From contig JBCCEJ010000004.1 in the NCBI GenBank assembly GCA_039030335.1, positions 9,771 to 73,770 on the forward strand: a DNA stretch of 64,000 nucleotides, given 5' to 3'. The DNA is from Pseudomonadota bacterium (GTDB taxonomy: Bacteria; Pseudomonadota; Gammaproteobacteria; HK1). A model generated the notes under the pieces. The model was given only the letters and a program-made list of their open reading frames with translations, had not been told where the DNA came from and searched no databases. The translations under genes and the position numbers were made by a program. How positions within the stretch are numbered: position 1 is the first letter of the stretch; every line of letters begins with the position of its first letter. Shown in pieces: positions 1-64,000 of the stretch.

Positions 1-264
1 CGGGCCCTCGATATCGGGCTGGTCGACCATCTGGTGGACGATGAAGGGCGAGAGCTGGCAACGGATGAGATCGTGGCGCGCTACGACGCGGCATTCTCAG
101 CGGGCGGCCGGCACGCCAAAGCCCTGTTGGCAGACTGCTTCAACACAGACTTCGCCGACTTTCTCGCGCTGTATGAGCGCCAACAGGGTCGTGCCGTCGA
201 GTCGCCAGACTTCGCCGAAGCCAAGGCAGCATACGCAGAGGGTCGTGACGCCAGGTGGCAGTAG
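1..264 (+). CDS. enoyl-CoA hydratase/isomerase (crotonase) family protein, C-terminal fragment; the gene starts upstream of the window
   Basis: Open frame from base 1 to the TAG at 262-264. The translation ends ...ALDIGLVDHLVDDEG...DFAEAKAAYAEGRD, which resembles crotonase-fold C termini. Confidence 0.5.
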   Translation, partial: RALDIGLVDHLVDDEGRELATDEIVARYDAAFSAGGRHAKALLADCFNTDFADFLALYERQQGRAVESPDFAEAKAAYAEGRDARWQ

Positions 265-304
265 TGCTGGATGCCGTCACCGGTTGGGTAACCGGAGGTG
301 AAGT

Positions 305-1009
305 GTGACCACCGAACTGAACGCTGACTTTTCGAGAACAGCCCGCGTGCACGCTGGAACGTCGCCTTGGATTCCGTCACCGATGCCGGGTGTGGAGCGC
401 AAACTCCTGGATCGCATCGGCGACGAGGTCGCCCGCGCGACCTCGATCGTGCGTTATGCACCTGGCAGCGCATTCTCCGCTCATACGCATGGTGGCGGCG
501 AAGAATTCCTGGTCCTCGACGGTGTTTTTCAAGACGAGCACGGAGACTACCCGATCGGTACTTACGTGAGGAATCCGCCCGGCACGCGCCACACACCGGG
601 GTCGGCGCCGGGCTGCATCATCTTCGTCAAGCTCTGGCAGTTCGCGGCTGACGACTCCAATCAGTTCAGCGTGGATGCGAACAGCGTGCCGCCGGCGAAA
701 GCGGGCGAAGCCGCGCGTCTCAAGACATTGCCAGATGTCGAGCGTCATCTGCTGCACGATGACCGGCACGAGACCGTCTGCGTAGAGCAGTGGCCGGGTG
801 CCACGACGTTTTCACTGGTAGTGCCCGATGGAGCAGAAATTCTGGTGCTCGACGGGGGCTTCGAGGCGGATGGCGGTGCCTATCGTCACTGGTCCTGGTT
901 GAGGCTTCCACCGGACGCTTCGGTGCGTGTTCGGACCAGCGTTGAGGGGGCCCGGGTCTGGACCAAGTACGGTCACCTGCGCGATGTCCTGGGGTTGGCG
1001 CCGGCGTGA
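305..1009 (+). CDS. cupin-domain protein (ChrR-like anti-sigma-factor cupin fold, two cupin repeats)
   Basis: GTG start with a GGAGG Shine-Dalgarno (SD) about 7 nt upstream. Two HxH...E...H cupin-like segments (SAHTHGGGEEFLVLDG; EILVLDGGFEADGGAYRHW). Confidence 0.55.
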   Translation: MTTELNADFSRTARVHAGTSPWIPSPMPGVERKLLDRIGDEVARATSIVRYAPGSAFSAHTHGGGEEFLVLDGVFQDEHGDYPIGTYVRNPPGTRHTPGSAPGCIIFVKLWQFAADDSNQFSVDANSVPPAKAGEAARLKTLPDVERHLLHDDRHETVCVEQWPGATTFSLVVPDGAEILVLDGGFEADGGAYRHWSWLRLPPDASVRVRTSVEGARVWTKYGHLRDVLGLAPA

Positions 1010-1623
1010 GCAGCGTCGACTTCAGCGGCCGGTTTGTGGTGTTCGGCTACGGATCGCTCATCTGGGACCTGGATGACCTCGCGCCGCACGTTGAACTGCC
1101 ATGGGAAATGGATACCGGTCCGGCGTTGCCGATGGAGTTCTCGCGAGTCTCGCCAAAGCGCAAACTTGGCCTTGTGGCAGTGCTCGATGCTGACCATGGT
1201 GACCCATGTCCGACACACGCGATCGCGAGTGTGCGCAACTCGATCGACGCCGCGGCTGAGGACCTCAAACGTCGGGAGCGGGCGTCGAGCGTGGCCAAGA
1301 TCGGCGCTGTTTGTATGCGGACCGGATTGCGCAGGTCGTTTGCAGCAGCCGTCGCGAAAGAGGTGGAGACGTGGTGCCGCGCGCGAAATGCGGCGGGCGC
1401 GGTGTGGGCCGATCTTGCCCCCAACTTCGCAGAAGTCACCGGGCATGCTTTTTCAGTCGAGCGCGCTTGTGACTATCTCAAGTCGTTGACGGGTGAGAAT
1501 CGCGCGGAAGCCGTGCGATACCTTCACTTCGCACCGCCGGCCACCGACACGCCGCTACGGCGTCGTCTGGCGCAGGAACTCTGGTGGTGCGAGGCGGTGC
1601 GTGAAGTCGTTGGTAGCGGTTGA
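1006..1623 (+). CDS. gamma-glutamylcyclotransferase-like (GGCT/AIG2/ChaC fold) protein
   Basis: FGYGSLIW motif near the N terminus. GTGA overlap with the preceding stop suggests translational coupling. Confidence 0.55.
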   Translation: MSSVDFSGRFVVFGYGSLIWDLDDLAPHVELPWEMDTGPALPMEFSRVSPKRKLGLVAVLDADHGDPCPTHAIASVRNSIDAAAEDLKRRERASSVAKIGAVCMRTGLRRSFAAAVAKEVETWCRARNAAGAVWADLAPNFAEVTGHAFSVERACDYLKSLTGENRAEAVRYLHFAPPATDTPLRRRLAQELWWCEAVREVVGSG

Positions 1624-1633
1624 CCTCGTTCGG

Positions 1634-4558
1634 TCAGGCGGCCTGCCGAACCGCATCGATGAGCTCTTTGGCATCAACCGGTTTGTACATCAGCCGTATG
1701 TGCCCGATTTCTGTCAGCAGTTCTTCGGCGAGATCGTGGCCAAACCCGGTGCAGAGGATAACCGGCGTCTCGTAGCCTTCCGTGCGTACGAGCCGCACCA
1801 GTTCGATACCCGTTAGGCCCGGCATGGTCTGATCCGTGATGACGACGTCGAAGGTGGCGCCCTGCTGGATTGCGTTCCACGCGCTCGTTGAATCGGTGAA
1901 CGCGCTGACGTCGAATCCCTCGCCGGTCAATAGTTCGTGAAGGTAGGTCGTCAGCGCGGGTTCGTCGTCGACCACGGCTACCCGCCGCGGCGCCTGGTCG
2001 ACTCGAGACAGCTGGCGCGCGGGTTGGTTCGCAGGCTCGAGCGCCATGTCGGCAACCGGCAGGTAACACCTGAATTCCGCGCCAATACGGTTCTCCGTGA
2101 CCACCGAGATATGTCCACCGTGCCGGTGAACGATGCCGTGGACGATGGCGAGTCCCATGCCAGAGCCGAGACCCACTTCTTTCGTGGAGTAGAACGGTTC
2201 AAAGATGCGACTGGTCGTTGTGGGTACCACGCCGGGTCCTGAGTCAGTCACGCGCAGGCAGACCATTTCCCCGGCGAATTTCGAACGGCACGACGCGCAG
2301 GTCACCGTATCGACCCGAGTGTTGTATGCCTCGATCCGGATCCGACCGTGCCGCCCGACGAAATCCCGCGCGTTGATACCGAGATTCATCAGAACCTGGC
2401 TGATTTCCGTGGGATCGGCGCGCACCTGTTCGAGATCGGTAGCGACGTCGACGCTGAGGTCGATCGTTGCAGGCAACGAGGAGCGCAGAAGTTGGCAGGT
2501 CTCGGCGATTGTCGAGCGCACGTCGATAGCGTCGAGCTCGACGACTTTGCTGCTGCTGAATTTGAGGAGCTGACCGACCAGCTCCTTGGCCCGGGTGCCG
2601 GCACGCAGGATTTCCTGAAGATAGCCACGCAGCCGTTCGTCCAGATTCTTGTCGAGAGCGCGCTCGGCGAGCTGCGCATGGCCCATAACAGACGCGAGGA
2701 TGTTGTTGAAGTCGTGTGCAAAGCCGCCGGAAAGATCGCCGAATGCTTCCATTTTCTGCGTCTGGCGCAGCTGTGCTTCCAGTTCCTCGCGCGTTTCGGC
2801 GGCTTCGCGCAGCGCGGTCTCGTCGCGCGCGACACCGACGATCGCGGTGACCTCGCCCTTTTCATCCAGGTACGGGGCCAGTTGGCCGTGCATCCAACGC
2901 CGGCCGAGATTTCGATAGTGCACCCAGGTCTCGACGCTCTGGCGTTGCCCAGCCCACAGCGCCGGCAGCGCCTCCTCCAGAACGGGCGGAATGTGGCCGC
3001 CCAGCAGCTCTTGCAGGCGCGCACCAATTACGGAGTCTCGTTCGAGGCCGTGATAACGAACGTAAGCGTCGTTAGCGCTCACGATGCGCAGTTCACGGTC
3101 GAACATGACCATGAGTTCGGTCGCGGTCGACGTCATAACCTCGTAGCGGCGCAACTCCCGAAGTCGCAGGAACCGCTCCGTCACGTCAACTATGACGAGC
3201 ACGGTTGAGCCGTCGTCGATGCGTCGTTCCGTGATCTCAATCCACGTGCCGGGGCGAAGCTCGACGGGACGCCTGGAGGTGCCGCTGCGGTGGTCTCGAA
3301 CCCTGGACCTTATCCACTCTTCCGGATTCTCGCGGGCTTCATACACGGCGCCCGCATCAACGGCGCGCCGCACCAGTTCCTCGAAGGTCATGCCCGCCTG
3401 TATCGCGCCGCAGATCGCGGCATTGAAACCGTAGCGCCACGTCTCGTTGTACGTCACCAGCCGGTCGCTGGCATCGAATAACGCAAACCCGTCGGGCACG
3501 CTCTCGAGCGCATTGAAGAAGCGCTTCTCGATCGCGCGGCCCCGTTCATCGAGTTGCAGCATCATGGTGTGCAGCCCGCCGGCAAGCTCCCGGATCTCGC
3601 TGGCCCCGCCGGGTGACGTCGGTTCGGGGCGGATACCGGCACCAAAGGCGCGCACCTGTTCGGTGAGTGCCGTCAGTGGGCGCGCGAGACTCCCGGCGAG
3701 CGTCAGGCCGACCACGATCGCAACGAGCGCGCAAAGCGCCGCGATGGCGCTCAGTTGGCGCCCGAATCCATAGGCCGGGAGGAGCGCTGATGAAACCGAC
3801 TGTTGTACCGAGACGCAGAACTCGCTCTGCGGCAACCACGTATAGGCGATCAGGACCGGCTCGCCGTCCCAGCGCGCGTCGGTCGATACGCCCGACTTGC
3901 CCGCCAGGCAGCGCTCCAATGCCGGTTCGGGTGGTGCCCTGCGCGGGCCTGAGGCGGGCAGGTCAGCGGGCCGGCTGCCGATAAGCAGGCGCCGTTTCGA
4001 GATGAGATGTACCTGCGCATCAGCCTCACGCTCGCCGCGGGGGCGCAAGATGGTGCGAAGCCCGTTCTTGTTGAGCGTGCCGGCCAGAACTCCGACGAGT
4101 TGGCCCTCATCGCTGCGCACCGGGGTCGCTGCCATCAGCTCCAGCATCCCGCTCGATGGAGAGAAATACGGTGCCTGCAGATACGGCCCGCGTTTGCCAG
4201 CCTTGAAGTACGGCATATGGTCGCGGCGTTTGCCGACCGCATCGGCTTCGCTGCTTTGCACGACGCTCCCGTCATCCGGGGACAAGAGCTCCAGCCTCGA
4301 AAACACCAGATGCTCGCTGGACCACGCGTTCAGCAACGAAGCGGCCGCGTCGGGCCGCGCAACGAGCAGCGTACTGGTGGAAGCGGCGATCCTATCGAGT
4401 TCCCGCAGACCATGATCGAACCAGTGTGCCAGCGCTGCCTGCTTCTCGGCCGACGCCAGCGCGAGCCGTTGCACGGTGTCAGTGCGGTGGGTGTCGACCG
4501 AACTCCGGTAGGCCAGCCAGGCGACCGTGGACACTGCCAACAGCACGACGGCCGCCAT
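1634..4558 (-). CDS. hybrid sensor histidine kinase/response regulator with a periplasmic sensor domain, PAS repeats, HisKA, HATPase_c and a C-terminal REC domain
   Basis: The ORF track gives 1634..4702. The first 48 residues are Arg-rich and look like upstream read-through. I therefore chose Met49 (ATG at 4558), which starts a transmembrane segment (MAAVVLLAVSTVAWLAY). H-box region HDFNNILASVMGHAQL. G-box GLGSGMGLAIVHGIV. The REC domain has VAVVDDE...DVVITDQTMPG. Confidence 0.8.
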   Translation of the reverse strand: MAAVVLLAVSTVAWLAYRSSVDTHRTDTVQRLALASAEKQAALAHWFDHGLRELDRIAASTSTLLVARPDAAASLLNAWSSEHLVFSRLELLSPDDGSVVQSSEADAVGKRRDHMPYFKAGKRGPYLQAPYFSPSSGMLELMAATPVRSDEGQLVGVLAGTLNKNGLRTILRPRGEREADAQVHLISKRRLLIGSRPADLPASGPRRAPPEPALERCLAGKSGVSTDARWDGEPVLIAYTWLPQSEFCVSVQQSVSSALLPAYGFGRQLSAIAALCALVAIVVGLTLAGSLARPLTALTEQVRAFGAGIRPEPTSPGGASEIRELAGGLHTMMLQLDERGRAIEKRFFNALESVPDGFALFDASDRLVTYNETWRYGFNAAICGAIQAGMTFEELVRRAVDAGAVYEARENPEEWIRSRVRDHRSGTSRRPVELRPGTWIEITERRIDDGSTVLVIVDVTERFLRLRELRRYEVMTSTATELMVMFDRELRIVSANDAYVRYHGLERDSVIGARLQELLGGHIPPVLEEALPALWAGQRQSVETWVHYRNLGRRWMHGQLAPYLDEKGEVTAIVGVARDETALREAAETREELEAQLRQTQKMEAFGDLSGGFAHDFNNILASVMGHAQLAERALDKNLDERLRGYLQEILRAGTRAKELVGQLLKFSSSKVVELDAIDVRSTIAETCQLLRSSLPATIDLSVDVATDLEQVRADPTEISQVLMNLGINARDFVGRHGRIRIEAYNTRVDTVTCASCRSKFAGEMVCLRVTDSGPGVVPTTTSRIFEPFYSTKEVGLGSGMGLAIVHGIVHRHGGHISVVTENRIGAEFRCYLPVADMALEPANQPARQLSRVDQAPRRVAVVDDEPALTTYLHELLTGEGFDVSAFTDSTSAWNAIQQGATFDVVITDQTMPGLTGIELVRLVRTEGYETPVILCTGFGHDLAEELLTEIGHIRLMYKPVDAKELIDAVRQAA

Positions 4559-4886
4559 CGAGCCTGCAACCTGCAGCTGCAACGAGACTGTGCGCAATCT
4601 CAGTCGCTCAAACTCGGGTGCAAGACGCGCCCTCGATCGCGCCGTCTCGCATTGTTTCGGGTGCACTCCACGTCGCCCGTGCCTCCCATTGCGTTTCACC
4701 ACTGCTCATGGACAACCCTATTCGTTACACCTTTCAGCATGCGATGCAACCGTCTGGGTGGTTGGGCTTGCCCCCGCGGCGCGTCCGCCTCCGGAATCTG
4801 GGCGCTTTCACGGCGTTATCGCGAGTGCGGACAGTGCAACTTCCAACGGGGTTGCATCTGTCTGCTGCCGCGCTCGCCTGTTTTCG

Positions 4887-5738
4887 TCAGATTACTTCCA
4901 GAGCGGCAGTCAGTTCCGGGCGGAACGCGGTTTCGTCGAACTCGCGGCCTGAGAACAGGCGATAGGCGTGCACGCCCTGATGGAAGAAGAGCTCGAAGCC
5001 TGACAGGGTCGCCGCGCCGGCGGTACGTGCATCGCTAAGGAACCGGGTCTTCTCGGGGGTATAGACAGCGTCGAAGGCCCAGAGCTTACCCCTCAGATGC
5101 TGCGCGTCGAGCGGCGTCCCCGGCCGATCGTACATGCCGACCGGCGTACAGTTGACCACTCCGGTGGCAGCGGCGGCGCAGTCGGCGGCGTCTTGCGCAA
5201 TCTGCACATTGACGGTCTCGAAAGCGCGCGCTAAGGCGGTTTTGAGCGTCGCTGCCCGCGCTGGTACCAGGTCGGTAAGGATCAGTTCACGGGTGCCCAG
5301 GCGGGCCAGCGCGAACGCGACTGCGCGTGCTACGCCGCCGGCGCCCAACAGCGCGACCCGTCCTGGAGGCGCTCGTGTGAACCGGGCGCAGAAAGCAGCG
5401 ATAAAACCGGTCATGTCAGTGTTGTAACCGCGCGGCCCCTGCGCTTCGAATACGACCGTGTTGATCGCGCCGAGTTGCGCAAGCTCCGGTGAATCAGGGC
5501 GCACCAGCGGCACAGCCCGTTCCTTGTAGGGGTACGTGATGTTGAGTCCGTCGAAACCATCATCGCGGGCTTGCGCGAATACGTCTTCGAAGGACCGGTC
5601 GAGCTCAGCCGGTACCAGACACGTGTACGTCGTCGGAATATCGAGGCAACGTCCCGCCAGCTCGTGCAGCAAGGGGGCTTTCGATTCAGCGATGTGATCG
5701 CCGATCAGGCCGAGTCTGAGGCGTTTCGGTACGCACAT
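4887..5738 (-). CDS. shikimate 5-dehydrogenase family protein (AroE, or a quinate/shikimate dehydrogenase paralog)
   Basis: NITYPYK and NTD motifs. LLGAGGVARAVAFAL Rossmann motif. I chose ATG 5738 (MCVPKRLRLGLIGDHIAES) over the ORF-track start at 5810. Confidence 0.7.
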   Translation of the reverse strand: MCVPKRLRLGLIGDHIAESKAPLLHELAGRCLDIPTTYTCLVPAELDRSFEDVFAQARDDGFDGLNITYPYKERAVPLVRPDSPELAQLGAINTVVFEAQGPRGYNTDMTGFIAAFCARFTRAPPGRVALLGAGGVARAVAFALARLGTRELILTDLVPARAATLKTALARAFETVNVQIAQDAADCAAAATGVVNCTPVGMYDRPGTPLDAQHLRGKLWAFDAVYTPEKTRFLSDARTAGAATLSGFELFFHQGVHAYRLFSGREFDETAFRPELTAALEVI

Positions 5739-6082
5739 CGACGCGGGTCTCCGTTCAGTCGCCGCCCTTCGAAGCCGGCGGTGAGTTGGGAACTCCTCGT
5801 TCAAACGCACTCAGCATAGTGCCGGTAAGGACGCTCGCGCTGAGACTTCGCGAGATCTTTTTCGTGCAGACAACCTGGCGGTATTTTCATTCCCAGCTCG
5901 CTGCTCTTCACCTCACCTGAACCGGCTGGAAAGTCGAACAAAGTTGGATTTTTCCGGTCCATTAGGCTCATAGTGAGTCCGCGACGGGCTTGCTACGTTG
6001 TCAGACAGGCCCGCTACCTGTGGGGCCAATATAACGAGAAAGGGCAGCCGGATTCGGAGCCCGCCAAAGGAAGTAAATTCAA

Positions 6083-7159
6083 GTGAGTGCACCAATCAAT
6101 ACGTTGATTCTGGGTGCGTCGTACGGCTCTTTGCTGGCCACCAAGCTGGTATTGGCCGGGCACGATGCGACGTTGATCTGTCTACCCGCCGAGCGCGAAC
6201 TCATCAATGCCGAGGGCGTCATCGTCAGAATGCCTGTTCGTGGGCGCGACGACCTGGTGGAACTGAACAGCAAGGATGCGCCGGGCTCGCTTCGTGCCGT
6301 GGCACCTGAAGAGGTCGACCCCGCTGAGTTCGATATGATCGCGCTTGCGATGCAGGAACCGCAGTATCGTTCGGACGGTGTGCGCGAGTTGCTCGACGCC
6401 ATCGCCCGTTCGGGCAAGCCGGTCATGTCGATCATGAACATGCCGCCGCTGCCATTTCTTGCGCGGATCCCCGGCCTCGATATGGATGCCCTCGCGGCCT
6501 GTTACACCGATGCCAGCGTCTGGGCTTCTTTCAATCCCGACAACGTGACGCTCGCGAGTCCCGACCCACAGGCGTTCCGGCCACCCGAGGAGCCGGTCAA
6601 CGTCTTGCAGGTCAGCCTGCCAACCAACTTCAAGGTTGCGCGGTTTGCCGACGATGCGGCTACTGACCTCATGCGTCGAATGCAGGCGGATATCGAAGCG
6701 ATTCGGCACACTGTCGACGGCGCCCAGGTCGAACTGCCAGTGAAACTGAAAGTGCACGAATCTGTGTTCGTGCCGCTTGCGAAGTGGTGCATGTTGCTGA
6801 CCGGCAACTACCGGTGCGTCCAATCGGAAGAAATGCGGGCGATTCGCGACGCTGTGCATGCGGATCTGGACGCCTCCAAGACCGTGTACGAGTGGGTACG
6901 GCATCTCTGCATCGATATCGGTGCCTCACCGGACGACATGGTGCCGTTCGAGAAGTACGCCAACGCCGCGAGTGGTCTCGCCAAACCATCTTCCGCAGCG
7001 CGCGCCCTTGCGGCTGGCGCGCCGAATATCGAACGCGTCGATAAGATCGTCCAGACTATCGCTGCCGCGCACGGTAAGAGTCTGCCTGAGGTCGATGCGA
7101 TCGTAGCGCTTGTCGAGCAGTGGCTCAGGCGGAACCGCGAAGCTCAGCAGGCCGCGTAG
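6083..7159 (+). CDS. putative NAD(P)-binding oxidoreductase, ketopantoate-reductase (ApbA/PanE)-like
   Basis: GTG start with an AAAGGA SD. The N-terminal ILGASYGSLLATKL is Rossmann-like. The size (358 aa) and two-domain layout resemble KPR-family proteins. Function is uncertain. Confidence 0.45.
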   Translation: MSAPINTLILGASYGSLLATKLVLAGHDATLICLPAERELINAEGVIVRMPVRGRDDLVELNSKDAPGSLRAVAPEEVDPAEFDMIALAMQEPQYRSDGVRELLDAIARSGKPVMSIMNMPPLPFLARIPGLDMDALAACYTDASVWASFNPDNVTLASPDPQAFRPPEEPVNVLQVSLPTNFKVARFADDAATDLMRRMQADIEAIRHTVDGAQVELPVKLKVHESVFVPLAKWCMLLTGNYRCVQSEEMRAIRDAVHADLDASKTVYEWVRHLCIDIGASPDDMVPFEKYANAASGLAKPSSAARALAAGAPNIERVDKIVQTIAAAHGKSLPEVDAIVALVEQWLRRNREAQQAA

Positions 7160-7246
7160 CGAAGAGACGCCGGAGCAGTACACCAATACTGTTCCGGCGC
7201 TCTGATTGTGGCGCCTGTCCTGACCCCGGGGGATGCCGCTTTCCCT

Positions 7247-7867
7247 TCAGCTCATCGCCTGCTCCGCCGCTTTGGTCGCCTTGAAGCCGTCGCGCGCGCT
7301 GACCGATTCCCAGTAGGTACCGAGCGGCCCTGTAATGGCGTCTGGGATCACCATGTTCGCCAGCATTACGGTGTAGCCCATCATGACGTCCGCGGCCGTG
7401 AAGGCCGGCCCGAGCAGGAACTCACGGTCTTCGAGCGCCGCTGACACCGCTGTCGCGCATACCCGGGCGCGATCTTTCATCTCGTCCATGATCATGTCCT
7501 GGGCGTTGTCGCCATAAAACCGTTTGTGCGCGACCACCTCGCCGATAGGACGGGCGAAGGTCGCTTCGGCGAACCAGCACCACTGCAGATACAGCGCGTG
7601 TTCGGCCGTCCCGGGCTCAGGCTGCAGCCGGCCTTCGCCATAGCGGTCGGCAACGTACTGGGTCATCGCGCAGGACTCGAACATCGTCACCTCCCCATCG
7701 TGCATGACCGGTACCTTGCCCGTCGGGCTCAAGGCGCGCCACTCAGCGGTGTTGCGATACTCGGCGGAGAAATCCACCTTCGTGAGTTCGTACGGCACGC
7801 CGAGTTCCTCACAGAGCCAGATGACCCGGAACGCGCGCGTATTGGGTGCGTGATAGATGTTCAGCAT
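7247..7867 (-). CDS. glutathione S-transferase
   Basis: GAGGAG SD about 8 nt upstream of the ATG. Thioredoxin-like GST N-domain (KVPVMHDGEVTMFESCAMTQYVADRY) and a GST C-domain. Confidence 0.8.
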   Translation of the reverse strand: MLNIYHAPNTRAFRVIWLCEELGVPYELTKVDFSAEYRNTAEWRALSPTGKVPVMHDGEVTMFESCAMTQYVADRYGEGRLQPEPGTAEHALYLQWCWFAEATFARPIGEVVAHKRFYGDNAQDMIMDEMKDRARVCATAVSAALEDREFLLGPAFTAADVMMGYTVMLANMVIPDAITGPLGTYWESVSARDGFKATKAAEQAMS

Positions 7868-7887
7868 CGGTGGAACTCCTCAAATCC

Positions 7888-9117
7888 TCAGATGACGGTG
7901 AATGGTTGCTTGCGCCCACGGGCGATCACCAAAGCGGGGTGTTCGAGCGCGTGGATGTCGGTCAGGGGATCGCCTTCGAGAACTAGCAGGTCGGCCGCTT
8001 TGCCAGGCGCGAGCACGCCGAGATCTGCACGTCCGAGCGCTTCCGCCGCTACGCTGGTCGCTGAGCGCAGGACCGCGGCTGGAGAGATCCCGCATTCGGT
8101 GACCGTTTCGACCAGATCGCCTGGATAGTCCGTGATGTGACAGTGAGCGACGCCGCTGTCATTGCCGGAGACGAGTTTGACCCCGATGTCCGCCAGGCGC
8201 CGGGTCAGGCGGAAGCGGTCCTTGCGCCGCGACAGAAACATCTCCTCGCGCGCGGTGAAGTGGTGGTTCGGATCACCGATGAGTTTGGCCAGACCGCGAA
8301 ATACGGTTGGGCAGACGTAGATGTCGTTGTCGAGGATTTCCTTGACCATGTCGTCATCCCAGCCGAATCCGTCGTCGAGCTGGAAAGAACAGTGTTCAAT
8401 GGTGGTGACGCGCGCCTTGATCGACGTGCGCACACCTTCGATCGCGTGCGCATGCGAGGCACTCCTGCGGCCAGCTTTGCGCGCTTCCTCGGTTGCCGCG
8501 CACATCTGTGCTTCGGTGTACTGGGCCACCAGCGAGTTCGAACCAGGTGTCGTGTTGCCTCCTGTGGCGAACAGCTTGATGAAGTCGACCCCGTCTTTGA
8601 CGTGGGTGCGCACGGCTTTGCGCAGCTCGTCCTCGTTGTCCGCCTCGATGGCGCAAAACCAGCAGTGGCCGCCCGTGGATGTGATCGCGCCCGAGGTCAC
8701 CATGCGTGGACCGCGCAGCATACCGCCTTCAACTGCGTCCCGTGCCGGCAGCGCAAGATGCGGCCACGTACCGCAGTCGCGAACCGTAGTAATGCCGACA
8801 TCCAGCGCGGCGTGCAGGTTCTCGACAATGCGCACCATCTTGATGGCGTCTGTCTCGTTGACCTGGTCTTCGAACACATTGGGGCCGCTGCTGAACGACA
8901 GGTGCGTGTGCATGTTGATGAGGCCCGGCATCAGCGTTTGCTGAGGCTGCAGCTCGATCGTGGCGCCAAACTGCTGCACAGCGGACGCGCCGAGGTCGGC
9001 CGTTCGCCCAATGTCGGTAATGGCATCACCGCGGATGACGACATAGCGATCTTCGGCAAGTCTGCCGCTGATGCCGTCGAACAGGCGCGCCGCCTTGATC
9101 AGGGTCGACTCTGACAT
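7888..9117 (-). CDS. amidohydrolase-family metal-dependent hydrolase
   Basis: NMHTHL metal-binding motif. Start chosen at MSESTLIKAARLFDG (ATG 9117). The ORF track extends it to 9207. Confidence 0.75.
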   Translation of the reverse strand: MSESTLIKAARLFDGISGRLAEDRYVVIRGDAITDIGRTADLGASAVQQFGATIELQPQQTLMPGLINMHTHLSFSSGPNVFEDQVNETDAIKMVRIVENLHAALDVGITTVRDCGTWPHLALPARDAVEGGMLRGPRMVTSGAITSTGGHCWFCAIEADNEDELRKAVRTHVKDGVDFIKLFATGGNTTPGSNSLVAQYTEAQMCAATEEARKAGRRSASHAHAIEGVRTSIKARVTTIEHCSFQLDDGFGWDDDMVKEILDNDIYVCPTVFRGLAKLIGDPNHHFTAREEMFLSRRKDRFRLTRRLADIGVKLVSGNDSGVAHCHITDYPGDLVETVTECGISPAAVLRSATSVAAEALGRADLGVLAPGKAADLLVLEGDPLTDIHALEHPALVIARGRKQPFTVI

Positions 9118-9361
9118 GGACGGGATTCCGTGTTCCATACGAGCGTTGCCGGGAGCGGCAACCGTGGCTGAAACAGCCTCCCAGGATAGGCGGATGATGA
9201 CAAGCACCCTGCCATGCGGGGGCGGTGTCGAGCGGTCGTGAGGCTGCTATTCTGACGTGCAACGCCGAGCGCGGCCTGCACGCTGAATCAGCGCGTGAAG
9301 CGCGCGCCGGGCTTCAAGACGACAGGCGTGACCACCGCGCCGGGGATACACCGGGATTGCC

Positions 9362-10765
9362 ATGTCTGATGCTGCCAACTACGACCCACGGACCTATGCC
9401 GGACTGACGTGGTTCGACCGACCGCCCGAATTCGCGGCCGGTCGCGACTCGCCGCGCGATTACCTGGAACGTTGTCTGGACGTGATCGGTAGCCGTGAGC
9501 AGGTGGTGCAGGCGTACGCCTGCCTGAATGAAGACGGCGCCCGCGAAGCCGCTGATGCGAGTGCGGCGCGCTGGCAAAGGAGTCAGCCACTGTCGCCGAT
9601 CGACGGTATGCCCATCAGTATCAAAGACCTGCTCGAAACCAGGGACATGCCGACAGAAATGGGTTGTGCGGCATATCGTGGCAATTTCCCCAAACGCGAC
9701 AACGCGGCCGTCTCGGCGTTGCGCGCTGCGGGCGCGGTCATACTCGGCAAGACGATAACGGCCGAGATCGGTGGCTCCCATCCCGGGCCGACGACCAATC
9801 CGTTCGATCCGGCCCGCACGCCCGGCGGCTCGTCCTCGGGTTCGGCGGCTGCCGTGGCCGCGGGTATGGTCCCGGCCGCTATCGGCTCGCAAGTGGGCGG
9901 CAGCATCATCAGACCATCAGGCTTCTGCGGCAACGTCGCGCTCAAGCCCAGTCAGGGTGGAATCAATCGCGGTGAGCGGCAGGCGACCAGCATGAGCACG
10001 CACGGTGTGCATGCCAACGCGATCGAAGACATGTGGCAAGTGGCCATCGAGATCGCGAATCGAGTGGGTGGCGACCGTGGTTTCATGGGTCTGCAAGGAC
10101 CCGCCGCGCCGCCAACGGCGGTGCCGCCGTTACGGCTCGCCGTGCTCGAAACCGAAGGGTGGACAACGGTGGACGCACCCACGCGCGCGGCTTTCGAGGC
10201 ACTGTGCGACGCGCTCGAAGCGAGCGGCATCGCATTGATTCGCCGCGCCGACCATCCGTTGCTCGAGGCGCTGGAAGCAGCTGTGGCAGATGCCACACGG
10301 GTCACCAGTTCGATCACCGGATGGGAGAACCGCTGGTCGACCCGTAATCTGGTCGATCAGTATCCGGATGGGGTCAGTGAGCGTGCGAAGCAGGTGCTGG
10401 CGAAGGCAGAGGCGATGACCATCGATGACTACCGCGCGCTGCTCGTGGTGCGCGAGCAGGCGCAGGCGGCGCATCGTGCTGTCGCTGGCCTCGCCGACGC
10501 ACTGGTGACACTTTCGTGCCCCGGTCCGGCCCCGCATTGGGCCGGAGACCAACCGGGCCAACCGTTGGCGAGCCGGCCAACCGGTAACGCGATCTTCAAT
10601 TACCCGACGTCTTTGCTATTTGCACCTTGCGTGAGCCTGCCGCTGCTCGGCGTCTCCGGTCTGCCCGTCGGCGTACAGATCGTTGGCCAGCGTGAAGAAG
10701 ACGCGCGCATGACTGCGCTCGGGCGTTGGATTGTGCAGCACGTGACACCGCAGACGGCCGCTTGA
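9362..10765 (+). CDS. amidase (amidase-signature family)
   Basis: Amidase signature GGSSSGSAAAVAAGMVPAAIGSQVGGSIIRPS with the catalytic Ser-cisSer-Lys arrangement. Confidence 0.85.
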   Translation: MSDAANYDPRTYAGLTWFDRPPEFAAGRDSPRDYLERCLDVIGSREQVVQAYACLNEDGAREAADASAARWQRSQPLSPIDGMPISIKDLLETRDMPTEMGCAAYRGNFPKRDNAAVSALRAAGAVILGKTITAEIGGSHPGPTTNPFDPARTPGGSSSGSAAAVAAGMVPAAIGSQVGGSIIRPSGFCGNVALKPSQGGINRGERQATSMSTHGVHANAIEDMWQVAIEIANRVGGDRGFMGLQGPAAPPTAVPPLRLAVLETEGWTTVDAPTRAAFEALCDALEASGIALIRRADHPLLEALEAAVADATRVTSSITGWENRWSTRNLVDQYPDGVSERAKQVLAKAEAMTIDDYRALLVVREQAQAAHRAVAGLADALVTLSCPGPAPHWAGDQPGQPLASRPTGNAIFNYPTSLLFAPCVSLPLLGVSGLPVGVQIVGQREEDARMTALGRWIVQHVTPQTAA

Positions 10766-10825
10766 GGCCCTGATGCGGGCAAACTGCCTTTGAATTCTAG
10801 AACCTGGCAACGCTGAGGCGACACC

Positions 10826-12370
10826 GTGGCGGACAAGCGATCACCCAACAGACGCGGCGTGCGAACTGACGAGCGCACTCGGGTGCCAACCAAAAAGACC
10901 TCTGTCGAGCAGGCCTCTACCAAGAAGACCTCTACCAAGAAGACCTCTACCAAAACGGCCGCAGTCAAGAAGGCACCGTCGAAGCAAATGCGGCGCGCGA
11001 AGTCATCCCGTTCGCAGTCTTCTGGTGGCAAGGTCGCGTCACGGCAGGCCGCGAAGAAGCCGATGATGCACCTGGCGCAGTTTCTGGTGCACGGGCCGAG
11101 CTACCACAGCCTCGGCATGTGGCGGCATCCCGAAACTCTGGCGTCGCGGGATGCGTGGGCACGTCCGGAACTCTACCAGCACATCGCGCGGGTCTGTGAG
11201 CGCGGGCTGTTCGACATGGTGTTCTTCGCCGACCTCAACTACATCGCTGATTCCTATACCGGCACGCTCGGCCCCGCGCTGCGTTACGCGGCTCAGGCAC
11301 CGGAGCACGATCCGATCCCATTGCTGTCGTGGATGGCTGCGGTTACCGAGCGCATCGGACTCGGCGCGACGTTCTCGACCAGCAATCAGCACCCGTTTTA
11401 CGCGGCGCGCCTGTGGGCTACGTTGGACCACCTTACGCGCGGACGCGCGGCATGGAACGTGGTTACGTCGATCAATCGCAATCAGCAGGCCAACTACGGT
11501 ACGCGCCGCGCCGCGACGGACACGCGCTATGAGCAGGCACATGAGTACATGGAGGTCTGCCGCAAACTCTGGAACAGCTGGGACGAAGATGCAGTCGTCA
11601 TGGATCGCGACGACGCGATGTTCGTCGATCCGGACAAGGTCCGGCGCATCGACCACAAAGGGCGCTTCTTCAAATCGCGTGGTCCGCTGAACGTAGTACG
11701 TTCGCCGCAGAACGGTCCGGCGATTCTGCAGGCGGGAACATCATCCAAGGGCAAGGATTTCGCCGCCCGCTACGCAGACGGTATCTTCGCGATTCAGCCG
11801 CGGGCCAGAGACGCCGGCGCGCTGCTGCGCGATATCAAGGATCGGATGGCCACTTACGGTCGCGGCCCTGACGAGTGCCGCATTCTGTTCGGTGCGCAGC
11901 CGATCATCGGCGAGTCCGAAGCGCATGCGCGTGAAAAACAGGACGAGCACAACGAACTCGTGCCGTTGGAAGCGGGTCTTTCGATCCTGTCAGCGCATCT
12001 CGACTTCAATCTTGCCAAGGTGCCGCTCGATGCAAAGATGACCGAGCGCGAGGAGCCGCAGCTCAAACGCATGCACACGCGCTTCCTGAAACCGGATGGC
12101 AGTTCGATGACGCTCGCCGAGGTGGCGCAGAAACATGGCCAGAGCGTCGGGCTGCCGCAGATCGTCGGCACCGCCAAGAGTGTGACCGATCAGCTCGAGG
12201 CCTTCTTCGACGAAGCCGGCGGCGATGGCTTCATGATCTCGCCGATATACTCCCCTGGCGCCATCGAGGAGTTCGTCGACCTCATCGTCCCTGAATTACA
12301 AAAGCGCGGCCGTTTCCGCAAGCAGTACAAGGGAGTGACGCAGCGCGAAATCCTCCGCCAAAACGACTGA
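10826..12370 (+). CDS. LLM-class flavin-dependent monooxygenase (NtaA/SnaA/DszA family) with an unusual ~80-aa Lys/Ser/Thr-rich N-terminal extension
   Basis: GTG start per the ORF track. The catalytic domain starts around MMHLAQFLVHGPSYH (alternative ATG at 11063). The N-terminal extension contains TKKTS repeats. Confidence 0.75.
   Translation: MADKRSPNRRGVRTDERTRVPTKKTSVEQASTKKTSTKKTSTKTAAVKKAPSKQMRRAKSSRSQSSGGKVASRQAAKKPMMHLAQFLVHGPSYHSLGMWRHPETLASRDAWARPELYQHIARVCERGLFDMVFFADLNYIADSYTGTLGPALRYAAQAPEHDPIPLLSWMAAVTERIGLGATFSTSNQHPFYAARLWATLDHLTRGRAAWNVVTSINRNQQANYGTRRAATDTRYEQAHEYMEVCRKLWNSWDEDAVVMDRDDAMFVDPDKVRRIDHKGRFFKSRGPLNVVRSPQNGPAILQAGTSSKGKDFAARYADGIFAIQPRARDAGALLRDIKDRMATYGRGPDECRILFGAQPIIGESEAHAREKQDEHNELVPLEAGLSILSAHLDFNLAKVPLDAKMTEREEPQLKRMHTRFLKPDGSSMTLAEVAQKHGQSVGLPQIVGTAKSVTDQLEAFFDEAGGDGFMISPIYSPGAIEEFVDLIVPELQKRGRFRKQYKGVTQREILRQND
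10889..10957 (+). repeat. imperfect 15-bp tandem repeat (accaa[g/a]aagacctct, about 3 copies) encoding TKKTS repeats
   Basis: Direct reading: accaaaaagacctct / accaagaagacctct / accaagaagacctct / accaaaacg. Confidence 0.5.
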
Positions 12371-12400
12371 GCCCTGAGTACTGACGCAATCGCTCGCGAT

Positions 12401-13399
12401 TCAGCTCGCGATCGATCGGACCGGGCGCGCGTCATCCAGGCTTCCCAGTTCCGCCGCCAGGTACTCCGCCAGTGCGAGGTGACCGCGCTTGTCTACCCGC
12501 GATTCGGCCGCTGAGTTGTAATTCGTGTTCGTATTGATGTCGTAGGTATAGGCGTGACCGTTGGTATCGACGATGAACTCGATCCCGGCGACGCTCGTAT
12601 CATGCGCTTTTAACAGCGCCTTGTATCGCTCGGTCAGCGGGCTTGCGAAATTGTCCAGAATGGTGAACTTATCGGCCGGCACGTCATCCACGGTGCAAAC
12701 CGTAGAACCGGCATCGCAGACGTCGGCGGGGCAAAGCTCAAATCCGTCGGATGTATTGACCCGCACGGCATAGAGCAATTCTCCGCCAATGAACTCACAA
12801 CGCGTGATAAAAGGCTCGGGCGGTTCCACGTAGCGTTGTACGAGTACGAGCCCGTCAACCGGTTCCATCGATTCCTGGTTGTGCCGTTCCGACCAGGCGC
12901 TCTCGAGAGCCGCGACGTTTTCGTATCGATGCACGCCGAGGCCTTTGCCGCCGCGGTTGTGTTTGACGATAAATGGTCTTTGCCGTGTCCCGCTGATGTC
13001 GTTGGCCGCCTGCAGGATTGCCGCGCGACCTCGAGCGACCAGCGTCTCGGGCGTCCGGATGCCAACAGCCTGCATCGCCAGATGTTGTGCCGCCTTGCTG
13101 AGTTCGAGTTGCAGCGTGCGGCTGCCGTTCAAGACCCGGACTGTTCCGAGTGGGCTGCCGGCTTCCAGCCAACGCAGCACCTGGGCCGTGAACTCCGGGG
13201 CATGGCCGTGTCCGCGCGTATGGGCCGAGGCGCTCATCCGGTTGAAGTAGACCCCGGGCTCAGGCGGTTGCTCCAGCGCCAGCACCCCCGCCGACATGTC
13301 CCACACCCGATAAGGAGCACCAACCTCCTGAAGCGCGCGTTCGAGCGGCTCAGTCCACTCGGGGTTTTCCTGCAGGATATGAATCTGATGTGCTGACAT
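12401..13399 (-). CDS. ATP-grasp domain protein (RimK/glutathione-synthetase-like ligase)
   Basis: ATP-grasp motifs FIVKHNRGGKGLGV and GIEFIVDTNGHAYTYDINTNTNYN. Confidence 0.7.
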   Translation of the reverse strand: MSAHQIHILQENPEWTEPLERALQEVGAPYRVWDMSAGVLALEQPPEPGVYFNRMSASAHTRGHGHAPEFTAQVLRWLEAGSPLGTVRVLNGSRTLQLELSKAAQHLAMQAVGIRTPETLVARGRAAILQAANDISGTRQRPFIVKHNRGGKGLGVHRYENVAALESAWSERHNQESMEPVDGLVLVQRYVEPPEPFITRCEFIGGELLYAVRVNTSDGFELCPADVCDAGSTVCTVDDVPADKFTILDNFASPLTERYKALLKAHDTSVAGIEFIVDTNGHAYTYDINTNTNYNSAAESRVDKRGHLALAEYLAAELGSLDDARPVRSIAS

Positions 13400-13671
13400 C
13401 GCGCGGCGCCCTATCTGCTCTGCGGTTCATGACGGCGTAATGGGGGAGCCGCGCGCGGCCCGCAATACGTGCGGGAAGATACTTGTATCCGCGCCGCGCC
13501 TGCGGACCGATGTTCCGTCTGCGCGGTGTTCTGCGGAACTTGAGCGGGGTCGTCCGGTCCGGCTAGTTGGCAGGGCGCGTACTCGTGTGCGTGTATCATG
13601 ACGCAGCGCCAGCAGGCGCGAATGCCGGGCTCGTTCAGTCCGGCGCGCATACCCAGGAAGACCAAGTATCG

Positions 13672-14286
13672 ATGAGCGCGAATGAGTCCCGCGCACGGGG
13701 GCGCGGTGCCGGGTGGCAGTCCCGCTTGCGGCAGATCTATTTACGCCGGCTGATCGTGCCGCTCTTCCGCGGCAAACACGCGGCTGAATACACCGCGCGC
13801 GGCGCGATGTTCGGCCTGGCCATCGCGTTCACACCGTTGGTCGGCGTTCAGATGCCGATCGTGCTGGCGGTCTGGGTCGTCGTGCGTGCGATGGCGCCGC
13901 GCTACGACTTCTCTCTGGTGGTGGGGCTCGCCTACACGTGGGTCAGCAACGTCTTCACCGTGCCTCCAATCTATTACACCTTTCTGGTCACGGGTCAGCT
14001 GATGCTCGGACGCTTCGATGAGGTGGGTAGTCTCAGCGCGTTTGTGACGGCACTCGACTCCGCTGCCGGCGAAGCCGACTCCTGGCTGGCGTCACTATGG
14101 GCCGGGACGGTCGCGCTGTTCGAGGCGTTCGGTGTACCGATGTTCGTTGGCTGCGTACCATGGATGTTCGTGATGGGATGGGTTGGCTACAAGTTCAGTC
14201 TCGCTGTCATCACGAAAGTGCGCGCGCGCCGGGCAGCGCGCGAGCGCCGTCGACGTGGCCTCGACTCAGCGCCTCAACAAAGCTGA
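13672..14286 (+). CDS. DUF2062-family membrane protein
   Basis: Three predicted transmembrane segments, with an Arg-rich tail. I chose ATG 13672 with an AGGAAG SD 12 nt upstream. The ORF track starts at 13567. Confidence 0.5.
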   Translation: MSANESRARGRGAGWQSRLRQIYLRRLIVPLFRGKHAAEYTARGAMFGLAIAFTPLVGVQMPIVLAVWVVVRAMAPRYDFSLVVGLAYTWVSNVFTVPPIYYTFLVTGQLMLGRFDEVGSLSAFVTALDSAAGEADSWLASLWAGTVALFEAFGVPMFVGCVPWMFVMGWVGYKFSLAVITKVRARRAARERRRRGLDSAPQQS

Positions 14287-14939
14287 TAGACCCAGTAGTG
14301 TGCATCCCCGTCGTTGGTGTATTCAGCATCCCGGACGCAGTGCACCAGACGCGCCCTGCCTGTCGACTCGAGCTGGTCTGACACCTGCTGGTAGTGCGTG
14401 GTGTCGTAGTACGACGTTCGCGTGCTGGTGGCGAAGAAGCCGCCGGGGCGCACCATGTTGGCCAGTTCCAGAAGCGCCTCAGGCTTGACGTGCCCGAGCG
14501 TGAATACGCCGCAGCAAACAGCTACATCATATTGACCGGTCCACTCGGCACCCATCGGCCGGTTCAGGTCGAAGTGGCTCCATAGCGAGCGGTAGATGTC
14601 GAGCTTGCGGGCGACGTCAATCATATTGTCGGACAGGTCCATCCCGTCCAGGGTCGTGGCTCCGGCTTCGACCATCAACGCACCGACCTGCCCGGTGCCG
14701 CAGCCGACATCGGCGATCACGAAGTCTGCCAACGGCATCTCGATATCCACGTCGGCAGCCTGCACCAGGGCTTCGCTCAATACCTTCAACATCAGTGAGG
14801 GCCCGACGTAGTCGCCCTGCAGGTCGAGATCGTAGGTCGCCGCCCAATCCGCGTAGTGCGCCTGAATGCTGGCCGTCTCACCATCCAGGTTCAGTGCATC
14901 GTGGATCTGTTCCTGCGGGGCTGGTCTGTCGGAATGCAT
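14274..14939 (-). CDS. class I SAM-dependent methyltransferase
   Basis: Motif I VADVGCGTGQVG. ATG 14939 is preferred because a GGAGAG SD lies 8 nt upstream. The ORF track gives 15017. Confidence 0.7.
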   Translation of the reverse strand: MHSDRPAPQEQIHDALNLDGETASIQAHYADWAATYDLDLQGDYVGPSLMLKVLSEALVQAADVDIEMPLADFVIADVGCGTGQVGALMVEAGATTLDGMDLSDNMIDVARKLDIYRSLWSHFDLNRPMGAEWTGQYDVAVCCGVFTLGHVKPEALLELANMVRPGGFFATSTRTSYYDTTHYQQVSDQLESTGRARLVHCVRDAEYTNDGDAHYWVYQLC

Positions 14940-15047
14940 GGCGGCTCTCTCCAGCTTGAGCTTGACATTAGGATGTCGCATAGCGAACTCGCGTGCCAGA
15001 TCTCTGATGTCTGGCACATCGCGCGCCTGCTGGAGCGGAAAACGCAG

Positions 15048-16004
15048 TCAGTCAAGTGCGTCTGCGATGGCCAAGGCTGCTGCTCGCAGGGCGTCAAGCG
15101 CTTCTGGGATCAACGCATCAAGGGTCAGAAAGCCATGGATTTGCCCGTCGAAGCACCGGTAGGTCGAGACGTTGCCGGCTGCCAGCAGGGCTTCGTGATA
15201 GGCGTGCCCTTCGTCTCGAAGCGGATCGAAACCGGCGGTGAGTACCAATGCTGCAGGCAGGTCGGCAAGCGACTGAGCGCAGGCCGGCGATGCGCGCCAG
15301 TCGTCCCGATCGGCGTCGCCGCGCAGGTAGTGTGACTGAAACCACGCGATGGACTCCGGTGTCAGCAGGTGCTGCGTGAAGAGCTGGTGCGAAGGGGCGG
15401 TGCAGTGCATGTCGGTGGCCGGGTAGAGCAGTGCCTGAAATGCGATCTCGGGGCCGCCCTGGTCGCGGGCCATCAACGCGACGACGGCGGCGAGGTTGCC
15501 GCCGGCGCTGTCGCCGCTGACGATCAGCCGGGCGGGGTCGACGTCCAGCGCAACAGCATTGGCCGCCACCCAGGCGAGCGCGGCATAAGCGTCTTCCACG
15601 CCGGCCGGGAACGGGGCTTCGGGTGCGAGACGGTAGTCGACCGAGACGACGACCGCGCCGGACATCGATGCGAGGTGCCGGCAAAGTCCGTCGTGGGTGT
15701 CCAGGCTGCCAATCACCCACCCGCCACCGTGGTAATAGACGATGACGGGACGTGTGCCTTCCGCGGGCCTGTATAGCCGAAGCGCCAACTCCCCGCCGGG
15801 GCCCGGGATATTGCGGTCGACAACCGCCATCTCCGGACCATCGCTGCCAAACAATTCCTTCGACTTGAGATTCATCTCCCGCGCGAGTGCGGGTGACGCC
15901 TCGTGCAAGGCCGGCGTGCCGTTTTCCTGTGCCTTTCGCAGTATGTCGAGCATGCGGGCGGCACCGGCGTCGAGCGCCGCGTTGTCGGTTGGGGTGTCAG
16001 TCAT
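15048..16004 (-). CDS. alpha/beta-hydrolase-fold esterase/lipase (hormone-sensitive lipase family)
   Basis: HGGGW oxyanion motif and GDSAGG nucleophile elbow. Confidence 0.85.
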   Translation of the reverse strand: MTDTPTDNAALDAGAARMLDILRKAQENGTPALHEASPALAREMNLKSKELFGSDGPEMAVVDRNIPGPGGELALRLYRPAEGTRPVIVYYHGGGWVIGSLDTHDGLCRHLASMSGAVVVSVDYRLAPEAPFPAGVEDAYAALAWVAANAVALDVDPARLIVSGDSAGGNLAAVVALMARDQGGPEIAFQALLYPATDMHCTAPSHQLFTQHLLTPESIAWFQSHYLRGDADRDDWRASPACAQSLADLPAALVLTAGFDPLRDEGHAYHEALLAAGNVSTYRCFDGQIHGFLTLDALIPEALDALRAAALAIADALD

Positions 16005-16051
16005 CGTCGGGCTCTGTCTCTGAAGCGAATCGGGCTCGGGTCGAACGCGGC

Positions 16052-17521
16052 TCAGGCCGCGTCCAGCAGCGCGTTCACGCGGTCGATCATCTCATCGGTG
16101 TTGTACAGGTCGTAGTAGATCGATGCCATGACCGGCTGCGGGCCAAAGAAGAACCGCTCGTAGAGTGCCTGGCGATTGCCGAATCCGGAGACCGCGACGT
16201 CATGCGCGAGGCGGAACAGCCCGACGCGATCACGGCTTTCGAGATTGACGGTCTGGAAATACTGTCCCACATCGTTGGCAAGCGCATTGTCGAAGTCGGC
16301 CTCGCACGGCGTCGCCATCAGTGAGCTCGAGCCGATTAGCTGAATGGCTTCGACCATGCGTGGGTACATCTTCGGAAACAGGTTCCGGGAGGTGTCGATA
16401 GGCCGGCGCAACGGTACGAAGGTACCGCGCTGGTCGGCGTGTGCCTGTTCCTCCGCGCTGAATTTGAGCGCACGCACGGTTTCGGCCATGAACATGATCT
16501 CGGCGATCTGACCTTTGACGCCCATGTCCTTGTCCTTGCCGGTCGCCTTCGCCATCGCACAGAGCAGACCCACGATGAATTCCGCCTTGGCGAGTTTGCC
16601 GCACACCACCTGATGCATCATGTGGACGACGGCGTTGGTCTCGGCGAAGGCACGGTTGCACATCAGCGGATCGCGGTACATGAATACCCGCTCCCAGGGC
16701 ACGAGCACATTATCGAAGATGACGACGGCGTCCATCTCCTCGAAGCGCGAGGCGAGCGGCGCATCGAAATTCGATTTGTTGTGGTCGTAGCTGTCGCGGC
16801 AGATCAGGCGGAGTCCAGGGGTCGAGAGCGGCATCGCGAACGCGAAGGCAAACGGCAGATTCTCGTCCGATCCTTTCAGTAGCGTCGATGGGAAGACTTC
16901 GATCTCATCGGCGTGCGGCCCTAGTGTCGCGAGCAGTCGCGCGCCATTCACGACGATGCCGGCGTCGGTTTCCTTGACGATCTGAAGCGCCACCTTGTCG
17001 CTGTATTTGCCTTCTTTCGCCTGGGCGTGGTTGAACGTGGGATTGACCAGCGTGTGCGTGAGCACTTTGTCATGACTGCGCACGTGCGCATAAAAATTGC
17101 GCATGTTGTCCGCGAACTCGGGGCGGCCTTCAGCCAGGAAATCGGCGGCTGCGTGGAACGCCATGATCGACGCGTTCTTGTAATCCGGTGTGCGTCCGAA
17201 CATGCCGTGCGACCATTTCGCCCATTCATAAAACGCTGCGCCACGCGCTTTGATGTCGTCTTTGTCGTTCGGTACCTTGAACGACATACCGAAGCGCTTG
17301 CCCTCTTCTTCGTAGGTCAGCGTCTTTTTGAGGTCCGGCTCGAACTGCTTGTCGAGGAAGCCGGCGAGCGTACGTGCGCCACGCCCGAGCCCTGGATGTG
17401 CGGTCACGTCGCTGACGCGCTCACCCTGCATCCAGACCTCACGACCGTCCTGCAAACCTTCCAGATACTGTGCGCCGGTCCGAATGCCGTCGCCGATACT
17501 GCTCAATGCGTGGTTACTCAT
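16052..17521 (-). CDS. 4-hydroxyphenylacetate 3-monooxygenase oxygenase-component (HpaB) family flavin monooxygenase
   Basis: Conservation along the full length is HpaB-like. ATG 17521 is preceded by a GGAGAGAAG SD. The ORF track gives 17554. Confidence 0.8.
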   Translation of the reverse strand: MSNHALSSIGDGIRTGAQYLEGLQDGREVWMQGERVSDVTAHPGLGRGARTLAGFLDKQFEPDLKKTLTYEEEGKRFGMSFKVPNDKDDIKARGAAFYEWAKWSHGMFGRTPDYKNASIMAFHAAADFLAEGRPEFADNMRNFYAHVRSHDKVLTHTLVNPTFNHAQAKEGKYSDKVALQIVKETDAGIVVNGARLLATLGPHADEIEVFPSTLLKGSDENLPFAFAFAMPLSTPGLRLICRDSYDHNKSNFDAPLASRFEEMDAVVIFDNVLVPWERVFMYRDPLMCNRAFAETNAVVHMMHQVVCGKLAKAEFIVGLLCAMAKATGKDKDMGVKGQIAEIMFMAETVRALKFSAEEQAHADQRGTFVPLRRPIDTSRNLFPKMYPRMVEAIQLIGSSSLMATPCEADFDNALANDVGQYFQTVNLESRDRVGLFRLAHDVAVSGFGNRQALYERFFFGPQPVMASIYYDLYNTDEMIDRVNALLDAA

Positions 17522-17550
17522 GCGCTTCTCTCCAGCGGCAAGGCCTTGAG

Positions 17551-18000
17551 TCAAGCCGCGTCCGGTTGTTGTTCGGAGTTACCGGCCTCCCGGTTGAAAG
17601 CCTTCAACGCGGTCAGCAGTTGGGTCCAGAGCGCCGGGTCCACCGACGCTTCGAGTTCCGCGTAGACCTGGTCGACCAATGGCCTGACCTGAGCCTCCAG
17701 GGCGCTGCCCCGAGGGGTCGCCTGGATCCATACGACGCGCCGGTCGGTTGCCGAGCGCTGTCGCTCGACCAGGCCGTCGCGGCTCAGGCGATCGACGACG
17801 CCGACGAGGCTCGGCGCTGGAATGAGCGTGACGCCCGCGAGTTCCGAGAGCGCGACGTGCTCGCGCTCCCACAGCGTGCGCAACACGCGCCACTGCGGCT
17901 CGGTGAGACCAAATTGCTTGAAGATGGCGCGAAAACGCGGCAACACCCGGTCGAGGGTCTGATAGAGCAGCATCGGCAGCGACTGTTCGAACGCCAACAT
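17551..18000 (-). CDS. MarR-family transcriptional regulator (HpaR-like)
   Basis: Winged-helix segment LTEPQWRVLRTLWEREHVALSELAGVTLIPAPSLVGVVDRLSRDGLVERQRSATDRR. It sits directly upstream of the hpaB-like gene. Confidence 0.85.
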   Translation of the reverse strand: MLAFEQSLPMLLYQTLDRVLPRFRAIFKQFGLTEPQWRVLRTLWEREHVALSELAGVTLIPAPSLVGVVDRLSRDGLVERQRSATDRRVVWIQATPRGSALEAQVRPLVDQVYAELEASVDPALWTQLLTALKAFNREAGNSEQQPDAA

Positions 18001-18013
18001 GCAAATGAATTAA

Positions 18014-18040
18014 TTAACATGTGAATGATTTCGATGTTAA
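18014..18040. promoter_or_regulatory. candidate MarR operator: perfect inverted repeat TTAACAT-N13-ATGTTAA in an AT-rich promoter upstream of the marR-hpaB-like genes
   Basis: ttaacatgtgaatgatttcgatgttaa lies in the 75-bp gap between the protease stop and the marR start. The local AT-richness contrasts with the genome. Confidence 0.35.
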
Positions 18041-18075
18041 TGAATGCACCAGCCATGTCAAGCGAATGATTGTCT

Positions 18076-18621
18076 TCAGCGAGTCCGCAAGGTCAGAGTC
18101 CGGTCGCTTTGCTGGATATCGAGATGTTTTAAGAAGGACATGCCGAGCAGCACCTCCTCGCCCTGAAAGCCGGGCGCGATGATCCCCTCGACGTTGCTCA
18201 ACTCGATATTGCCGAGCCGCACCGTTTCGAGTGTGGTGAGGTAGCCGGTCGAGACGCCGTTGGCAGTTTGCAACTGGATCGGCCGGCCGGGCGCAGCGTT
18301 GAAACGCTCGGCTACGGCACCCGGGATAGCGATGCTGGTGGCGCCGGTATCGACCAGAAAAACCGCGCCCACGCCATTGATGGCGCCAGATGCCACGTAG
18401 TGACCGCGGCGGTTGGCGATCAGTTCGACCTCCGCCGTACCACCATCCAGGGCCCGCCCCGCGACACTGGTGTTCGGGTTGTACTGGCGGTCGTACCAGC
18501 CGTCGAACAGAAACGCGAGCAGCCCGATCGCAAACACCCAACCGAGCACGATGAAAGTGGCGCCGAGGCCGCGCGTTTGCGGATCGCGGCGCGGATGGCG
18601 GAACGGGTCTTCGGGTGACAC
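18076..18621 (-). CDS. retropepsin-like (clan AA, TIGR02281-type) membrane-anchored aspartic protease
   Basis: VDTGAT catalytic motif with an N-terminal transmembrane segment. The start is uncertain: the ORF-track start at 18690 is TTG and abuts the divergent acyl-CoA synthetase start. GTG 18621 or GTG 18549 are alternatives. Confidence 0.55.
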   Translation of the reverse strand: MSPEDPFRHPRRDPQTRGLGATFIVLGWVFAIGLLAFLFDGWYDRQYNPNTSVAGRALDGGTAEVELIANRRGHYVASGAINGVGAVFLVDTGATSIAIPGAVAERFNAAPGRPIQLQTANGVSTGYLTTLETVRLGNIELSNVEGIIAPGFQGEEVLLGMSFLKHLDIQQSDRTLTLRTR

Positions 18622-18691
18622 CAACGTTTGCGTCCTGACGGCCAGAGGCCGGATGATAGAAATCTGGTGGTGAGACAGTGGGGACTTCAAG

Positions 18692-20242
18692 GTGTATGCA
18701 GGCAGGTTCGCTCACGAACACGGTCAACGTGCGGCCTTCATCATGGCCGAGACTGGTGAAACGGTTACCTACGCCGAATTCGAGGCGCGCACGAACCGTC
18801 TGGCACACCTGTTTCGCCGCCGCGGCCTGCAACGCCTCGCGCATTACTCCGTGTTCATGGAGAACAACAACCGCTATCTCGAATCCTGCGGGGCTGGCGA
18901 TCGCGCGGGGCTCTACTACACCTGTGTCAATTCGTACCTCAAAACGGACGAACTCGCCTACATCCTGAACAACAGTGAATCGCGGATTCTCATCACCTCC
19001 CAATCGCGCCGGGCCGTTGCCGAAGCCGCCCTCGAGCAGTGCCCGCGGGTCGAGCTTTGCCTGGTCGTAGATGGTCCTGGTGACGGTGAGCGAATCGAGA
19101 ATCTCGCCGATGCACTCCGTGGCTTGCCCGATACGCCTATCGACGATGAAAGCCGCGGCATCGCGATGCTGTACTCGTCCGGCACCACCGGGCGCCCCAA
19201 AGGCATCCTCCGCCCGCTGCCGGAGATTCCCCCCGCCGAGCATCTGCCACTGTTGCAGTTCCTGGTGAATCTCTGGCAGTACCGCGAGGAGATGGTCTAT
19301 CTGTCGCCCGCGCCGCTCTATCATTCAGCGCCGCAAACGGCAGTGTCACTGACTATCGACGTCGGCGGCACCGTCATCATCATGGAGCGCTTCGATCCGG
19401 AGCGTTATCTGCAGCTGCTCGAACACTATCGCGTTACGCACAGCCAGCTCGTGCCGACGATGTTCTCGCGCATGCTCAAGCTGCCCGACGAAGTGCGCAC
19501 CCGGTTTGACATCTCGACCCTCGAGATCGCAATTCACGCGGCCGCGCCGTGTCCGGTGAAAGTCAAAGAGCAGATGATCGAATGGTGGGGGCCGATCATC
19601 CAGGAGTATTACGGCGCCACCGAAGGGCTTGGCTTCACGGTCTGCGACACCGAAGAGTGGCTGGCGCATCGCGGAACCGTCGGCAAGGTCGTCCTCGGCG
19701 ATCTGCATATCCTGGATGAGAACATGCAGCCGGTGCCCGACGGCACGGCGGGTGAGATCTGGTTCAAGACAGCCACGGAGTTCGAGTACTTCAACGACCC
19801 GGAAAAGACCGCCGAGACGCGTTCGCCGGATGGCACGATGAGCACGGTCGGTGATATCGGCTACGTCGATGACGATGGTTTTCTGTACCTGACCGATCGC
19901 GCGACATTCATGATCATTTCCGGTGGCGTAAACATCTATCCGCAGGAGTGCGAAGACCTGCTTATTACACATCCACTGGTGGCTGACGCGGCGGTTTTCG
20001 GCGTACCGAATGAAGATCTGGGTGAGGAGGTCAAAGCGGTTGTCCAGCTAATGCCAGACGTGCCGGAGTCGGATGCCACCGCGAACACGCTGGCCGAGTA
20101 CTGCGCGGCGCACCTCGCACGAGCCAAGTGCCCGCGCTCCATCGATTTCACCGCTGAACTGCCGCGCCTGCCGACCGGCAAGCTGTACAAGCGCCTGCTA
20201 CGCGACCAGTACTGGCAGGGCCACGAGGGCCGCATTCTCTAG
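18692..20242 (+). CDS. acyl-CoA synthetase (AMP-forming; fatty-acid--CoA ligase family)
   Basis: YSSGTTGRPKG AMP-binding motif. GTG start with AAGG adjacent. Confidence 0.85.
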   Translation: MYAGRFAHEHGQRAAFIMAETGETVTYAEFEARTNRLAHLFRRRGLQRLAHYSVFMENNNRYLESCGAGDRAGLYYTCVNSYLKTDELAYILNNSESRILITSQSRRAVAEAALEQCPRVELCLVVDGPGDGERIENLADALRGLPDTPIDDESRGIAMLYSSGTTGRPKGILRPLPEIPPAEHLPLLQFLVNLWQYREEMVYLSPAPLYHSAPQTAVSLTIDVGGTVIIMERFDPERYLQLLEHYRVTHSQLVPTMFSRMLKLPDEVRTRFDISTLEIAIHAAAPCPVKVKEQMIEWWGPIIQEYYGATEGLGFTVCDTEEWLAHRGTVGKVVLGDLHILDENMQPVPDGTAGEIWFKTATEFEYFNDPEKTAETRSPDGTMSTVGDIGYVDDDGFLYLTDRATFMIISGGVNIYPQECEDLLITHPLVADAAVFGVPNEDLGEEVKAVVQLMPDVPESDATANTLAEYCAAHLARAKCPRSIDFTAELPRLPTGKLYKRLLRDQYWQGHEGRIL

Positions 20243-20352
20243 TACGCGAAGCCCTGCACGGTAACCCTCGGGGCCCGGACAGAACTTGCGCGGCGCCACG
20301 GCTTCCGGTCGCACGACCGAAAGCAAACCAGTCGAACACAGGAGTAATAACG

Positions 20353-20667
20353 ATGCCCGCCTATCTGATTGTAAAAGCCGACGTGCCGGCTGAAGCCGAC
20401 CGTCAGCCGTTCGACCAGTGGTACGAAAACGAACACTTGCCCGACGCCATCGCGAAATTCAATGCGCTGAGCGCGTGGCGCGGCTGGAGCGATGTGGAAC
20501 CGTCGATGCACTACGCGTTTTACGAGTTCCCCGACGTCGAGACCGTGAAGCGCATCGCCTCATCCGAAGACATCAAGGAGATGATCGGGGAATTCGATCG
20601 GCACTGGGCCGGGAAAGTGACGCGTACACGCGACATCGTCGGCGAACTGCAAAAGTTGACCGCCTGA
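20353..20667 (+). CDS. small hypothetical protein, likely dimeric alpha+beta-barrel fold
   Basis: AGGAG SD 9 nt upstream. 104 aa. Sits between the acyl-CoA synthetase and the thioesterase. Function unknown. Confidence 0.45.
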   Translation: MPAYLIVKADVPAEADRQPFDQWYENEHLPDAIAKFNALSAWRGWSDVEPSMHYAFYEFPDVETVKRIASSEDIKEMIGEFDRHWAGKVTRTRDIVGELQKLTA

Positions 20668-20669
20668 AG

Positions 20670-21071
20670 ATGTTTGATCTCGAGCGGGTCAACCGCAGTC
20701 GACTCTACCGGGCGCTCGGTATCCGGTTGACGGCTGCGCAAGCAGACAGTGCCGCCTCGGAAATGCGTGCAACCGACCCGGTGTGCTGGCCGGGAGAAGA
20801 CCAGCCGCACGGCGGTATTGTGTTCACGCAGCTCGATACGACGATGGCGACGGCCGCACTCGGTGGCGACGACAACATCGCGAACGCGACCACCGTTAGC
20901 CTTCAGATCCAGTATCTGGCGCCGGCGCGAGGCGAGGTTCTCTACTGTGAGGCCACGGTACAAAGGCGGGGCGGCCGACTCTGTTTCGTGCAGGGGGAAA
21001 CGCGTGACCCGGACGGTCAGCTGGTCGCGGTGGGGCAGGGGAGCTTCCGAATATTCGCGCCAACCGCCTAG
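20670..21071 (+). CDS. hotdog-fold thioesterase (PaaI/4HBT family)
   Basis: Starts 3 nt after the preceding stop. PaaI-like N terminus (MFDLERVNRSRLYRALGIRL). The ORF track lists a longer Arg-rich frame starting at 20418, which I rejected. Confidence 0.7.
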   Translation: MFDLERVNRSRLYRALGIRLTAAQADSAASEMRATDPVCWPGEDQPHGGIVFTQLDTTMATAALGGDDNIANATTVSLQIQYLAPARGEVLYCEATVQRRGGRLCFVQGETRDPDGQLVAVGQGSFRIFAPTA

Positions 21072-21173
21072 TCGCGCGACCGGTTCGGCCCTGCCGTCCC
21101 CACGATCGGGTGTGGACAGTGATTGCTGCGGCGCCGCAAAATAGGTGCCCCTTTCTCCTGACCAGAGCCAGAG

Positions 21174-22124
21174 ATGAAACCCACGGTTTATATCGACGGG
21201 CAGGCCGGCACGACGGGTCTTCGGATCCGCGAATTGCTGGCCGATCGGCAAGACGTACGTCTGTTGACGGTGGACGAAGCCCACCGCAAGGACCCGTCGG
21301 CCCGACGAGATAAGCTGCTGGAGGCCGATCTGGCAATTCTGTGCCTGCCCGATGATGCCGCACGTGAAGCGACGGAATGGGCTGGCAATGGATCTACGCG
21401 CTTGCTGGACGCAAGCACCGCTCACCGGGTCGCGGACGGTTGGGTCTATGGCCTTGCCGAACTCGCCAGGGCGCAGCGCGACGAGATTCGAGCGGCGCGG
21501 TTTGTCGCCAATCCGGGTTGCTATCCAACCGGCGTCATTCTGTTGATGCGCCCTCTCGTCGAAGCCGATTTGCTGCCCGTGGATCTGCCGGTGTCGGTGC
21601 ATGCGCTGTCGGGTTACTCCGGCGGCGGCAAGGGATTGATCGAGCGTTGGGAAGATGCTGAGAGCGCCCTCAATGCGCTGCCATTCGAAGCGCCATACGC
21701 GATGGATCGTGTGCACAAGCACATTCCCGAGATGCTGGCGTACAGCGGACTCAGCCTCGAGCCGCAGTTCGTACCTTCAGTTGCAGCGTTCCGTTGTGGT
21801 ATGCGGATTCAGATTCCACTTAACGCCGCGCTGCTGCCTTCTGGCGTCGACGCAGTGCGTCTGCACGAAGCGCTCCTGCAGCGCTATGCACGCGAGCCTT
21901 TCGTGCGCGTAAAGCCGTCCGGAGGCACGGTCGACGAATGGACTCTGGACCCCCGCGGATGCAATGACACGAACGCGATAGAGCTCTCCGTTGTCGGACA
22001 CCCGTCGGGGCATGTCCTGCTCTGCGCGGTACTGGACAATCTCGGCAAGGGTGCATCCGGCGCCGCCGTGCAGAACATGAATCTGATGCTCGGCTTCGAC
22101 GAGCAGGCAGGACTCGCGGCCTGA
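21174..22124 (+). CDS. argC: N-acetyl-gamma-glutamyl-phosphate reductase, type 2 (short form)
   Basis: MKPTVYIDGQAGTTGLRIRE N terminus. ANPGCYPTG active-site Cys motif. Length about 316 aa. Confidence 0.85.
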   Translation: MKPTVYIDGQAGTTGLRIRELLADRQDVRLLTVDEAHRKDPSARRDKLLEADLAILCLPDDAAREATEWAGNGSTRLLDASTAHRVADGWVYGLAELARAQRDEIRAARFVANPGCYPTGVILLMRPLVEADLLPVDLPVSVHALSGYSGGGKGLIERWEDAESALNALPFEAPYAMDRVHKHIPEMLAYSGLSLEPQFVPSVAAFRCGMRIQIPLNAALLPSGVDAVRLHEALLQRYAREPFVRVKPSGGTVDEWTLDPRGCNDTNAIELSVVGHPSGHVLLCAVLDNLGKGASGAAVQNMNLMLGFDEQAGLAA

Positions 22125-22158
22125 TTCAGGGCTGGCCGGCCGTTCGCGGCCGGCCGCG

Positions 22159-24372
22159 CTAGGTCTCCATCGCGTGCTCTATAAACCAGCACTCGCGCTG
22201 CTGGCGTGCCCGTTGAAAGTCCCGGTCGGTGGACCAGCGGGTTCTGTTCGTCACGGCGTAAGCGGAAGTCAGCGCCGCGCTCAGTTCGAATTTCCGGCGG
22301 TTCGTCGAGAAGATGAGCAGCCCGCCTGGCGCGAGGTGAGCCATCGCCGCATGGAGCAACCCCTCGTGATCCCGCTGAACGTCGAAATCGGCCGCCGTTC
22401 GCTTGGAGTTGGAGAACGTCGGTGGGTCGACCAGCACCAGATCGTAAGACTGCTTGCAACCGCCCAGCCAGTCCATCACGTCAGCGCGGTGCAGACGGTG
22501 GGCGGTATCACTGAAACCGTTCAGTGACAGGTTACGCCGTGCCCAGTCGAGATAGGTCGGGGAAAGATCGACGCTGTCGGTGAAGCGGGCGCCGCCATTG
22601 GCCGCGTGCACCGAGGCGCTCGCCGTATAGCAGTAGAGGTTCAAGAAACGCTTACGCGCGCTCTGTTCGCCGATGAAGCGACGCACGATGCGGTGATCGA
22701 GAAACAACCCGGTGTCGAGGTAGTCGTGCAGGTTTACCAGTAGCTGCACGTTGCCTTCGTGCACGGTGTGCAACTGGCCTTCCGCCGCTTGGCGTTGGTA
22801 CTGCTGCCGGCCGCGCTGGCGTTGGCGTTGTTTGATGGCGATGCGTGCGCGTGGAATCTCCAGCACGGCCGAAGTCGCCGCCACCGCTGCGTCCAACCGC
22901 TTGCGCGCCAGCGCCGGAGGAATGCGCGATGGCGCCTGATACTCGGCGAGATGCGCGTGCCCGGCGTACACGTCGAGCGCGACCGCATATTCGGGAATAT
23001 CCGCGTCGTAGATGCGGTAGCAGTCGGTGCCGCTCTGGCGCTGCCATTTGCCGAGGCCCCGCAGATTCTTGCGCAGCCGGTTGGCGAACATCTGCGCGCC
23101 CTCATCCAGAGATGCCGTCGATTCGGGCACCGCGCTACCGGGCATTTCGGCCACTGGCCGCTGATCGACGTGGGCCAGTACCTGGACATCGAACAGCAAC
23201 AGCTTCACCGGCAACGCACCATTGAACAGGGCGTATTGCCGATGCGCGCGCAGTCCCATCGATTTTCCGAGGTCCGGATTTCCGGTCAGCACGGCCGCTT
23301 TCCACCCGTCAAACCCGGTCTTCAGGCGGGCGCCTAGCGCGGTGTAGAGCGGTCCGAGCGTCTTCGCATCCCCCAGCCGCTCTCCGTACGGCGGGTTTAC
23401 GACGACGAGGCCCGCCCCGACCGGTTTGTGGGTAGGCACGCTGAGCCCCGCAAGCTCCTTGCGTCGGATGCGAACGTGGTTCGCCAGTCCTGCGGCTTCC
23501 ACGTTCGCAGACGCAGCGTTCACGGCCTGCACGCTGCCGTCATAGCCGAAACACTCTACCTTCCGCACCGCGCCGTCCCGGCCGCGTTGTTCCGCCTCTT
23601 CGGTGACGTCGCGCCAGTAGCGCGGCACGTGACCGAGCCAGCCATGAAATCCCCAATGGCGACGGCGAAGGCCCGGTGCGCGGTCGAGCGCCATCTCCGC
23701 TCCTTCGGTCAGCAGTGTCCCGGCGCCGCACATCGGATCGATCAACGCGCCGCCGTTGGCCGCGATCTCAGGCCATCCCGCCCGCAGCAGGACAGCGGCG
23801 GCGAGATTCTCCTTCATCGGCGCCTTCGATGCAGCCGCCCGGTATCCGCGGCGGTGCAATGCGTCGCCGCTCAGATCGATGCAAATGTCGGCGATACCCT
23901 TGGCGAGACGTGCGTGCACGCGCAGATCGGGCCGCTTGAGGTCTACCGATGGCCGGGTTCCGCACCGGTCGCGAAACCGGTCGACGATCGCGTCTTTCAC
24001 TGCGAGCGCCGAGTAATGTGAGTTCTTGAGACGCGCCGAGGTACCGTGAAAGGTAACGGCGAGGGTGCCGTCCGGAGCCACATGGTCTTCCCATTCGATG
24101 GCTTCGACACCGGCCTTGAGCTGTTCAGCCGAATGCGTTTCGAAGCGCGCCACCCACCAGAGCACGCGCGAGGCGAGCCTGGACCACATGCAGACCCGGT
24201 AGAGCTCAGACAGACCGGCATCGAAGTAGACGCCACCCACGGTCTCGCGGGCATCGATGCCGCCGAGCGCTTCGATTTCGTGCAGCAGCAAGCCTTCCAG
24301 GCCTTTCGCACACGTCGCGAGCGGGCGGTTCGACGTTGCCCTTCCTGGGGGACTGGAGCCGGGTTCTGGCAT
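22159..24372 (-). CDS. rlmL: bifunctional 23S rRNA (guanine2445-N2)/(guanine2069-N7)-methyltransferase RlmKL
   Basis: THUMP domain, then a methyltransferase with DPMCGAGTLL, then a second C-terminal methyltransferase with LNLYCYTASASV. 737 aa. Confidence 0.8.
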   Translation of the reverse strand: MPEPGSSPPGRATSNRPLATCAKGLEGLLLHEIEALGGIDARETVGGVYFDAGLSELYRVCMWSRLASRVLWWVARFETHSAEQLKAGVEAIEWEDHVAPDGTLAVTFHGTSARLKNSHYSALAVKDAIVDRFRDRCGTRPSVDLKRPDLRVHARLAKGIADICIDLSGDALHRRGYRAAASKAPMKENLAAAVLLRAGWPEIAANGGALIDPMCGAGTLLTEGAEMALDRAPGLRRRHWGFHGWLGHVPRYWRDVTEEAEQRGRDGAVRKVECFGYDGSVQAVNAASANVEAAGLANHVRIRRKELAGLSVPTHKPVGAGLVVVNPPYGERLGDAKTLGPLYTALGARLKTGFDGWKAAVLTGNPDLGKSMGLRAHRQYALFNGALPVKLLLFDVQVLAHVDQRPVAEMPGSAVPESTASLDEGAQMFANRLRKNLRGLGKWQRQSGTDCYRIYDADIPEYAVALDVYAGHAHLAEYQAPSRIPPALARKRLDAAVAATSAVLEIPRARIAIKQRQRQRGRQQYQRQAAEGQLHTVHEGNVQLLVNLHDYLDTGLFLDHRIVRRFIGEQSARKRFLNLYCYTASASVHAANGGARFTDSVDLSPTYLDWARRNLSLNGFSDTAHRLHRADVMDWLGGCKQSYDLVLVDPPTFSNSKRTAADFDVQRDHEGLLHAAMAHLAPGGLLIFSTNRRKFELSAALTSAYAVTNRTRWSTDRDFQRARQQRECWFIEHAMET

Positions 24373-24492
24373 CTTGGGATGGCGCTCCGGAGGTTACACG
24401 GGGCGGGCGCTTTCACGCGCGCGGCAGCGGCTGGCAAATTGTATCGTTATGTCGCACGATCGGTTGAAAATTGACCGCTTCGAATACCCGAT

Positions 24493-26166
24493 ATGAACTC
24501 AGTCCCGGCCTATGCCGCGCCCGCGGCAGCGATCGATTCCGCGCTCTTGAACGATGCCGTTCAGGCCGCGCACGACTTTGTGACAGCGGCACGCCGCACC
24601 GCGAGTGAAAACGTCGTCGTAGACGGCCGTGTGCCGTCGGCAGTCGCCGACCGCGAGCAGCGCCTGCTGCACGGTATCGCCTGGATAGCGACGACCGTGG
24701 CGGCGCTGGATGCTACGGCCGCCTGGGCCGGCCGCGCCCGCGAACACGGTTTGGGCGACCCCGAGCAGACGGTCGCGCAGATCCTGTTCGGGGAATATCT
24801 GGCTCAGCTGCTGGGTGGTATTCCAATGAGCCAGAACGAGATGGTACGGCCGGGCGAGCTCGGGCTCGAGGATGCTGCCGCGGTGCTGGCCGCCAACCCG
24901 GCCGTTCGTGCGCTGCTCGCCAACGGCAACACGGCTGGAAGCCGTGCCGAACTCGCGAGTTATCTCGACGACGACGGCCCGCTGTTTGAGCAACTCGGTG
25001 ATGACACGCTCGACATGGTGCGCGATGAACTCCGGCGTTTCACCGAACGCCGCATCAAGCCCGATGCACACAGCTGGCATCTCAATGACCAGCTGATCCC
25101 GGATGCAGTCGTGGCCGAGATGTCGGAACTCGGTGTTTTCGGGGTGTGTATTGCGCAGGAGTTCGGCGGGCACGGGCTAGGCAAGCTGGCGATGTGCGTG
25201 GTCAGCGAGGAACTGTCACGGGGATGGATCGGCGCCGGTTCGCTCGGCACGCGCTCGGAGATCGCAGGCGAACTCATCACGATCGCAGGGACACCTGAAC
25301 AAAAGCAGCGCTGGTTGCCGGCCATCGCCGAGGGCAGCGTGCTGCCGACGGCGGTCTTCACCGAGCCGGACACCGGATCCGATCTCGGCAGCCTGCGCAC
25401 GCGCGCCGACCGACAGTCCGACGGAACCTGGCGGATCACCGGCAACAAGACCTGGATAACGCACGGTGCCCGCAGCGACCTGATGACGCTGCTGGCGCGC
25501 ACGGAGCCGGACGTTAGTGGTTATGCGGGCCTCTCGATGTTTCTCGCCGAGAAACCGCGCGGCACCGACGCCGAACCGTTCCCCGCTACCGGGATGACGG
25601 GTGGGGAAATTCCGGTGCTCGGCTATCGCGGTATGAAGGAATATGAGCTCGGTTTCGAAGGTTTCGAAGTCGCCGCGGACGGACTGTTGGGCGGCGAGCG
25701 GGGGCAAGGCTTCAAGCAACTCATGCGCACGTTCGAAGGAGCCCGTATTCAGACCGCAGCTCGTGCGACGGGCGTCGCCTGGAGTGCTTACGATCTCGGG
25801 ATGCGGTATGCCCACGAACGCAGACAATTCGGTAAACAGCTTTATGCTTTTCCGCGTGTGACCGACAAACTGGTCATGATGGTGGCAGAGACGATCGCCG
25901 CGCGCGAACTGTCCTACGTTGCGGCCCGCGAGAAAGACAAAGGGCGCCGTTGTGATGTAGAAGCAGGCATGGCCAAACTGTTGGCCGCACGGGTGGCGTG
26001 GTCGAATGCCGACACAGCGCTCCAGATTCACGGAGGTGTCGGCTATTCGCTGGAGTATGAGATTAGCCGGGTGCTCTGCGACGCGCGCATCCTGAATATC
26101 TTCGAGGGCGCTGCCGAAATCCAGGCGCACGTGATCGGCCGGGGCATGCTGGCAGGTCGTAACTGA
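24493..26166 (+). CDS. acyl-CoA dehydrogenase family protein with a ~170-aa N-terminal extension (AidB/FadE-like)
   Basis: ACAD middle and C-terminal motifs (GWIGAGS..., [12 protein letters not shown]). Confidence 0.85.
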
Positions 26167-26204
26167 GGTTCGCGGTTCATTGACCGAGTGAAGAGGCACT
26201 GAAC

Positions 26205-28745
26205 ATGCAGACCTCGGCCGGCTGGTATCAGTCGCTGATACTGGCGCGTCCCCGAGCCGTGCTGGCGATACTGGTTGTGGCGTTGCTGGTGATGGGCTGG
26301 CAGTCCCGCCACTTTGCGCTGGACGCGTCAGCGGATGCGCTGTTGCTCGAAGACGACGAGGACCTGCAGGTATTCAGGGCCACCCAGTCGGGCTATCGCA
26401 CGCAGGACCTGTTGGTGGTCACGTTCAATCCCGGCGGAGATCTCTTCTCCGACGCGGCGCTCGACCGTCTCGCCGAACTGCGCGACGAGCTGAAACAGAT
26501 ACCCTCGGTCGCCAGCATCTTCAGTCTGCTCGAAGTACCGATGTTGACCAGCTCCGACACCGGGCTGGCCGACATGGGTGACAACGTCCCCACGCTCGGT
26601 ACCGCACGCGGGCGCGTCGACCGTGCGCAGGCACGCGAAGAAGTGATGACGAGTGCTGTCTTCAGCGAACTTATCATCAGTCGCGATGGGAAAACCACGG
26701 CACTGCTTCTCAGTCTCAAAGACGATCCGCAACTGTTGGAGCTGTTCGCAGAGCGTCAGACGCTGCGCGCGGAAGCACGGCAGGGGCAGCTCACCGAGTC
26801 GGAGGTCGCGCGCCTCGCGGCGGTCGAAGCCCAATACGATCGCGTCAAGTCAGACTTTGACGCCGCGCGGCACGACGACATCGTCGCCATCCGCGCGATC
26901 CTCGATCGCTACCGGCCCGCTTCGACGCTGCATCTCGGCGGCGTTCCGATGATCGCGGACGACATGATCGTGTTTATCGGCAGTGACCTCGTGACCTTCG
27001 GTGCCGGCGTGCTGGCTTTCATCATAGCGACGCTCGCACTCATCTTCCGTCGGTGGCGCTGGGTTCTGTTGCCGTTGGCGAGCTGCTTCTTCGCCGGTGT
27101 CGTGATGCTCGGCGTACTCGGGCTCGCCAACTGGAAGGTCACGGTCATTTCGTCGAACTTCATCTCGCTCATGCTGATCATCACGATGTCGATGAACATG
27201 CACCTGATCGTGCGCTACCGGCAGCTGCGGGCCGACCTGCCCGACGCCGATCACGTCGATCTGATCCGACAGACCGTTGCGCGCATGGTGCGCCCATGCC
27301 TTTACACGGCGCTAACCACGATCATCGGGTTCAGTTCATTGGTGTTCAGCGGCATCAAGCCGGTCATCGACTTTGGTTGGATGATGTCACTCGGGCTCGT
27401 GGTGACGTTTACCACTTCGTTCCTGCTGTTTCCGGCGTTATTGGCCGCGATTGGCAATCTCGCCGACGATGGGCGCGCCGACAGTCCTGTTGCCGTGACC
27501 CGGGCACTGGCCGGTTTCACGCAGCGACGGGGTCAACTGGTGCTGGTGGCTTCAGCGGTGGTCGCCGCGGTGAGCGCGGTTGGCGTGGCGCGGCTTGAAG
27601 TAGAGAACAGCTTCATCAACTACTTTCGCGAAAGCACCGAGATCTATCGCGGCATGAGGCTCATCGACGAGCAGCTCGGCGGTACCACCCCGCTCGAAGT
27701 GCTGTTGCATCTGGCAGAGCCAGAAGACGTCGAGGACGAAGATGACGAATGTGCCGATTTCAGCAAGCTGACCGAAGAAGAGCAGGAGGAATGCGAAGAT
27801 CTGGGCTTCGGCGAAGAACCTGAAGGCGACAAGGCCGATTACTGGTTCACGGCGACGCGCGTCGACCGCATCAAAGCGGTACACGACTATCTAGACAGCC
27901 TGCCGGAAGTAGGCAAGGTGCTTTCGCTCGCATCTGTTCTTAGAGTTGGTGAACGCATCAACGACGGCAAGCCGTTCACGCCGTTTGAGCTCGCGATCCT
28001 CTACAAACGCATTCCGCCCGATCTCCGCGCCAGCCTGATCGACCCCTATGTGTCGATCGAACGCGACGAGGCCCGCATCACGCTGCGCATTGCCGATTCG
28101 ATGCCGGAGCTTCGCCGCGACGCGTTATTGAAACGTATTCACTCGGATCTGAGAGCGAAGCTCGAGGTGCCGGCTGAGGAGTACACCGTGACCGGGATCA
28201 TGGTGCTTTACAACAATATGCTGCAGAGCCTTTTCCAGTCGCAGATCCAGACGCTCGGCGTGGTCATGGCGGGTATAGCTTTGATGTTCCTGGTGCTGTT
28301 CCGCTCTGTGACGCTCGCGATTATCGGCATCGTTCCGAATGTGCTGGCGGCGGGCTTCGTGCTTGGGCTTATGGGCCTTGCCGGCGTTCCGCTCGATATG
28401 ATGACTATCACGATCGCGGCCATCTCGATCGGCATTGCGGTGGACAACGCCATTCACTACATCTACCGGTTCCGCGAAGAACTGCCGCTCGCCGGCGGCG
28501 ATTACGAGAAAACGCTCGAAGTCTGCCACGCCAACATCGGGCGGGCGGTGCTCTACACGTCGATCACGATCATCTTCGGGTTTTCGATTCTCGTGTTCTC
28601 GAATTTCATTCCGACCATCTATTTCGGCGTGCTGACAGCGGTGGCGATGTTCGCCGCGCTGATCGCGGCGCTAACACTGTTGCCAAAGCTGATATTGCTG
28701 ACGCGCCCGTTCAAGGCGGACGCGGCGGTTCAATCCGCTGCGTGA
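26205..28745 (+). CDS. MMPL/RND-superfamily exporter (12 transmembrane segments, two large periplasmic loops)
   Basis: Duplicated transmembrane-bundle architecture. Acidic, Cys-containing insert in the second loop (EPEDVEDEDDECADFSKLTEEEQEECEDLGFGEEPEGD). 39 bp downstream of the ACAD gene. Confidence 0.75.
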   Translation: MQTSAGWYQSLILARPRAVLAILVVALLVMGWQSRHFALDASADALLLEDDEDLQVFRATQSGYRTQDLLVVTFNPGGDLFSDAALDRLAELRDELKQIPSVASIFSLLEVPMLTSSDTGLADMGDNVPTLGTARGRVDRAQAREEVMTSAVFSELIISRDGKTTALLLSLKDDPQLLELFAERQTLRAEARQGQLTESEVARLAAVEAQYDRVKSDFDAARHDDIVAIRAILDRYRPASTLHLGGVPMIADDMIVFIGSDLVTFGAGVLAFIIATLALIFRRWRWVLLPLASCFFAGVVMLGVLGLANWKVTVISSNFISLMLIITMSMNMHLIVRYRQLRADLPDADHVDLIRQTVARMVRPCLYTALTTIIGFSSLVFSGIKPVIDFGWMMSLGLVVTFTTSFLLFPALLAAIGNLADDGRADSPVAVTRALAGFTQRRGQLVLVASAVVAAVSAVGVARLEVENSFINYFRESTEIYRGMRLIDEQLGGTTPLEVLLHLAEPEDVEDEDDECADFSKLTEEEQEECEDLGFGEEPEGDKADYWFTATRVDRIKAVHDYLDSLPEVGKVLSLASVLRVGERINDGKPFTPFELAILYKRIPPDLRASLIDPYVSIERDEARITLRIADSMPELRRDALLKRIHSDLRAKLEVPAEEYTVTGIMVLYNNMLQSLFQSQIQTLGVVMAGIALMFLVLFRSVTLAIIGIVPNVLAAGFVLGLMGLAGVPLDMMTITIAAISIGIAVDNAIHYIYRFREELPLAGGDYEKTLEVCHANIGRAVLYTSITIIFGFSILVFSNFIPTIYFGVLTAVAMFAALIAALTLLPKLILLTRPFKADAAVQSAA

Positions 28746-29896
28746 GCGCCGTGCAGGAATTGCGGCAGGTCGGCGAGATCCGTGCAACCGAGGTTGCCGA
28801 GACAAGAGCGTAGATCGCTCATCAACAGTTCGATCGCGTGTTCGCCACCTTTTTCGCCTAGCGCTGCGACTGAAAAGATGAAGGCGCGTCCGAGCAGCAC
28901 GAAGTTGGCGCCGAGTGCGAGCGCGCGGAGGATGTCGAGCCCACCGCGCACCCCGCTGTCGAACAAAATGGCCAGATCGTCGCCGACCGCTTCGGCGATC
29001 GTCGGCAGGACTTCGATCGAAGCGGGCGCACCGTCGAACTGCCGGGCGCCATGATTGGAAACAACGATCCCGTCTACGCCGGCTTCGACACACCGTCGCG
29101 CGTCGCCGACATCCAGGATGCCCTTGACGACCACCTGGCCTGGCCAGAGTTCGCAGACTTCGGCCAGGTAGTCCCACGACAGGGTGCCGCCGAAGTTGTG
29201 CCCGACGAACTGCGCGAGTTCCTGCATGTTGGTGGAGTTTGCGTAAGCCTCGAGCATGCGAAAGCGCGGTTCGCCATGGATCAGCGTTTCGAGCGCCCAT
29301 TGTGGGCGGACTGCCGCACGCCAGTACGTCAGTAGCGATTTGCGCGGCGGTACTGAGACTTCGGCGCGCTTTTGCCGTTCGCGCTGGCTGGAGGCCGGGA
29401 CATCTGCCGTAACCAGCAGCGTTGTAAAGCCCGCGTTGGCGGCGCGCGCAAGCAGATCCTTACGAATGTCGCGATCGCGCGGCGGGTAGAGCTGGAACCA
29501 GCTCATATCGCCGGCGCGTGCGCCAACCGTCTCGGGCGTCTCGGTCGCCACGGTGCTGAGCGTGTAGGGAATCCGCGCACGCGCGGCCGCTTCGGCCAGG
29601 ATCCACTCGGTTCTTGGCCACATCAGCCCCGTAAGGCCAACTGGGGCGATGCCAAACGGCGCCGCGTATTCGCGCCCAAAGAGCGTCGTACTCAGATCGG
29701 TTTCGAATTCACCGAGGAGGAAGCGCGGCGTAAAGCGTATCTCTGACATCGCTGTCAGGTTGCGATCGACGCCGTGTTCGGCACCGGTTCCGCTATCCAG
29801 ATATTCCCACGCGAAATGGGGAATTCGCGACTTGGCGCGACGCGCGAGATCGGCGAATGAAGGGTATTTCTGCAGCAGTGTAGGGTCGGCCACCAT
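28730..29896 (-). CDS. FMN-dependent alpha-hydroxy-acid dehydrogenase (L-lactate dehydrogenase/glycolate oxidase family)
   Basis: FMN-dependent-dehydrogenase TIM-barrel motifs (SNHGARQFDG...). Start chosen at MVADPTLLQKY (ATG 29896); the ORF track gives 30040. The 3' end overlaps the convergent MMPL gene by 16 bp. Confidence 0.8.
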   Translation of the reverse strand: MVADPTLLQKYPSFADLARRAKSRIPHFAWEYLDSGTGAEHGVDRNLTAMSEIRFTPRFLLGEFETDLSTTLFGREYAAPFGIAPVGLTGLMWPRTEWILAEAAARARIPYTLSTVATETPETVGARAGDMSWFQLYPPRDRDIRKDLLARAANAGFTTLLVTADVPASSQRERQKRAEVSVPPRKSLLTYWRAAVRPQWALETLIHGEPRFRMLEAYANSTNMQELAQFVGHNFGGTLSWDYLAEVCELWPGQVVVKGILDVGDARRCVEAGVDGIVVSNHGARQFDGAPASIEVLPTIAEAVGDDLAILFDSGVRGGLDILRALALGANFVLLGRAFIFSVAALGEKGGEHAIELLMSDLRSCLGNLGCTDLADLPQFLHGAHAAD

Positions 29897-30134
29897 GCTC
29901 GGTCCAGCTCGGGTAGGGCAGCGCAATATTCTGCGAACAAGCGAGGGCGAAGTCCATTGCGACGGACTTGCGGCCGATGCGCAGGCATGGTTCAACGCGT
30001 CGACCCGCAGTGCCGACGGCAACGTTGGCACTGCGATCACGGTACAGTGTGCGCCTCTGGCAAGAAACGCCGCTGATGCGGTTGGCCGGCTGGCTAACCC
30101 GACGAACGTCGCCTGCTTACCGGGCTCTCAAACA

Positions 30135-31367
30135 GTGAAGGCGGGATTGAACAACGCACAGAACAGTTCGCTAAAGCGCGTGTTCGCGAGCCGTGCGTTC
30201 CTGTCCGTCTGGATGACCGGGCTCTGTGCAGGTGTCATGCGTTGGCTCGAAATTCTCGCCGTCGGCGTCTACACCCTGGAAGCCACCGGTTCGGCGCTGG
30301 CCGTAGCGCTCATGTACTTCGCGCGGACGGTACCGACCCTGGTGCTGGGTCCGGTGGCGGGCGTTCTGGCTGAGAGGATTTCGCGCAACTCACTTTACAT
30401 TGGCGCGTTGCTCGTGATGTTCACCGTCTCGAGCGTGCTGTCGGTGCTCGCCGCATCGCAACTGCTGGAGCTTTGGCATGTTGCGCTTGGGGCCGTGTTG
30501 AGCGGTTCGGTCTGGTCGTTTGAGCATACCGTGCGGCGCACGATCGCAAGAGACGTTGTACCGCCCGATACGATCGGCAACGCGATCAGCCTCGATACCG
30601 GTTCCCAGAACGCGACGCGCATGATGGGACCGCTGGTGGGCGGGGTCATCATGACCGTGGTGGGTTTGACCGGTGCGTTTGTGATCGGTGCCGTTCTCTA
30701 CGCCCTGGCGCTGTTCCTGATGCTCGGAGTGCCGCAAGTCGCGCAGCAGCCCGCCAGCGCGGCGCCGTCGTTCTGGGACGGCATCGTGGACGGCTTGCGA
30801 TATGTCCGCGAGCGTCCAGCTCTCGCGGGTGTTCTGGTGGTCACGATCGTCTTGAATCTGTTCGGTTTCCCTTACGTGTCGATGGTGCCCGTCATCGGCC
30901 GCGACGAGATCGGCCTGGAACCGGACGCCATCGGCCTGATGGCCGCCGCCGAAGGACTGGGCGCCGTGCTCGGCGCGATGGTGCTCGCCGTGACGGTCGA
31001 GAGCCGTCACTACCGAAGGCTGTTCACCGGCGGCGCATCGTTGTTCATGGTCATGATGATCGTGTTCGCGCATGCCGGCACGATGATGATGGGCGCGGCC
31101 AGTCTGCTGTTGGCCGGTATTGGTCTTGGTCTGTTCGCCGCGATGCAGAGCACCATCTTGTTGACGGGCGCTGAAGCGCACATGCGCAGCCGGGTCATGG
31201 GTATGCTGGTCGTGACGATCGGGGCAGGGCCGTTCGGTGTGCTGATGTTGGGGACATTGGCTGAGTACGTCGGCGCGTCGAACGGACTGTTGATGACGGC
31301 ATCGACCGGGTCCGTGCTGTTGCTATTGGCCGTGGTTCGCTGGCCGGTACTCATGAGCGGCGATTGA
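30135..31367 (+). CDS. MFS transporter (12 transmembrane segments)
   Basis: The ORF-track frame starts at 29649 and overlaps the divergent dehydrogenase gene. The hydrophobic core begins near RAFLSVWMTGL. The start is unresolved: GTG 30135, TTG 30147, GTG 30180 or ATG 30216, none with a strong SD. Confidence 0.65.
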   Translation: MKAGLNNAQNSSLKRVFASRAFLSVWMTGLCAGVMRWLEILAVGVYTLEATGSALAVALMYFARTVPTLVLGPVAGVLAERISRNSLYIGALLVMFTVSSVLSVLAASQLLELWHVALGAVLSGSVWSFEHTVRRTIARDVVPPDTIGNAISLDTGSQNATRMMGPLVGGVIMTVVGLTGAFVIGAVLYALALFLMLGVPQVAQQPASAAPSFWDGIVDGLRYVRERPALAGVLVVTIVLNLFGFPYVSMVPVIGRDEIGLEPDAIGLMAAAEGLGAVLGAMVLAVTVESRHYRRLFTGGASLFMVMMIVFAHAGTMMMGAASLLLAGIGLGLFAAMQSTILLTGAEAHMRSRVMGMLVVTIGAGPFGVLMLGTLAEYVGASNGLLMTASTGSVLLLLAVVRWPVLMSGD

Positions 31368-31424
31368 GGTCCCGGCCAGGACAGCCGGGACGTTCAGGAT
31401 GGTTGTGGCTTGACCTTCAACAGT

Positions 31425-32576
31425 TCAGCCTTCGACATCGATCCGCACGGTGTCACTCAGCACACCGTCCAGCCCACCGAACACGGTCAGCCGGTCGACC
31501 TTCTCGGTGACCTTCTCGAGCACTTCGAGCTCCTTCAGCCGCCGGAGCGTCGGGTTCTCATCCATGAGCCGTGCCGTGTTGAGCAGGCTGCGCGTCGCCG
31601 CCGTTTCTTCACGCCGCCGGATGACATTGGCCTGCGCGGCCTTCTCGGCCGCGACGACCTGATTCAGGATCTCCTTCATGTCGCCCGGCAGGATGATGTC
31701 TCGTACACCGACGCCAACTACCTCGATACCGTGTGCGGCGACACGTTCGCGTACGTGCTCATCGATGGTCCGGTCCAGCACCGCCTTGTCGCCGAGCAGA
31801 GCGTCGAGAGAACGTGTACCAACCGCGGCCCGCAGCGCAAACTGCAGTTCGCGGTAAAGCGACTGACTGAAGTCGGTGAGCTGCTGTCGGGCTGCCACCG
31901 GATCGACGACCCGGTAAGAAGCCAGCACGCTGACCCGCAGCGTCACCTTGTCCTTCGTCAGCAATTCCTGGCCGTTCAGTTCCAGCAGCTGCGCGCGCTG
32001 GTCGACCACTTCGACACGTACGGTGTCGTGGAACGTCCAGTACGCGTGCTGACCCGGGGCCAGCACTTCACGCAGCTCACCGTTCACCACGAGCATGCCG
32101 ACCGCGTTGTCATCTACCGTAGTCGCGTAGATGTAGCGGCTGAGACCGTGCCGCAGGTGATCGCTTTCAGTCCGCGTCATGGCCTTCATGACGCGGGCGT
32201 CCACCGGCTGCGGCTCTTCAACGCTGAACCGCTCGATGGCGACGTTGACGAGCGGCGTCGCCCAGTAGACGGCGTGCGAACCCGGTGCCAGCACGTCGAA
32301 CAGCCGGCCTTCGTGATAAACCAGAGCCGCCTCCTGGTCAGTCAGGTCGACGACATCGGTGTGGCTTGCGAAGAACGCCGGCGCCTGCAACAGAAGCCGG
32401 TCGAGCTCTGCGACATCGATTCGCACACGCGTCATATCAAGGGTATGCAGGCGCACGCGATTCAGCGGGTCGAACAACCGGTGCACACCCGGTTCGAGCA
32501 TGCATTCGTAGCGCCGGTTCACGAACATCAAGACGCGTTCGTGTTCCGCTACGGCCAGCCGATTGAATCCAAACAT
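31425..32576 (-). CDS. SPFH/band-7 (stomatin/slipin-like) domain protein
   Basis: GGAGGAA SD 7 nt upstream of ATG 32576. C-terminal band-7 domain and coiled coil (ILPGDMKEILNQVVAAEKAAQANVIRRRE). Confidence 0.75.
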   Translation of the reverse strand: MFGFNRLAVAEHERVLMFVNRRYECMLEPGVHRLFDPLNRVRLHTLDMTRVRIDVAELDRLLLQAPAFFASHTDVVDLTDQEAALVYHEGRLFDVLAPGSHAVYWATPLVNVAIERFSVEEPQPVDARVMKAMTRTESDHLRHGLSRYIYATTVDDNAVGMLVVNGELREVLAPGQHAYWTFHDTVRVEVVDQRAQLLELNGQELLTKDKVTLRVSVLASYRVVDPVAARQQLTDFSQSLYRELQFALRAAVGTRSLDALLGDKAVLDRTIDEHVRERVAAHGIEVVGVGVRDIILPGDMKEILNQVVAAEKAAQANVIRRREETAATRSLLNTARLMDENPTLRRLKELEVLEKVTEKVDRLTVFGGLDGVLSDTVRIDVEG

Positions 32577-32617
32577 GGTGTATTCCTCCAGTACGGTTTT
32601 CGTGAGCCATCGAACAC

Positions 32618-32635
32618 GATGTGAAAATTCACATC
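32618..32635. promoter_or_regulatory. inverted repeat GATGTGAA-aa-TTCACATC, 42-59 bp upstream of the SPFH start codon; candidate operator
   Basis: 8-bp arms that are exact reverse complements with a 2-bp spacer, inside the SPFH promoter region. Confidence 0.3.
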
Positions 32636-32942
32636 AGTAAAGTTGGGATGCGGCCCCGCGTGGTGGCGCGGACTGTTTACCTGCCGCGCGACGTGGCACT
32701 TGCATAAGCGACGGCTCGAACCCCGCGGGATACCCTCTTCCTTGTGGGTATGCGGCCGGGTTGGAGGCGCATCGATAAGCAAAGTGCTACGTGGCGGGCC
32801 GCCGGTCTGGCGAACCGGACCGGCGCAACAGCCAGGGCGCGTCGCACGTTGCCCGTCGCGCCCTGGCGCGTCGGGCGTGGGGCCACATTCCCGATGCATC
32901 TTTCGATGCGGATTGGACGAAGTGGTTGGGAGCCACTAGTTG

Positions 32943-33015
32943 AGAAGCAGGAAGGATTCGAACCTTCTACCAGCCGAATCAAGTTCGGTTGCTCTAACCG
33001 ATGAGCTACAACTTC
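32943..33015 (-). tRNA. tRNA-like element (73 nt; cloverleaf with anticodon-loop UUG, Gln-like); probably a degenerate tRNA or pseudogene
   Basis: Reverse complement AGGATGAAGTTGTAGCTCATCGGTTAGAGCAACCGAACTTGATTCGGCTGGTAGAAGGTTCGAATCCTTCCTGCTTCT. It folds into a canonical D arm (GCTC/GAGC with GG) and T arm (GAAGG-TTCGAAT-CCTTC). It also has a U6:U67 mismatch, an A27:C43 mismatch, C33 in the anticodon loop and no encoded CCA. Confidence 0.45.
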
Positions 33016-33959
33016 ATCCTCGAACCGCGGTACAGACCAGATACACGCCTTGCAATGAGAGCTTCGGCGTGTCAGGCAGATATACAGAATCTGCTCCGCA
33101 AGGCTGAACCGCGGGGTCGAGCCGGCTTTATCGACGGGCGCGCAAATCAACGCGCCTTATCGATACGCCCGAGCTACGGGATCGCTTAAGACGTTCCTGG
33201 AATTGGATTTGGACATGAAAAAACCCTGGTCAAACGTTGCAATCAATGCAGGCTCGCCAGGGTTTCCGGCCAGACCTGCGAATGTTCGGCAAGGCCTGGC
33301 AAGGGATAGAAGGCCAGACGTTACCGGAGAAGACTGTGTATCTGCGCGCAGCCTTGCGCCCGTAGAACGGGTCCGCCGATGCGCGTTTTGGTTTGTGGAT
33401 TGAGGTCAAACATCTGACCGTGGCTCCGTCTGTGTCGGTAATCGGGACGTTCGGTAGCGAACCGTCCGTAAGCGTTGTCTGCGCAAAACGATTGTGCCGC
33501 CGCTCGCCGCTCGCCTTCGCGATGAATGGCAAGCGGGGGCGCGCATTATGCGCGCCGCAAACAAGTTGTCAACACTTAGTCGGCGAAAGGTTTCGTTGCC
33601 GGGCCGCGCTGGTGCAAGCGATAGCGTAAAGCGTACGCCGTGTGCGATGCGTTGCGAGTCGAATCAGTTGTAGCCGAGCACAGCGACATGGGAGACGTCG
33701 TATTCAACCTGCGGCTTCGAGGCTTCGGCCTGGTTCGACGTCGGAGGTTTGCTGTAAACAACAGGAACGGTCGGCTGGGACTGCGAAGGAGTGGCTGAGT
33801 ACATCGGTACATCTCACGTTCATGAATGAAGGCGAGTCGTAGTCTTACGTTGGAATCTGGCGCAATTATGGCGAACCTCGGCCGAACTCCGGACCTTACG
33901 AGGCAAAGCGCTTGAAGTTGTTGTGCCTGAACTGTGTTTTGCAGTGATTTGTATGCGGG

Positions 33960-34652
33960 CTAGTGCACCGTGGTGCCGTCGAACAGCGGTACCTTGCGCA
34001 GTTTGAAGGCCGGTATCAACACCGCGCCGGCAACGAAACCACCGATATGCGCCCACCACGCAACCGTGCCGTCCGGGTTCGCATAGCCTTGCCAGAGCTG
34101 CCACCCGAACCAGACGACCAGCAGCACGTAAGCCGGCAGATGTACCGGGAATCGATTGAACGCAAGCACCAGCACCTTGACCCGGGGATGCAGCAGCAAG
34201 TAGGCGCCGAGGATGCCGGAGACTGCCCCGCTTGCACCGATGAGTGGTGCCATCGATTGCGGCTCCGCGAGCGCGTGGGCGCCGCTCGCGATACACCCGC
34301 AAATGAGATAGAAGAACACGAACCGGACATGTCCCATCGCGTCTTCGACGTTGTCACCAAAGACCCACAGGTAGGCCATGTTGCCGATCAGGTGCATCCA
34401 CCCGCCGTGCAGGAAGAGACTCGTCAGCGGCGTGATAGCCGCATGTGGGAGCGCCTGATCGAGTCGGTATTCCGCGTGCCCCAGCAGCACCGCGGGCGTC
34501 ATACCGTAGCTCGCATGAGCAAGGCCGAGCGCAGCGTCGGAGAGCCCCAGTTGCCATAGGAACACGCCGGTGCAGAGCGCGATCAGCGCGACGGTAGTCA
34601 CCTGGAGCGGAATGACTCTGAGCGGATTTTGGTCGTGGAGTGGGAGGAACAT
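33960..34652 (-). CDS. rhomboid-family intramembrane serine protease
   Basis: GASGAVSG (GxSG catalytic Ser), AHIGGF catalytic His and six transmembrane segments. Confidence 0.85.
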   Translation of the reverse strand: MFLPLHDQNPLRVIPLQVTTVALIALCTGVFLWQLGLSDAALGLAHASYGMTPAVLLGHAEYRLDQALPHAAITPLTSLFLHGGWMHLIGNMAYLWVFGDNVEDAMGHVRFVFFYLICGCIASGAHALAEPQSMAPLIGASGAVSGILGAYLLLHPRVKVLVLAFNRFPVHLPAYVLLVVWFGWQLWQGYANPDGTVAWWAHIGGFVAGAVLIPAFKLRKVPLFDGTTVH

Positions 34653-34813
34653 GACAAAGTTCTGAGGCTAGGTGATCACTGCAGCCACCATCGCACATGC
34701 GCAAGCTCCGGCGCCTGGTGGAACTCGCCGCTGGTCCCGTGCGGTTTTCCGGCGACAAATTGGTGCCGTTTGACAGAGGGCGACGGGGTCTGATTGTCCA
34801 GGCGGTGCATCAT

Positions 34814-35488
34814 CTATTCAATTTCGCAACCGAGGCGGGTGAGCGACTCCTCCACCCACGACCGGTCGCTGGTGCCGGATTCGATTTCGGCCATCTGTTG
34901 CTCTTCGGCGCGCAGTTTCGCCTCCGAAGCAACACACACTGTTTCGACGTGATCGTATGGCACGCAGAGGATACCGTCGTCATCCCCGAGCATCAGGTCG
35001 CCCGGCTCGATGACCATTCCGTCGATGGCGATGGGCACGTTGATTTCCCCGGGACCGTCTTTGTAGGGGCCGCGGTGGGTGACGCCGGCTGCGTAAACCG
35101 GAAGGCCGCGCCGTGGAAAACACTCTGCGTCACGTACTGCACCGTCGATCACGATCCCCGCGACGCCGGTTTTGATGGCGAATGACAGCATCAACTCACC
35201 GATGAGGGCGTTCGTCAGTTCGCCGCCGCCGTCTACGACGACGACGTCGCCGGCCTGCGCCATGTTGAGCGCTTTGTGGATCATCAGATTGTCGCCGGGG
35301 CGCGTCTTCACCGTCAGTGCCGGCCCGGCCATATGGCCCGACCCGTGCATGGGCCGCAGGCGTGCGCCGCCGGCACTCATACGCCACATGTTGTCGCTGA
35401 CGTTCGCGACGGGCAATGCTTTGAACCGGTCTATGAACGACTGTTCGACGACGCGGTGCCGTTTACAAATGCGGAATCCGATGCTCAT
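34814..35488 (-). CDS. RraA-family protein (RNase E regulator RraA / 4-hydroxy-4-methyl-2-oxoglutarate aldolase fold)
   Basis: RraA/MenG-fold motifs (GDVVVVDGGG...GIVIDGAVRD). ATG 35488 with an AAGGAG SD 8 nt upstream. The ORF track gives 35551. Confidence 0.75.
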   Translation of the reverse strand: MSIGFRICKRHRVVEQSFIDRFKALPVANVSDNMWRMSAGGARLRPMHGSGHMAGPALTVKTRPGDNLMIHKALNMAQAGDVVVVDGGGELTNALIGELMLSFAIKTGVAGIVIDGAVRDAECFPRRGLPVYAAGVTHRGPYKDGPGEINVPIAIDGMVIEPGDLMLGDDDGILCVPYDHVETVCVASEAKLRAEEQQMAEIESGTSDRSWVEESLTRLGCEIE

Positions 35489-35560
35489 CCAGTTGACTCC
35501 TTGGAAGCTCGAGTTGCTTGAGCCGCCGCGCTGCGCGCAATCCGCGGCCACTGGTCAATG

Positions 35561-35818
35561 TTATTTCCTGGCACTGCTCTCGACGAGGTTGTGACTGTCG
35601 GCAGCGGTCAGGTCCAGATCGTAGACGTCCTTCAACTGCTCGATCTTCAGCAGTAACTCGGGCTCGAATGGAACCCGGCCCTCAAAGCAATGCAGAGCCA
35701 TGCCCTCCAGCAAATCGCCGAGCGACAGGTCCAGATGCTCCGCGAGACCCTTTAGAACCTTTAGCAGGCGTTTTTCAATTCGCACGCCGGTTTGCACGCG
35801 CTGCACGGATTTCTTCAT
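35561..35818 (-). CDS. small (85-aa) putative ribbon-helix-helix DNA-binding protein
   Basis: A basic N terminus followed by a beta-strand and helix (VQTGVRIEKRLLKVLKGLAEHLDLSLGDLLE) is consistent with RHH/CopG. Divergent from the Hsp70-like gene. Confidence 0.4.
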   Translation of the reverse strand: MKKSVQRVQTGVRIEKRLLKVLKGLAEHLDLSLGDLLEGMALHCFEGRVPFEPELLLKIEQLKDVYDLDLTAADSHNLVESSARK

Positions 35819-36021
35819 CGCTTGTTCGCGCCTGCCGACCGCGCGTGTAAATTGAGTGATGCAGTCATTCTATCCCGGGTCTGAACGAATGACCGGCCCG
35901 GGTCCACACTGACGGTGCAGATGCGGTGTAAGCCTGGCTGCCGTTGCGTAACCCACCTTCCAGGCAATGACAGCGAGCGCCACCCCATTTATGATCCGGC
36001 ACCCGACCACGAGGCGGTGTC

Positions 36022-37296
36022 ATGGCGCTTTCCATCGATCGTCCGATTCTCTGCGTCGACTTCGGTACTACCAACTCGGCTGCGTGCTGGGTCGAGGCCG
36101 GCGAGGTCACCGTAGTTCCCCTGGAAGAGGGTCGCCCGACACTGCCAAGTGCAATTTTCTTCAGTGCCGAAGACCTGTCGGTGGCATTCGGGGCAGCAGC
36201 CATCCGTCGCTACGAGTCCGGTGAGAGCGGCCGATTGATGAAGGCCCTGAAGACGGTGATGAGCACGGGACTCATCGACGAGTCCACCGCGATTCGTGGC
36301 GGCTACATCCGTTATCGAGAAGTGATCGGGCTGTTTCTGGCGCACATCAAGTCGACCGCGGAGGCTTTCATGGGGCGCTCTGTCGATCAGGCGCTGCTCG
36401 GCCGCCCCGTGCACTTCATCGACGATGCACCCGAGCGCGATCGGCGGGCGCAGGAGGTGCTCGGCGAGATCGCCAACCAGGTCGGGCTGACAACCGTGCG
36501 TTTCCAATATGAGCCGATCGCAGCCGCCGTCGACTACGAAGTTAGCCTGACGCGGGATCAGGCAGTGCTCATCGTCGACATCGGTGGCGGTACTTCGGAC
36601 TTCTCGCTGGTCAGCCTCGGCCCCTCCTTTCGTGACGCGCCGGACCGCTCCGGCAGCGTGGTGGGTACCGCGGGTGTGCGCCTTGCCGGTACCGACTTCG
36701 ACCGCCTGCTCAGCCTCGAGACCACCATGCGCACGCTCGGTATGGGCGCGACCGGCAAGTCGGGGCGGCCACTGCCAACGTATCTCTATCACAAGCTGTC
36801 GACCTGGCACGAGATCAATACCGCCTACAATCCGGCCGACCTGAGCGAGACGATGCAACTGCGCGCGGAGTTTGTTGATTTGCGCATGCACGATCGGTTG
36901 ATGTGCACGCTACGGGAGAAGCTCGGACACCGGCTGATCGGAGCCGTGGAGCGAGCCAAGATGGAAGTTGCTGAGGGTGGCGAAGCAGAGATCGGCCTCG
37001 CGTTTCTTGAAGACGCTCTGATCGCGAGCCTGGGCGAGGACACGCTGCGCGCGTCGATCGGCCGGGCCATAACCGACATTGTCGGTTGCGCCGAACAGCT
37101 GATCGAGCGCAGCGCCCTGGCGCGCGATGCGATCTCGGCGCTCTATTTCACCGGAGGCTCGACGGGAGTCCGTGCGCTGCGTGAAGCTTTCGCGCAGGCA
37201 TTTCCGCTCAGCGAAGCGTACGTCGGCGAGCAGTTCACGAGTGTTTCCCAGGGCCTTGGTATCGCGGCTGGTCGCGGCTACTGGCTGGAGCGCTGA
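36022..37296 (+). CDS. Hsp70-family ATPase lacking the canonical substrate-binding domain (YegD-like)
   Basis: Actin-like ATPase motifs: DFGTTNSAACW (phosphate 1), VLIVDIGGGTSDFSLV (phosphate 2), YFTGGSTGV (adenosine). 424 aa. Confidence 0.8.
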   Translation: MALSIDRPILCVDFGTTNSAACWVEAGEVTVVPLEEGRPTLPSAIFFSAEDLSVAFGAAAIRRYESGESGRLMKALKTVMSTGLIDESTAIRGGYIRYREVIGLFLAHIKSTAEAFMGRSVDQALLGRPVHFIDDAPERDRRAQEVLGEIANQVGLTTVRFQYEPIAAAVDYEVSLTRDQAVLIVDIGGGTSDFSLVSLGPSFRDAPDRSGSVVGTAGVRLAGTDFDRLLSLETTMRTLGMGATGKSGRPLPTYLYHKLSTWHEINTAYNPADLSETMQLRAEFVDLRMHDRLMCTLREKLGHRLIGAVERAKMEVAEGGEAEIGLAFLEDALIASLGEDTLRASIGRAITDIVGCAEQLIERSALARDAISALYFTGGSTGVRALREAFAQAFPLSEAYVGEQFTSVSQGLGIAAGRGYWLER

Positions 37297-37430
37297 CCGT
37301 ACGGCCGGCTTGCAACTCTTGGGCGACTCAGCCACTTTGTCGTCGTAATAAAGGCCGCCACGGCGAGCAACTGCTTATCCAGCGCTTGCTCGCTCTGACG
37401 CGAGCGTAACACTCCCGGGAGAGACTGCGT

Positions 37431-38549
37431 ATGTCAACGGCTGATCGGCCGTTTCGGTTCTATGACAACCGGCAGAAATACCTGTCGTTCGTCACGACCT
37501 GCAACGAGAAATCCAAACTCGCGGAGCGGGCGAAGCGGGAACTCCACCATATCGAGCCACGGCCCCCGGCGCTGCGTATCTTCGACGCCGGCGTTGGCGA
37601 CGGCACGCTGCTCAGCCATGTGCTGCGCCAGGTCCATCAGCGCCATCCCACGGTACCCATCTACATCGTGGGCAAAGAGATCAGCCTGGAAGACATCCGG
37701 CTCAGCCTTGAAAAGTTGCCCGATCGATTCGTCGAACATGCGCCCACGGTGGCCGTGTTCACGAACCTCTACTATGCCGATGCCCCCTGGTTGCACGGGC
37801 CGAAGACACCGATCAACTGGATCGACTTGCCGCTCGCGGGCGATACGGCGGCCGAGTTTGGCGAGCAGCTGCGGGCGCTCGATTCGAAGCTCGTCGACGG
37901 GTGGCGCGTCAAGGCCAGCGAACGCACGGGCAATCCGCTCTACGTCAAACCGTCGGTGCTGGTCGTATACCGGGACGATTATCGGTTCATGCTCGATGGC
38001 ATTCGCCCGACCCCCGGCAACACGCGGGCCGATTACGATTTAATGCTCGTTTCGCAGCCGTGGCGAGCGCGTATGACGGCCGATTTCAAGGTCGATAAGG
38101 TGCTGGCACCGATGAGCCGCGCGTTGGCGCCGGGTGGCCGGGCACTGGTGGCGCAGTCGATCGGCAACGACCCTGGTCTCGAACTGATCCGCCGGATCTG
38201 GCCGGACGAAGATCCGTTCCAGGTCACTCGGCATGAACTAATCGGTGTGTTGCGTGAGCGCCTTGGTGACGACGTCGCACAGTTCCAGTTTCAAGGGCTC
38301 GCTGATGCGGACTCGATACTGAGTTACAGCATGCATACGCTGCCAGACGAGATTCAGTCCAGTATCGGTACTTCGACACTGTTCGCCGCCTGGAACGCCG
38401 CGATCTACGTCGCTCAGGTCGAAGACGAGCGTCTGGAGCCGGTATTGAGCAGTGGCGACTACCTGGAGCACACCGCCGCCATCTTGAAGAAATACGGCGG
38501 GCTTTGGTTCAACGACGAGGTGTTCGTCGTGTCGCGCTTGCCCGCTTAG
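37431..38549 (+). CDS. hypothetical protein with a possible Rossmann/SAM-methyltransferase-like fold
   Basis: IFDAGVGDGTLLSHV resembles methyltransferase motif I, and LAPGGRALVAQS resembles the post-III motif. No confident family assignment. Follows the YegD-like gene. Confidence 0.45.
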   Translation: MSTADRPFRFYDNRQKYLSFVTTCNEKSKLAERAKRELHHIEPRPPALRIFDAGVGDGTLLSHVLRQVHQRHPTVPIYIVGKEISLEDIRLSLEKLPDRFVEHAPTVAVFTNLYYADAPWLHGPKTPINWIDLPLAGDTAAEFGEQLRALDSKLVDGWRVKASERTGNPLYVKPSVLVVYRDDYRFMLDGIRPTPGNTRADYDLMLVSQPWRARMTADFKVDKVLAPMSRALAPGGRALVAQSIGNDPGLELIRRIWPDEDPFQVTRHELIGVLRERLGDDVAQFQFQGLADADSILSYSMHTLPDEIQSSIGTSTLFAAWNAAIYVAQVEDERLEPVLSSGDYLEHTAAILKKYGGLWFNDEVFVVSRLPA

Positions 38550-38612
38550 TTCCGCGGCCGGTTTGCACGGTCCGACCATTGGCTGCCGGCATCAGGCTGG
38601 CGCGAGAGGAAA

Positions 38613-39476
38613 TTGATGAATAGCGCTACACAGGAACCGATCACCGGTCTCGACCATTGCATCATTCTGGTCCGGGATCTGGACACCGCCGCCGAGCGGA
38701 TGCGCGCGCTGGGGTTTGCGCCAGCACCGCGCGGGGTGCACAGCGAGCATATGGGTTCACACAACCACTGCGTCATGCTGGAGCGTGGTTACTTCGAAGT
38801 GATGGCCTTGCGTTTCCCAACGGAGCACAACGAGCGGTGGCAAGCCGCGCTGGCGGTGCGCGAAGGGCTGGCTGCGATCGCATTGGAAACGAACGACGCA
38901 CAAGCGGCTGCTGGAGTGTTCGAATCGCGCGGTGTTCCGCCCGCACGGCTGGTCGACTTTTCCCGCCCGGTAGATCTGGGCGGCGAGACCCGAGATGCGA
39001 GCTTCACGACGCTGACTCTGCCCGACAGCGTGTCTCCGGTGCCGTCATTCCTGTGTCATCACCACACGCGCGACGTCGTGTGGCGGCCTGAGTACCTGAA
39101 GCACGCGAACGGGGCCTGCGCGTTTCTGGGACTGGTCATGGTAGCAGCCGACCCGCAGGCGACCGCAGCACAGATGTCGCCGGCTTATGGCGCACACCGC
39201 CGTCAGACGATCGCCGACGGTGTGCGCATCGACATGGGTTCGAGCGCGGTGAACATCGTCACGGCCGCGGCATTTGCGGGGCGCTACGCGGAAATTCCGC
39301 TCGATGCGGCAGCGGTCGCGCCTTATCTGGGCGCCATCAGGATCGGTGTCACCGATGCCGCCGTTACCGACGCCTGGTTGACCGGACACGGTGTAGCCAC
39401 CCATCGGAGCGCAGCCGGCACAACCTGCATTGCGCCAGCCGACGCCTGTGGTGCGCTGATCGAATTCGTGGCTTAG
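38613..39476 (+). CDS. VOC-family (glyoxalase/bleomycin-resistance/extradiol dioxygenase fold) two-domain protein
   Basis: LDHCIILVRDLDTAAERMRALGF N-terminal VOC module, with a second module later in the sequence. Confidence 0.75.
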   Translation: MMNSATQEPITGLDHCIILVRDLDTAAERMRALGFAPAPRGVHSEHMGSHNHCVMLERGYFEVMALRFPTEHNERWQAALAVREGLAAIALETNDAQAAAGVFESRGVPPARLVDFSRPVDLGGETRDASFTTLTLPDSVSPVPSFLCHHHTRDVVWRPEYLKHANGACAFLGLVMVAADPQATAAQMSPAYGAHRRQTIADGVRIDMGSSAVNIVTAAAFAGRYAEIPLDAAAVAPYLGAIRIGVTDAAVTDAWLTGHGVATHRSAAGTTCIAPADACGALIEFVA

Positions 39477-39521
39477 TCGCGCGACTTAAGCCTTTCTAAC
39501 AATTGAACCAGGGAGTACGCC

Positions 39522-39971
39522 ATGGCGTTACTGCAATTGGGCGTGCATGCGCCGGACTTCGCGTTGCCCAATCAGGACGACCGGACCATCCGTCTGCGTG
39601 ACCTGCGCGGGCGCAAGGTAGTGGTCTGGTTTTTCTCGCGCGCCTTCGGCAGTAACTGAACGAAAGAAGCGATCGGGTTCCGTGATCGAATCCTGGACTT
39701 CGAAGCTGCCGGCACGACCGTGCTCGGCGTGACCTTTTCGCCGCTGGATGAGCTGGTCAGGTTCAAAGCGGAGATCGGCTTGGGCTGTGACTTACTTTGC
39801 GACGCCGATCGGTCTGTCGCGATCGATTACGGAGCTGCCGACAGCACAAGCCAGGCGAAAGCCGGCCGGGTTACCGTCGTGATCGACGCCAGCGGGCAGG
39901 TCGCCCACGTTTACGCGCCGGAGGATGTTGCAGGACACGCCGAAGAGGTCCTGGCCGATCTCACGATGTAG
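39522..39971 (+). CDS. bcp: Bcp-type peroxiredoxin (AhpC/TSA family) with an in-frame TGA at codon 46 (39657-39659), exactly where the peroxidatic Cys sits; candidate selenoprotein, otherwise a nonsense pseudogene
   Basis: GGGAG SD 6 nt before ATG 39522. The translation is MALLQLGVHAPDFALPNQDDRTIRLRDLRGRKVVVWFFSRAFGSN-[TGA]-TKEAIGFRDRILDFEAAGTTVLGVTFSPLDELVRFKAEIGLGCDLL... It aligns to E. coli Bcp (...[23 protein letters not shown]...) on both sides of the TGA in the same frame. Confidence 0.6.
39670..39688 (+). other. short hairpin (CGAUCG-GGUUCCG-UGAUCG) starting 10 nt after the in-frame UGA; candidate minimal bacterial SECIS-like element
   Basis: 6-bp stem including one G:U pair and a 7-nt loop with GU. 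The position is right for a bSECIS (about 11 nt from the UGA). Confidence 0.3.
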
Positions 39972-40063
39972 GCGGCAGGTCGTTGTGTCCACGGCCGGAC
40001 CGCAACGGCGCCCCGAACGCCCGGTTTGCCCGGTGCGTCCGCGCGCCGCGGCGTCACTCAGGA

Positions 40064-41305
40064 TCAGCTCGCGGCCGCGGCGTTTGCAGCTTCTTCCTTG
40101 GCGGCCATCTGGGCTTTCAACTGCGCAGGCGTCAGCCGTACGATGTCTTCGTTTTGGTGGCTGTAGAGGTCGTACTGGTCGGTATCGAGATCTTCGAGCA
40201 CCGTCTTGCCGGCCAGCACGCTCGCTTTCCAGGCCTCGTGTTCCGCGTGGCGCTCATGAAACTCCGGCATGACCTCCTCGGCGAACAGCGTCAGGCTGTC
40301 GCAGATGTCCTGATGCGAAGTCTTGCCGGCCTGGTTCAGCAGGATCACCTGATCGATGTGAGCGGCTTCAAACTGCCGCAGGCGCTTGCGGATGGTCTCC
40401 GGCGATCCGATGAGGCCGTTCTTGAGCGCCGCCTCGGCCTTGTCGGTCTTGCGCCATGCCTGGTAGGCCTCCCACAAGTTCCCCTGCCCTGGTGCGTCCA
40501 CGCCCTTGCGGCCGTAGTACGACAACGCAAAGATGAAGAACGTCCAGCCGGCTGCCTTCTCGAGCGCCTCCTCGTCGGTTTCCGCGCACATGAAGCCGTT
40601 GACGATCGCGACGTTCGGATTGGTCGCATAGTTCGCGAGCCGCCGCGGTGCGTTCAGGAAGGTGTTGTAGTAGCGGTTCACCCAGGCCGTGGCCGCGTCT
40701 GGCGACACGAAGGAGAAACCGAGCGCACCCATGCCCCACGCACCCGCGTCGGCGATCGTCTGGATGTTGGAACACGCCACCCAGAGCGGCGGATGCGGCT
40801 TCTGATAGGGCTTCGGGATGACGTTGCGCGCCGGAAAGTCGAAGAACTGGCCGTGAAACTCCCAGTTCGTTTCCGTGAACATCGGAATGATCGCCTGCAC
40901 GGCCTCTTCCCAACGGTCGCGCTTGCTGCGCACCTGCACGCCAAACGGGTGCAGCTCCGCCGGCCCGGCGCCTTCGCCCATGCCGAGTTCCACTCGTCCG
41001 CCCGAGAGTAAATCGAGGGTCGCTACCTTCTCGGCGACGCGGTGCGGCTGGTTGGTCGTGATCTGGATGACGCCGTGACCGAGGCGGATGTTACGGGTGC
41101 GCTGGCTGGCGGCGCCGAGGAACACTTCGGGTGCCGTGGAGTGCGAGTACTCTTCGAGAAAGTGGTGTTCGACTTCCCACGCATAGTCATAGCCAAGGCG
41201 GTCGGCCAGCTCGATCTCGGTGAGCGAGTTCTGCAGCAGGTCGTGCTCCGCCAGATCGTGCCACGGGCGTGGGAGTTGATGTTCGTAGAAGACGCCAAAC
41301 TTCAT
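40064..41305 (-). CDS. LLM-class (luciferase-like) flavin-dependent oxidoreductase
   Basis: MKFGVFYEHQL N terminus typical of LLM proteins. GGAG SD 9 nt upstream of ATG 41305. The ORF track gives 41416. Confidence 0.8.
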   Translation of the reverse strand: MKFGVFYEHQLPRPWHDLAEHDLLQNSLTEIELADRLGYDYAWEVEHHFLEEYSHSTAPEVFLGAASQRTRNIRLGHGVIQITTNQPHRVAEKVATLDLLSGGRVELGMGEGAGPAELHPFGVQVRSKRDRWEEAVQAIIPMFTETNWEFHGQFFDFPARNVIPKPYQKPHPPLWVACSNIQTIADAGAWGMGALGFSFVSPDAATAWVNRYYNTFLNAPRRLANYATNPNVAIVNGFMCAETDEEALEKAAGWTFFIFALSYYGRKGVDAPGQGNLWEAYQAWRKTDKAEAALKNGLIGSPETIRKRLRQFEAAHIDQVILLNQAGKTSHQDICDSLTLFAEEVMPEFHERHAEHEAWKASVLAGKTVLEDLDTDQYDLYSHQNEDIVRLTPAQLKAQMAAKEEAANAAAAS

Positions 41306-41469
41306 GGGTTCACTCCGTTGTAGGACGCTTACGCCGAGGAATGGCTGCCTGGGTGACAGCTTCGCGGGCAGTGCTCCAAGAACGTCACCTTGAATGACCC
41401 ACCGACGCCATGGCAAGCATCGTGTAGATTAACGAGCCATATCCCGAAACTCTGACGGAGCGTCACTAC

Positions 41470-43803
41470 GTGAGTGCCGAGTTGCATGACTTCGAGCGCT
41501 ACGCCATCGGACAGTCGGTCTCGCGAACGGAAGACCCGCGCCTGCTGACCGGAACCGGCACCTACACCGCCGATCTCCACTTCGACGGCATGGCGTATGG
41601 CTACGTGCTTCGGTCGCCCTACGCGCACGCCCATATCGAGCTGTTGGATGTCAGCGCGGCCCGCGGACTGTCCGGCGTGCTCGACGTGCTGCTGTGGGCT
41701 GATATGGCCGCGAGCGACGTGGGTTTGCTGCCTTGCAACAATCCGATCAAGAGCCGCGATGGTACGCCGCTCATCAAACCGCGCCGACCGTCGCTGGCGG
41801 ACGGTACGGTGCGCTATGTGGGCGAACCGTTGGCTCTCATCGTCGCGGAGTCGCTGGCCATTGCCCGCGAGGCGGCGGAACTGATCGAGCTCGAAGTGGA
41901 CGAGCTGCCGGCGGTGACCGACTTCATGGAAGCGATGGCCGACGGGGCGCCGCAGTTGCACGACGAGGCGCCGAACAACGTCGCGCTCGACTGGGAGTTC
42001 GGTGACGCGGATACCGTAGACACGGCGATGCGCGGCGCTGCGCACGTTTCGCGCCTGGTGCTCGGCAGCAACCGCCTCGTGATCAATCCGATGGAGCCGC
42101 GCGCGGCGATCGGCGAATACGTAGACGGACGCTACATCCTGCACGTCGGCTCACAAGGTGTATTCGGTATGCGCAATGTCATGGCGCGCAACGTCATGAA
42201 CGTGCCAGACGAGCAGATGCATGTGCGTACCTACGACGTCGGCGGGTCGTTTGGCATGAAGTCGGCAGTGTACCCGGAATACGGGCCGCTGCTGCTTGCG
42301 GCGCGCCGTCTCGGGCGTCCGGTGAAGTGGGTCGATGACCGGTCCGACAGCTTCGTCTCCGATCAGCACGGGCGCGACAGCGAAGCACATGTCGAAATCG
42401 GATTCGACGCTGACGGGCGCATCGTCGCCGGTCGCGTGTATTGCTACTGCGCCAACGGAGGTTATCTGAGCCCGGGCGGACCGTCGATGCATACCGGCAA
42501 CATTCCGCGCAATTTCCCAGGGCCGTACCGGTTGCCGCTGCTCTATGCCAGAACACGTGCCATGTTCACGAACACGACCCCTATCGGCGCGTACCGCGGG
42601 GCGGGGCGTCCGGAAGGCGTTTACTACATGGAGCGCGTGCTGACCCAGGCGGCCCACGAACTGGGGATCGACGCCGTCGAGCTCAGGCTGTTGAATCTCA
42701 TCGAGCCGGAAGCCCTGCCTTACGCGGCCGTATCGAAGCTGACCTACGACAGCGGCGACTTCCCGGGGATTTTGCGCGACGGGCTCGTGCACGCCGACTG
42801 GGACGGCTTCGAGGCGCGCCGGGCCCAGTCCGAAAGCCAGGGCAAACTGCGCGGACGCGGTTTTGCCTGCTATATGGAGGCGACGGGCGCGCCGGCTCGC
42901 GAGATGGGCGGCATTCGCTTCGAGGGTGACGGCACCGTCACGATGATCTCCGGTTCGCTCAACTACGGACAGGGGCATGCGGGTACTTTTGCGCAGATAG
43001 TGAGTTCGCACCTCGGCGTGCCGTTTGAACGGCTGCGGCTCATTCAGGGTGACAGCGATGAGGTGATCGCTGGTGCCGGGTCGGGCGGTTCGCGTACGGT
43101 TATCTCCGCGGGCGCGCTATTGCTGAAAGCGGCAGACGAAGTGATCGACCGCGGTAAGCAGGTAACCGGTTTCCTGCTCGAGGCCGATGCTGGCGATATC
43201 GAGTTCGAACGTGGGCGCTTTCGCATCGTCGGAACGGACCGCGGTATGACCATCATGCAGGTCGCCGAGGCGTTTCAGACCCTGGACGCGGTGCCGGCAG
43301 AGCTGGTCGGCGGCATGGACGTCAGATTGACGGATGACGCACCGCCATCCGCGTTTCCAAACGGCTGCCATGTCGCCGAGGTGGAGATCGACCCGGAGAC
43401 CGGAGAAGTCGCCGTGGACCGCTATGCCGTCATGGATGACTTCGGTACGCTCATCAACCCGATGCTCGTCGAAGGTCAGGTACAGGGCGGCGTGGCCCAG
43501 GGCCTCGGCCAGGCGCTGTTGGAACGTACGGTGTACGACGAGGACGGTCAGTTGCTGACCGGCTCGTTCATGGATTACACGATGCCGCGCGCCACCGATA
43601 TGCCAGACATCGCGTTTGCATCCCGCCCGATCCCCGCGACGACCAATCCGCTGGGTGCCAAGGGGTGCGGAGAAGCCGGCACGACGGGTTCTTTGCCTGC
43701 GATCATGAATGCCATCGTCGACGTGCTGAAAAAGGAACGCGGTATCGAGCACTTCGACATGCCCGCGACGCCGGAACGGATCTGGCGCGCATTGCACACC
43801 TGA
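41470..43803 (+). CDS. xanthine dehydrogenase/CO dehydrogenase-family molybdopterin-binding large subunit (form-II CoxL-like, AYRGAGR motif)
   Basis: GTG start. 777 aa with the aldehyde-oxidase/XDH a/b-hammerhead and MoCo-binding domains. AYRGAGRPEG motif. Confidence 0.85.
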   Translation: MSAELHDFERYAIGQSVSRTEDPRLLTGTGTYTADLHFDGMAYGYVLRSPYAHAHIELLDVSAARGLSGVLDVLLWADMAASDVGLLPCNNPIKSRDGTPLIKPRRPSLADGTVRYVGEPLALIVAESLAIAREAAELIELEVDELPAVTDFMEAMADGAPQLHDEAPNNVALDWEFGDADTVDTAMRGAAHVSRLVLGSNRLVINPMEPRAAIGEYVDGRYILHVGSQGVFGMRNVMARNVMNVPDEQMHVRTYDVGGSFGMKSAVYPEYGPLLLAARRLGRPVKWVDDRSDSFVSDQHGRDSEAHVEIGFDADGRIVAGRVYCYCANGGYLSPGGPSMHTGNIPRNFPGPYRLPLLYARTRAMFTNTTPIGAYRGAGRPEGVYYMERVLTQAAHELGIDAVELRLLNLIEPEALPYAAVSKLTYDSGDFPGILRDGLVHADWDGFEARRAQSESQGKLRGRGFACYMEATGAPAREMGGIRFEGDGTVTMISGSLNYGQGHAGTFAQIVSSHLGVPFERLRLIQGDSDEVIAGAGSGGSRTVISAGALLLKAADEVIDRGKQVTGFLLEADAGDIEFERGRFRIVGTDRGMTIMQVAEAFQTLDAVPAELVGGMDVRLTDDAPPSAFPNGCHVAEVEIDPETGEVAVDRYAVMDDFGTLINPMLVEGQVQGGVAQGLGQALLERTVYDEDGQLLTGSFMDYTMPRATDMPDIAFASRPIPATTNPLGAKGCGEAGTTGSLPAIMNAIVDVLKKERGIEHFDMPATPERIWRALHT

Positions 43804-43816
43804 GGAACGCAAACAG

Positions 43817-46213
43817 ATGCACGCGCCCGGGTCTGGCCTGATCGGAACGCCCCATCCGCGTCTCGAGGACCCGCGGTTGCTGACCGGGCGCGGGCAGTAT
43901 CTTGATGACCATGCGCCGGCCGGCTGTGTCCACGCGGTATTCGTGCGGAGCGAACACGCGCACGCCGAAATTCTCGCTATCGATGTGAGTCCGGCGTTGG
44001 CGGCCACTGACGTGCTGGATGTATTGACTGCGAGTGATCTGGATGCGCTCGGCCTGGGCGATCTCTGGCCAAACGCGCGCACGAATCCGCACACGGGCGA
44101 ACCGTTCCGGTTCGAGCCGATGCCGGTGCTCGCGCGCGGCCGGGTGCGTTACGTCGGCGAACCTGTGGCGTGCGTTGTCGCCTGTTCGCGCGACGCGGCC
44201 GCGGATGCCGCCGCGCTGGTGGATATCGACTATGCGCCGATCGCGGCAGCCGCGACGATGACGAGCGCGCTGGCGGCCGACGCACCAGCGATCTGCGCGG
44301 CCGCGCCGGGTAACCTCTGTATGGACTGGTTCACGACCGCGCCGCGTGAGGATGAGGACGCGGTAGATCGGGCGTTTGCCGAAGCCGCACACGTGGTGTC
44401 GCTCGACTGTCACAACCATCGGATCGCCGCTCAGCCGATGGAATGTCGGGGCGCACTGGGTGAATTCGACGCCCAAACGCGGCGCTATACCCTTACGCTC
44501 GCCAGCCAGAACGTGCACTCGATGCGCGACCATTTGCGCGGCGCGCTTGGCCAGAGTCAACCAGTGCATGGGGGCGCGCCGGCGCGCAAGTCGTTTCCCG
44601 ATCTGCGCGTGTTGGCACGTGATGTCGGCGGCGGATTTGGCTCGCGCAATTTCGTCTACCCGGAATATGCTGCCGTGCTCGTCGCCGCCGAGCGGCTGGG
44701 CCGACCGGTCAAGTGGGTAGCCTCGCGGTCGGAAGCGTGTATGTCGGACCACCCGGCCCGGGACGCAACGCTCAAGGTATCGCTGGCGCTGACCGCCGAA
44801 GGGCGTTTTCTGGCGATGCGCGCCGACGCGCTGTTCAACGCCGGCGGATACATGACCGGCGTCGCCTGCGGCGTACCCACCGGCCAATACATGGCTGCGC
44901 CGAGCACTGTGTACGATATCGCGCGCGTCGCTCTCCGGCTCCGCGTGGTGCTGACGAACACGGTGCCAATCGGTGTGACTCGCGGTCCCGGCTTCGCCGA
45001 GACGGTGGATCCACTGGAACGCCTTATCGACAAGGCCGCGCGTGAACTCGACATCGACCGACTCGAATTGCGGCGCCGCAACTTCGTGCGCACCGCCCGC
45101 ATGCCATGGCGCAATGCCGCCGGTACGCGGATCGACAGCGGTGATTTCCAGGCTTGCCTCGACAAGGCACTCGCACATGCGGATGTCGGCGGGTTTGCCG
45201 CCCGTGCCGCCGAGGCGCGCGAGCGCGGCCGCCTGCGCGGCTACGGGGTCGCGTGCCATATCAAAGGGACTGGCGGATCGCCCGAAGAAAACGTGCACTT
45301 CGGTTTTGACTTCAATGAGGGGGCCGGCGAGCGAAGCGAACGCCTCGTGTTCACGACCGGCACGCAGGCGATCGGGCAAGGCCACGAAACCTCGTTTCGC
45401 CAGATCGTCGCAACGCTGTTCGGCGTGCCGATGAGCGCTGTCGCCTACCGGGCTGGCGACACAGCCCTGATTCCGTTCGGTGGTGGGCACGGCAGTTCCC
45501 GCGCGACCTTCATGGCGTCGCAGGCGATGGTCTACGCGGCGAAAGCGGTCATCGCAAAGGGGCGTAGGGTTGCGGCCGACCTGTTTGAAGCGAGCCCGGG
45601 CGATGTGCGCTTCGAGTCGGGCGAGTTCTATGTAGACGGCACGGATCTCCGCGCGGGCTTGTTCGACGTGGCGCGTGAAGCGCGCGCGCTGGGCAGTTCG
45701 CTCGATACCTATCAGCACACTATTCGTGACGAATTGACGTGGCCGAACGGCTGCCACGTGGCCGAGGTGGAGGTGGACGTGGAAACGGGGCAGGTCGAAC
45801 TGCTTCGCTATACCACCGCCGACGACCACGGCGTCATGGTGAACCCGATGCTGGTGTCCGGTCAGGCGCACGGCGCGATCATGCAGGGTGCCGCGCAGGC
45901 ATTGCTCGAACAGGTGCAGTACGCGCCGGACGGACAGCTGCTGACCGGCTCGTTTCTGGACTACGCGATGCCGCGCGCCGCCGACCTGCCGCCACTCGAC
46001 CTGCATTTCTGTCCGACGCGGTGTACGACCAATCCGCTCGGTGTCAAAGGGGCTGGCGAGCCGGGCGCGATCGCCGGTTTTCCAGCGGTGCAAAATGCCA
46101 TCGCGCATGCGTTGGACGTATCGCCGGATGCGTTGCGCGGTGCGGCGACGCCCAACCGCGTCTGGGCACTCATGCAGCGCTCGGCAGTGCCGTCGGTCGA
46201 CACCGGCACATAG
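43817..46213 (+). CDS. second xanthine dehydrogenase-family molybdopterin-binding large subunit (tandem paralog)
   Basis: 798 aa, collinear with the previous gene (both have the NGCHVAEVE(I/V)D motif). 13-bp intergenic gap. Confidence 0.85.
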   Translation: MHAPGSGLIGTPHPRLEDPRLLTGRGQYLDDHAPAGCVHAVFVRSEHAHAEILAIDVSPALAATDVLDVLTASDLDALGLGDLWPNARTNPHTGEPFRFEPMPVLARGRVRYVGEPVACVVACSRDAAADAAALVDIDYAPIAAAATMTSALAADAPAICAAAPGNLCMDWFTTAPREDEDAVDRAFAEAAHVVSLDCHNHRIAAQPMECRGALGEFDAQTRRYTLTLASQNVHSMRDHLRGALGQSQPVHGGAPARKSFPDLRVLARDVGGGFGSRNFVYPEYAAVLVAAERLGRPVKWVASRSEACMSDHPARDATLKVSLALTAEGRFLAMRADALFNAGGYMTGVACGVPTGQYMAAPSTVYDIARVALRLRVVLTNTVPIGVTRGPGFAETVDPLERLIDKAARELDIDRLELRRRNFVRTARMPWRNAAGTRIDSGDFQACLDKALAHADVGGFAARAAEARERGRLRGYGVACHIKGTGGSPEENVHFGFDFNEGAGERSERLVFTTGTQAIGQGHETSFRQIVATLFGVPMSAVAYRAGDTALIPFGGGHGSSRATFMASQAMVYAAKAVIAKGRRVAADLFEASPGDVRFESGEFYVDGTDLRAGLFDVAREARALGSSLDTYQHTIRDELTWPNGCHVAEVEVDVETGQVELLRYTTADDHGVMVNPMLVSGQAHGAIMQGAAQALLEQVQYAPDGQLLTGSFLDYAMPRAADLPPLDLHFCPTRCTTNPLGVKGAGEPGAIAGFPAVQNAIAHALDVSPDALRGAATPNRVWALMQRSAVPSVDTGT

Positions 46214-46252
46214 CGCTCGGTCGTGGGCGCGTCGCGCGTACCGGCGCGTCGA

Positions 46253-47782
46253 TCAGGCGGGCACCGGCTTGCGCGTACGCAGAAGAAATACGAGCGGCAT
46301 CGCGACCGTTGTCACGACACTCAGGAACACATACACGTTCAGGAAACCGACTACTCGCGCCTGTTCGATCACCATCTGATAGAGCGACAGCAGGCCGGAG
46401 CGCGAATCGGCGTTGGCAGCGGCGAGCGCCGCCGTTTCGCGCATGGATTCGCTAAACGGCGTGATGTTCTCGCGCAGTTCGATGTAGTTGACCTGTGCGG
46501 AATGCACGAGTACCGCGATGACGACGGACGTGCCGGCGCTCGCGCCGATCGCGCGGATCAGCGCAAACAATGCCGCGCCCTCGACACGAAAACGCGGTTC
46601 CAGGGTCGAGAACGTAACGGTTGTCAGTGTGACCCACATCATGCCCATGCCGAAGCCGCTGAGAAGCGTTGCCCAGATCACGTCTGCAACGCCGACATCA
46701 GCATTCCAGGTCGTCATCCATGCATTACTGACCAGCAGGCAAATCAGCCCGGCCAGGACCAGATACTGATTCGGAAATCGATCTGACAGATACCCGCCTG
46801 ACATCATTGCGAGCATCGTGCCGATGCCGCGTACCGACAGCAGCCAGCCCGCCGTTAGCACCGGGTAGGCCTGTACGGTCTGCAGAAACAGTGGCAGCAC
46901 CAGCATCGTCGAAAACGCGCAGATACCGAATACGAAGATCAGCACGAGGCCGACGACAAAGTTGCGATCTTTGAAGATCGCGAGGTTCAGGTACGGATCG
47001 CGGTGCGTCAGGCAGTGTGCGATGAAGATGTACGCGCAAAGGGCCGCAATCGCCGCTTCGAGCACAATTTCCGTAGATTCGAACCAATCCTGGCTCTGCC
47101 CGCGATCGAGCATCAACTGCAGCGCGCAGACCGAGGCCGTCAGCGTCAGCACGCCGATCCAGTCGAGCCTTCGGCGTGTATCTTCGGATTTCGGCAGCAC
47201 CAGCCAGATGCCGGCCAGCGCCAGCATGCCGAGCGGCACGTTGATAAGAAACACGTAGCGCCAGCCGTACCATTCGGTCAACAGAGCGCCGACCGTCGGC
47301 CCGAGCACCGGACCGAGGATCATACCCATCGACCAGATGCTCATTGCGAAGCCGTGCCGCTCGCGCGGATAGGTATCGAGCATGATGGCTTGCGAGATAG
47401 GTAGCAGCGGTGCGCTCACGAACCCCTGCAGGAAACGGTAGAGCACCAGATCGTGCAAACCCGTAGCCGTGCTGCAGAGCATTGCGGTTAGCGTGAAGCC
47501 GATGATCGAGGCGAGGAATACGTTTCGCCTTCCGAACCGGCTCGTCAGCCAGCCTGTGAAGATCGTGCCGATCGCGCTCGCGAGCACAAACGCGGTGATG
47601 ACCCACCCGATCTGACTCGGGGTTGCCGACAGGTTGCCCTGCATGTCCGGCAATGCCACGTAGGCCGTGGTCATGTTGACAGCGTGTAGCAGTGACGCGG
47701 CCAACACCGGCACGGTGATGATGACGCGTTCGGCGCGGGTGAACGGCCCGGTAGCCGGTTTGCTGATGATGGGGACGTTCAC
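46253..47782 (-). CDS. MFS transporter, DHA2 (EmrB/QacA) family, 14 transmembrane segments
   Basis: DHA2 signature GWLTSRFGRRNVF. 509 aa. Confidence 0.85.
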   Translation of the reverse strand: MNVPIISKPATGPFTRAERVIITVPVLAASLLHAVNMTTAYVALPDMQGNLSATPSQIGWVITAFVLASAIGTIFTGWLTSRFGRRNVFLASIIGFTLTAMLCSTATGLHDLVLYRFLQGFVSAPLLPISQAIMLDTYPRERHGFAMSIWSMGMILGPVLGPTVGALLTEWYGWRYVFLINVPLGMLALAGIWLVLPKSEDTRRRLDWIGVLTLTASVCALQLMLDRGQSQDWFESTEIVLEAAIAALCAYIFIAHCLTHRDPYLNLAIFKDRNFVVGLVLIFVFGICAFSTMLVLPLFLQTVQAYPVLTAGWLLSVRGIGTMLAMMSGGYLSDRFPNQYLVLAGLICLLVSNAWMTTWNADVGVADVIWATLLSGFGMGMMWVTLTTVTFSTLEPRFRVEGAALFALIRAIGASAGTSVVIAVLVHSAQVNYIELRENITPFSESMRETAALAAANADSRSGLLSLYQMVIEQARVVGFLNVYVFLSVVTTVAMPLVFLLRTRKPVPA

Positions 47783-47844
47783 GGCCGCTCCAACGGCCGC
47801 GCGGGCAGGTCACTCCTGCGCCTTCGCGCCATAGCTGACAAGAT

Positions 47845-49086
47845 TCAAGAGTCTCCGGCGATGCCAGCGCGGTCCAGTACGGCGTGCAGCAGCACGTTGG
47901 CTCCGGCTGCCAGATCGGCAGACTCGGCGGACTCCAGTTCGTTATGGCTCAGTCCGTCAGCGCAGGGTACGAAGATCATGGCCGTTGGCGTTACGTTGGC
48001 AACCTGCACGGCATCGTGACCGGCGCCGGAGACCATATCCCGATACGGGTAGCCGAGCGCGACCGTGGCATTGCGTACCGCGTTGACGCAACCGTCATCG
48101 AACGGCGTCGGCGGGCTGTACCAGATCTGCTCACAGGCGATCGCGACGTCGCGATCGCGCTGCACGCGTTCGACCAGCCGGGCGATCGCAGCGGCCATCG
48201 AGGACAACGCGTCGTCATCAGGATTGCGCACATCTATCGTCAGTTCGACGCTGCCCGGGATCGTATTGCGTGAGTTTGGCGAAACGGCGAGCGCCCCAAC
48301 GGTTGCGACGCCCGGCGGATGTGCCAACGCGATTTGCTCGACGGACTGCACCAGCATCGCCGCTGCGATCAGCGCGTCTTTGCGCCGTTCCATCGGCGTG
48401 GTACCCGTATGCGAGTCGCGCCCGGTGATCGACACGTCATACCAGCGCTGCCCTTGCCCGCCGGTGACGACCCCGATGGTCTCCTCGTAATGTTCGAGCA
48501 CCGGGCCTTGCTCAATGTGAGCTTCGAACAACGCCTTGAACTGACGCTTGCCGACCGGTTCGTCTCCGTCATAACCGATGGCCCGCAGCGCTTCGCCGAA
48601 AGTGACGCCGTCCACGTCGGCACGGCTCATCGCAAAGTCCAGATCGAACAAACCGGCGTGGACGCCCGAGGCCAACATCGCGGGCGCAAATCGTGAGCCT
48701 TCTTCATTGGTCCAGTTGACGATCTCAATGGGTGTCTGAGTCTTGATGCCGTGATCGTTCAGGGTGCGAACCACTTCGAGGCCCGCCAACACGCCGAACA
48801 CGCCATCGAACTTGCCGCCGGTTGGCTGGGTGTCGAGGTGCGAGCCCGTCGCGACGGCTGGCGCGTGCGTGTCCGCGCCAGGGCGGCGCGCGAACATGTT
48901 GCCGATCTCGTCGACGGCGATTTCACACCCGGCCTCTTCGCACCAACTGGCGAACAACTCCCGGGCCGCCTTGTCTTCATCGGTCAACGCGAGACGGCAG
49001 GAGCCGCCCTTTGATGTCGCGCCAATCTCGGCCATGGCCATGATGCTGGCCCAGAGACGTTCCTGGTTGATTCGGATGTTGTCCAC
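47845..49086 (-). CDS. M20-family Zn-dependent amidohydrolase (allantoate amidohydrolase / N-carbamoyl-L-amino-acid hydrolase type)
   Basis: INQERLWASIMAMAEIGATSKGG...GSHLDTQPTGGKFDG motifs. GTG 49086 is preceded by a GGAGAA SD 7 nt upstream. The ORF-track start at 49248 adds an Arg-rich leader. Confidence 0.75.
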   Translation of the reverse strand: MDNIRINQERLWASIMAMAEIGATSKGGSCRLALTDEDKAARELFASWCEEAGCEIAVDEIGNMFARRPGADTHAPAVATGSHLDTQPTGGKFDGVFGVLAGLEVVRTLNDHGIKTQTPIEIVNWTNEEGSRFAPAMLASGVHAGLFDLDFAMSRADVDGVTFGEALRAIGYDGDEPVGKRQFKALFEAHIEQGPVLEHYEETIGVVTGGQGQRWYDVSITGRDSHTGTTPMERRKDALIAAAMLVQSVEQIALAHPPGVATVGALAVSPNSRNTIPGSVELTIDVRNPDDDALSSMAAAIARLVERVQRDRDVAIACEQIWYSPPTPFDDGCVNAVRNATVALGYPYRDMVSGAGHDAVQVANVTPTAMIFVPCADGLSHNELESAESADLAAGANVLLHAVLDRAGIAGDS

Positions 49087-49225
49087 ACAGGTTCTCCAAG
49101 TTGGTCCGACGTCGCGCGTCGGCCAACACCGCGGCCGGGTCCGGGCCGGCCGCAGTCTCGCCACATGACGGCAATGGTAAAGTCTAGGCACGCACACGCG
49201 CAGCAACTTTCGAGAGCGATACGAC

Positions 49226-50410
49226 ATGGCAGGCATTCTGGACGGCATCAGGGTTTTGGACTTCGGGCGCTACATCGCGGGTCCGTATTGCGCAGCGCTG
49301 CTCGGAGATATGGGTGCCGACGTGATCCGCATCGAGCGGCTGAGCGGAGGGGAAGATCGCTTCGTCACGCCGGTGACCGACGATGGCATCGGTTCGATGT
49401 TCATGCAGTGCAACCGCAACAAGCGCGGCATGACGTTGAATCCGACCAAACCGAAGGGCCGCGAGGTGGTCGAGCGCCTGGTCAAGACCGCCGACGTGGT
49501 CGTCGCGAACCTGCCGCCGGAGACGCTCAGACGGGTCGGTCTCGACTACGACACGCTGAAGAGCGTCAAACCCGACATTATCCTCGCGACCGTTACCGCG
49601 TTTGGCCTCGGTGGCCCGTTTAGCAACAAGGTGGGGTTCGACGGGCTCGCGCAGTCGATGTCGGGCAATCTGCACATGTCTGGTGAGGGCGATACACCGA
49701 CCCGTTCGTTTACTCCGTATGTCGACTTTGGGACGGCGTCGCTGACAGCTCTCTCGACCGTGGGCGCCCTGTTTCACCGCATGCGCACGGGCGAAGGGCA
49801 ACTCGTGCAGGGCGCCCTGCTCAAAACGGCGCTGACGATGATGAACGCAACGTTGATCGAGCAACACCACCTGAAGCTCAATCGCACAGGCCTGCTCAAT
49901 CGTGCCCCGACGTCGGGGCCGGCCGATGTCTTCAAGACCAAAGACGGCTGGCTGATGGCACTCGTTATCGGTCGGCCGCAGTTCGAGCGCTGGGCGGCGA
50001 TGGTGGGCGCCGAAGACTTGTTGGATGACCCGCGTTTCACTGACGACATCGGGCGCGGCGATCATGGCGAAGTGCTTTCCGAACGGATGCAGGCGTGGTG
50101 CGACAACTACACCAACGTGGAAGCGCTCGCGATCATGGAGGAGAACAAAGTTCCCGGCGGCCCCGTGTACTCGCCCCAAGAAGCGCTGGACGATGAGCAC
50201 ATCAACGCCATCGAGTTCTTTGAGAACGTGCAGTATCCGTCCGCGAGCGATTCTTCGCCGCTGTCCGGTTTTCCGGTATCGCTGTCGGAGACCCCAGGCA
50301 CCATACGTGCGCCCGCCCCGACGCTTTCCCAGCACACCGAAGAAGTACTCGCGGAACTCGGCTTTAGCGAAGCCGAGGTGGCTGAGCTGAAGGCAGAACG
50401 GGTCGTTTGA
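49226..50410 (+). CDS. CoA-transferase family III (CaiB/BaiF) protein
   Basis: LDGIRVLDFGRYIAGPYCAALLGDMGADVIRIER N terminus is diagnostic. Confidence 0.85.
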   Translation: MAGILDGIRVLDFGRYIAGPYCAALLGDMGADVIRIERLSGGEDRFVTPVTDDGIGSMFMQCNRNKRGMTLNPTKPKGREVVERLVKTADVVVANLPPETLRRVGLDYDTLKSVKPDIILATVTAFGLGGPFSNKVGFDGLAQSMSGNLHMSGEGDTPTRSFTPYVDFGTASLTALSTVGALFHRMRTGEGQLVQGALLKTALTMMNATLIEQHHLKLNRTGLLNRAPTSGPADVFKTKDGWLMALVIGRPQFERWAAMVGAEDLLDDPRFTDDIGRGDHGEVLSERMQAWCDNYTNVEALAIMEENKVPGGPVYSPQEALDDEHINAIEFFENVQYPSASDSSPLSGFPVSLSETPGTIRAPAPTLSQHTEEVLAELGFSEAEVAELKAERVV

Positions 50411-50427
50411 TAATGGGTCGTTTGATA
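50400..50427 (+). repeat. tandem direct repeat (gggtcgtttgata x2) spanning the CoA-transferase stop codon, producing two consecutive in-frame stops
   Basis: cgGGTCGTTTGATAatGGGTCGTTTGATAggg. Followed by an imperfect GC-rich hairpin at about 50431-50460. Confidence 0.4.
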
Positions 50428-50484
50428 GGGCGGGCGCCTCGGTAACGCGAGGGCGCCGCCTGTCCTGCGGTTGCGTCGCAGACC

Positions 50485-51138
50485 TTACGCCCGTCGACTC
50501 CGCAACCATACCAATGCGAGTAACCCGCCGCCCAGCAGCAGCGCTGGCGCAGGCGCTGGCACCTGCTTCACGACGACCACCACGTCGTCGAGCATGGGCC
50601 CGAAAGAGCCTTGGCTGGCCGTCAGCGCTGCGAAAGTAATGGTCGTCGTTGACGTCGATGCAGTGAAGTCGAACGTGTGTTGGACCCAGTTGGGAGCCGC
50701 GAGGCTGCCGCCGATGGCAGGCGCAAAATCTTGAGACAGATCGCCCGCGGTCACGCGGCCACTGGTTGCACCAAACCCGCTCGGCCGCGCCGACGCGAAG
50801 CTGAGTTCGTAGACCTCCCCGACGGCCGTCGGGATATCGAGGAAGACCGAACCCGGAGCGCTTGCCTGGAGGTCCACACTGTACTCTCCGTCATCTGCTC
50901 CGAAGCGCGATTCTTTCAGCCAGTCGATACCGGACCCGCCAACATTCCAGTTTGAAAAGGAGCCGCTGGTCCGACGCAGGAAGCCGCCGCTTGGGGGCGA
51001 GGGGAAGCCCCCGATCTCGAAGCTGCCCGTGCCCGCACCATGCGTCGTATCGATAATGTTGCCGTGAACAACCGGCACGGCGACCAGTAACGCCAAGCCG
51101 CTGATTAGCGAAAGCGTCAATACACGATTTTTCAACAT
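50485..51138 (-). CDS. secreted PEP-CTERM sorting-domain protein (VPAP variant), predicted exosortase substrate
   Basis: Signal peptide MLKNRVLTLSLISGLALLVAVPVVHG after a GGAGAG SD. C terminus VPAPAPALLLGGGLLALVWLRSRRA (a PEP-like motif, then a transmembrane segment, then a basic tail). The ORF track gives 51270. Confidence 0.65.
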   Translation of the reverse strand: MLKNRVLTLSLISGLALLVAVPVVHGNIIDTTHGAGTGSFEIGGFPSPPSGGFLRRTSGSFSNWNVGGSGIDWLKESRFGADDGEYSVDLQASAPGSVFLDIPTAVGEVYELSFASARPSGFGATSGRVTAGDLSQDFAPAIGGSLAAPNWVQHTFDFTASTSTTTITFAALTASQGSFGPMLDDVVVVVKQVPAPAPALLLGGGLLALVWLRSRRA

Positions 51139-51477
51139 AACCGCTCTCCAGATGGAACTTCTTGAGATCCTTAGCAACATCTGTGCCCGAGCTGGCAAGT
51201 TGTTGTTTTCGATAGGTTTCCAACTGCTCGGGTTTCGAATCAGCGCATGGACTGTAAAGATCCCCGACAAGACTGCTTGGTACTTCGACCTTGCCTGTCC
51301 GCCGGGTTGCCCGACGCCGCGCGTGCGTCGTTTGCAGTGGCAAACCTGAATCGGGCAGCGCTGAGCGCCGCGTGGAACGCACCCGGGTTATCCGGGCAGC
51401 GATTATTGCGCTGCCGACTGGTAGGATCCGGGCGCTCGGCTGCGAGTTGAACAGTCGGGCTTTAACGAGAGTTCTCT

Positions 51478-52023
51478 ATGGTAACTGCGCTTAGCTGGGT
51501 GGTCCGTGTTCTCGACGCCCTGAACGAATACGTCGGGCGCGCGGCCGCGTGGCTGACCGTCTTCATGGTGCTGATGGTCACGCTGATCGTCGTCATGCGC
51601 TACGTGTTTGGCCTGGGCTTCATCTGGATGCAGGAAAGCTACGTCTGGGCGCACGGCATGGTGTTCATGCTCGGCGCCGGTTACACGTTGCTACACGACG
51701 GGCACGTTCGGATCGACATCATTTACCGGTCCGCTTCGCAAACCTATCGTGACATCGTCAACATCATCGGATGCACCGCCTTTGTGCTGCCGGTTTGCTG
51801 GATCATCCTCGAGAAGAGCGTCGGCTATGTCTCCCGAAGCTTCCGGCTGATGGAATCGTCCGCCGAGGCCGGTGGCCTTCCCTACCTGTTCATTCTGAAA
51901 GGCATGATCTGGGCGTTTGCGATTCTGCTCGGGCTGCAGGCAATTTCACTGATCGTCCGCTCCATTCTGTCGCTCGCCGGCCACGAGGTGGAGCCGAACT
52001 ACAAGGACGCAGGCGCCGCATGA
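51478..52023 (+). CDS. dctQ: TRAP transporter small permease
   Basis: 181 aa with 4 transmembrane segments and DctQ-like conservation. ATGA overlap with the next gene. Confidence 0.85.
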   Translation: MVTALSWVVRVLDALNEYVGRAAAWLTVFMVLMVTLIVVMRYVFGLGFIWMQESYVWAHGMVFMLGAGYTLLHDGHVRIDIIYRSASQTYRDIVNIIGCTAFVLPVCWIILEKSVGYVSRSFRLMESSAEAGGLPYLFILKGMIWAFAILLGLQAISLIVRSILSLAGHEVEPNYKDAGAA

Positions 52024-53399
52024 GCGAGCAAGTCCTCGGTCTCATCATGTTCGGGACCACGCTGGTCCTGTTGATGCTCGGATTTCCCGTAGCGCTGACC
52101 CTTGCAGGCTCCGCGCTGCTGTTCGCTTACATCGGTGACTCGCTGGACCTGTTTCTGATGGCGTTGATGGGGGCATACCCGCAGCGGATTTTCGGGATCA
52201 TGCTAACCGAGACGTTCGTCGCCGTGCCGCTGTTCGTATTCATGGGCGTAATGCTGGAGCGGGCACGGATTGCGGGAGATCTCCTCGAGACGCTCGGCCT
52301 GATGTTTGGCCGGGTCAGAGGCGGGCTCGGGTTCACGGTCATCATCGTCGGCACGCTGCTCGCCGCGTCTACGGGAATCGTCGGTGCGACCGTCGTGACC
52401 ATGGGATTGTTGAGCTTGCCGCCGATGCTACGGGCCGGCTACGACCCCAAGCTCGCGACCGGCATCATCAACGGCGCGGGGACGCTCGGGCAGATCATCC
52501 CACCGTCGATCGTGTTGATCATCCTCGCAGACGTTCTGCAGGGGGCAAATGAGCAGGCTGCAGAGCTTCGCGGCGATCTGGCGCCTGAGCCGGTTACGGG
52601 CATCGACCTGTTTGCCGGCGCGCTGTTTCCCGGGCTGTTGCTGGTTTGCTTCTATACGCTGTATCAGGTCTTCATGGCGGTGTACCGGCCCGAATCCTGT
52701 CCCGCCCTGATTCAGGGGGACGAGGAGAGGCCTCCGCTCATGGGGCGCTTCCTGCGCGTCGTACTTCCGCCGATTGCGCTCATCGTTCTCGTCTTGGGAT
52801 CAATTCTCGTTGGTGCGGCAACACCCACCGAGTCGGCTGCCGTTGGCGCTGTTGGTGCGACCCTGATCGCTGCGAGCTACAAGCGTCTTTCGGTCGGTAT
52901 CTTGCGGGAGGTTGCTCAGGCGACGCTCAAAGTATCCACGATGGTCTTCGTCATTCTGATCGGCGCGTCGATGTTTTCGCTCGTGTTCCGTGGATTTGGC
53001 GGCGACGAGATGATCGAGGAGTTCCTGGGAAACCTGCCGGGAGGAGCGGTCGGGGCGATGCTGCTTGTCATGGTCGTGATCTTCCTGCTCGGCTTCTTCC
53101 TCGACTTCATTGAAATCATCTTTGTCGTGATTCCAATCGTCGCGCCAATACTCATCGCGCTCGGCATCAATCCCCTGTGGCTGGGCGTGATGGTCGGGAT
53201 CAACCTGCAAACCAGCTTCCTTACACCGCCGTTTGGGTTCGCGCTCTTTTATCTGCGCGGCGTTGCACCGCCGAGCGTGAAGACGTCGGACATCTACAAG
53301 GGCGTGATTCCTTTCATCGCGATACAGGTGATAACGCTCTGCGTTCTGTCTCTGTTCCCTGAACTCGCAACGTGGCTGCCGTCGGTATTGTTCAAGTAG
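52020..53399 (+). CDS. dctM: TRAP transporter large permease
   Basis: MSEQVLGLIMFGTTLVLLMLGFPVALTLAG, typical of DctM. 459 aa. Confidence 0.85.
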   Translation: MSEQVLGLIMFGTTLVLLMLGFPVALTLAGSALLFAYIGDSLDLFLMALMGAYPQRIFGIMLTETFVAVPLFVFMGVMLERARIAGDLLETLGLMFGRVRGGLGFTVIIVGTLLAASTGIVGATVVTMGLLSLPPMLRAGYDPKLATGIINGAGTLGQIIPPSIVLIILADVLQGANEQAAELRGDLAPEPVTGIDLFAGALFPGLLLVCFYTLYQVFMAVYRPESCPALIQGDEERPPLMGRFLRVVLPPIALIVLVLGSILVGAATPTESAAVGAVGATLIAASYKRLSVGILREVAQATLKVSTMVFVILIGASMFSLVFRGFGGDEMIEEFLGNLPGGAVGAMLLVMVVIFLLGFFLDFIEIIFVVIPIVAPILIALGINPLWLGVMVGINLQTSFLTPPFGFALFYLRGVAPPSVKTSDIYKGVIPFIAIQVITLCVLSLFPELATWLPSVLFK

Positions 53400-53473
53400 G
53401 TCGGTCGACCCGGAAAAGCGAAAGGGGCGGATTCGTACATCCGCCCCTTTCCCGGTCTCCCGTCGACGCGCCG

Positions 53474-54559
53474 TCAGAGCTTTGCGTAGTCGCGTGATTC
53501 GATGAAGGCGCCCTCCGAAAGGCGGGCCCAGTTCACAGAGGTTTTGCGATACGCCACAACGTGGTCGTAGATTTCTTTCGACAGCTTGTCCTTTGAAGCA
53601 ACGTCCGCGAGCACCTGAGGCGCGCGGCCGCCGATGGCTTTCAGAAGTTCTTCGCTGTACTTCTTGACCTGCACACCTTCCTCGTTGACGAGGGCATCCA
53701 TCGCTGCATTGTTGAGCGCCTGGAACTGCGACAGCAGCATGATATTCATCTTCGCAGCTGCATGTTCGACGATCGCGCGCGATGCCTTATCGAGCGCATC
53801 GAACTCGGCTTTGTTGATGAAGCAGTCGAGCACTGTCGCCGGTTCATGCCAGCCGGGGTAGTAGTAGTACTTGGCGACTTTGAACAAGCCTTTGCCACGG
53901 TCGGCGACTGGGCCGATCCACTCGGTGCCGTCGATCGCGCCCGATGTGAGGGCGGGCAATACCTCAGTGCCGGGCAGGAGAATCACATTGACCCCGAAGG
54001 TCTTGAGGATTTCACCGCCGAGGCCGGGCATCCGGAACTTCAGACCTTTCAGGTCGTCGACCGTATTGATTTCCTTGTTGTACCAGCCGCCCATCTGGTT
54101 CCCGGTGTTGCCGCATGGCAGGAACTGCAGTCCGAGCTCGTTGTAGATCTTGTTGCAGATCTCCAGCCCGCCGGCCTGGTACAACCAGCCGTTTTGCTCT
54201 TGCGCATTCAGGCCGAATGGCATCCCGGCAACGAATTGGATCGCGTTGGACTTGCCGGTCCAATAGTAGGGCGCGCCGATGCCGATCTGAGCCGTACCTT
54301 CCTGCACCGCGTCGAATGATTCGAATGGCTTCACCAGCTCGTTTGCATGGTAGACCTTGATGGTGAGCTTGCCTTCCGAGGCTTCGCCTACGAAGGCGGC
54401 AAACGCATCCCATGCGCGTCCAAGGAGGCCGGCCTTTCCGAAGGCGCTGACTGCCACCCACTTTTTCTTGCCCTTGGCGATCGCTGGCGCCGCGATGGTC
54501 GACGCGGCGGCGGCGGCACCCGCAACACCTGCGCCCTTTACGAATGAACGTCTTTTCAT
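53474..54559 (-). CDS. dctP: TRAP transporter substrate-binding protein (DctP family) with a twin-arginine-like signal peptide
   Basis: MKRRSFVKGAGVAGAAAAASTIAAPAIA signal. GGGGGAAG SD upstream of ATG 54559. Convergent with dctQM. The ORF track gives 54646. Confidence 0.8.
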   Translation of the reverse strand: MKRRSFVKGAGVAGAAAAASTIAAPAIAKGKKKWVAVSAFGKAGLLGRAWDAFAAFVGEASEGKLTIKVYHANELVKPFESFDAVQEGTAQIGIGAPYYWTGKSNAIQFVAGMPFGLNAQEQNGWLYQAGGLEICNKIYNELGLQFLPCGNTGNQMGGWYNKEINTVDDLKGLKFRMPGLGGEILKTFGVNVILLPGTEVLPALTSGAIDGTEWIGPVADRGKGLFKVAKYYYYPGWHEPATVLDCFINKAEFDALDKASRAIVEHAAAKMNIMLLSQFQALNNAAMDALVNEEGVQVKKYSEELLKAIGGRAPQVLADVASKDKLSKEIYDHVVAYRKTSVNWARLSEGAFIESRDYAKL

Positions 54560-55018
54560 ACAGTTACTTCCCCCAGAGGAGTTTGATTCGGGTCGAATTG
54601 TGCACTCGCCGAAACGCCTCGAATCAAGGCACCAGGACGCGTACATGGCGTGAGCTTATCACCCAAATCTGCTGCTCGATACAACGTTTCCGAGCGGTTT
54701 GCGCCAATGCATCGGGAGCCTCGTTATGGCTCCTGCAAGCCGTCGCGATGTGCAGGTGCTATCACTCTGGGAGTGCCTCGCGGCGATAACGAGCCGCTTA
54801 ACTTTGCACGCCCGCGTGCCGTCTGGGGCGTAGCTGGCGATATGCAGTTCTCGCGGAGATCTGCCCGGAGCCTCCCGAGCAGAACCAGACGGCGCGGTAG
54901 ACCGCTCATCCGCGGACGCAGCCATCACGGCCGCGTGCGATGTACCCGATGTGTGCGGCCTGCCAATCGTCGGCGCTGTTGTCCGAACCAGCGTGCCGGC
55001 CATCTCGTGCTTCGAAGA

Positions 55019-56347
55019 TCACGCACCTGGCCGTGAGAGTCCGTAGTGATCGCGCAGCATCGTGCCTTCATACGCGGTTCTGAACCGTCCACGACGTTGC
55101 AGAATCGGCACGACTTCATCGACAAAAACATCCAGCATCCAGGGCAACAGCGGGGGCATCAGATTGAACCCATCTGCAGCGCCCCCGTCGACCCAGTCTT
55201 CCATGATGTCCGCTACCTGCTCCGGCGTGCCGGCCATCACGTAGTGACCCCTTGCACCAGCCAGCTTGCCGAGCAGTTGGCGCAGCGTGGGTTGCTCTTC
55301 CCGCACGATCTTGAGAATGAGCTCAACCCTGCTGCGCGTGCCCTGGTTCAAACTGGCATCCGGGAAGTCCTCGGGCGAAAGGGGTTTGTCCAACGGGAGA
55401 TGCGTCAGGTCTTCTCCGTCGAAGCGGTCGGAGAGCTTCAGTCGGCCAACTTCCGGATCCGCCAGTTCATTGAGTTCACGCTCCAGGCGTTTGGCCTCTG
55501 CCTCCGTGCTCGCGATCATCGGGCTGAATCCAGGCAGAATCACGGCCTGGTCGACATTGCGCCCGGCCGCGGCAACCCGGGACTTCTGGTCCGAATAGAA
55601 CGCCTTGGCGCTTTCCATATTGGAGTGGGCCGTAAAAATCGCTTCGCCATGACGCGCCGCGAAGTCTCGCCCTGTATCGGATGAACCGGCCTGAACCAAT
55701 ACGGGCCAGCCTTGTGGGCACCGAGGTATGTTGAGCGGACCGGCCACCTGAAAATGCGATCCTTCGTGATCGATCGGTTTGATCTCACCGAGATCCGCGT
55801 AGAGACCTTGCGCGCGATCGTCAACGACCGCTGCGTCCGACCAACTGTCCCATAGCGACTTCGCGACTTCGACGAACTCTTCGCCACGGTCGTAGCGGTC
55901 GGCATGGCTTGCCCGCTCGGCGGAACTGAAGTTGCGGCTGGCGGGAATGCTGAACGTCGTCACGATGTTCCAGCCGATACGCCCGCCGCTCGCGTGATCC
56001 AGTGACGCCAGCTGGCGGGCGAGATTGAATGGCTCCGTATAGCTTGTAGAAGCCGTGGCGATGAGTCCGATCCGTTCCGTTGTAACCGCCAATGAACCAA
56101 GCGTCGTCAGTGGTTCCAGAAAGACCCTTGAAGCGCGGTCTACATCCTTTGGCGCGGCGAGTGTGTCGGCCAGGAAGATCGAATCGAAGCAGGCCGCTTC
56201 AGCCTTTTGCGCACATTCGATGTAGTGCTTTACATCGGTGAGCGCACGGGTTGTCGACTGGGGATGGCGCCATGAGGCTTCATGATGACCGCGACTGTAA
56301 AGGAACAGATTGATGTGGAATTGTCGTTTCACTTTTTGCGCTCGCAT
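55019..56347 (-). CDS. LLM-class flavin-dependent monooxygenase, NtaA/SnaA/DszA/SoxA family
   Basis: 442 aa. HINLFLYSRGHHEASWRH N terminus typical of this family. Confidence 0.85.
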   Translation of the reverse strand: MRAQKVKRQFHINLFLYSRGHHEASWRHPQSTTRALTDVKHYIECAQKAEAACFDSIFLADTLAAPKDVDRASRVFLEPLTTLGSLAVTTERIGLIATASTSYTEPFNLARQLASLDHASGGRIGWNIVTTFSIPASRNFSSAERASHADRYDRGEEFVEVAKSLWDSWSDAAVVDDRAQGLYADLGEIKPIDHEGSHFQVAGPLNIPRCPQGWPVLVQAGSSDTGRDFAARHGEAIFTAHSNMESAKAFYSDQKSRVAAAGRNVDQAVILPGFSPMIASTEAEAKRLERELNELADPEVGRLKLSDRFDGEDLTHLPLDKPLSPEDFPDASLNQGTRSRVELILKIVREEQPTLRQLLGKLAGARGHYVMAGTPEQVADIMEDWVDGGAADGFNLMPPLLPWMLDVFVDEVVPILQRRGRFRTAYEGTMLRDHYGLSRPGA

Positions 56348-56761
56348 ACCTCAACACGATCTCTCGACCGTTCAGGTCGCGCTCATGTTGCCGGCCACAC
56401 ATACGTGGTTGCCAACCATCTAGAATGCGTTAACCAAGGCGAGGAAAGCAACGCTCTCACCGGCTTCTTCGGCGGCGCGTCGGCTTTCGGGCTCTGGGAT
56501 TCGTAGCCGTAAATGGTCCGCGTTTCCTGCGCATCAGAACGAGCGTGTGGAACTCGAACGAGTCCGTGACGAGGCATGCCAGACGAACCAGCAGGCGGCT
56601 TTACTTCGTATGGAAGCGCGGCTTGGTCGCCGCGGCGCCTTACACTTTCAGTCTCGCGGTGCCCTGCGCGATTTGCTGCGCGCGCCACATACGGTTGCGA
56701 GTTTGGTTGCGTGTCGTTAGCGTGCTCTTCGAGTTCTGGCTGACGCTGAGAGGTAGTGCGA

Positions 56762-57769
56762 ATGCGTGCATGGGAAATCGTATCTGGTGGCGGCGTGGAC
56801 GCGCTTGCGCTCAACACCCGGGACGCCACAGCGCCCGGGCCGGGGCAAGTGCAGGTCTCGTTGCGTGCGTCTTCTATCAATTACCGCGACCTGACTACCG
56901 TGGAAGATCCGATAGGCCGCAAGCTGCCGTTGCCGACGATACCGAACTCCGACGGCGCGGGCGTGGTGACCGCTGTCGGTGATGACGTCACCGAGTTCGC
57001 AGTGGGCGATCGCGTGATGAGCACCTTCTTCGAAGACTGGGACGCGGGTCCGGTCACGACGTATGCGATGTCCACCGCGCTCGGCGGTGCGCGCCAGGGC
57101 GTACTGGCCGAGCAGTTCGTACTGGATGCGCGCGGCGTGATCGCGATTCCGGATTATATGAGCTTTGCGGAGGCAGCCACGCTTCCCTGTGCCGCGCTAA
57201 CCGCGTGGCACGCGTTGACGCAGCCGCACCCGGTGGTTGCCGGCGACACGGTGCTGCTGTTGGGTACTGGTGGTGTTTCGGTGTTCGCCCAGCAGTTCTG
57301 CAACGTGATGGGGGCCCGATCCATCGTAACGTCGTCGAGCGACGCGAAGCTCGAGCGAATGCGCGCGCTCGGCGCGGGCGAGACCATCAACTACGCTGAA
57401 ACTCCGGACTGGGAAACGGAAGTTCTAAACAGGTGTGCCGGTGGTGTGGATCGCGTGGTCGAAGTGGGTGGCCCGGGCACGCTGGCAAAGTCCATACAGG
57501 CTGCAAAGGTCGGCGGGGTGGTGGCGCTCATCGGTATCCTGACCGGCGCGGCCGGCACCGTAACGCCGACCGACATCATGCGGAAGTCGATCACGCTTCG
57601 AGGCATCTACGTGGGCCCACGCCAGATGTTCAGGGAGATGAACGCAGCGCTCGCGCTGCACGAGATTCGGCCGGTTATCGATGAGACGTTCCGATTCGAG
57701 GATGCTCCCGATGCCTATAGAGCCATGCGCGCGGCGCAGCACTTCGGCAAGCTGGTCATCGAGGTGTGA
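56762..57769 (+). CDS. medium-chain dehydrogenase/reductase (zinc-binding alcohol dehydrogenase / NADPH:quinone oxidoreductase family)
   Basis: GTGGVSVFAQQFCNVMGA cofactor-binding motif. ATG 56762 with a GAGAGG SD. The ORF track starts at GTG 56756. Confidence 0.8.
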   Translation: MRAWEIVSGGGVDALALNTRDATAPGPGQVQVSLRASSINYRDLTTVEDPIGRKLPLPTIPNSDGAGVVTAVGDDVTEFAVGDRVMSTFFEDWDAGPVTTYAMSTALGGARQGVLAEQFVLDARGVIAIPDYMSFAEAATLPCAALTAWHALTQPHPVVAGDTVLLLGTGGVSVFAQQFCNVMGARSIVTSSSDAKLERMRALGAGETINYAETPDWETEVLNRCAGGVDRVVEVGGPGTLAKSIQAAKVGGVVALIGILTGAAGTVTPTDIMRKSITLRGIYVGPRQMFREMNAALALHEIRPVIDETFRFEDAPDAYRAMRAAQHFGKLVIEV

Positions 57770-57784
57770 CGGAGAACGCGCACC

Positions 57785-58789
57785 ATGGGAGTTTCCGAGA
57801 TGACTGACACGGCGCCCGACTACAGCCTTGCGGCCCTCGACGCGGCGGCAGAACGCGTGCATGCCGTGCTGCCGCCAACGCCGCAGCAGCACTGGCCGCT
57901 GTTGAGCGAACTGGTGGGAGCCGAAGTCTGGGTCAAGCACGAGAATCACACACCAGTTGGTGCGTTCAAGGTGCGCGGCGGCATCAACTACGTCCACCAG
58001 CTTAAGGCGCGCGATCCGAACGTGGCAGAAGTGGTAGCGGCGTCCACCGGAAACCATGGACAAAGTGTTATCTACGCGGCGCGCCGGGGTGGGCTGAAAG
58101 CGACGATCGTGGTGCCAGAAGGCAACAACCCGGAGAAGTCGGCATCGATGCGTGCGCTCGGTGCCGATCTCGTCGAGCATGGTGCTGACTTCAATGTGAG
58201 CTTCGATCACGCTAAGACACTGGCGGGCGAGCGGCGCGCGCATCTGTTCGAGTCGTATCATCCCGATCTCGTCAGAGGCGTCTCGAGCTACGCGCTGGAA
58301 TTGTTTCGGGGTGCACCGGAACTCGATGCGGTGTACGTGCCCATTGGTATGGGCTCTGGTTGCAACGGCGTCGTCGCGGCCCGGGATGCACTGGGTCTGG
58401 ATACCGAGGTGATAGGCGTGGTGGCAGAACAGGCGCCGGCCTATCTGCACTCGTTTCGAAGCGGCGCGCCCGTGCAGTCCAATCTCTGCGCCACATTCGC
58501 TGAGGGGCTGGCCGTGCGTATTCCGCACGCAGAAGCCTTGCAGATGATACTGAACGGTGTCTCACGCGTGGTGGCAGTCAGCGAAGACGATCTCGCCGAA
58601 TCGATGCGGCAGCTGTTTTCAGCGACGCACAACATTGCGGAGGGCGCGGGTGCCAGCGCGTTCGCGGCGCTCATGAACGAGCGCGAAGAAATGGCGGGCA
58701 AACGCGTCGCCGTCGTCATCTCCGGCGGCAACATGGACCGGGCGCGGTACCTGGAAGTACTCGCGGGCGGTACGCCGGGGCGCACGTAG
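57785..58789 (+). CDS. PLP-dependent threonine/serine dehydratase family enzyme
   Basis: ENHTPVGAFKVRGG (PLP lysine motif) and AASTGNHGQ. GGAGAA SD upstream. Confidence 0.8.
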   Translation: MGVSEMTDTAPDYSLAALDAAAERVHAVLPPTPQQHWPLLSELVGAEVWVKHENHTPVGAFKVRGGINYVHQLKARDPNVAEVVAASTGNHGQSVIYAARRGGLKATIVVPEGNNPEKSASMRALGADLVEHGADFNVSFDHAKTLAGERRAHLFESYHPDLVRGVSSYALELFRGAPELDAVYVPIGMGSGCNGVVAARDALGLDTEVIGVVAEQAPAYLHSFRSGAPVQSNLCATFAEGLAVRIPHAEALQMILNGVSRVVAVSEDDLAESMRQLFSATHNIAEGAGASAFAALMNEREEMAGKRVAVVISGGNMDRARYLEVLAGGTPGRT

Positions 58790-58796
58790 GCTGTTG

Positions 58797-59627
58797 ATGG
58801 GCGACACGGTGAGCACGCGTTCAACCATTACGTTGACTGCTCCCGGCGGCGGGATTGTCGAACTCGACGCGGATGGCGCACACGTAACCCGCTGGCGCGA
58901 TGCCGCGGGGCGTGAGCAGCTGTTCCTTAGCAGCGCTTCTCAGTTCGGGCCCGGCGCGGCGATTCGCGGCGGCGTGCCGGTCATTTTTCCGCAGTTCTCA
59001 GACTTTGGCGGGGGGCAGCGTCACGGCTTCGCCCGGAACCTCCGGTGGACATTGATTGAGCAAAGCGAAGCGCATGCGAGATTGACGCTCGCGGCAAGCG
59101 ACGTCACGCGGGCGCTCTGGCCGCACGAGTTCGAGGTGACCTACACCGTGACGGCTGATGACCGCGCGCTCAGCCTGGCCCTCGATGTGCGAAACACCGG
59201 GCAGGCACCGTTCGACTTCGCAGCCGCCTTGCACACCTATTTCGCTGTGAATGACATCGACGCGGCGGAGATTCATGGCCTGAACGGTGTCGAGGGTTTC
59301 GACAACAATCACCGCAACATCGTGTTCGCCGAAGGCGCGCCATCACTGCGGTTTGCCGGGGAGGTAGACCGGGTGTTTTTCGATGCGCCCCGATCGCTCG
59401 AACTCCTCGACGGTGAACGTAAACTGCGGATCGAGTCCGAGACATTCCCCGACGCGGTGGTCTGGAATCCAGGTGCTGAAAAGTCAGCGGCGCTTAGCGA
59501 CATGGAACCCGACGGCTACCGGCGTTTCGTCTGCGTTGAAGCTGCGATCGTGCGGGATCGGGTGACGCTCGGGGCAGACGACTGCTGGCGCGGGGCACAG
59601 AAGCTGCTCGTTGACGCCTCCGGTTGA
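58797..59627 (+). CDS. D-hexose-6-phosphate mutarotase (aldose-1-epimerase family, YeaD-like)
   Basis: IFPQFSDFGG...HGFAR and VVWNPG motifs of glucose-6-phosphate 1-epimerase. Confidence 0.75.
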   Translation: MGDTVSTRSTITLTAPGGGIVELDADGAHVTRWRDAAGREQLFLSSASQFGPGAAIRGGVPVIFPQFSDFGGGQRHGFARNLRWTLIEQSEAHARLTLAASDVTRALWPHEFEVTYTVTADDRALSLALDVRNTGQAPFDFAAALHTYFAVNDIDAAEIHGLNGVEGFDNNHRNIVFAEGAPSLRFAGEVDRVFFDAPRSLELLDGERKLRIESETFPDAVVWNPGAEKSAALSDMEPDGYRRFVCVEAAIVRDRVTLGADDCWRGAQKLLVDASG

Positions 59628-59646
59628 GTCTGGCCGGCCGAACCCG

Positions 59647-60609
59647 TCACGCGGCCGCCAGTATCGCCTCGATGATCCGCTGCACGGCCAGCGCGTCGGC
59701 GAACGTGGGCATGGGACTCGCCTCCCGATCGATAGCCCGCGACGCGGCCTGCAGCTGGTGGTCATAGCCGGCTTCGCGCGGGTCGTCCACGTCAACGAGT
59801 TGCCGAACGAACTCCCCGCCATTTGAAGCGTACAACTGGTTCCAGTCGAACACGCGCAGCGATTCGTCGCTACCCCAGAACGTCGCTTCCACCAGATCGG
59901 GCCCTGCGCCGCCTACGCTGCCGGCTACGGTCACGGGTACGCCGCCTGCTTCGAGTAATGCGGTCACGTGAGTCTCGGCTGCTGGCGCCGGAGGGTAGTG
60001 CGTGGCGGCGTGTGTCAGTTCTGGCGCGCCCAACAGGCGTTGCGTGAGATAGATCCAGTGGGACAGTACCTCGCGCGCAAATCCGCCGTCTTCCCGGTAG
60101 CTAAGCCAACTGGCGGCATCCATTTGCCAGCCGCGGGGCCACGTTGAAAAATGCAGGCGAATGTCGAGACCGGAAAGCGCACCAGTGGCGCCGGACTGGA
60201 TGCGGCGCTCGATCTCCGTTGTCGCGAGTGCGGCTGCGAGCGAGAAGTTGACGATGTTGACGACCCCGGCCTTCGCCGCATGGTCGACCAGACCGGCTGC
60301 CCGTGCATCGTCGACGTCGAGCGGCTTTTCGCAATAAACCGCTTTGCCGGCGTCCATCGCAGCGTGCGCATGTACAGCGTGGAATCGCGGCGGCGAAGCG
60401 ATGTAGACGACGCTGACATCCGGGTTGTCGATGGCAGCGCTCGCACTGTCGGCCACGATGATGTCCGGATAGGTTTCGCGGACGCGTTGGCAGGCCAACG
60501 GATCCGGATCCCATACGCAAACGATGTCGAAGCCCGCGTATTTACGCATGTTGCCGAGCATGCGCTGACCCATGATGCCGAGCCCGATAATGGCGGTGCC
60601 GTGTGACAT
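59647..60609 (-). CDS. Gfo/Idh/MocA-family NAD(P)-dependent oxidoreductase
   Basis: AIIGLGIMGQRM Rossmann motif and EKP motif (VYCEKPLD). ATG 60609. The ORF track gives 60741. Confidence 0.8.
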   Translation of the reverse strand: MSHGTAIIGLGIMGQRMLGNMRKYAGFDIVCVWDPDPLACQRVRETYPDIIVADSASAAIDNPDVSVVYIASPPRFHAVHAHAAMDAGKAVYCEKPLDVDDARAAGLVDHAAKAGVVNIVNFSLAAALATTEIERRIQSGATGALSGLDIRLHFSTWPRGWQMDAASWLSYREDGGFAREVLSHWIYLTQRLLGAPELTHAATHYPPAPAAETHVTALLEAGGVPVTVAGSVGGAGPDLVEATFWGSDESLRVFDWNQLYASNGGEFVRQLVDVDDPREAGYDHQLQAASRAIDREASPMPTFADALAVQRIIEAILAAA

Positions 60610-60790
60610 GGATGATGTTCCTGCGATGGTCTGGTCGCGTCCGCGGGAGTCGGTTTTGGAGCCCTGCTCCTGGACGATGCGGCGCGACCAGTCAGGCTCG
60701 TCGCGATGCTCGGGCGCACGTACTTCGCGCAACGATACCATTACCCGGCAAACGGGAACTGTCGAGTGAAGGCGACGCCATCAGCCGAAT

Positions 60791-60829
60791 AAAAAAGCCG
60801 GCGTCGGAGCCCCGACGCCGGCTTTTATT
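60791..60829. terminator. bidirectional rho-independent terminator (11-bp perfect GC stem, A-tract on the 5' side, T-tract on the 3' side)
   Basis: aaaaaaGCCGGCGTCGGagccCCGACGCCGGCttttatt lies between the aldehyde dehydrogenase stop and the Gfo/Idh/MocA gene, both on the minus strand. Confidence 0.65.
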
Positions 60830-60850
60830 GGTCCTGCGATGCGCTTGGGC

Positions 60851-62278
60851 TCAGGCTTCAGCGGCCTCGCGTTTGACGGTGATCACCTGCGAGTAGGTGA
60901 ATTCCTTCAGCCCTTCCATGCCGTATTCGACACCGAAGCCCGACTGCTTGTGGCCGCCGAACGGTGCGAGCGGCGAGACGTGCAGGAACTCGTTGACCCA
61001 CACGGTGCCCGTTTCGAGCTGCTCGGCGATTTCGACGCCTTTGTCGGGATCGTTGGTCCACACGGCGCCCGCAAGGCCGTATTCGGTGTTGTTCGCGCGC
61101 TCGATGACTTCCTCTTCAGTCGAGAACTTCAACAACGGCATGACCGGCCCGAACTGCTCTTCCGCGACGATGCGCGCATCTTCCGGGGGATTGTCCAGGA
61201 TCGAGATCGGCACGTAGTAGCCGGTTCCGCTCGGATCCACGTCTCCGCCCACCAGGAACTTGTAGCCGTTGTCCTGCGCGTCTTTGATGAGCTCGCACAC
61301 GCGGTCGAACTGCTTCTTGTTCTGGATCGGGCCGACACCGGTACCTTGCTCGGAGCCGTCGCCAACCTTGACCTGCTTGGCGTACTCCGCGATGGCGGCG
61401 CTCAGCTCGTCGTAGATGTCTTCGTGGATGTAAACACGCTTTGCCGCGACGCAAATCTGCCCGGCATTGGCGAAGCTCGACCAGAACAGCTGCTCGGCCA
61501 CTTTTTCGACATCCGCATCGGGCAGCACGATCGACGCATCGTTGCCGCCGAGTTCGAGCGTGATCCTCTTCAGATCTTTCGATGCACCTTCCATGATCTT
61601 CTTGCCGGTCGCGGTGGAGCCGGTGAAGGTGATTTTGTCGATATCCGGATGCGCGGTCATCATCGGCCCGAGCGAGTCTTCGCCGGTCAGGATGTTCAGC
61701 ACGCCGGCAGGCACTTTATCGGCGATGAGTTCGGCGATACGCAGCGTCGTCAGCGGCGTGAACGGCGATGGTTTCAATACGATGGTGCACCCCGACAGTA
61801 GCGCGGGCGCGATCTTCTGAACTGCCATCAGCACCGGGAAGTTCCACGGCACGATGCCGCCCACGACGCCCACGGGGACTCTGCGGGTGCGCGAGAGACG
61901 TTCTTCGCTGTCTTCGTTGATGACATCTTCGAACTCGAGCGCTGCCTGCGCGCGAATGTTGGCGGGCGCGCCGCCCATTTCCATCTGTGCCTGCGCGTGC
62001 GGCTTGCCCTGTTCGCTGGTGAGCAGGCGGAACAGTTCATCGTTGTGCTCTTCGATCGCGTCGGCGATGGCGTGGAGAGCGGTGCGGCGATCCTCAAGGC
62101 TGGACTTGGACCAGGTCTTGAAGGCGCGACGGGCTGCGGCCACGGCGCGATTGAGTTCACCTTCACCGCATGCCGGTACCTTGCCGATCACCTGTTCGTT
62201 GGCTGGATTGACGACGTCCATCCATTCGCCGCTGGTGATCATCTCCCCGTCGATCAGATTCTTGTATTCCGTTGTCAT
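60851..62278 (-). CDS. NAD(P)+-dependent aldehyde dehydrogenase
   Basis: ELGGNDASIV and FANAGQICVAAKR (catalytic Cys) motifs. GAGGAG SD. Confidence 0.9.
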   Translation of the reverse strand: MTTEYKNLIDGEMITSGEWMDVVNPANEQVIGKVPACGEGELNRAVAAARRAFKTWSKSSLEDRRTALHAIADAIEEHNDELFRLLTSEQGKPHAQAQMEMGGAPANIRAQAALEFEDVINEDSEERLSRTRRVPVGVVGGIVPWNFPVLMAVQKIAPALLSGCTIVLKPSPFTPLTTLRIAELIADKVPAGVLNILTGEDSLGPMMTAHPDIDKITFTGSTATGKKIMEGASKDLKRITLELGGNDASIVLPDADVEKVAEQLFWSSFANAGQICVAAKRVYIHEDIYDELSAAIAEYAKQVKVGDGSEQGTGVGPIQNKKQFDRVCELIKDAQDNGYKFLVGGDVDPSGTGYYVPISILDNPPEDARIVAEEQFGPVMPLLKFSTEEEVIERANNTEYGLAGAVWTNDPDKGVEIAEQLETGTVWVNEFLHVSPLAPFGGHKQSGFGVEYGMEGLKEFTYSQVITVKREAAEA

Positions 62279-62779
62279 TAGGCGGTCTCCTCGAGGCTTC
62301 GGGTTGACGTGTTGCGGGACTCGGTTGTCCCTGTCCCTGAGAAACTCTTGTCGTGACCGTATCCGACCGGGCGAATCGCGCTACCACGTCGACCTCGTGT
62401 TGCCCGACCCGCTGGTCCTTTGGTGCAAAGGGATTGAGCAGCGGCGTCAGACCGGGGTGTGGTGCAGTATTGCGGGCGGTCGTAATGCGGATGCGAAACA
62501 TTATCATTTGTAGTTGCAAAGAGGCCACACAAATCACGAACGCAACTGCGAGGCCGCGCGTTCTCAGACGGTGGTCGGCGCAGGCGCTGGGCGCGAGATC
62601 GAGGCTGGCGGACACAGGCAAAGCTCGGTGCGATCTGGCAGTGCACACGAAATCGAGCTTGCCGATGCCTGCCCGCAGGTGCCGGGGCGCGGTGGACCGA
62701 AAGTGCTCCTCCGTCATACTGAGGTGTCGCGGCCTGCCCACCGCCGATATCCGTCAAACCGAACGCCAGGAGCGCTGCC

Positions 62780-63817
62780 ATGCCTGTTTTGGACACTGCT
62801 ACTCTGGGACCGTACGACACCGCTGTTACCCGCTTCGCCTTCGGGGCGGGGTTCCTCGGCGACCCGGATGCCGTCACGACGGACGAAACCGCCTTGGCCA
62901 CGATGCAGGCCGCGTGGGATGCGGGCGTGCGCTATTTCGATACGGCCCCGTGGTACGGACACACCAAGAGCGAACATCGCGTCGGGCAGTTCCTGCGCCA
63001 CCAGCGGCGGAGCGAGTTTGTGCTGTCCACCAAAGTCGGCCGGCTCTACGGACGGCCGCAAGACCCCGCGGCGTTTCGTGAGACCGAACATGGTGCGCGC
63101 TGGGTGGGCGGTTATCCGTTCGTGCCGCGTTTCGACTACAGTCGAAACGGTATCTGCCGGTCTTACGAAGACAGCTTGCAACGCCTCGCGTTGAATCGCG
63201 TCGACTTTCTGGTCATCCACGATCTGGACCCGCGCCACCAGAAGGGTGAAGACGGCGTCAGCCGTGGCCTCGAGCAGTTGGATGCCGGCGGGGGCTATGC
63301 GGAACTGCGCGCACTTCGCGACCGTGGTGAGATCAAAGCGATCGGCGCGGGCGTCAATCACACCGGCATGATCCCGCGTTTCGTGGAGCGCTTCGACCTC
63401 GACTACTTCCTCGTTGCCATGCCGTACACGCTGGCTGACCAGTCAGCCCTCGACGGCGAATTCCAGCTCTGCGCGGAACACGGCGTCAAAGTCGTGATCG
63501 GCGCGGTGTTTGCGTCGGGTATTCTCGCGACCGGCGTGACCGATACCGCTCAATACGGCTACCAGAGCGCCGGTGACGACATCGTGCGGAAAGTGAGTGC
63601 CATCGAAGCGGTTTGCGAGCGTCACGATGTGGCGTTGCCGGCCGCTGCGCTGCAGTTCCCGTTGGCGCATCCGGTAGTGGCCTCGATCATTCCGGGCGCC
63701 AACGACCCGCAGCAGGTGCAAGCCAACGCGCGCTTCGTCTCGACGCCGCTGCCAGCTGCATTCTGGGAGGAACTTCGGCACGAAGGACTGATCCGAGGTG
63801 ATGCGCCGTTACCGTGA
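62780..63817 (+). CDS. aldo/keto reductase family oxidoreductase
   Basis: YFDTAPWYG motif and IPGANDPQQVQAN C-terminal motif. Confidence 0.85.
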   Translation: MPVLDTATLGPYDTAVTRFAFGAGFLGDPDAVTTDETALATMQAAWDAGVRYFDTAPWYGHTKSEHRVGQFLRHQRRSEFVLSTKVGRLYGRPQDPAAFRETEHGARWVGGYPFVPRFDYSRNGICRSYEDSLQRLALNRVDFLVIHDLDPRHQKGEDGVSRGLEQLDAGGGYAELRALRDRGEIKAIGAGVNHTGMIPRFVERFDLDYFLVAMPYTLADQSALDGEFQLCAEHGVKVVIGAVFASGILATGVTDTAQYGYQSAGDDIVRKVSAIEAVCERHDVALPAAALQFPLAHPVVASIIPGANDPQQVQANARFVSTPLPAAFWEELRHEGLIRGDAPLP

Positions 63818-63875
63818 CATCACTTGAGGATGGCTTCGCGGCGACTTTTGCTGACAGCGGTTACGCCATGCAGCG

Positions 63876-64000
63876 TCAAGCGCAATACCGCGCGTAGAAG
63901 GCCTCGCACTGCGCGGCCGATCTCAGCCAGTAGACATGGCGCAGACTGCGCTCGCGGTCGACGAGTTTCAGGAACTGCGGTCGAAGCTCGCGGTGTAACC
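63876..64000 (-). CDS. 3' end of an unidentified CDS that continues past the window end
   Basis: Minus-strand frame ...LHRELRPQFLKLVDRERSLRHVYWLRSAAQCEAFYARYCA* looks protein-like. Low confidence. Confidence 0.25.
   Translation of the reverse strand, partial: LHRELRPQFLKLVDRERSLRHVYWLRSAAQCEAFYARYCA

Follow-up and report, generated by a model that had tools for sequence, protein, structure and literature searches.

Does the UGA codon that interrupts a Bcp-like peroxiredoxin gene mark a broken gene, or is it a codon for selenocysteine (Sec)? This question is raised by an open reading frame (ORF; 39522–39971) in a 64-kb stretch of DNA from an uncultured proteobacterium (64,000 nucleotides, hereafter referred to as the window), for which a sequence-only reading had proposed a candidate Sec enzyme. 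The analysis below indicates that this ORF is very probably a selenoprotein gene encoding a Bcp/PrxQ peroxiredoxin fold, with the UGA being read as Sec. The earlier proposal thereby gains support from a TGA that is conserved among relatives, a conserved SECIS-type hairpin, and purifying selection past the TGA.

Reading frame and genomic context of the UGA-containing gene

The Shine-Dalgarno-like sequence, the ATG start codon, and the in-frame TGA are situated where the sequence-only reading had placed them, and upon re-reading, the frame again remained open past the TGA up to the TAG stop codon, with no further lesion (Table 1). The TGA is the only one in frame within the ORF, and the Pfam AhpC-TSA domain (PF00578) of the read-through product extends across it (residues 7–129, E-value of 4.6e-27). 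When the product was aligned with 25 full-length Bcp homologs, the TGA fell in a column of near-invariant Cys, which bears out its initial assignment to the peroxidatic position. Moreover, the two halves of the ORF have the same GC profile over the three codon positions as the neighbouring genes (i.e., GC1/2/3 of 0.64/0.42/0.80 and 0.69/0.45/0.73). Since TGA is the normal stop codon of 6 out of the 11 verified genes in the window, the genetic code is not reassigned. A scan of the 64-kb window for other ORFs with TGA read-through returned just adjacent genes in the same frame or weak candidates, and neither a second Prx paralog nor a second SECIS match was found in it, making this RAFG-type Sec-Bcp gene (named after its active-site motif) the only one there.

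Table 1. Coordinates of the Sec-Bcp locus in the window, and of the Sec machinery genes with adjoining Sec-Bcp paralog on contig L034 (Gammaproteobacteria MAG).
Sequence	Feature	Position	Strand	Basis or remark
Window	VOC/glyoxalase-family gene (MEM7404164.1)	38616..39476	+	upstream, 45-nt gap; order matched in L096
Window	Shine-Dalgarno-like GGGAG	39511..39515	+	6 nt 5′ of ATG 39522; direct sequence reading
Window	Very probable selenoprotein CDS, Bcp/PrxQ fold	39522..39971	+	complete, 149 codons + TAG 39969–71; Sec = residue 46
Window	Gly43 codon GGC, catalytic Thr/Ser position	39648..39650	+	alignments; Gly in 32/32 distinct subfamily members
Window	UGA as very probable Sec codon (U46), peroxidatic-Cys position	39657..39659	+	alignment to near-invariant Cys; TGA in relatives
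Window	Possible lower SECIS helix (tentative)	39666..39701	+	GAAG 39666–69 with CUUC 39698–701
Window	SECIS-type hairpin (candidate)	39675..39693	+	GGGUUC 39675–80 pairs with GAAUCC 39688–93; apical loop CGUGAUC 39681–87
Window	Arg116 codon CGG, conserved peroxiredoxin active-site Arg	39867..39869	+	invariant in Bcp alignment and subfamily
Window	LLM-class flavin oxidoreductase (MEM7404166.1)	40064..41305	-	downstream, convergent; context only
L034	tRNA-Sec	222-317	-	
L034	selB	380-2257	-	40% identical to E. coli
L034	selA	2272-3582	-	52% identical to E. coli
L034	PKADTPG-U Sec-Bcp paralog	3853-4296	+	divergent from selA, adjoining

The VOC/glyoxalase gene may be co-transcribed with the Sec-Bcp gene, and clustering of the flanking ORFs of 79 loci revealed no universally conserved operon partner. 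Two genes for xanthine-dehydrogenase (XDH)-family molybdopterin-binding subunits (window positions 41470–43803 and 43817–46213) are located a few kb from the Sec-Bcp gene, and XDH-family subunit genes also lie within a few kb of RAFG-type Sec-Bcp genes in at least seven loci (L020, L021, L027, L032, L089, L131, and L096), with a CoxG-like gene in between both in L027. This proximity could be functional (e.g., if an oxidase produces peroxide, or if Mo hydroxylases depend on selenium) or a coincidence.

The UGA codon is conserved across the RAFGxxU subfamily

When the part of the ORF following the TGA was used alone as a query against 1.84 billion representative proteins, almost all matches were C-terminal fragments, starting either two residues past the Sec or at the next start codon. 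Two full-length entries (P0149 and P0177) carried a W at the Sec position, and the DNA underlying P0149 (TARA contig L002) has a TGA there. Running the peptide pattern WFF[SP]RAFG over 185,579 species genomes yielded 80 loci, and the codons at the Sec position were collected from these loci and from two TARA contigs, resulting in 62 genes with TGA, 17 with TGC, and 9 with TGT. Genes of the WFF[P/S]RAFGxxU type, which are 46–54% identical to the window gene, had TGA in 33 out of 33 cases on genome contigs, whereas the 26 genes with TGC or TGT were confined to distant canonical Bcp (33–42% identical). The hosts of the 33 RAFG-type genes were Alpha- and Gammaproteobacteria, represented by MAGs, among them one with a closed chromosome, and by a single isolate (Thioalkalivibrio sp. 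HK1). Their ORFs are intact, measuring 147–154 aa from an ATG start codon, with the U at residue 46.

Metagenomes gave the same picture. A search of 241 million metagenome records for DNA encoding WFFxRAFGxx found TGA-AC directly after this motif in 52 contigs (51 of them with a clearly intact gene), versus 0 occurrences with TGY-AC in that place. No Cys form of the RAFGxxU subfamily was thus present among the genome loci and metagenome contigs, which is the opposite of the TGC codon in close relatives that the sequence-only reading had named as the sign of a recent nonsense mutation. The SRAFGSN-U version of the motif, as found in the window, is shared with L006, L010 (the ortholog of Thioalkalivibrio sp. 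HK1), L024, L092–L094, L096, and others. Since the same substitutions recur across the subfamily, those features of the window gene that look like decay are in fact traits of the subfamily.

Two matches stood apart. The metagenome match at 965–999 of L136 was degenerate (i.e., WFFPRAFGQA-stop-TCAE-stop-EDG), with a second stop codon 4 codons past the TGA and without the hairpin described below, and is probably a decayed copy or a chance match. At ca. position 3131 of L075 (a Terriglobales MAG), the sequence FFPRADTPG-TGA-TVEACGFRD also has a TGA at the peroxidatic codon, followed by a different downstream sequence (GGGTTCCGCGACGCACATAGG) without the conserved 3′ arm of that hairpin. In the latter gene, Cys may have been exchanged for Sec independently and with a different SECIS, or the gene may be a pseudogene.

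A conserved SECIS-type hairpin follows the UGA

Alignment of the 60 nt from the UGA onwards in 86 distinct genes revealed a near-invariant consensus (GGGUUC-CGUGAUC-GAAYCC) starting 18 nt after the UGA. The 6-bp stem of this element was paired in 98.8% of the 516 cells of these 86 distinct sequences, a level reached by 0 out of 500 shuffles, and slid registers attained at most 67%. Since most stem pairs are invariant, covariation rests on few sequences, with compensatory changes in two pairs being provided by L093 (GAGCUC/GAGCUC) and L068 (GGGCUC/GAGCCC). Both of these double changes imply amino-acid replacements that preserve the pairing. Third-position entropy was 0–0.54 bit at codons 52–56 versus 0.9–1.9 bit at most other conserved residues, and one codon prevailed at each of these positions (GGG 28/32, TTC 32/32, CGT 32/32, GAT 27/29, and CGA 29/32). 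This pattern shows that the constraint on the hairpin region extends to the nucleotide level, beyond that of the protein alone.

The published bSECIS model comprises an upper stem of 4–16 bp, a loop of 3–9 nt with a G within its first two positions, and a spacing of 16–37 nt (PMC13188914). The hairpin in the window falls within this model, as it has a 6-bp stem and a 7-nt loop with G-U at loop positions 2–3, the loop starting 24 nt from the U of the UGA. The arrangement of TGA, 15 nt, and the consensus matched once in the window (0 expected by chance), with 0 mismatches to the family consensus. A possible lower helix (GAAG/CUUC) was paired in 81% of cells, with some two-sided changes, and is part of the minimum free energy fold of 39657–39705. 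With –6 kcal/mol, the hairpin is small. When the region was folded as a single sequence, the result was no better than for shuffles (z of +0.78; z of –0.30 and +0.75), which speaks neither for nor against a SECIS, and the support for an RNA element is hence purely comparative. Rfam at gathering thresholds reported a tRNA-Gln as the sole match in the window, and no SECIS families.

The sequence-only reading had pointed to a hairpin at 39670–39688 as the SECIS. Its CGAUCG and UGAUCG arms can indeed form a stem, but this is not the conserved element, which overlaps with it. As the 5′ arm of the hairpin at 39670–39688 shows no constraint among relatives, that hairpin was dropped as a functional element.

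Protein-level selection on both sides of the UGA

Contig L096 carries a syntenic ortholog of the locus, with a hypothetical gene (87% amino-acid identity), the VOC gene (52%), the Sec-Bcp gene (58%), and the LLM oxidoreductase gene (88.5%), and its synteny extends into the start of an XDH-family gene. Comparing the Sec-Bcp genes of the window and L096 yielded a pN of 0.26 and a pS of 0.73 upstream of the TGA, and a pN of 0.31 and a pS of 0.73 downstream of it. Overall, pN was 0.29 versus a pS of 0.73, although the corresponding ratio of ca. 0.13 is a rough figure since pS is saturated. Even so, it is clear that amino-acid replacements were selected against both before and after the TGA, which would not be seen in untranslated sequence.

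The VOC and Sec-Bcp genes are much less similar between the window and L096 than the hypothetical and LLM genes on either side, which points to fast evolution or exchange of this gene pair. The window copy of Sec-Bcp differs from the subfamily consensus at 7 out of 47 strongly conserved positions, the highest number of all members (0–5 in the others), mostly by conservative changes. Its best full-length homologs among 5.8 billion proteins were 41–45% identical. The only near-identical match (P0001/L001) derives from the same organism, its DNA being 100% identical, and was not counted as independent evidence.

Sec machinery and tandem Sec-Bcp paralogs

The 64-kb window contained no tRNA-Sec, and tblastn with E. 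coli queries found no SelA, SelB, or SelD homologs in it. As the window, which is part of a 167-kb MAG contig, covers just 64 kb of a genome of several Mb, this absence weighs little. Elsewhere, in L034, the tRNA-Sec, selB, and selA genes sit next to a Sec-Bcp paralog of the PKADTPG-U type (Table 1), of which the UGA is followed by the identical 19-nt hairpin. This layout ties the Sec-Bcp protein family physically and directly to the Sec machinery.

Tandem arrangements were observed as well. TARA contig L002 carries two Bcp-like genes (148–591 and 711–1154) whose peroxidatic codons are TGA, and a canonical PKADTPG-U Bcp gene followed ca. 120–130 nt further by a RAFGxx-U Bcp gene was encountered in L002, L003, L009, L023, L033, and L035. 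In such a pair, TGA is the peroxidatic codon of both genes, and the two also share the 19-nt hairpin. The sequences suggest that the tandem pair stems from an old duplication of a gene that already contained Sec, and perhaps the two genes form a functional pair.

By its presence, the window gene would imply that this uncultured proteobacterium decodes Sec. We infer that this decoding is SelB-dependent, with a SelB complex delivering Sec as the UGA enters the A site, so that translation across 39657–59 would yield one product of 149 residues.

Fold, active site, and putative chemistry

An AF2 model of the full-length protein (pLDDT of 89, pTM of 0.86) superimposed on BCP, PrxQ, and AhpE crystal structures with TM-scores of 0.86–0.92. 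The active-site motif reads S39-R-A-F-G43-S-N-U46, and therefore departs from the PxxxT/SxxC motif at two positions, i.e., the Pro is replaced by Ser39 (most subfamily members keep the Pro) and the Thr by Gly43. The sequence-only reading had already remarked on this SxxxGxxU in place of PxxxTxxC, and as the Gly is fixed across the subfamily, it does not reflect decay. Compared to canonical Bcp, near-invariant residues have been lost (Y38F, P39S, T43G, and W106), along with a 5-residue deletion. The ORF also has no Cys at position +5 from the Sec, and a conserved second (resolving) Cys is absent from the subfamily, as the same reading had stated for the window protein.

In the proposed mechanism, Sec46 would act at the peroxidatic position beside the conserved Arg116, and would reduce peroxides or a related oxidant via a selenenic-acid intermediate. 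As a conserved resolving Cys is missing from the subfamily, the recycling of this intermediate would fall to an external thiol (thioredoxin, glutaredoxin, or glutathione). Judging from the residues present, such a 1-Sec mechanism with external-thiol recycling is the most likely one.

The catalytic Thr of peroxiredoxins is reported to be exchangeable for Ser, but not for residues without a hydroxyl group (PMC7231847). With Gly at the catalytic Thr/Ser position (and, in the window gene, also Ser for Pro) where the hydroxyl is reported as essential, peroxidase activity is not assured. The missing hydroxyl together with the missing Cys form suggests that Sec may compensate for the lost Thr, or that the clade may have changed function. 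A tentative proposal, which we regard as possible without favouring it, is that RAFGxxU forms a Sec-only, Thr-less peroxiredoxin lineage in which selenium has made the Thr/Ser dispensable, or which has taken up a redox role other than that of a peroxidase. If a Cys version were not viable, as the Sec-only reading holds, this would explain the 0 TGY versus more than 80 TGA codons. Such a lineage would, if real, be a natural experiment on what Sec gives an enzyme, and a Gly-for-Thr site without a Cys counterpart offers a testable case for the question of Sec versus Cys usage.

Alternative explanations

An ordinary pseudogene, i.e., a Bcp paralog with a recent nonsense mutation or a sequencing error, would account for the in-frame stop codon as well as for the losses at positions 38, 39, 43, and 106 and the 5-residue deletion relative to canonical Bcp, and its sole near-identical sequence (L001) is the same DNA. 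Yet the TGA and the substitutions are common to ca. 80 intact orthologs at ca. 50% identity, the sequence 3′ of the stop is under purifying selection, and the RNA element is conserved, which makes this the least credible of the explanations considered, and one that we hardly entertain. It is also highly improbable that the UGA is decoded as an amino acid other than Sec (e.g., Trp or Cys) via code reassignment or near-cognate read-through. The W in database proteins P0149 and P0177 might be taken to favour this, but is a TGA on the DNA, so that the W is the product of a different code table. In addition, TGA is used as an ordinary stop in the window, the codon stands at a redox-active Cys site and precedes a SECIS-type hairpin, and in L034 a paralog is linked to selAB-selC. 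A relic, in turn, would be a selenoprotein gene by descent in an organism that has lost Sec decoding, so that the 45-residue peptide alone is made. The Sec machinery is indeed not seen in the 64-kb window, and no other member diverges as much at conserved positions as the window copy; nevertheless, the ORF is intact, the UGA context and the 19-nt hairpin agree with the family consensus without mismatch, and pN is far below pS past the TGA when compared with the syntenic ortholog in L096. We therefore consider a relic quite unlikely, and retain an active selenoprotein gene as the preferred reading.

Within that reading, an alternative that concerns the chemistry only is that the protein is a selenoprotein but not a classical peroxiredoxin, with the RAFGxxU clade catalysing another redox reaction or using another peroxidatic mechanism. 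The Gly is fixed at the Thr position (32/32) in a loop that has changed from D-T-P to F-G-x, only Ser is reported to be able to substitute for Thr (PMC7231847), and the genome loci and metagenome contigs contain no Cys form. The frequent tandem with a canonical PKADTPGU paralog moreover suggests a division of labour, and the protein scores under the NCBIfam Bcp cutoff (see below). On the other hand, Arg116, T47, E49, and the Bcp GFRD segment are kept, the fold is intact, and the nearest relatives among solved structures, which share the AF[S/T]xxC spacing, are true Bcp peroxidases. On balance, we deem a departure from classical chemistry rather unlikely, and continue to regard the window protein as a Sec-containing peroxiredoxin of the Bcp/PrxQ type.

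Consequences for annotation

Gene callers split the Sec-Bcp gene into fragments of 45 aa and 83 aa. Protein collections hold its relatives, dozens of them, mostly as C-terminal fragments beginning just past the Sec codon or as entries with a false Trp at the Sec position. Misannotated entries include P0149 and P0177 (with W), as well as P0148, P0150, P0151, P0154, P0156, P0166, P0167, P0171, and many ME[GA]xGFRD fragments of 100–108 aa. These fragments and false Trp residues amount to a systematic mis-annotation of selenoproteins, and the signature TGA-N15-GGGTTCCGTGATCGAAYCC offers a simple means of recovering such relatives.

For the window gene itself, NCBI numbering assigns MEM7404164 to the VOC gene and MEM7404166 to the LLM gene, leaving MEM7404165 at the Bcp locus (window 39476–40064). 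This entry is neither the 45-aa nor the 83-aa fragment, both of which are recorded only from Logan, and the full protein with X or C at residue 46 had no exact match in the protein collection. We infer that MEM7404165 is an annotated, U-containing (Sec) protein, which is possibly missing from the searchable collection because of its U content.

Comparison with known systems

Among solved structures, the window protein is 24–29% identical to Cys-type Bcp/PrxQ proteins, and shares the thioredoxin/Prx fold (TM-score of ca. 0.9), the AF[S/T]xxC-TKE spacing, and the catalytic Arg with this group, which includes A. pernix Bcp (2cx3), Sulfolobus Bcp1 (3drn) and PrxQ (2ywn), X. campestris PrxQ (5iiz), and E. 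coli Bcp. The closest solved sequences are those of A. pernix Bcp (FFPAAFSPVC-TKE) and Sulfolobus PrxQ (FYPAAFTQVC-TKE), compared to FFSRAFGSNU-TKE in the window protein. Many Cys-type Bcp members likewise have no Cys at position +5. Differences from this group are the Sec in place of Cys, the Gly in place of Thr/Ser, and a YGVW...MYGR loop that is 5 residues shorter. None of the NCBIfam models scored above its cutoff for the window protein, with the Bcp equivalog (NF006960, thioredoxin-dependent thiol peroxidase) reaching 84.7 bits, below the cutoff of 140.

PrxU of Eubacterium acidaminophilum (NF040737), likewise a Prx-fold selenoenzyme whose Sec occupies the peroxidatic position, is a member of another Prx class, and the window protein scores only 23 bits against a cutoff of 270. 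PrxU retains the Thr.

As for the RNA element, the SECIS of E. coli fdhF and fdnG is likewise a stem-loop that lies within the coding sequence shortly after the UGA, carries G-U in its apical loop, and has a spacing within the 16–37 nt of the bSECIS model. The candidate hairpin in the window differs from it in sequence, in its short upper stem of 6 bp and loop of 7 nt, and in having no evident bulged U.

The closest known system is the Sec-Prx family (COG1225/Bcp, pfam00578) described from Sargasso Sea and GOS metagenomes, which shares the fold, the Sec at the peroxidatic site, and a SECIS just downstream, and whose hosts are mainly marine Alpha- and Gammaproteobacteria (PMC1088965, PMC2398784). 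This family counted 253 sequences in GOS (PMC2398784). Its motif is given as TxxU or PxxxTxxU, in contrast to GxxU in the clade of the window gene and SxxxGxxU in the window gene itself, and the Gly-for-Thr clade is not singled out in the family descriptions (PMC1088965, PMC2398784). Nevertheless, RAFGGGU and RAFGNNU sequences of this same clade (e.g., JCVI_READ_1091140759810) appear in the Peroxiredoxin section of GOS supplementary file 3, with examples reading ...WFFPRAFGGGUTKQIDGFRDRI... and ...WFYPRAFGNNUTKQINGFRDRA..., and the supplementary dataset also contains 50 sequences of the PKADTPGU paralog type. Both the family and this clade were therefore already catalogued. What is residually new lies in the Thr-less clade without a Cys form, with the window gene itself being a further member of a selenoprotein family catalogued in 2005–2008.
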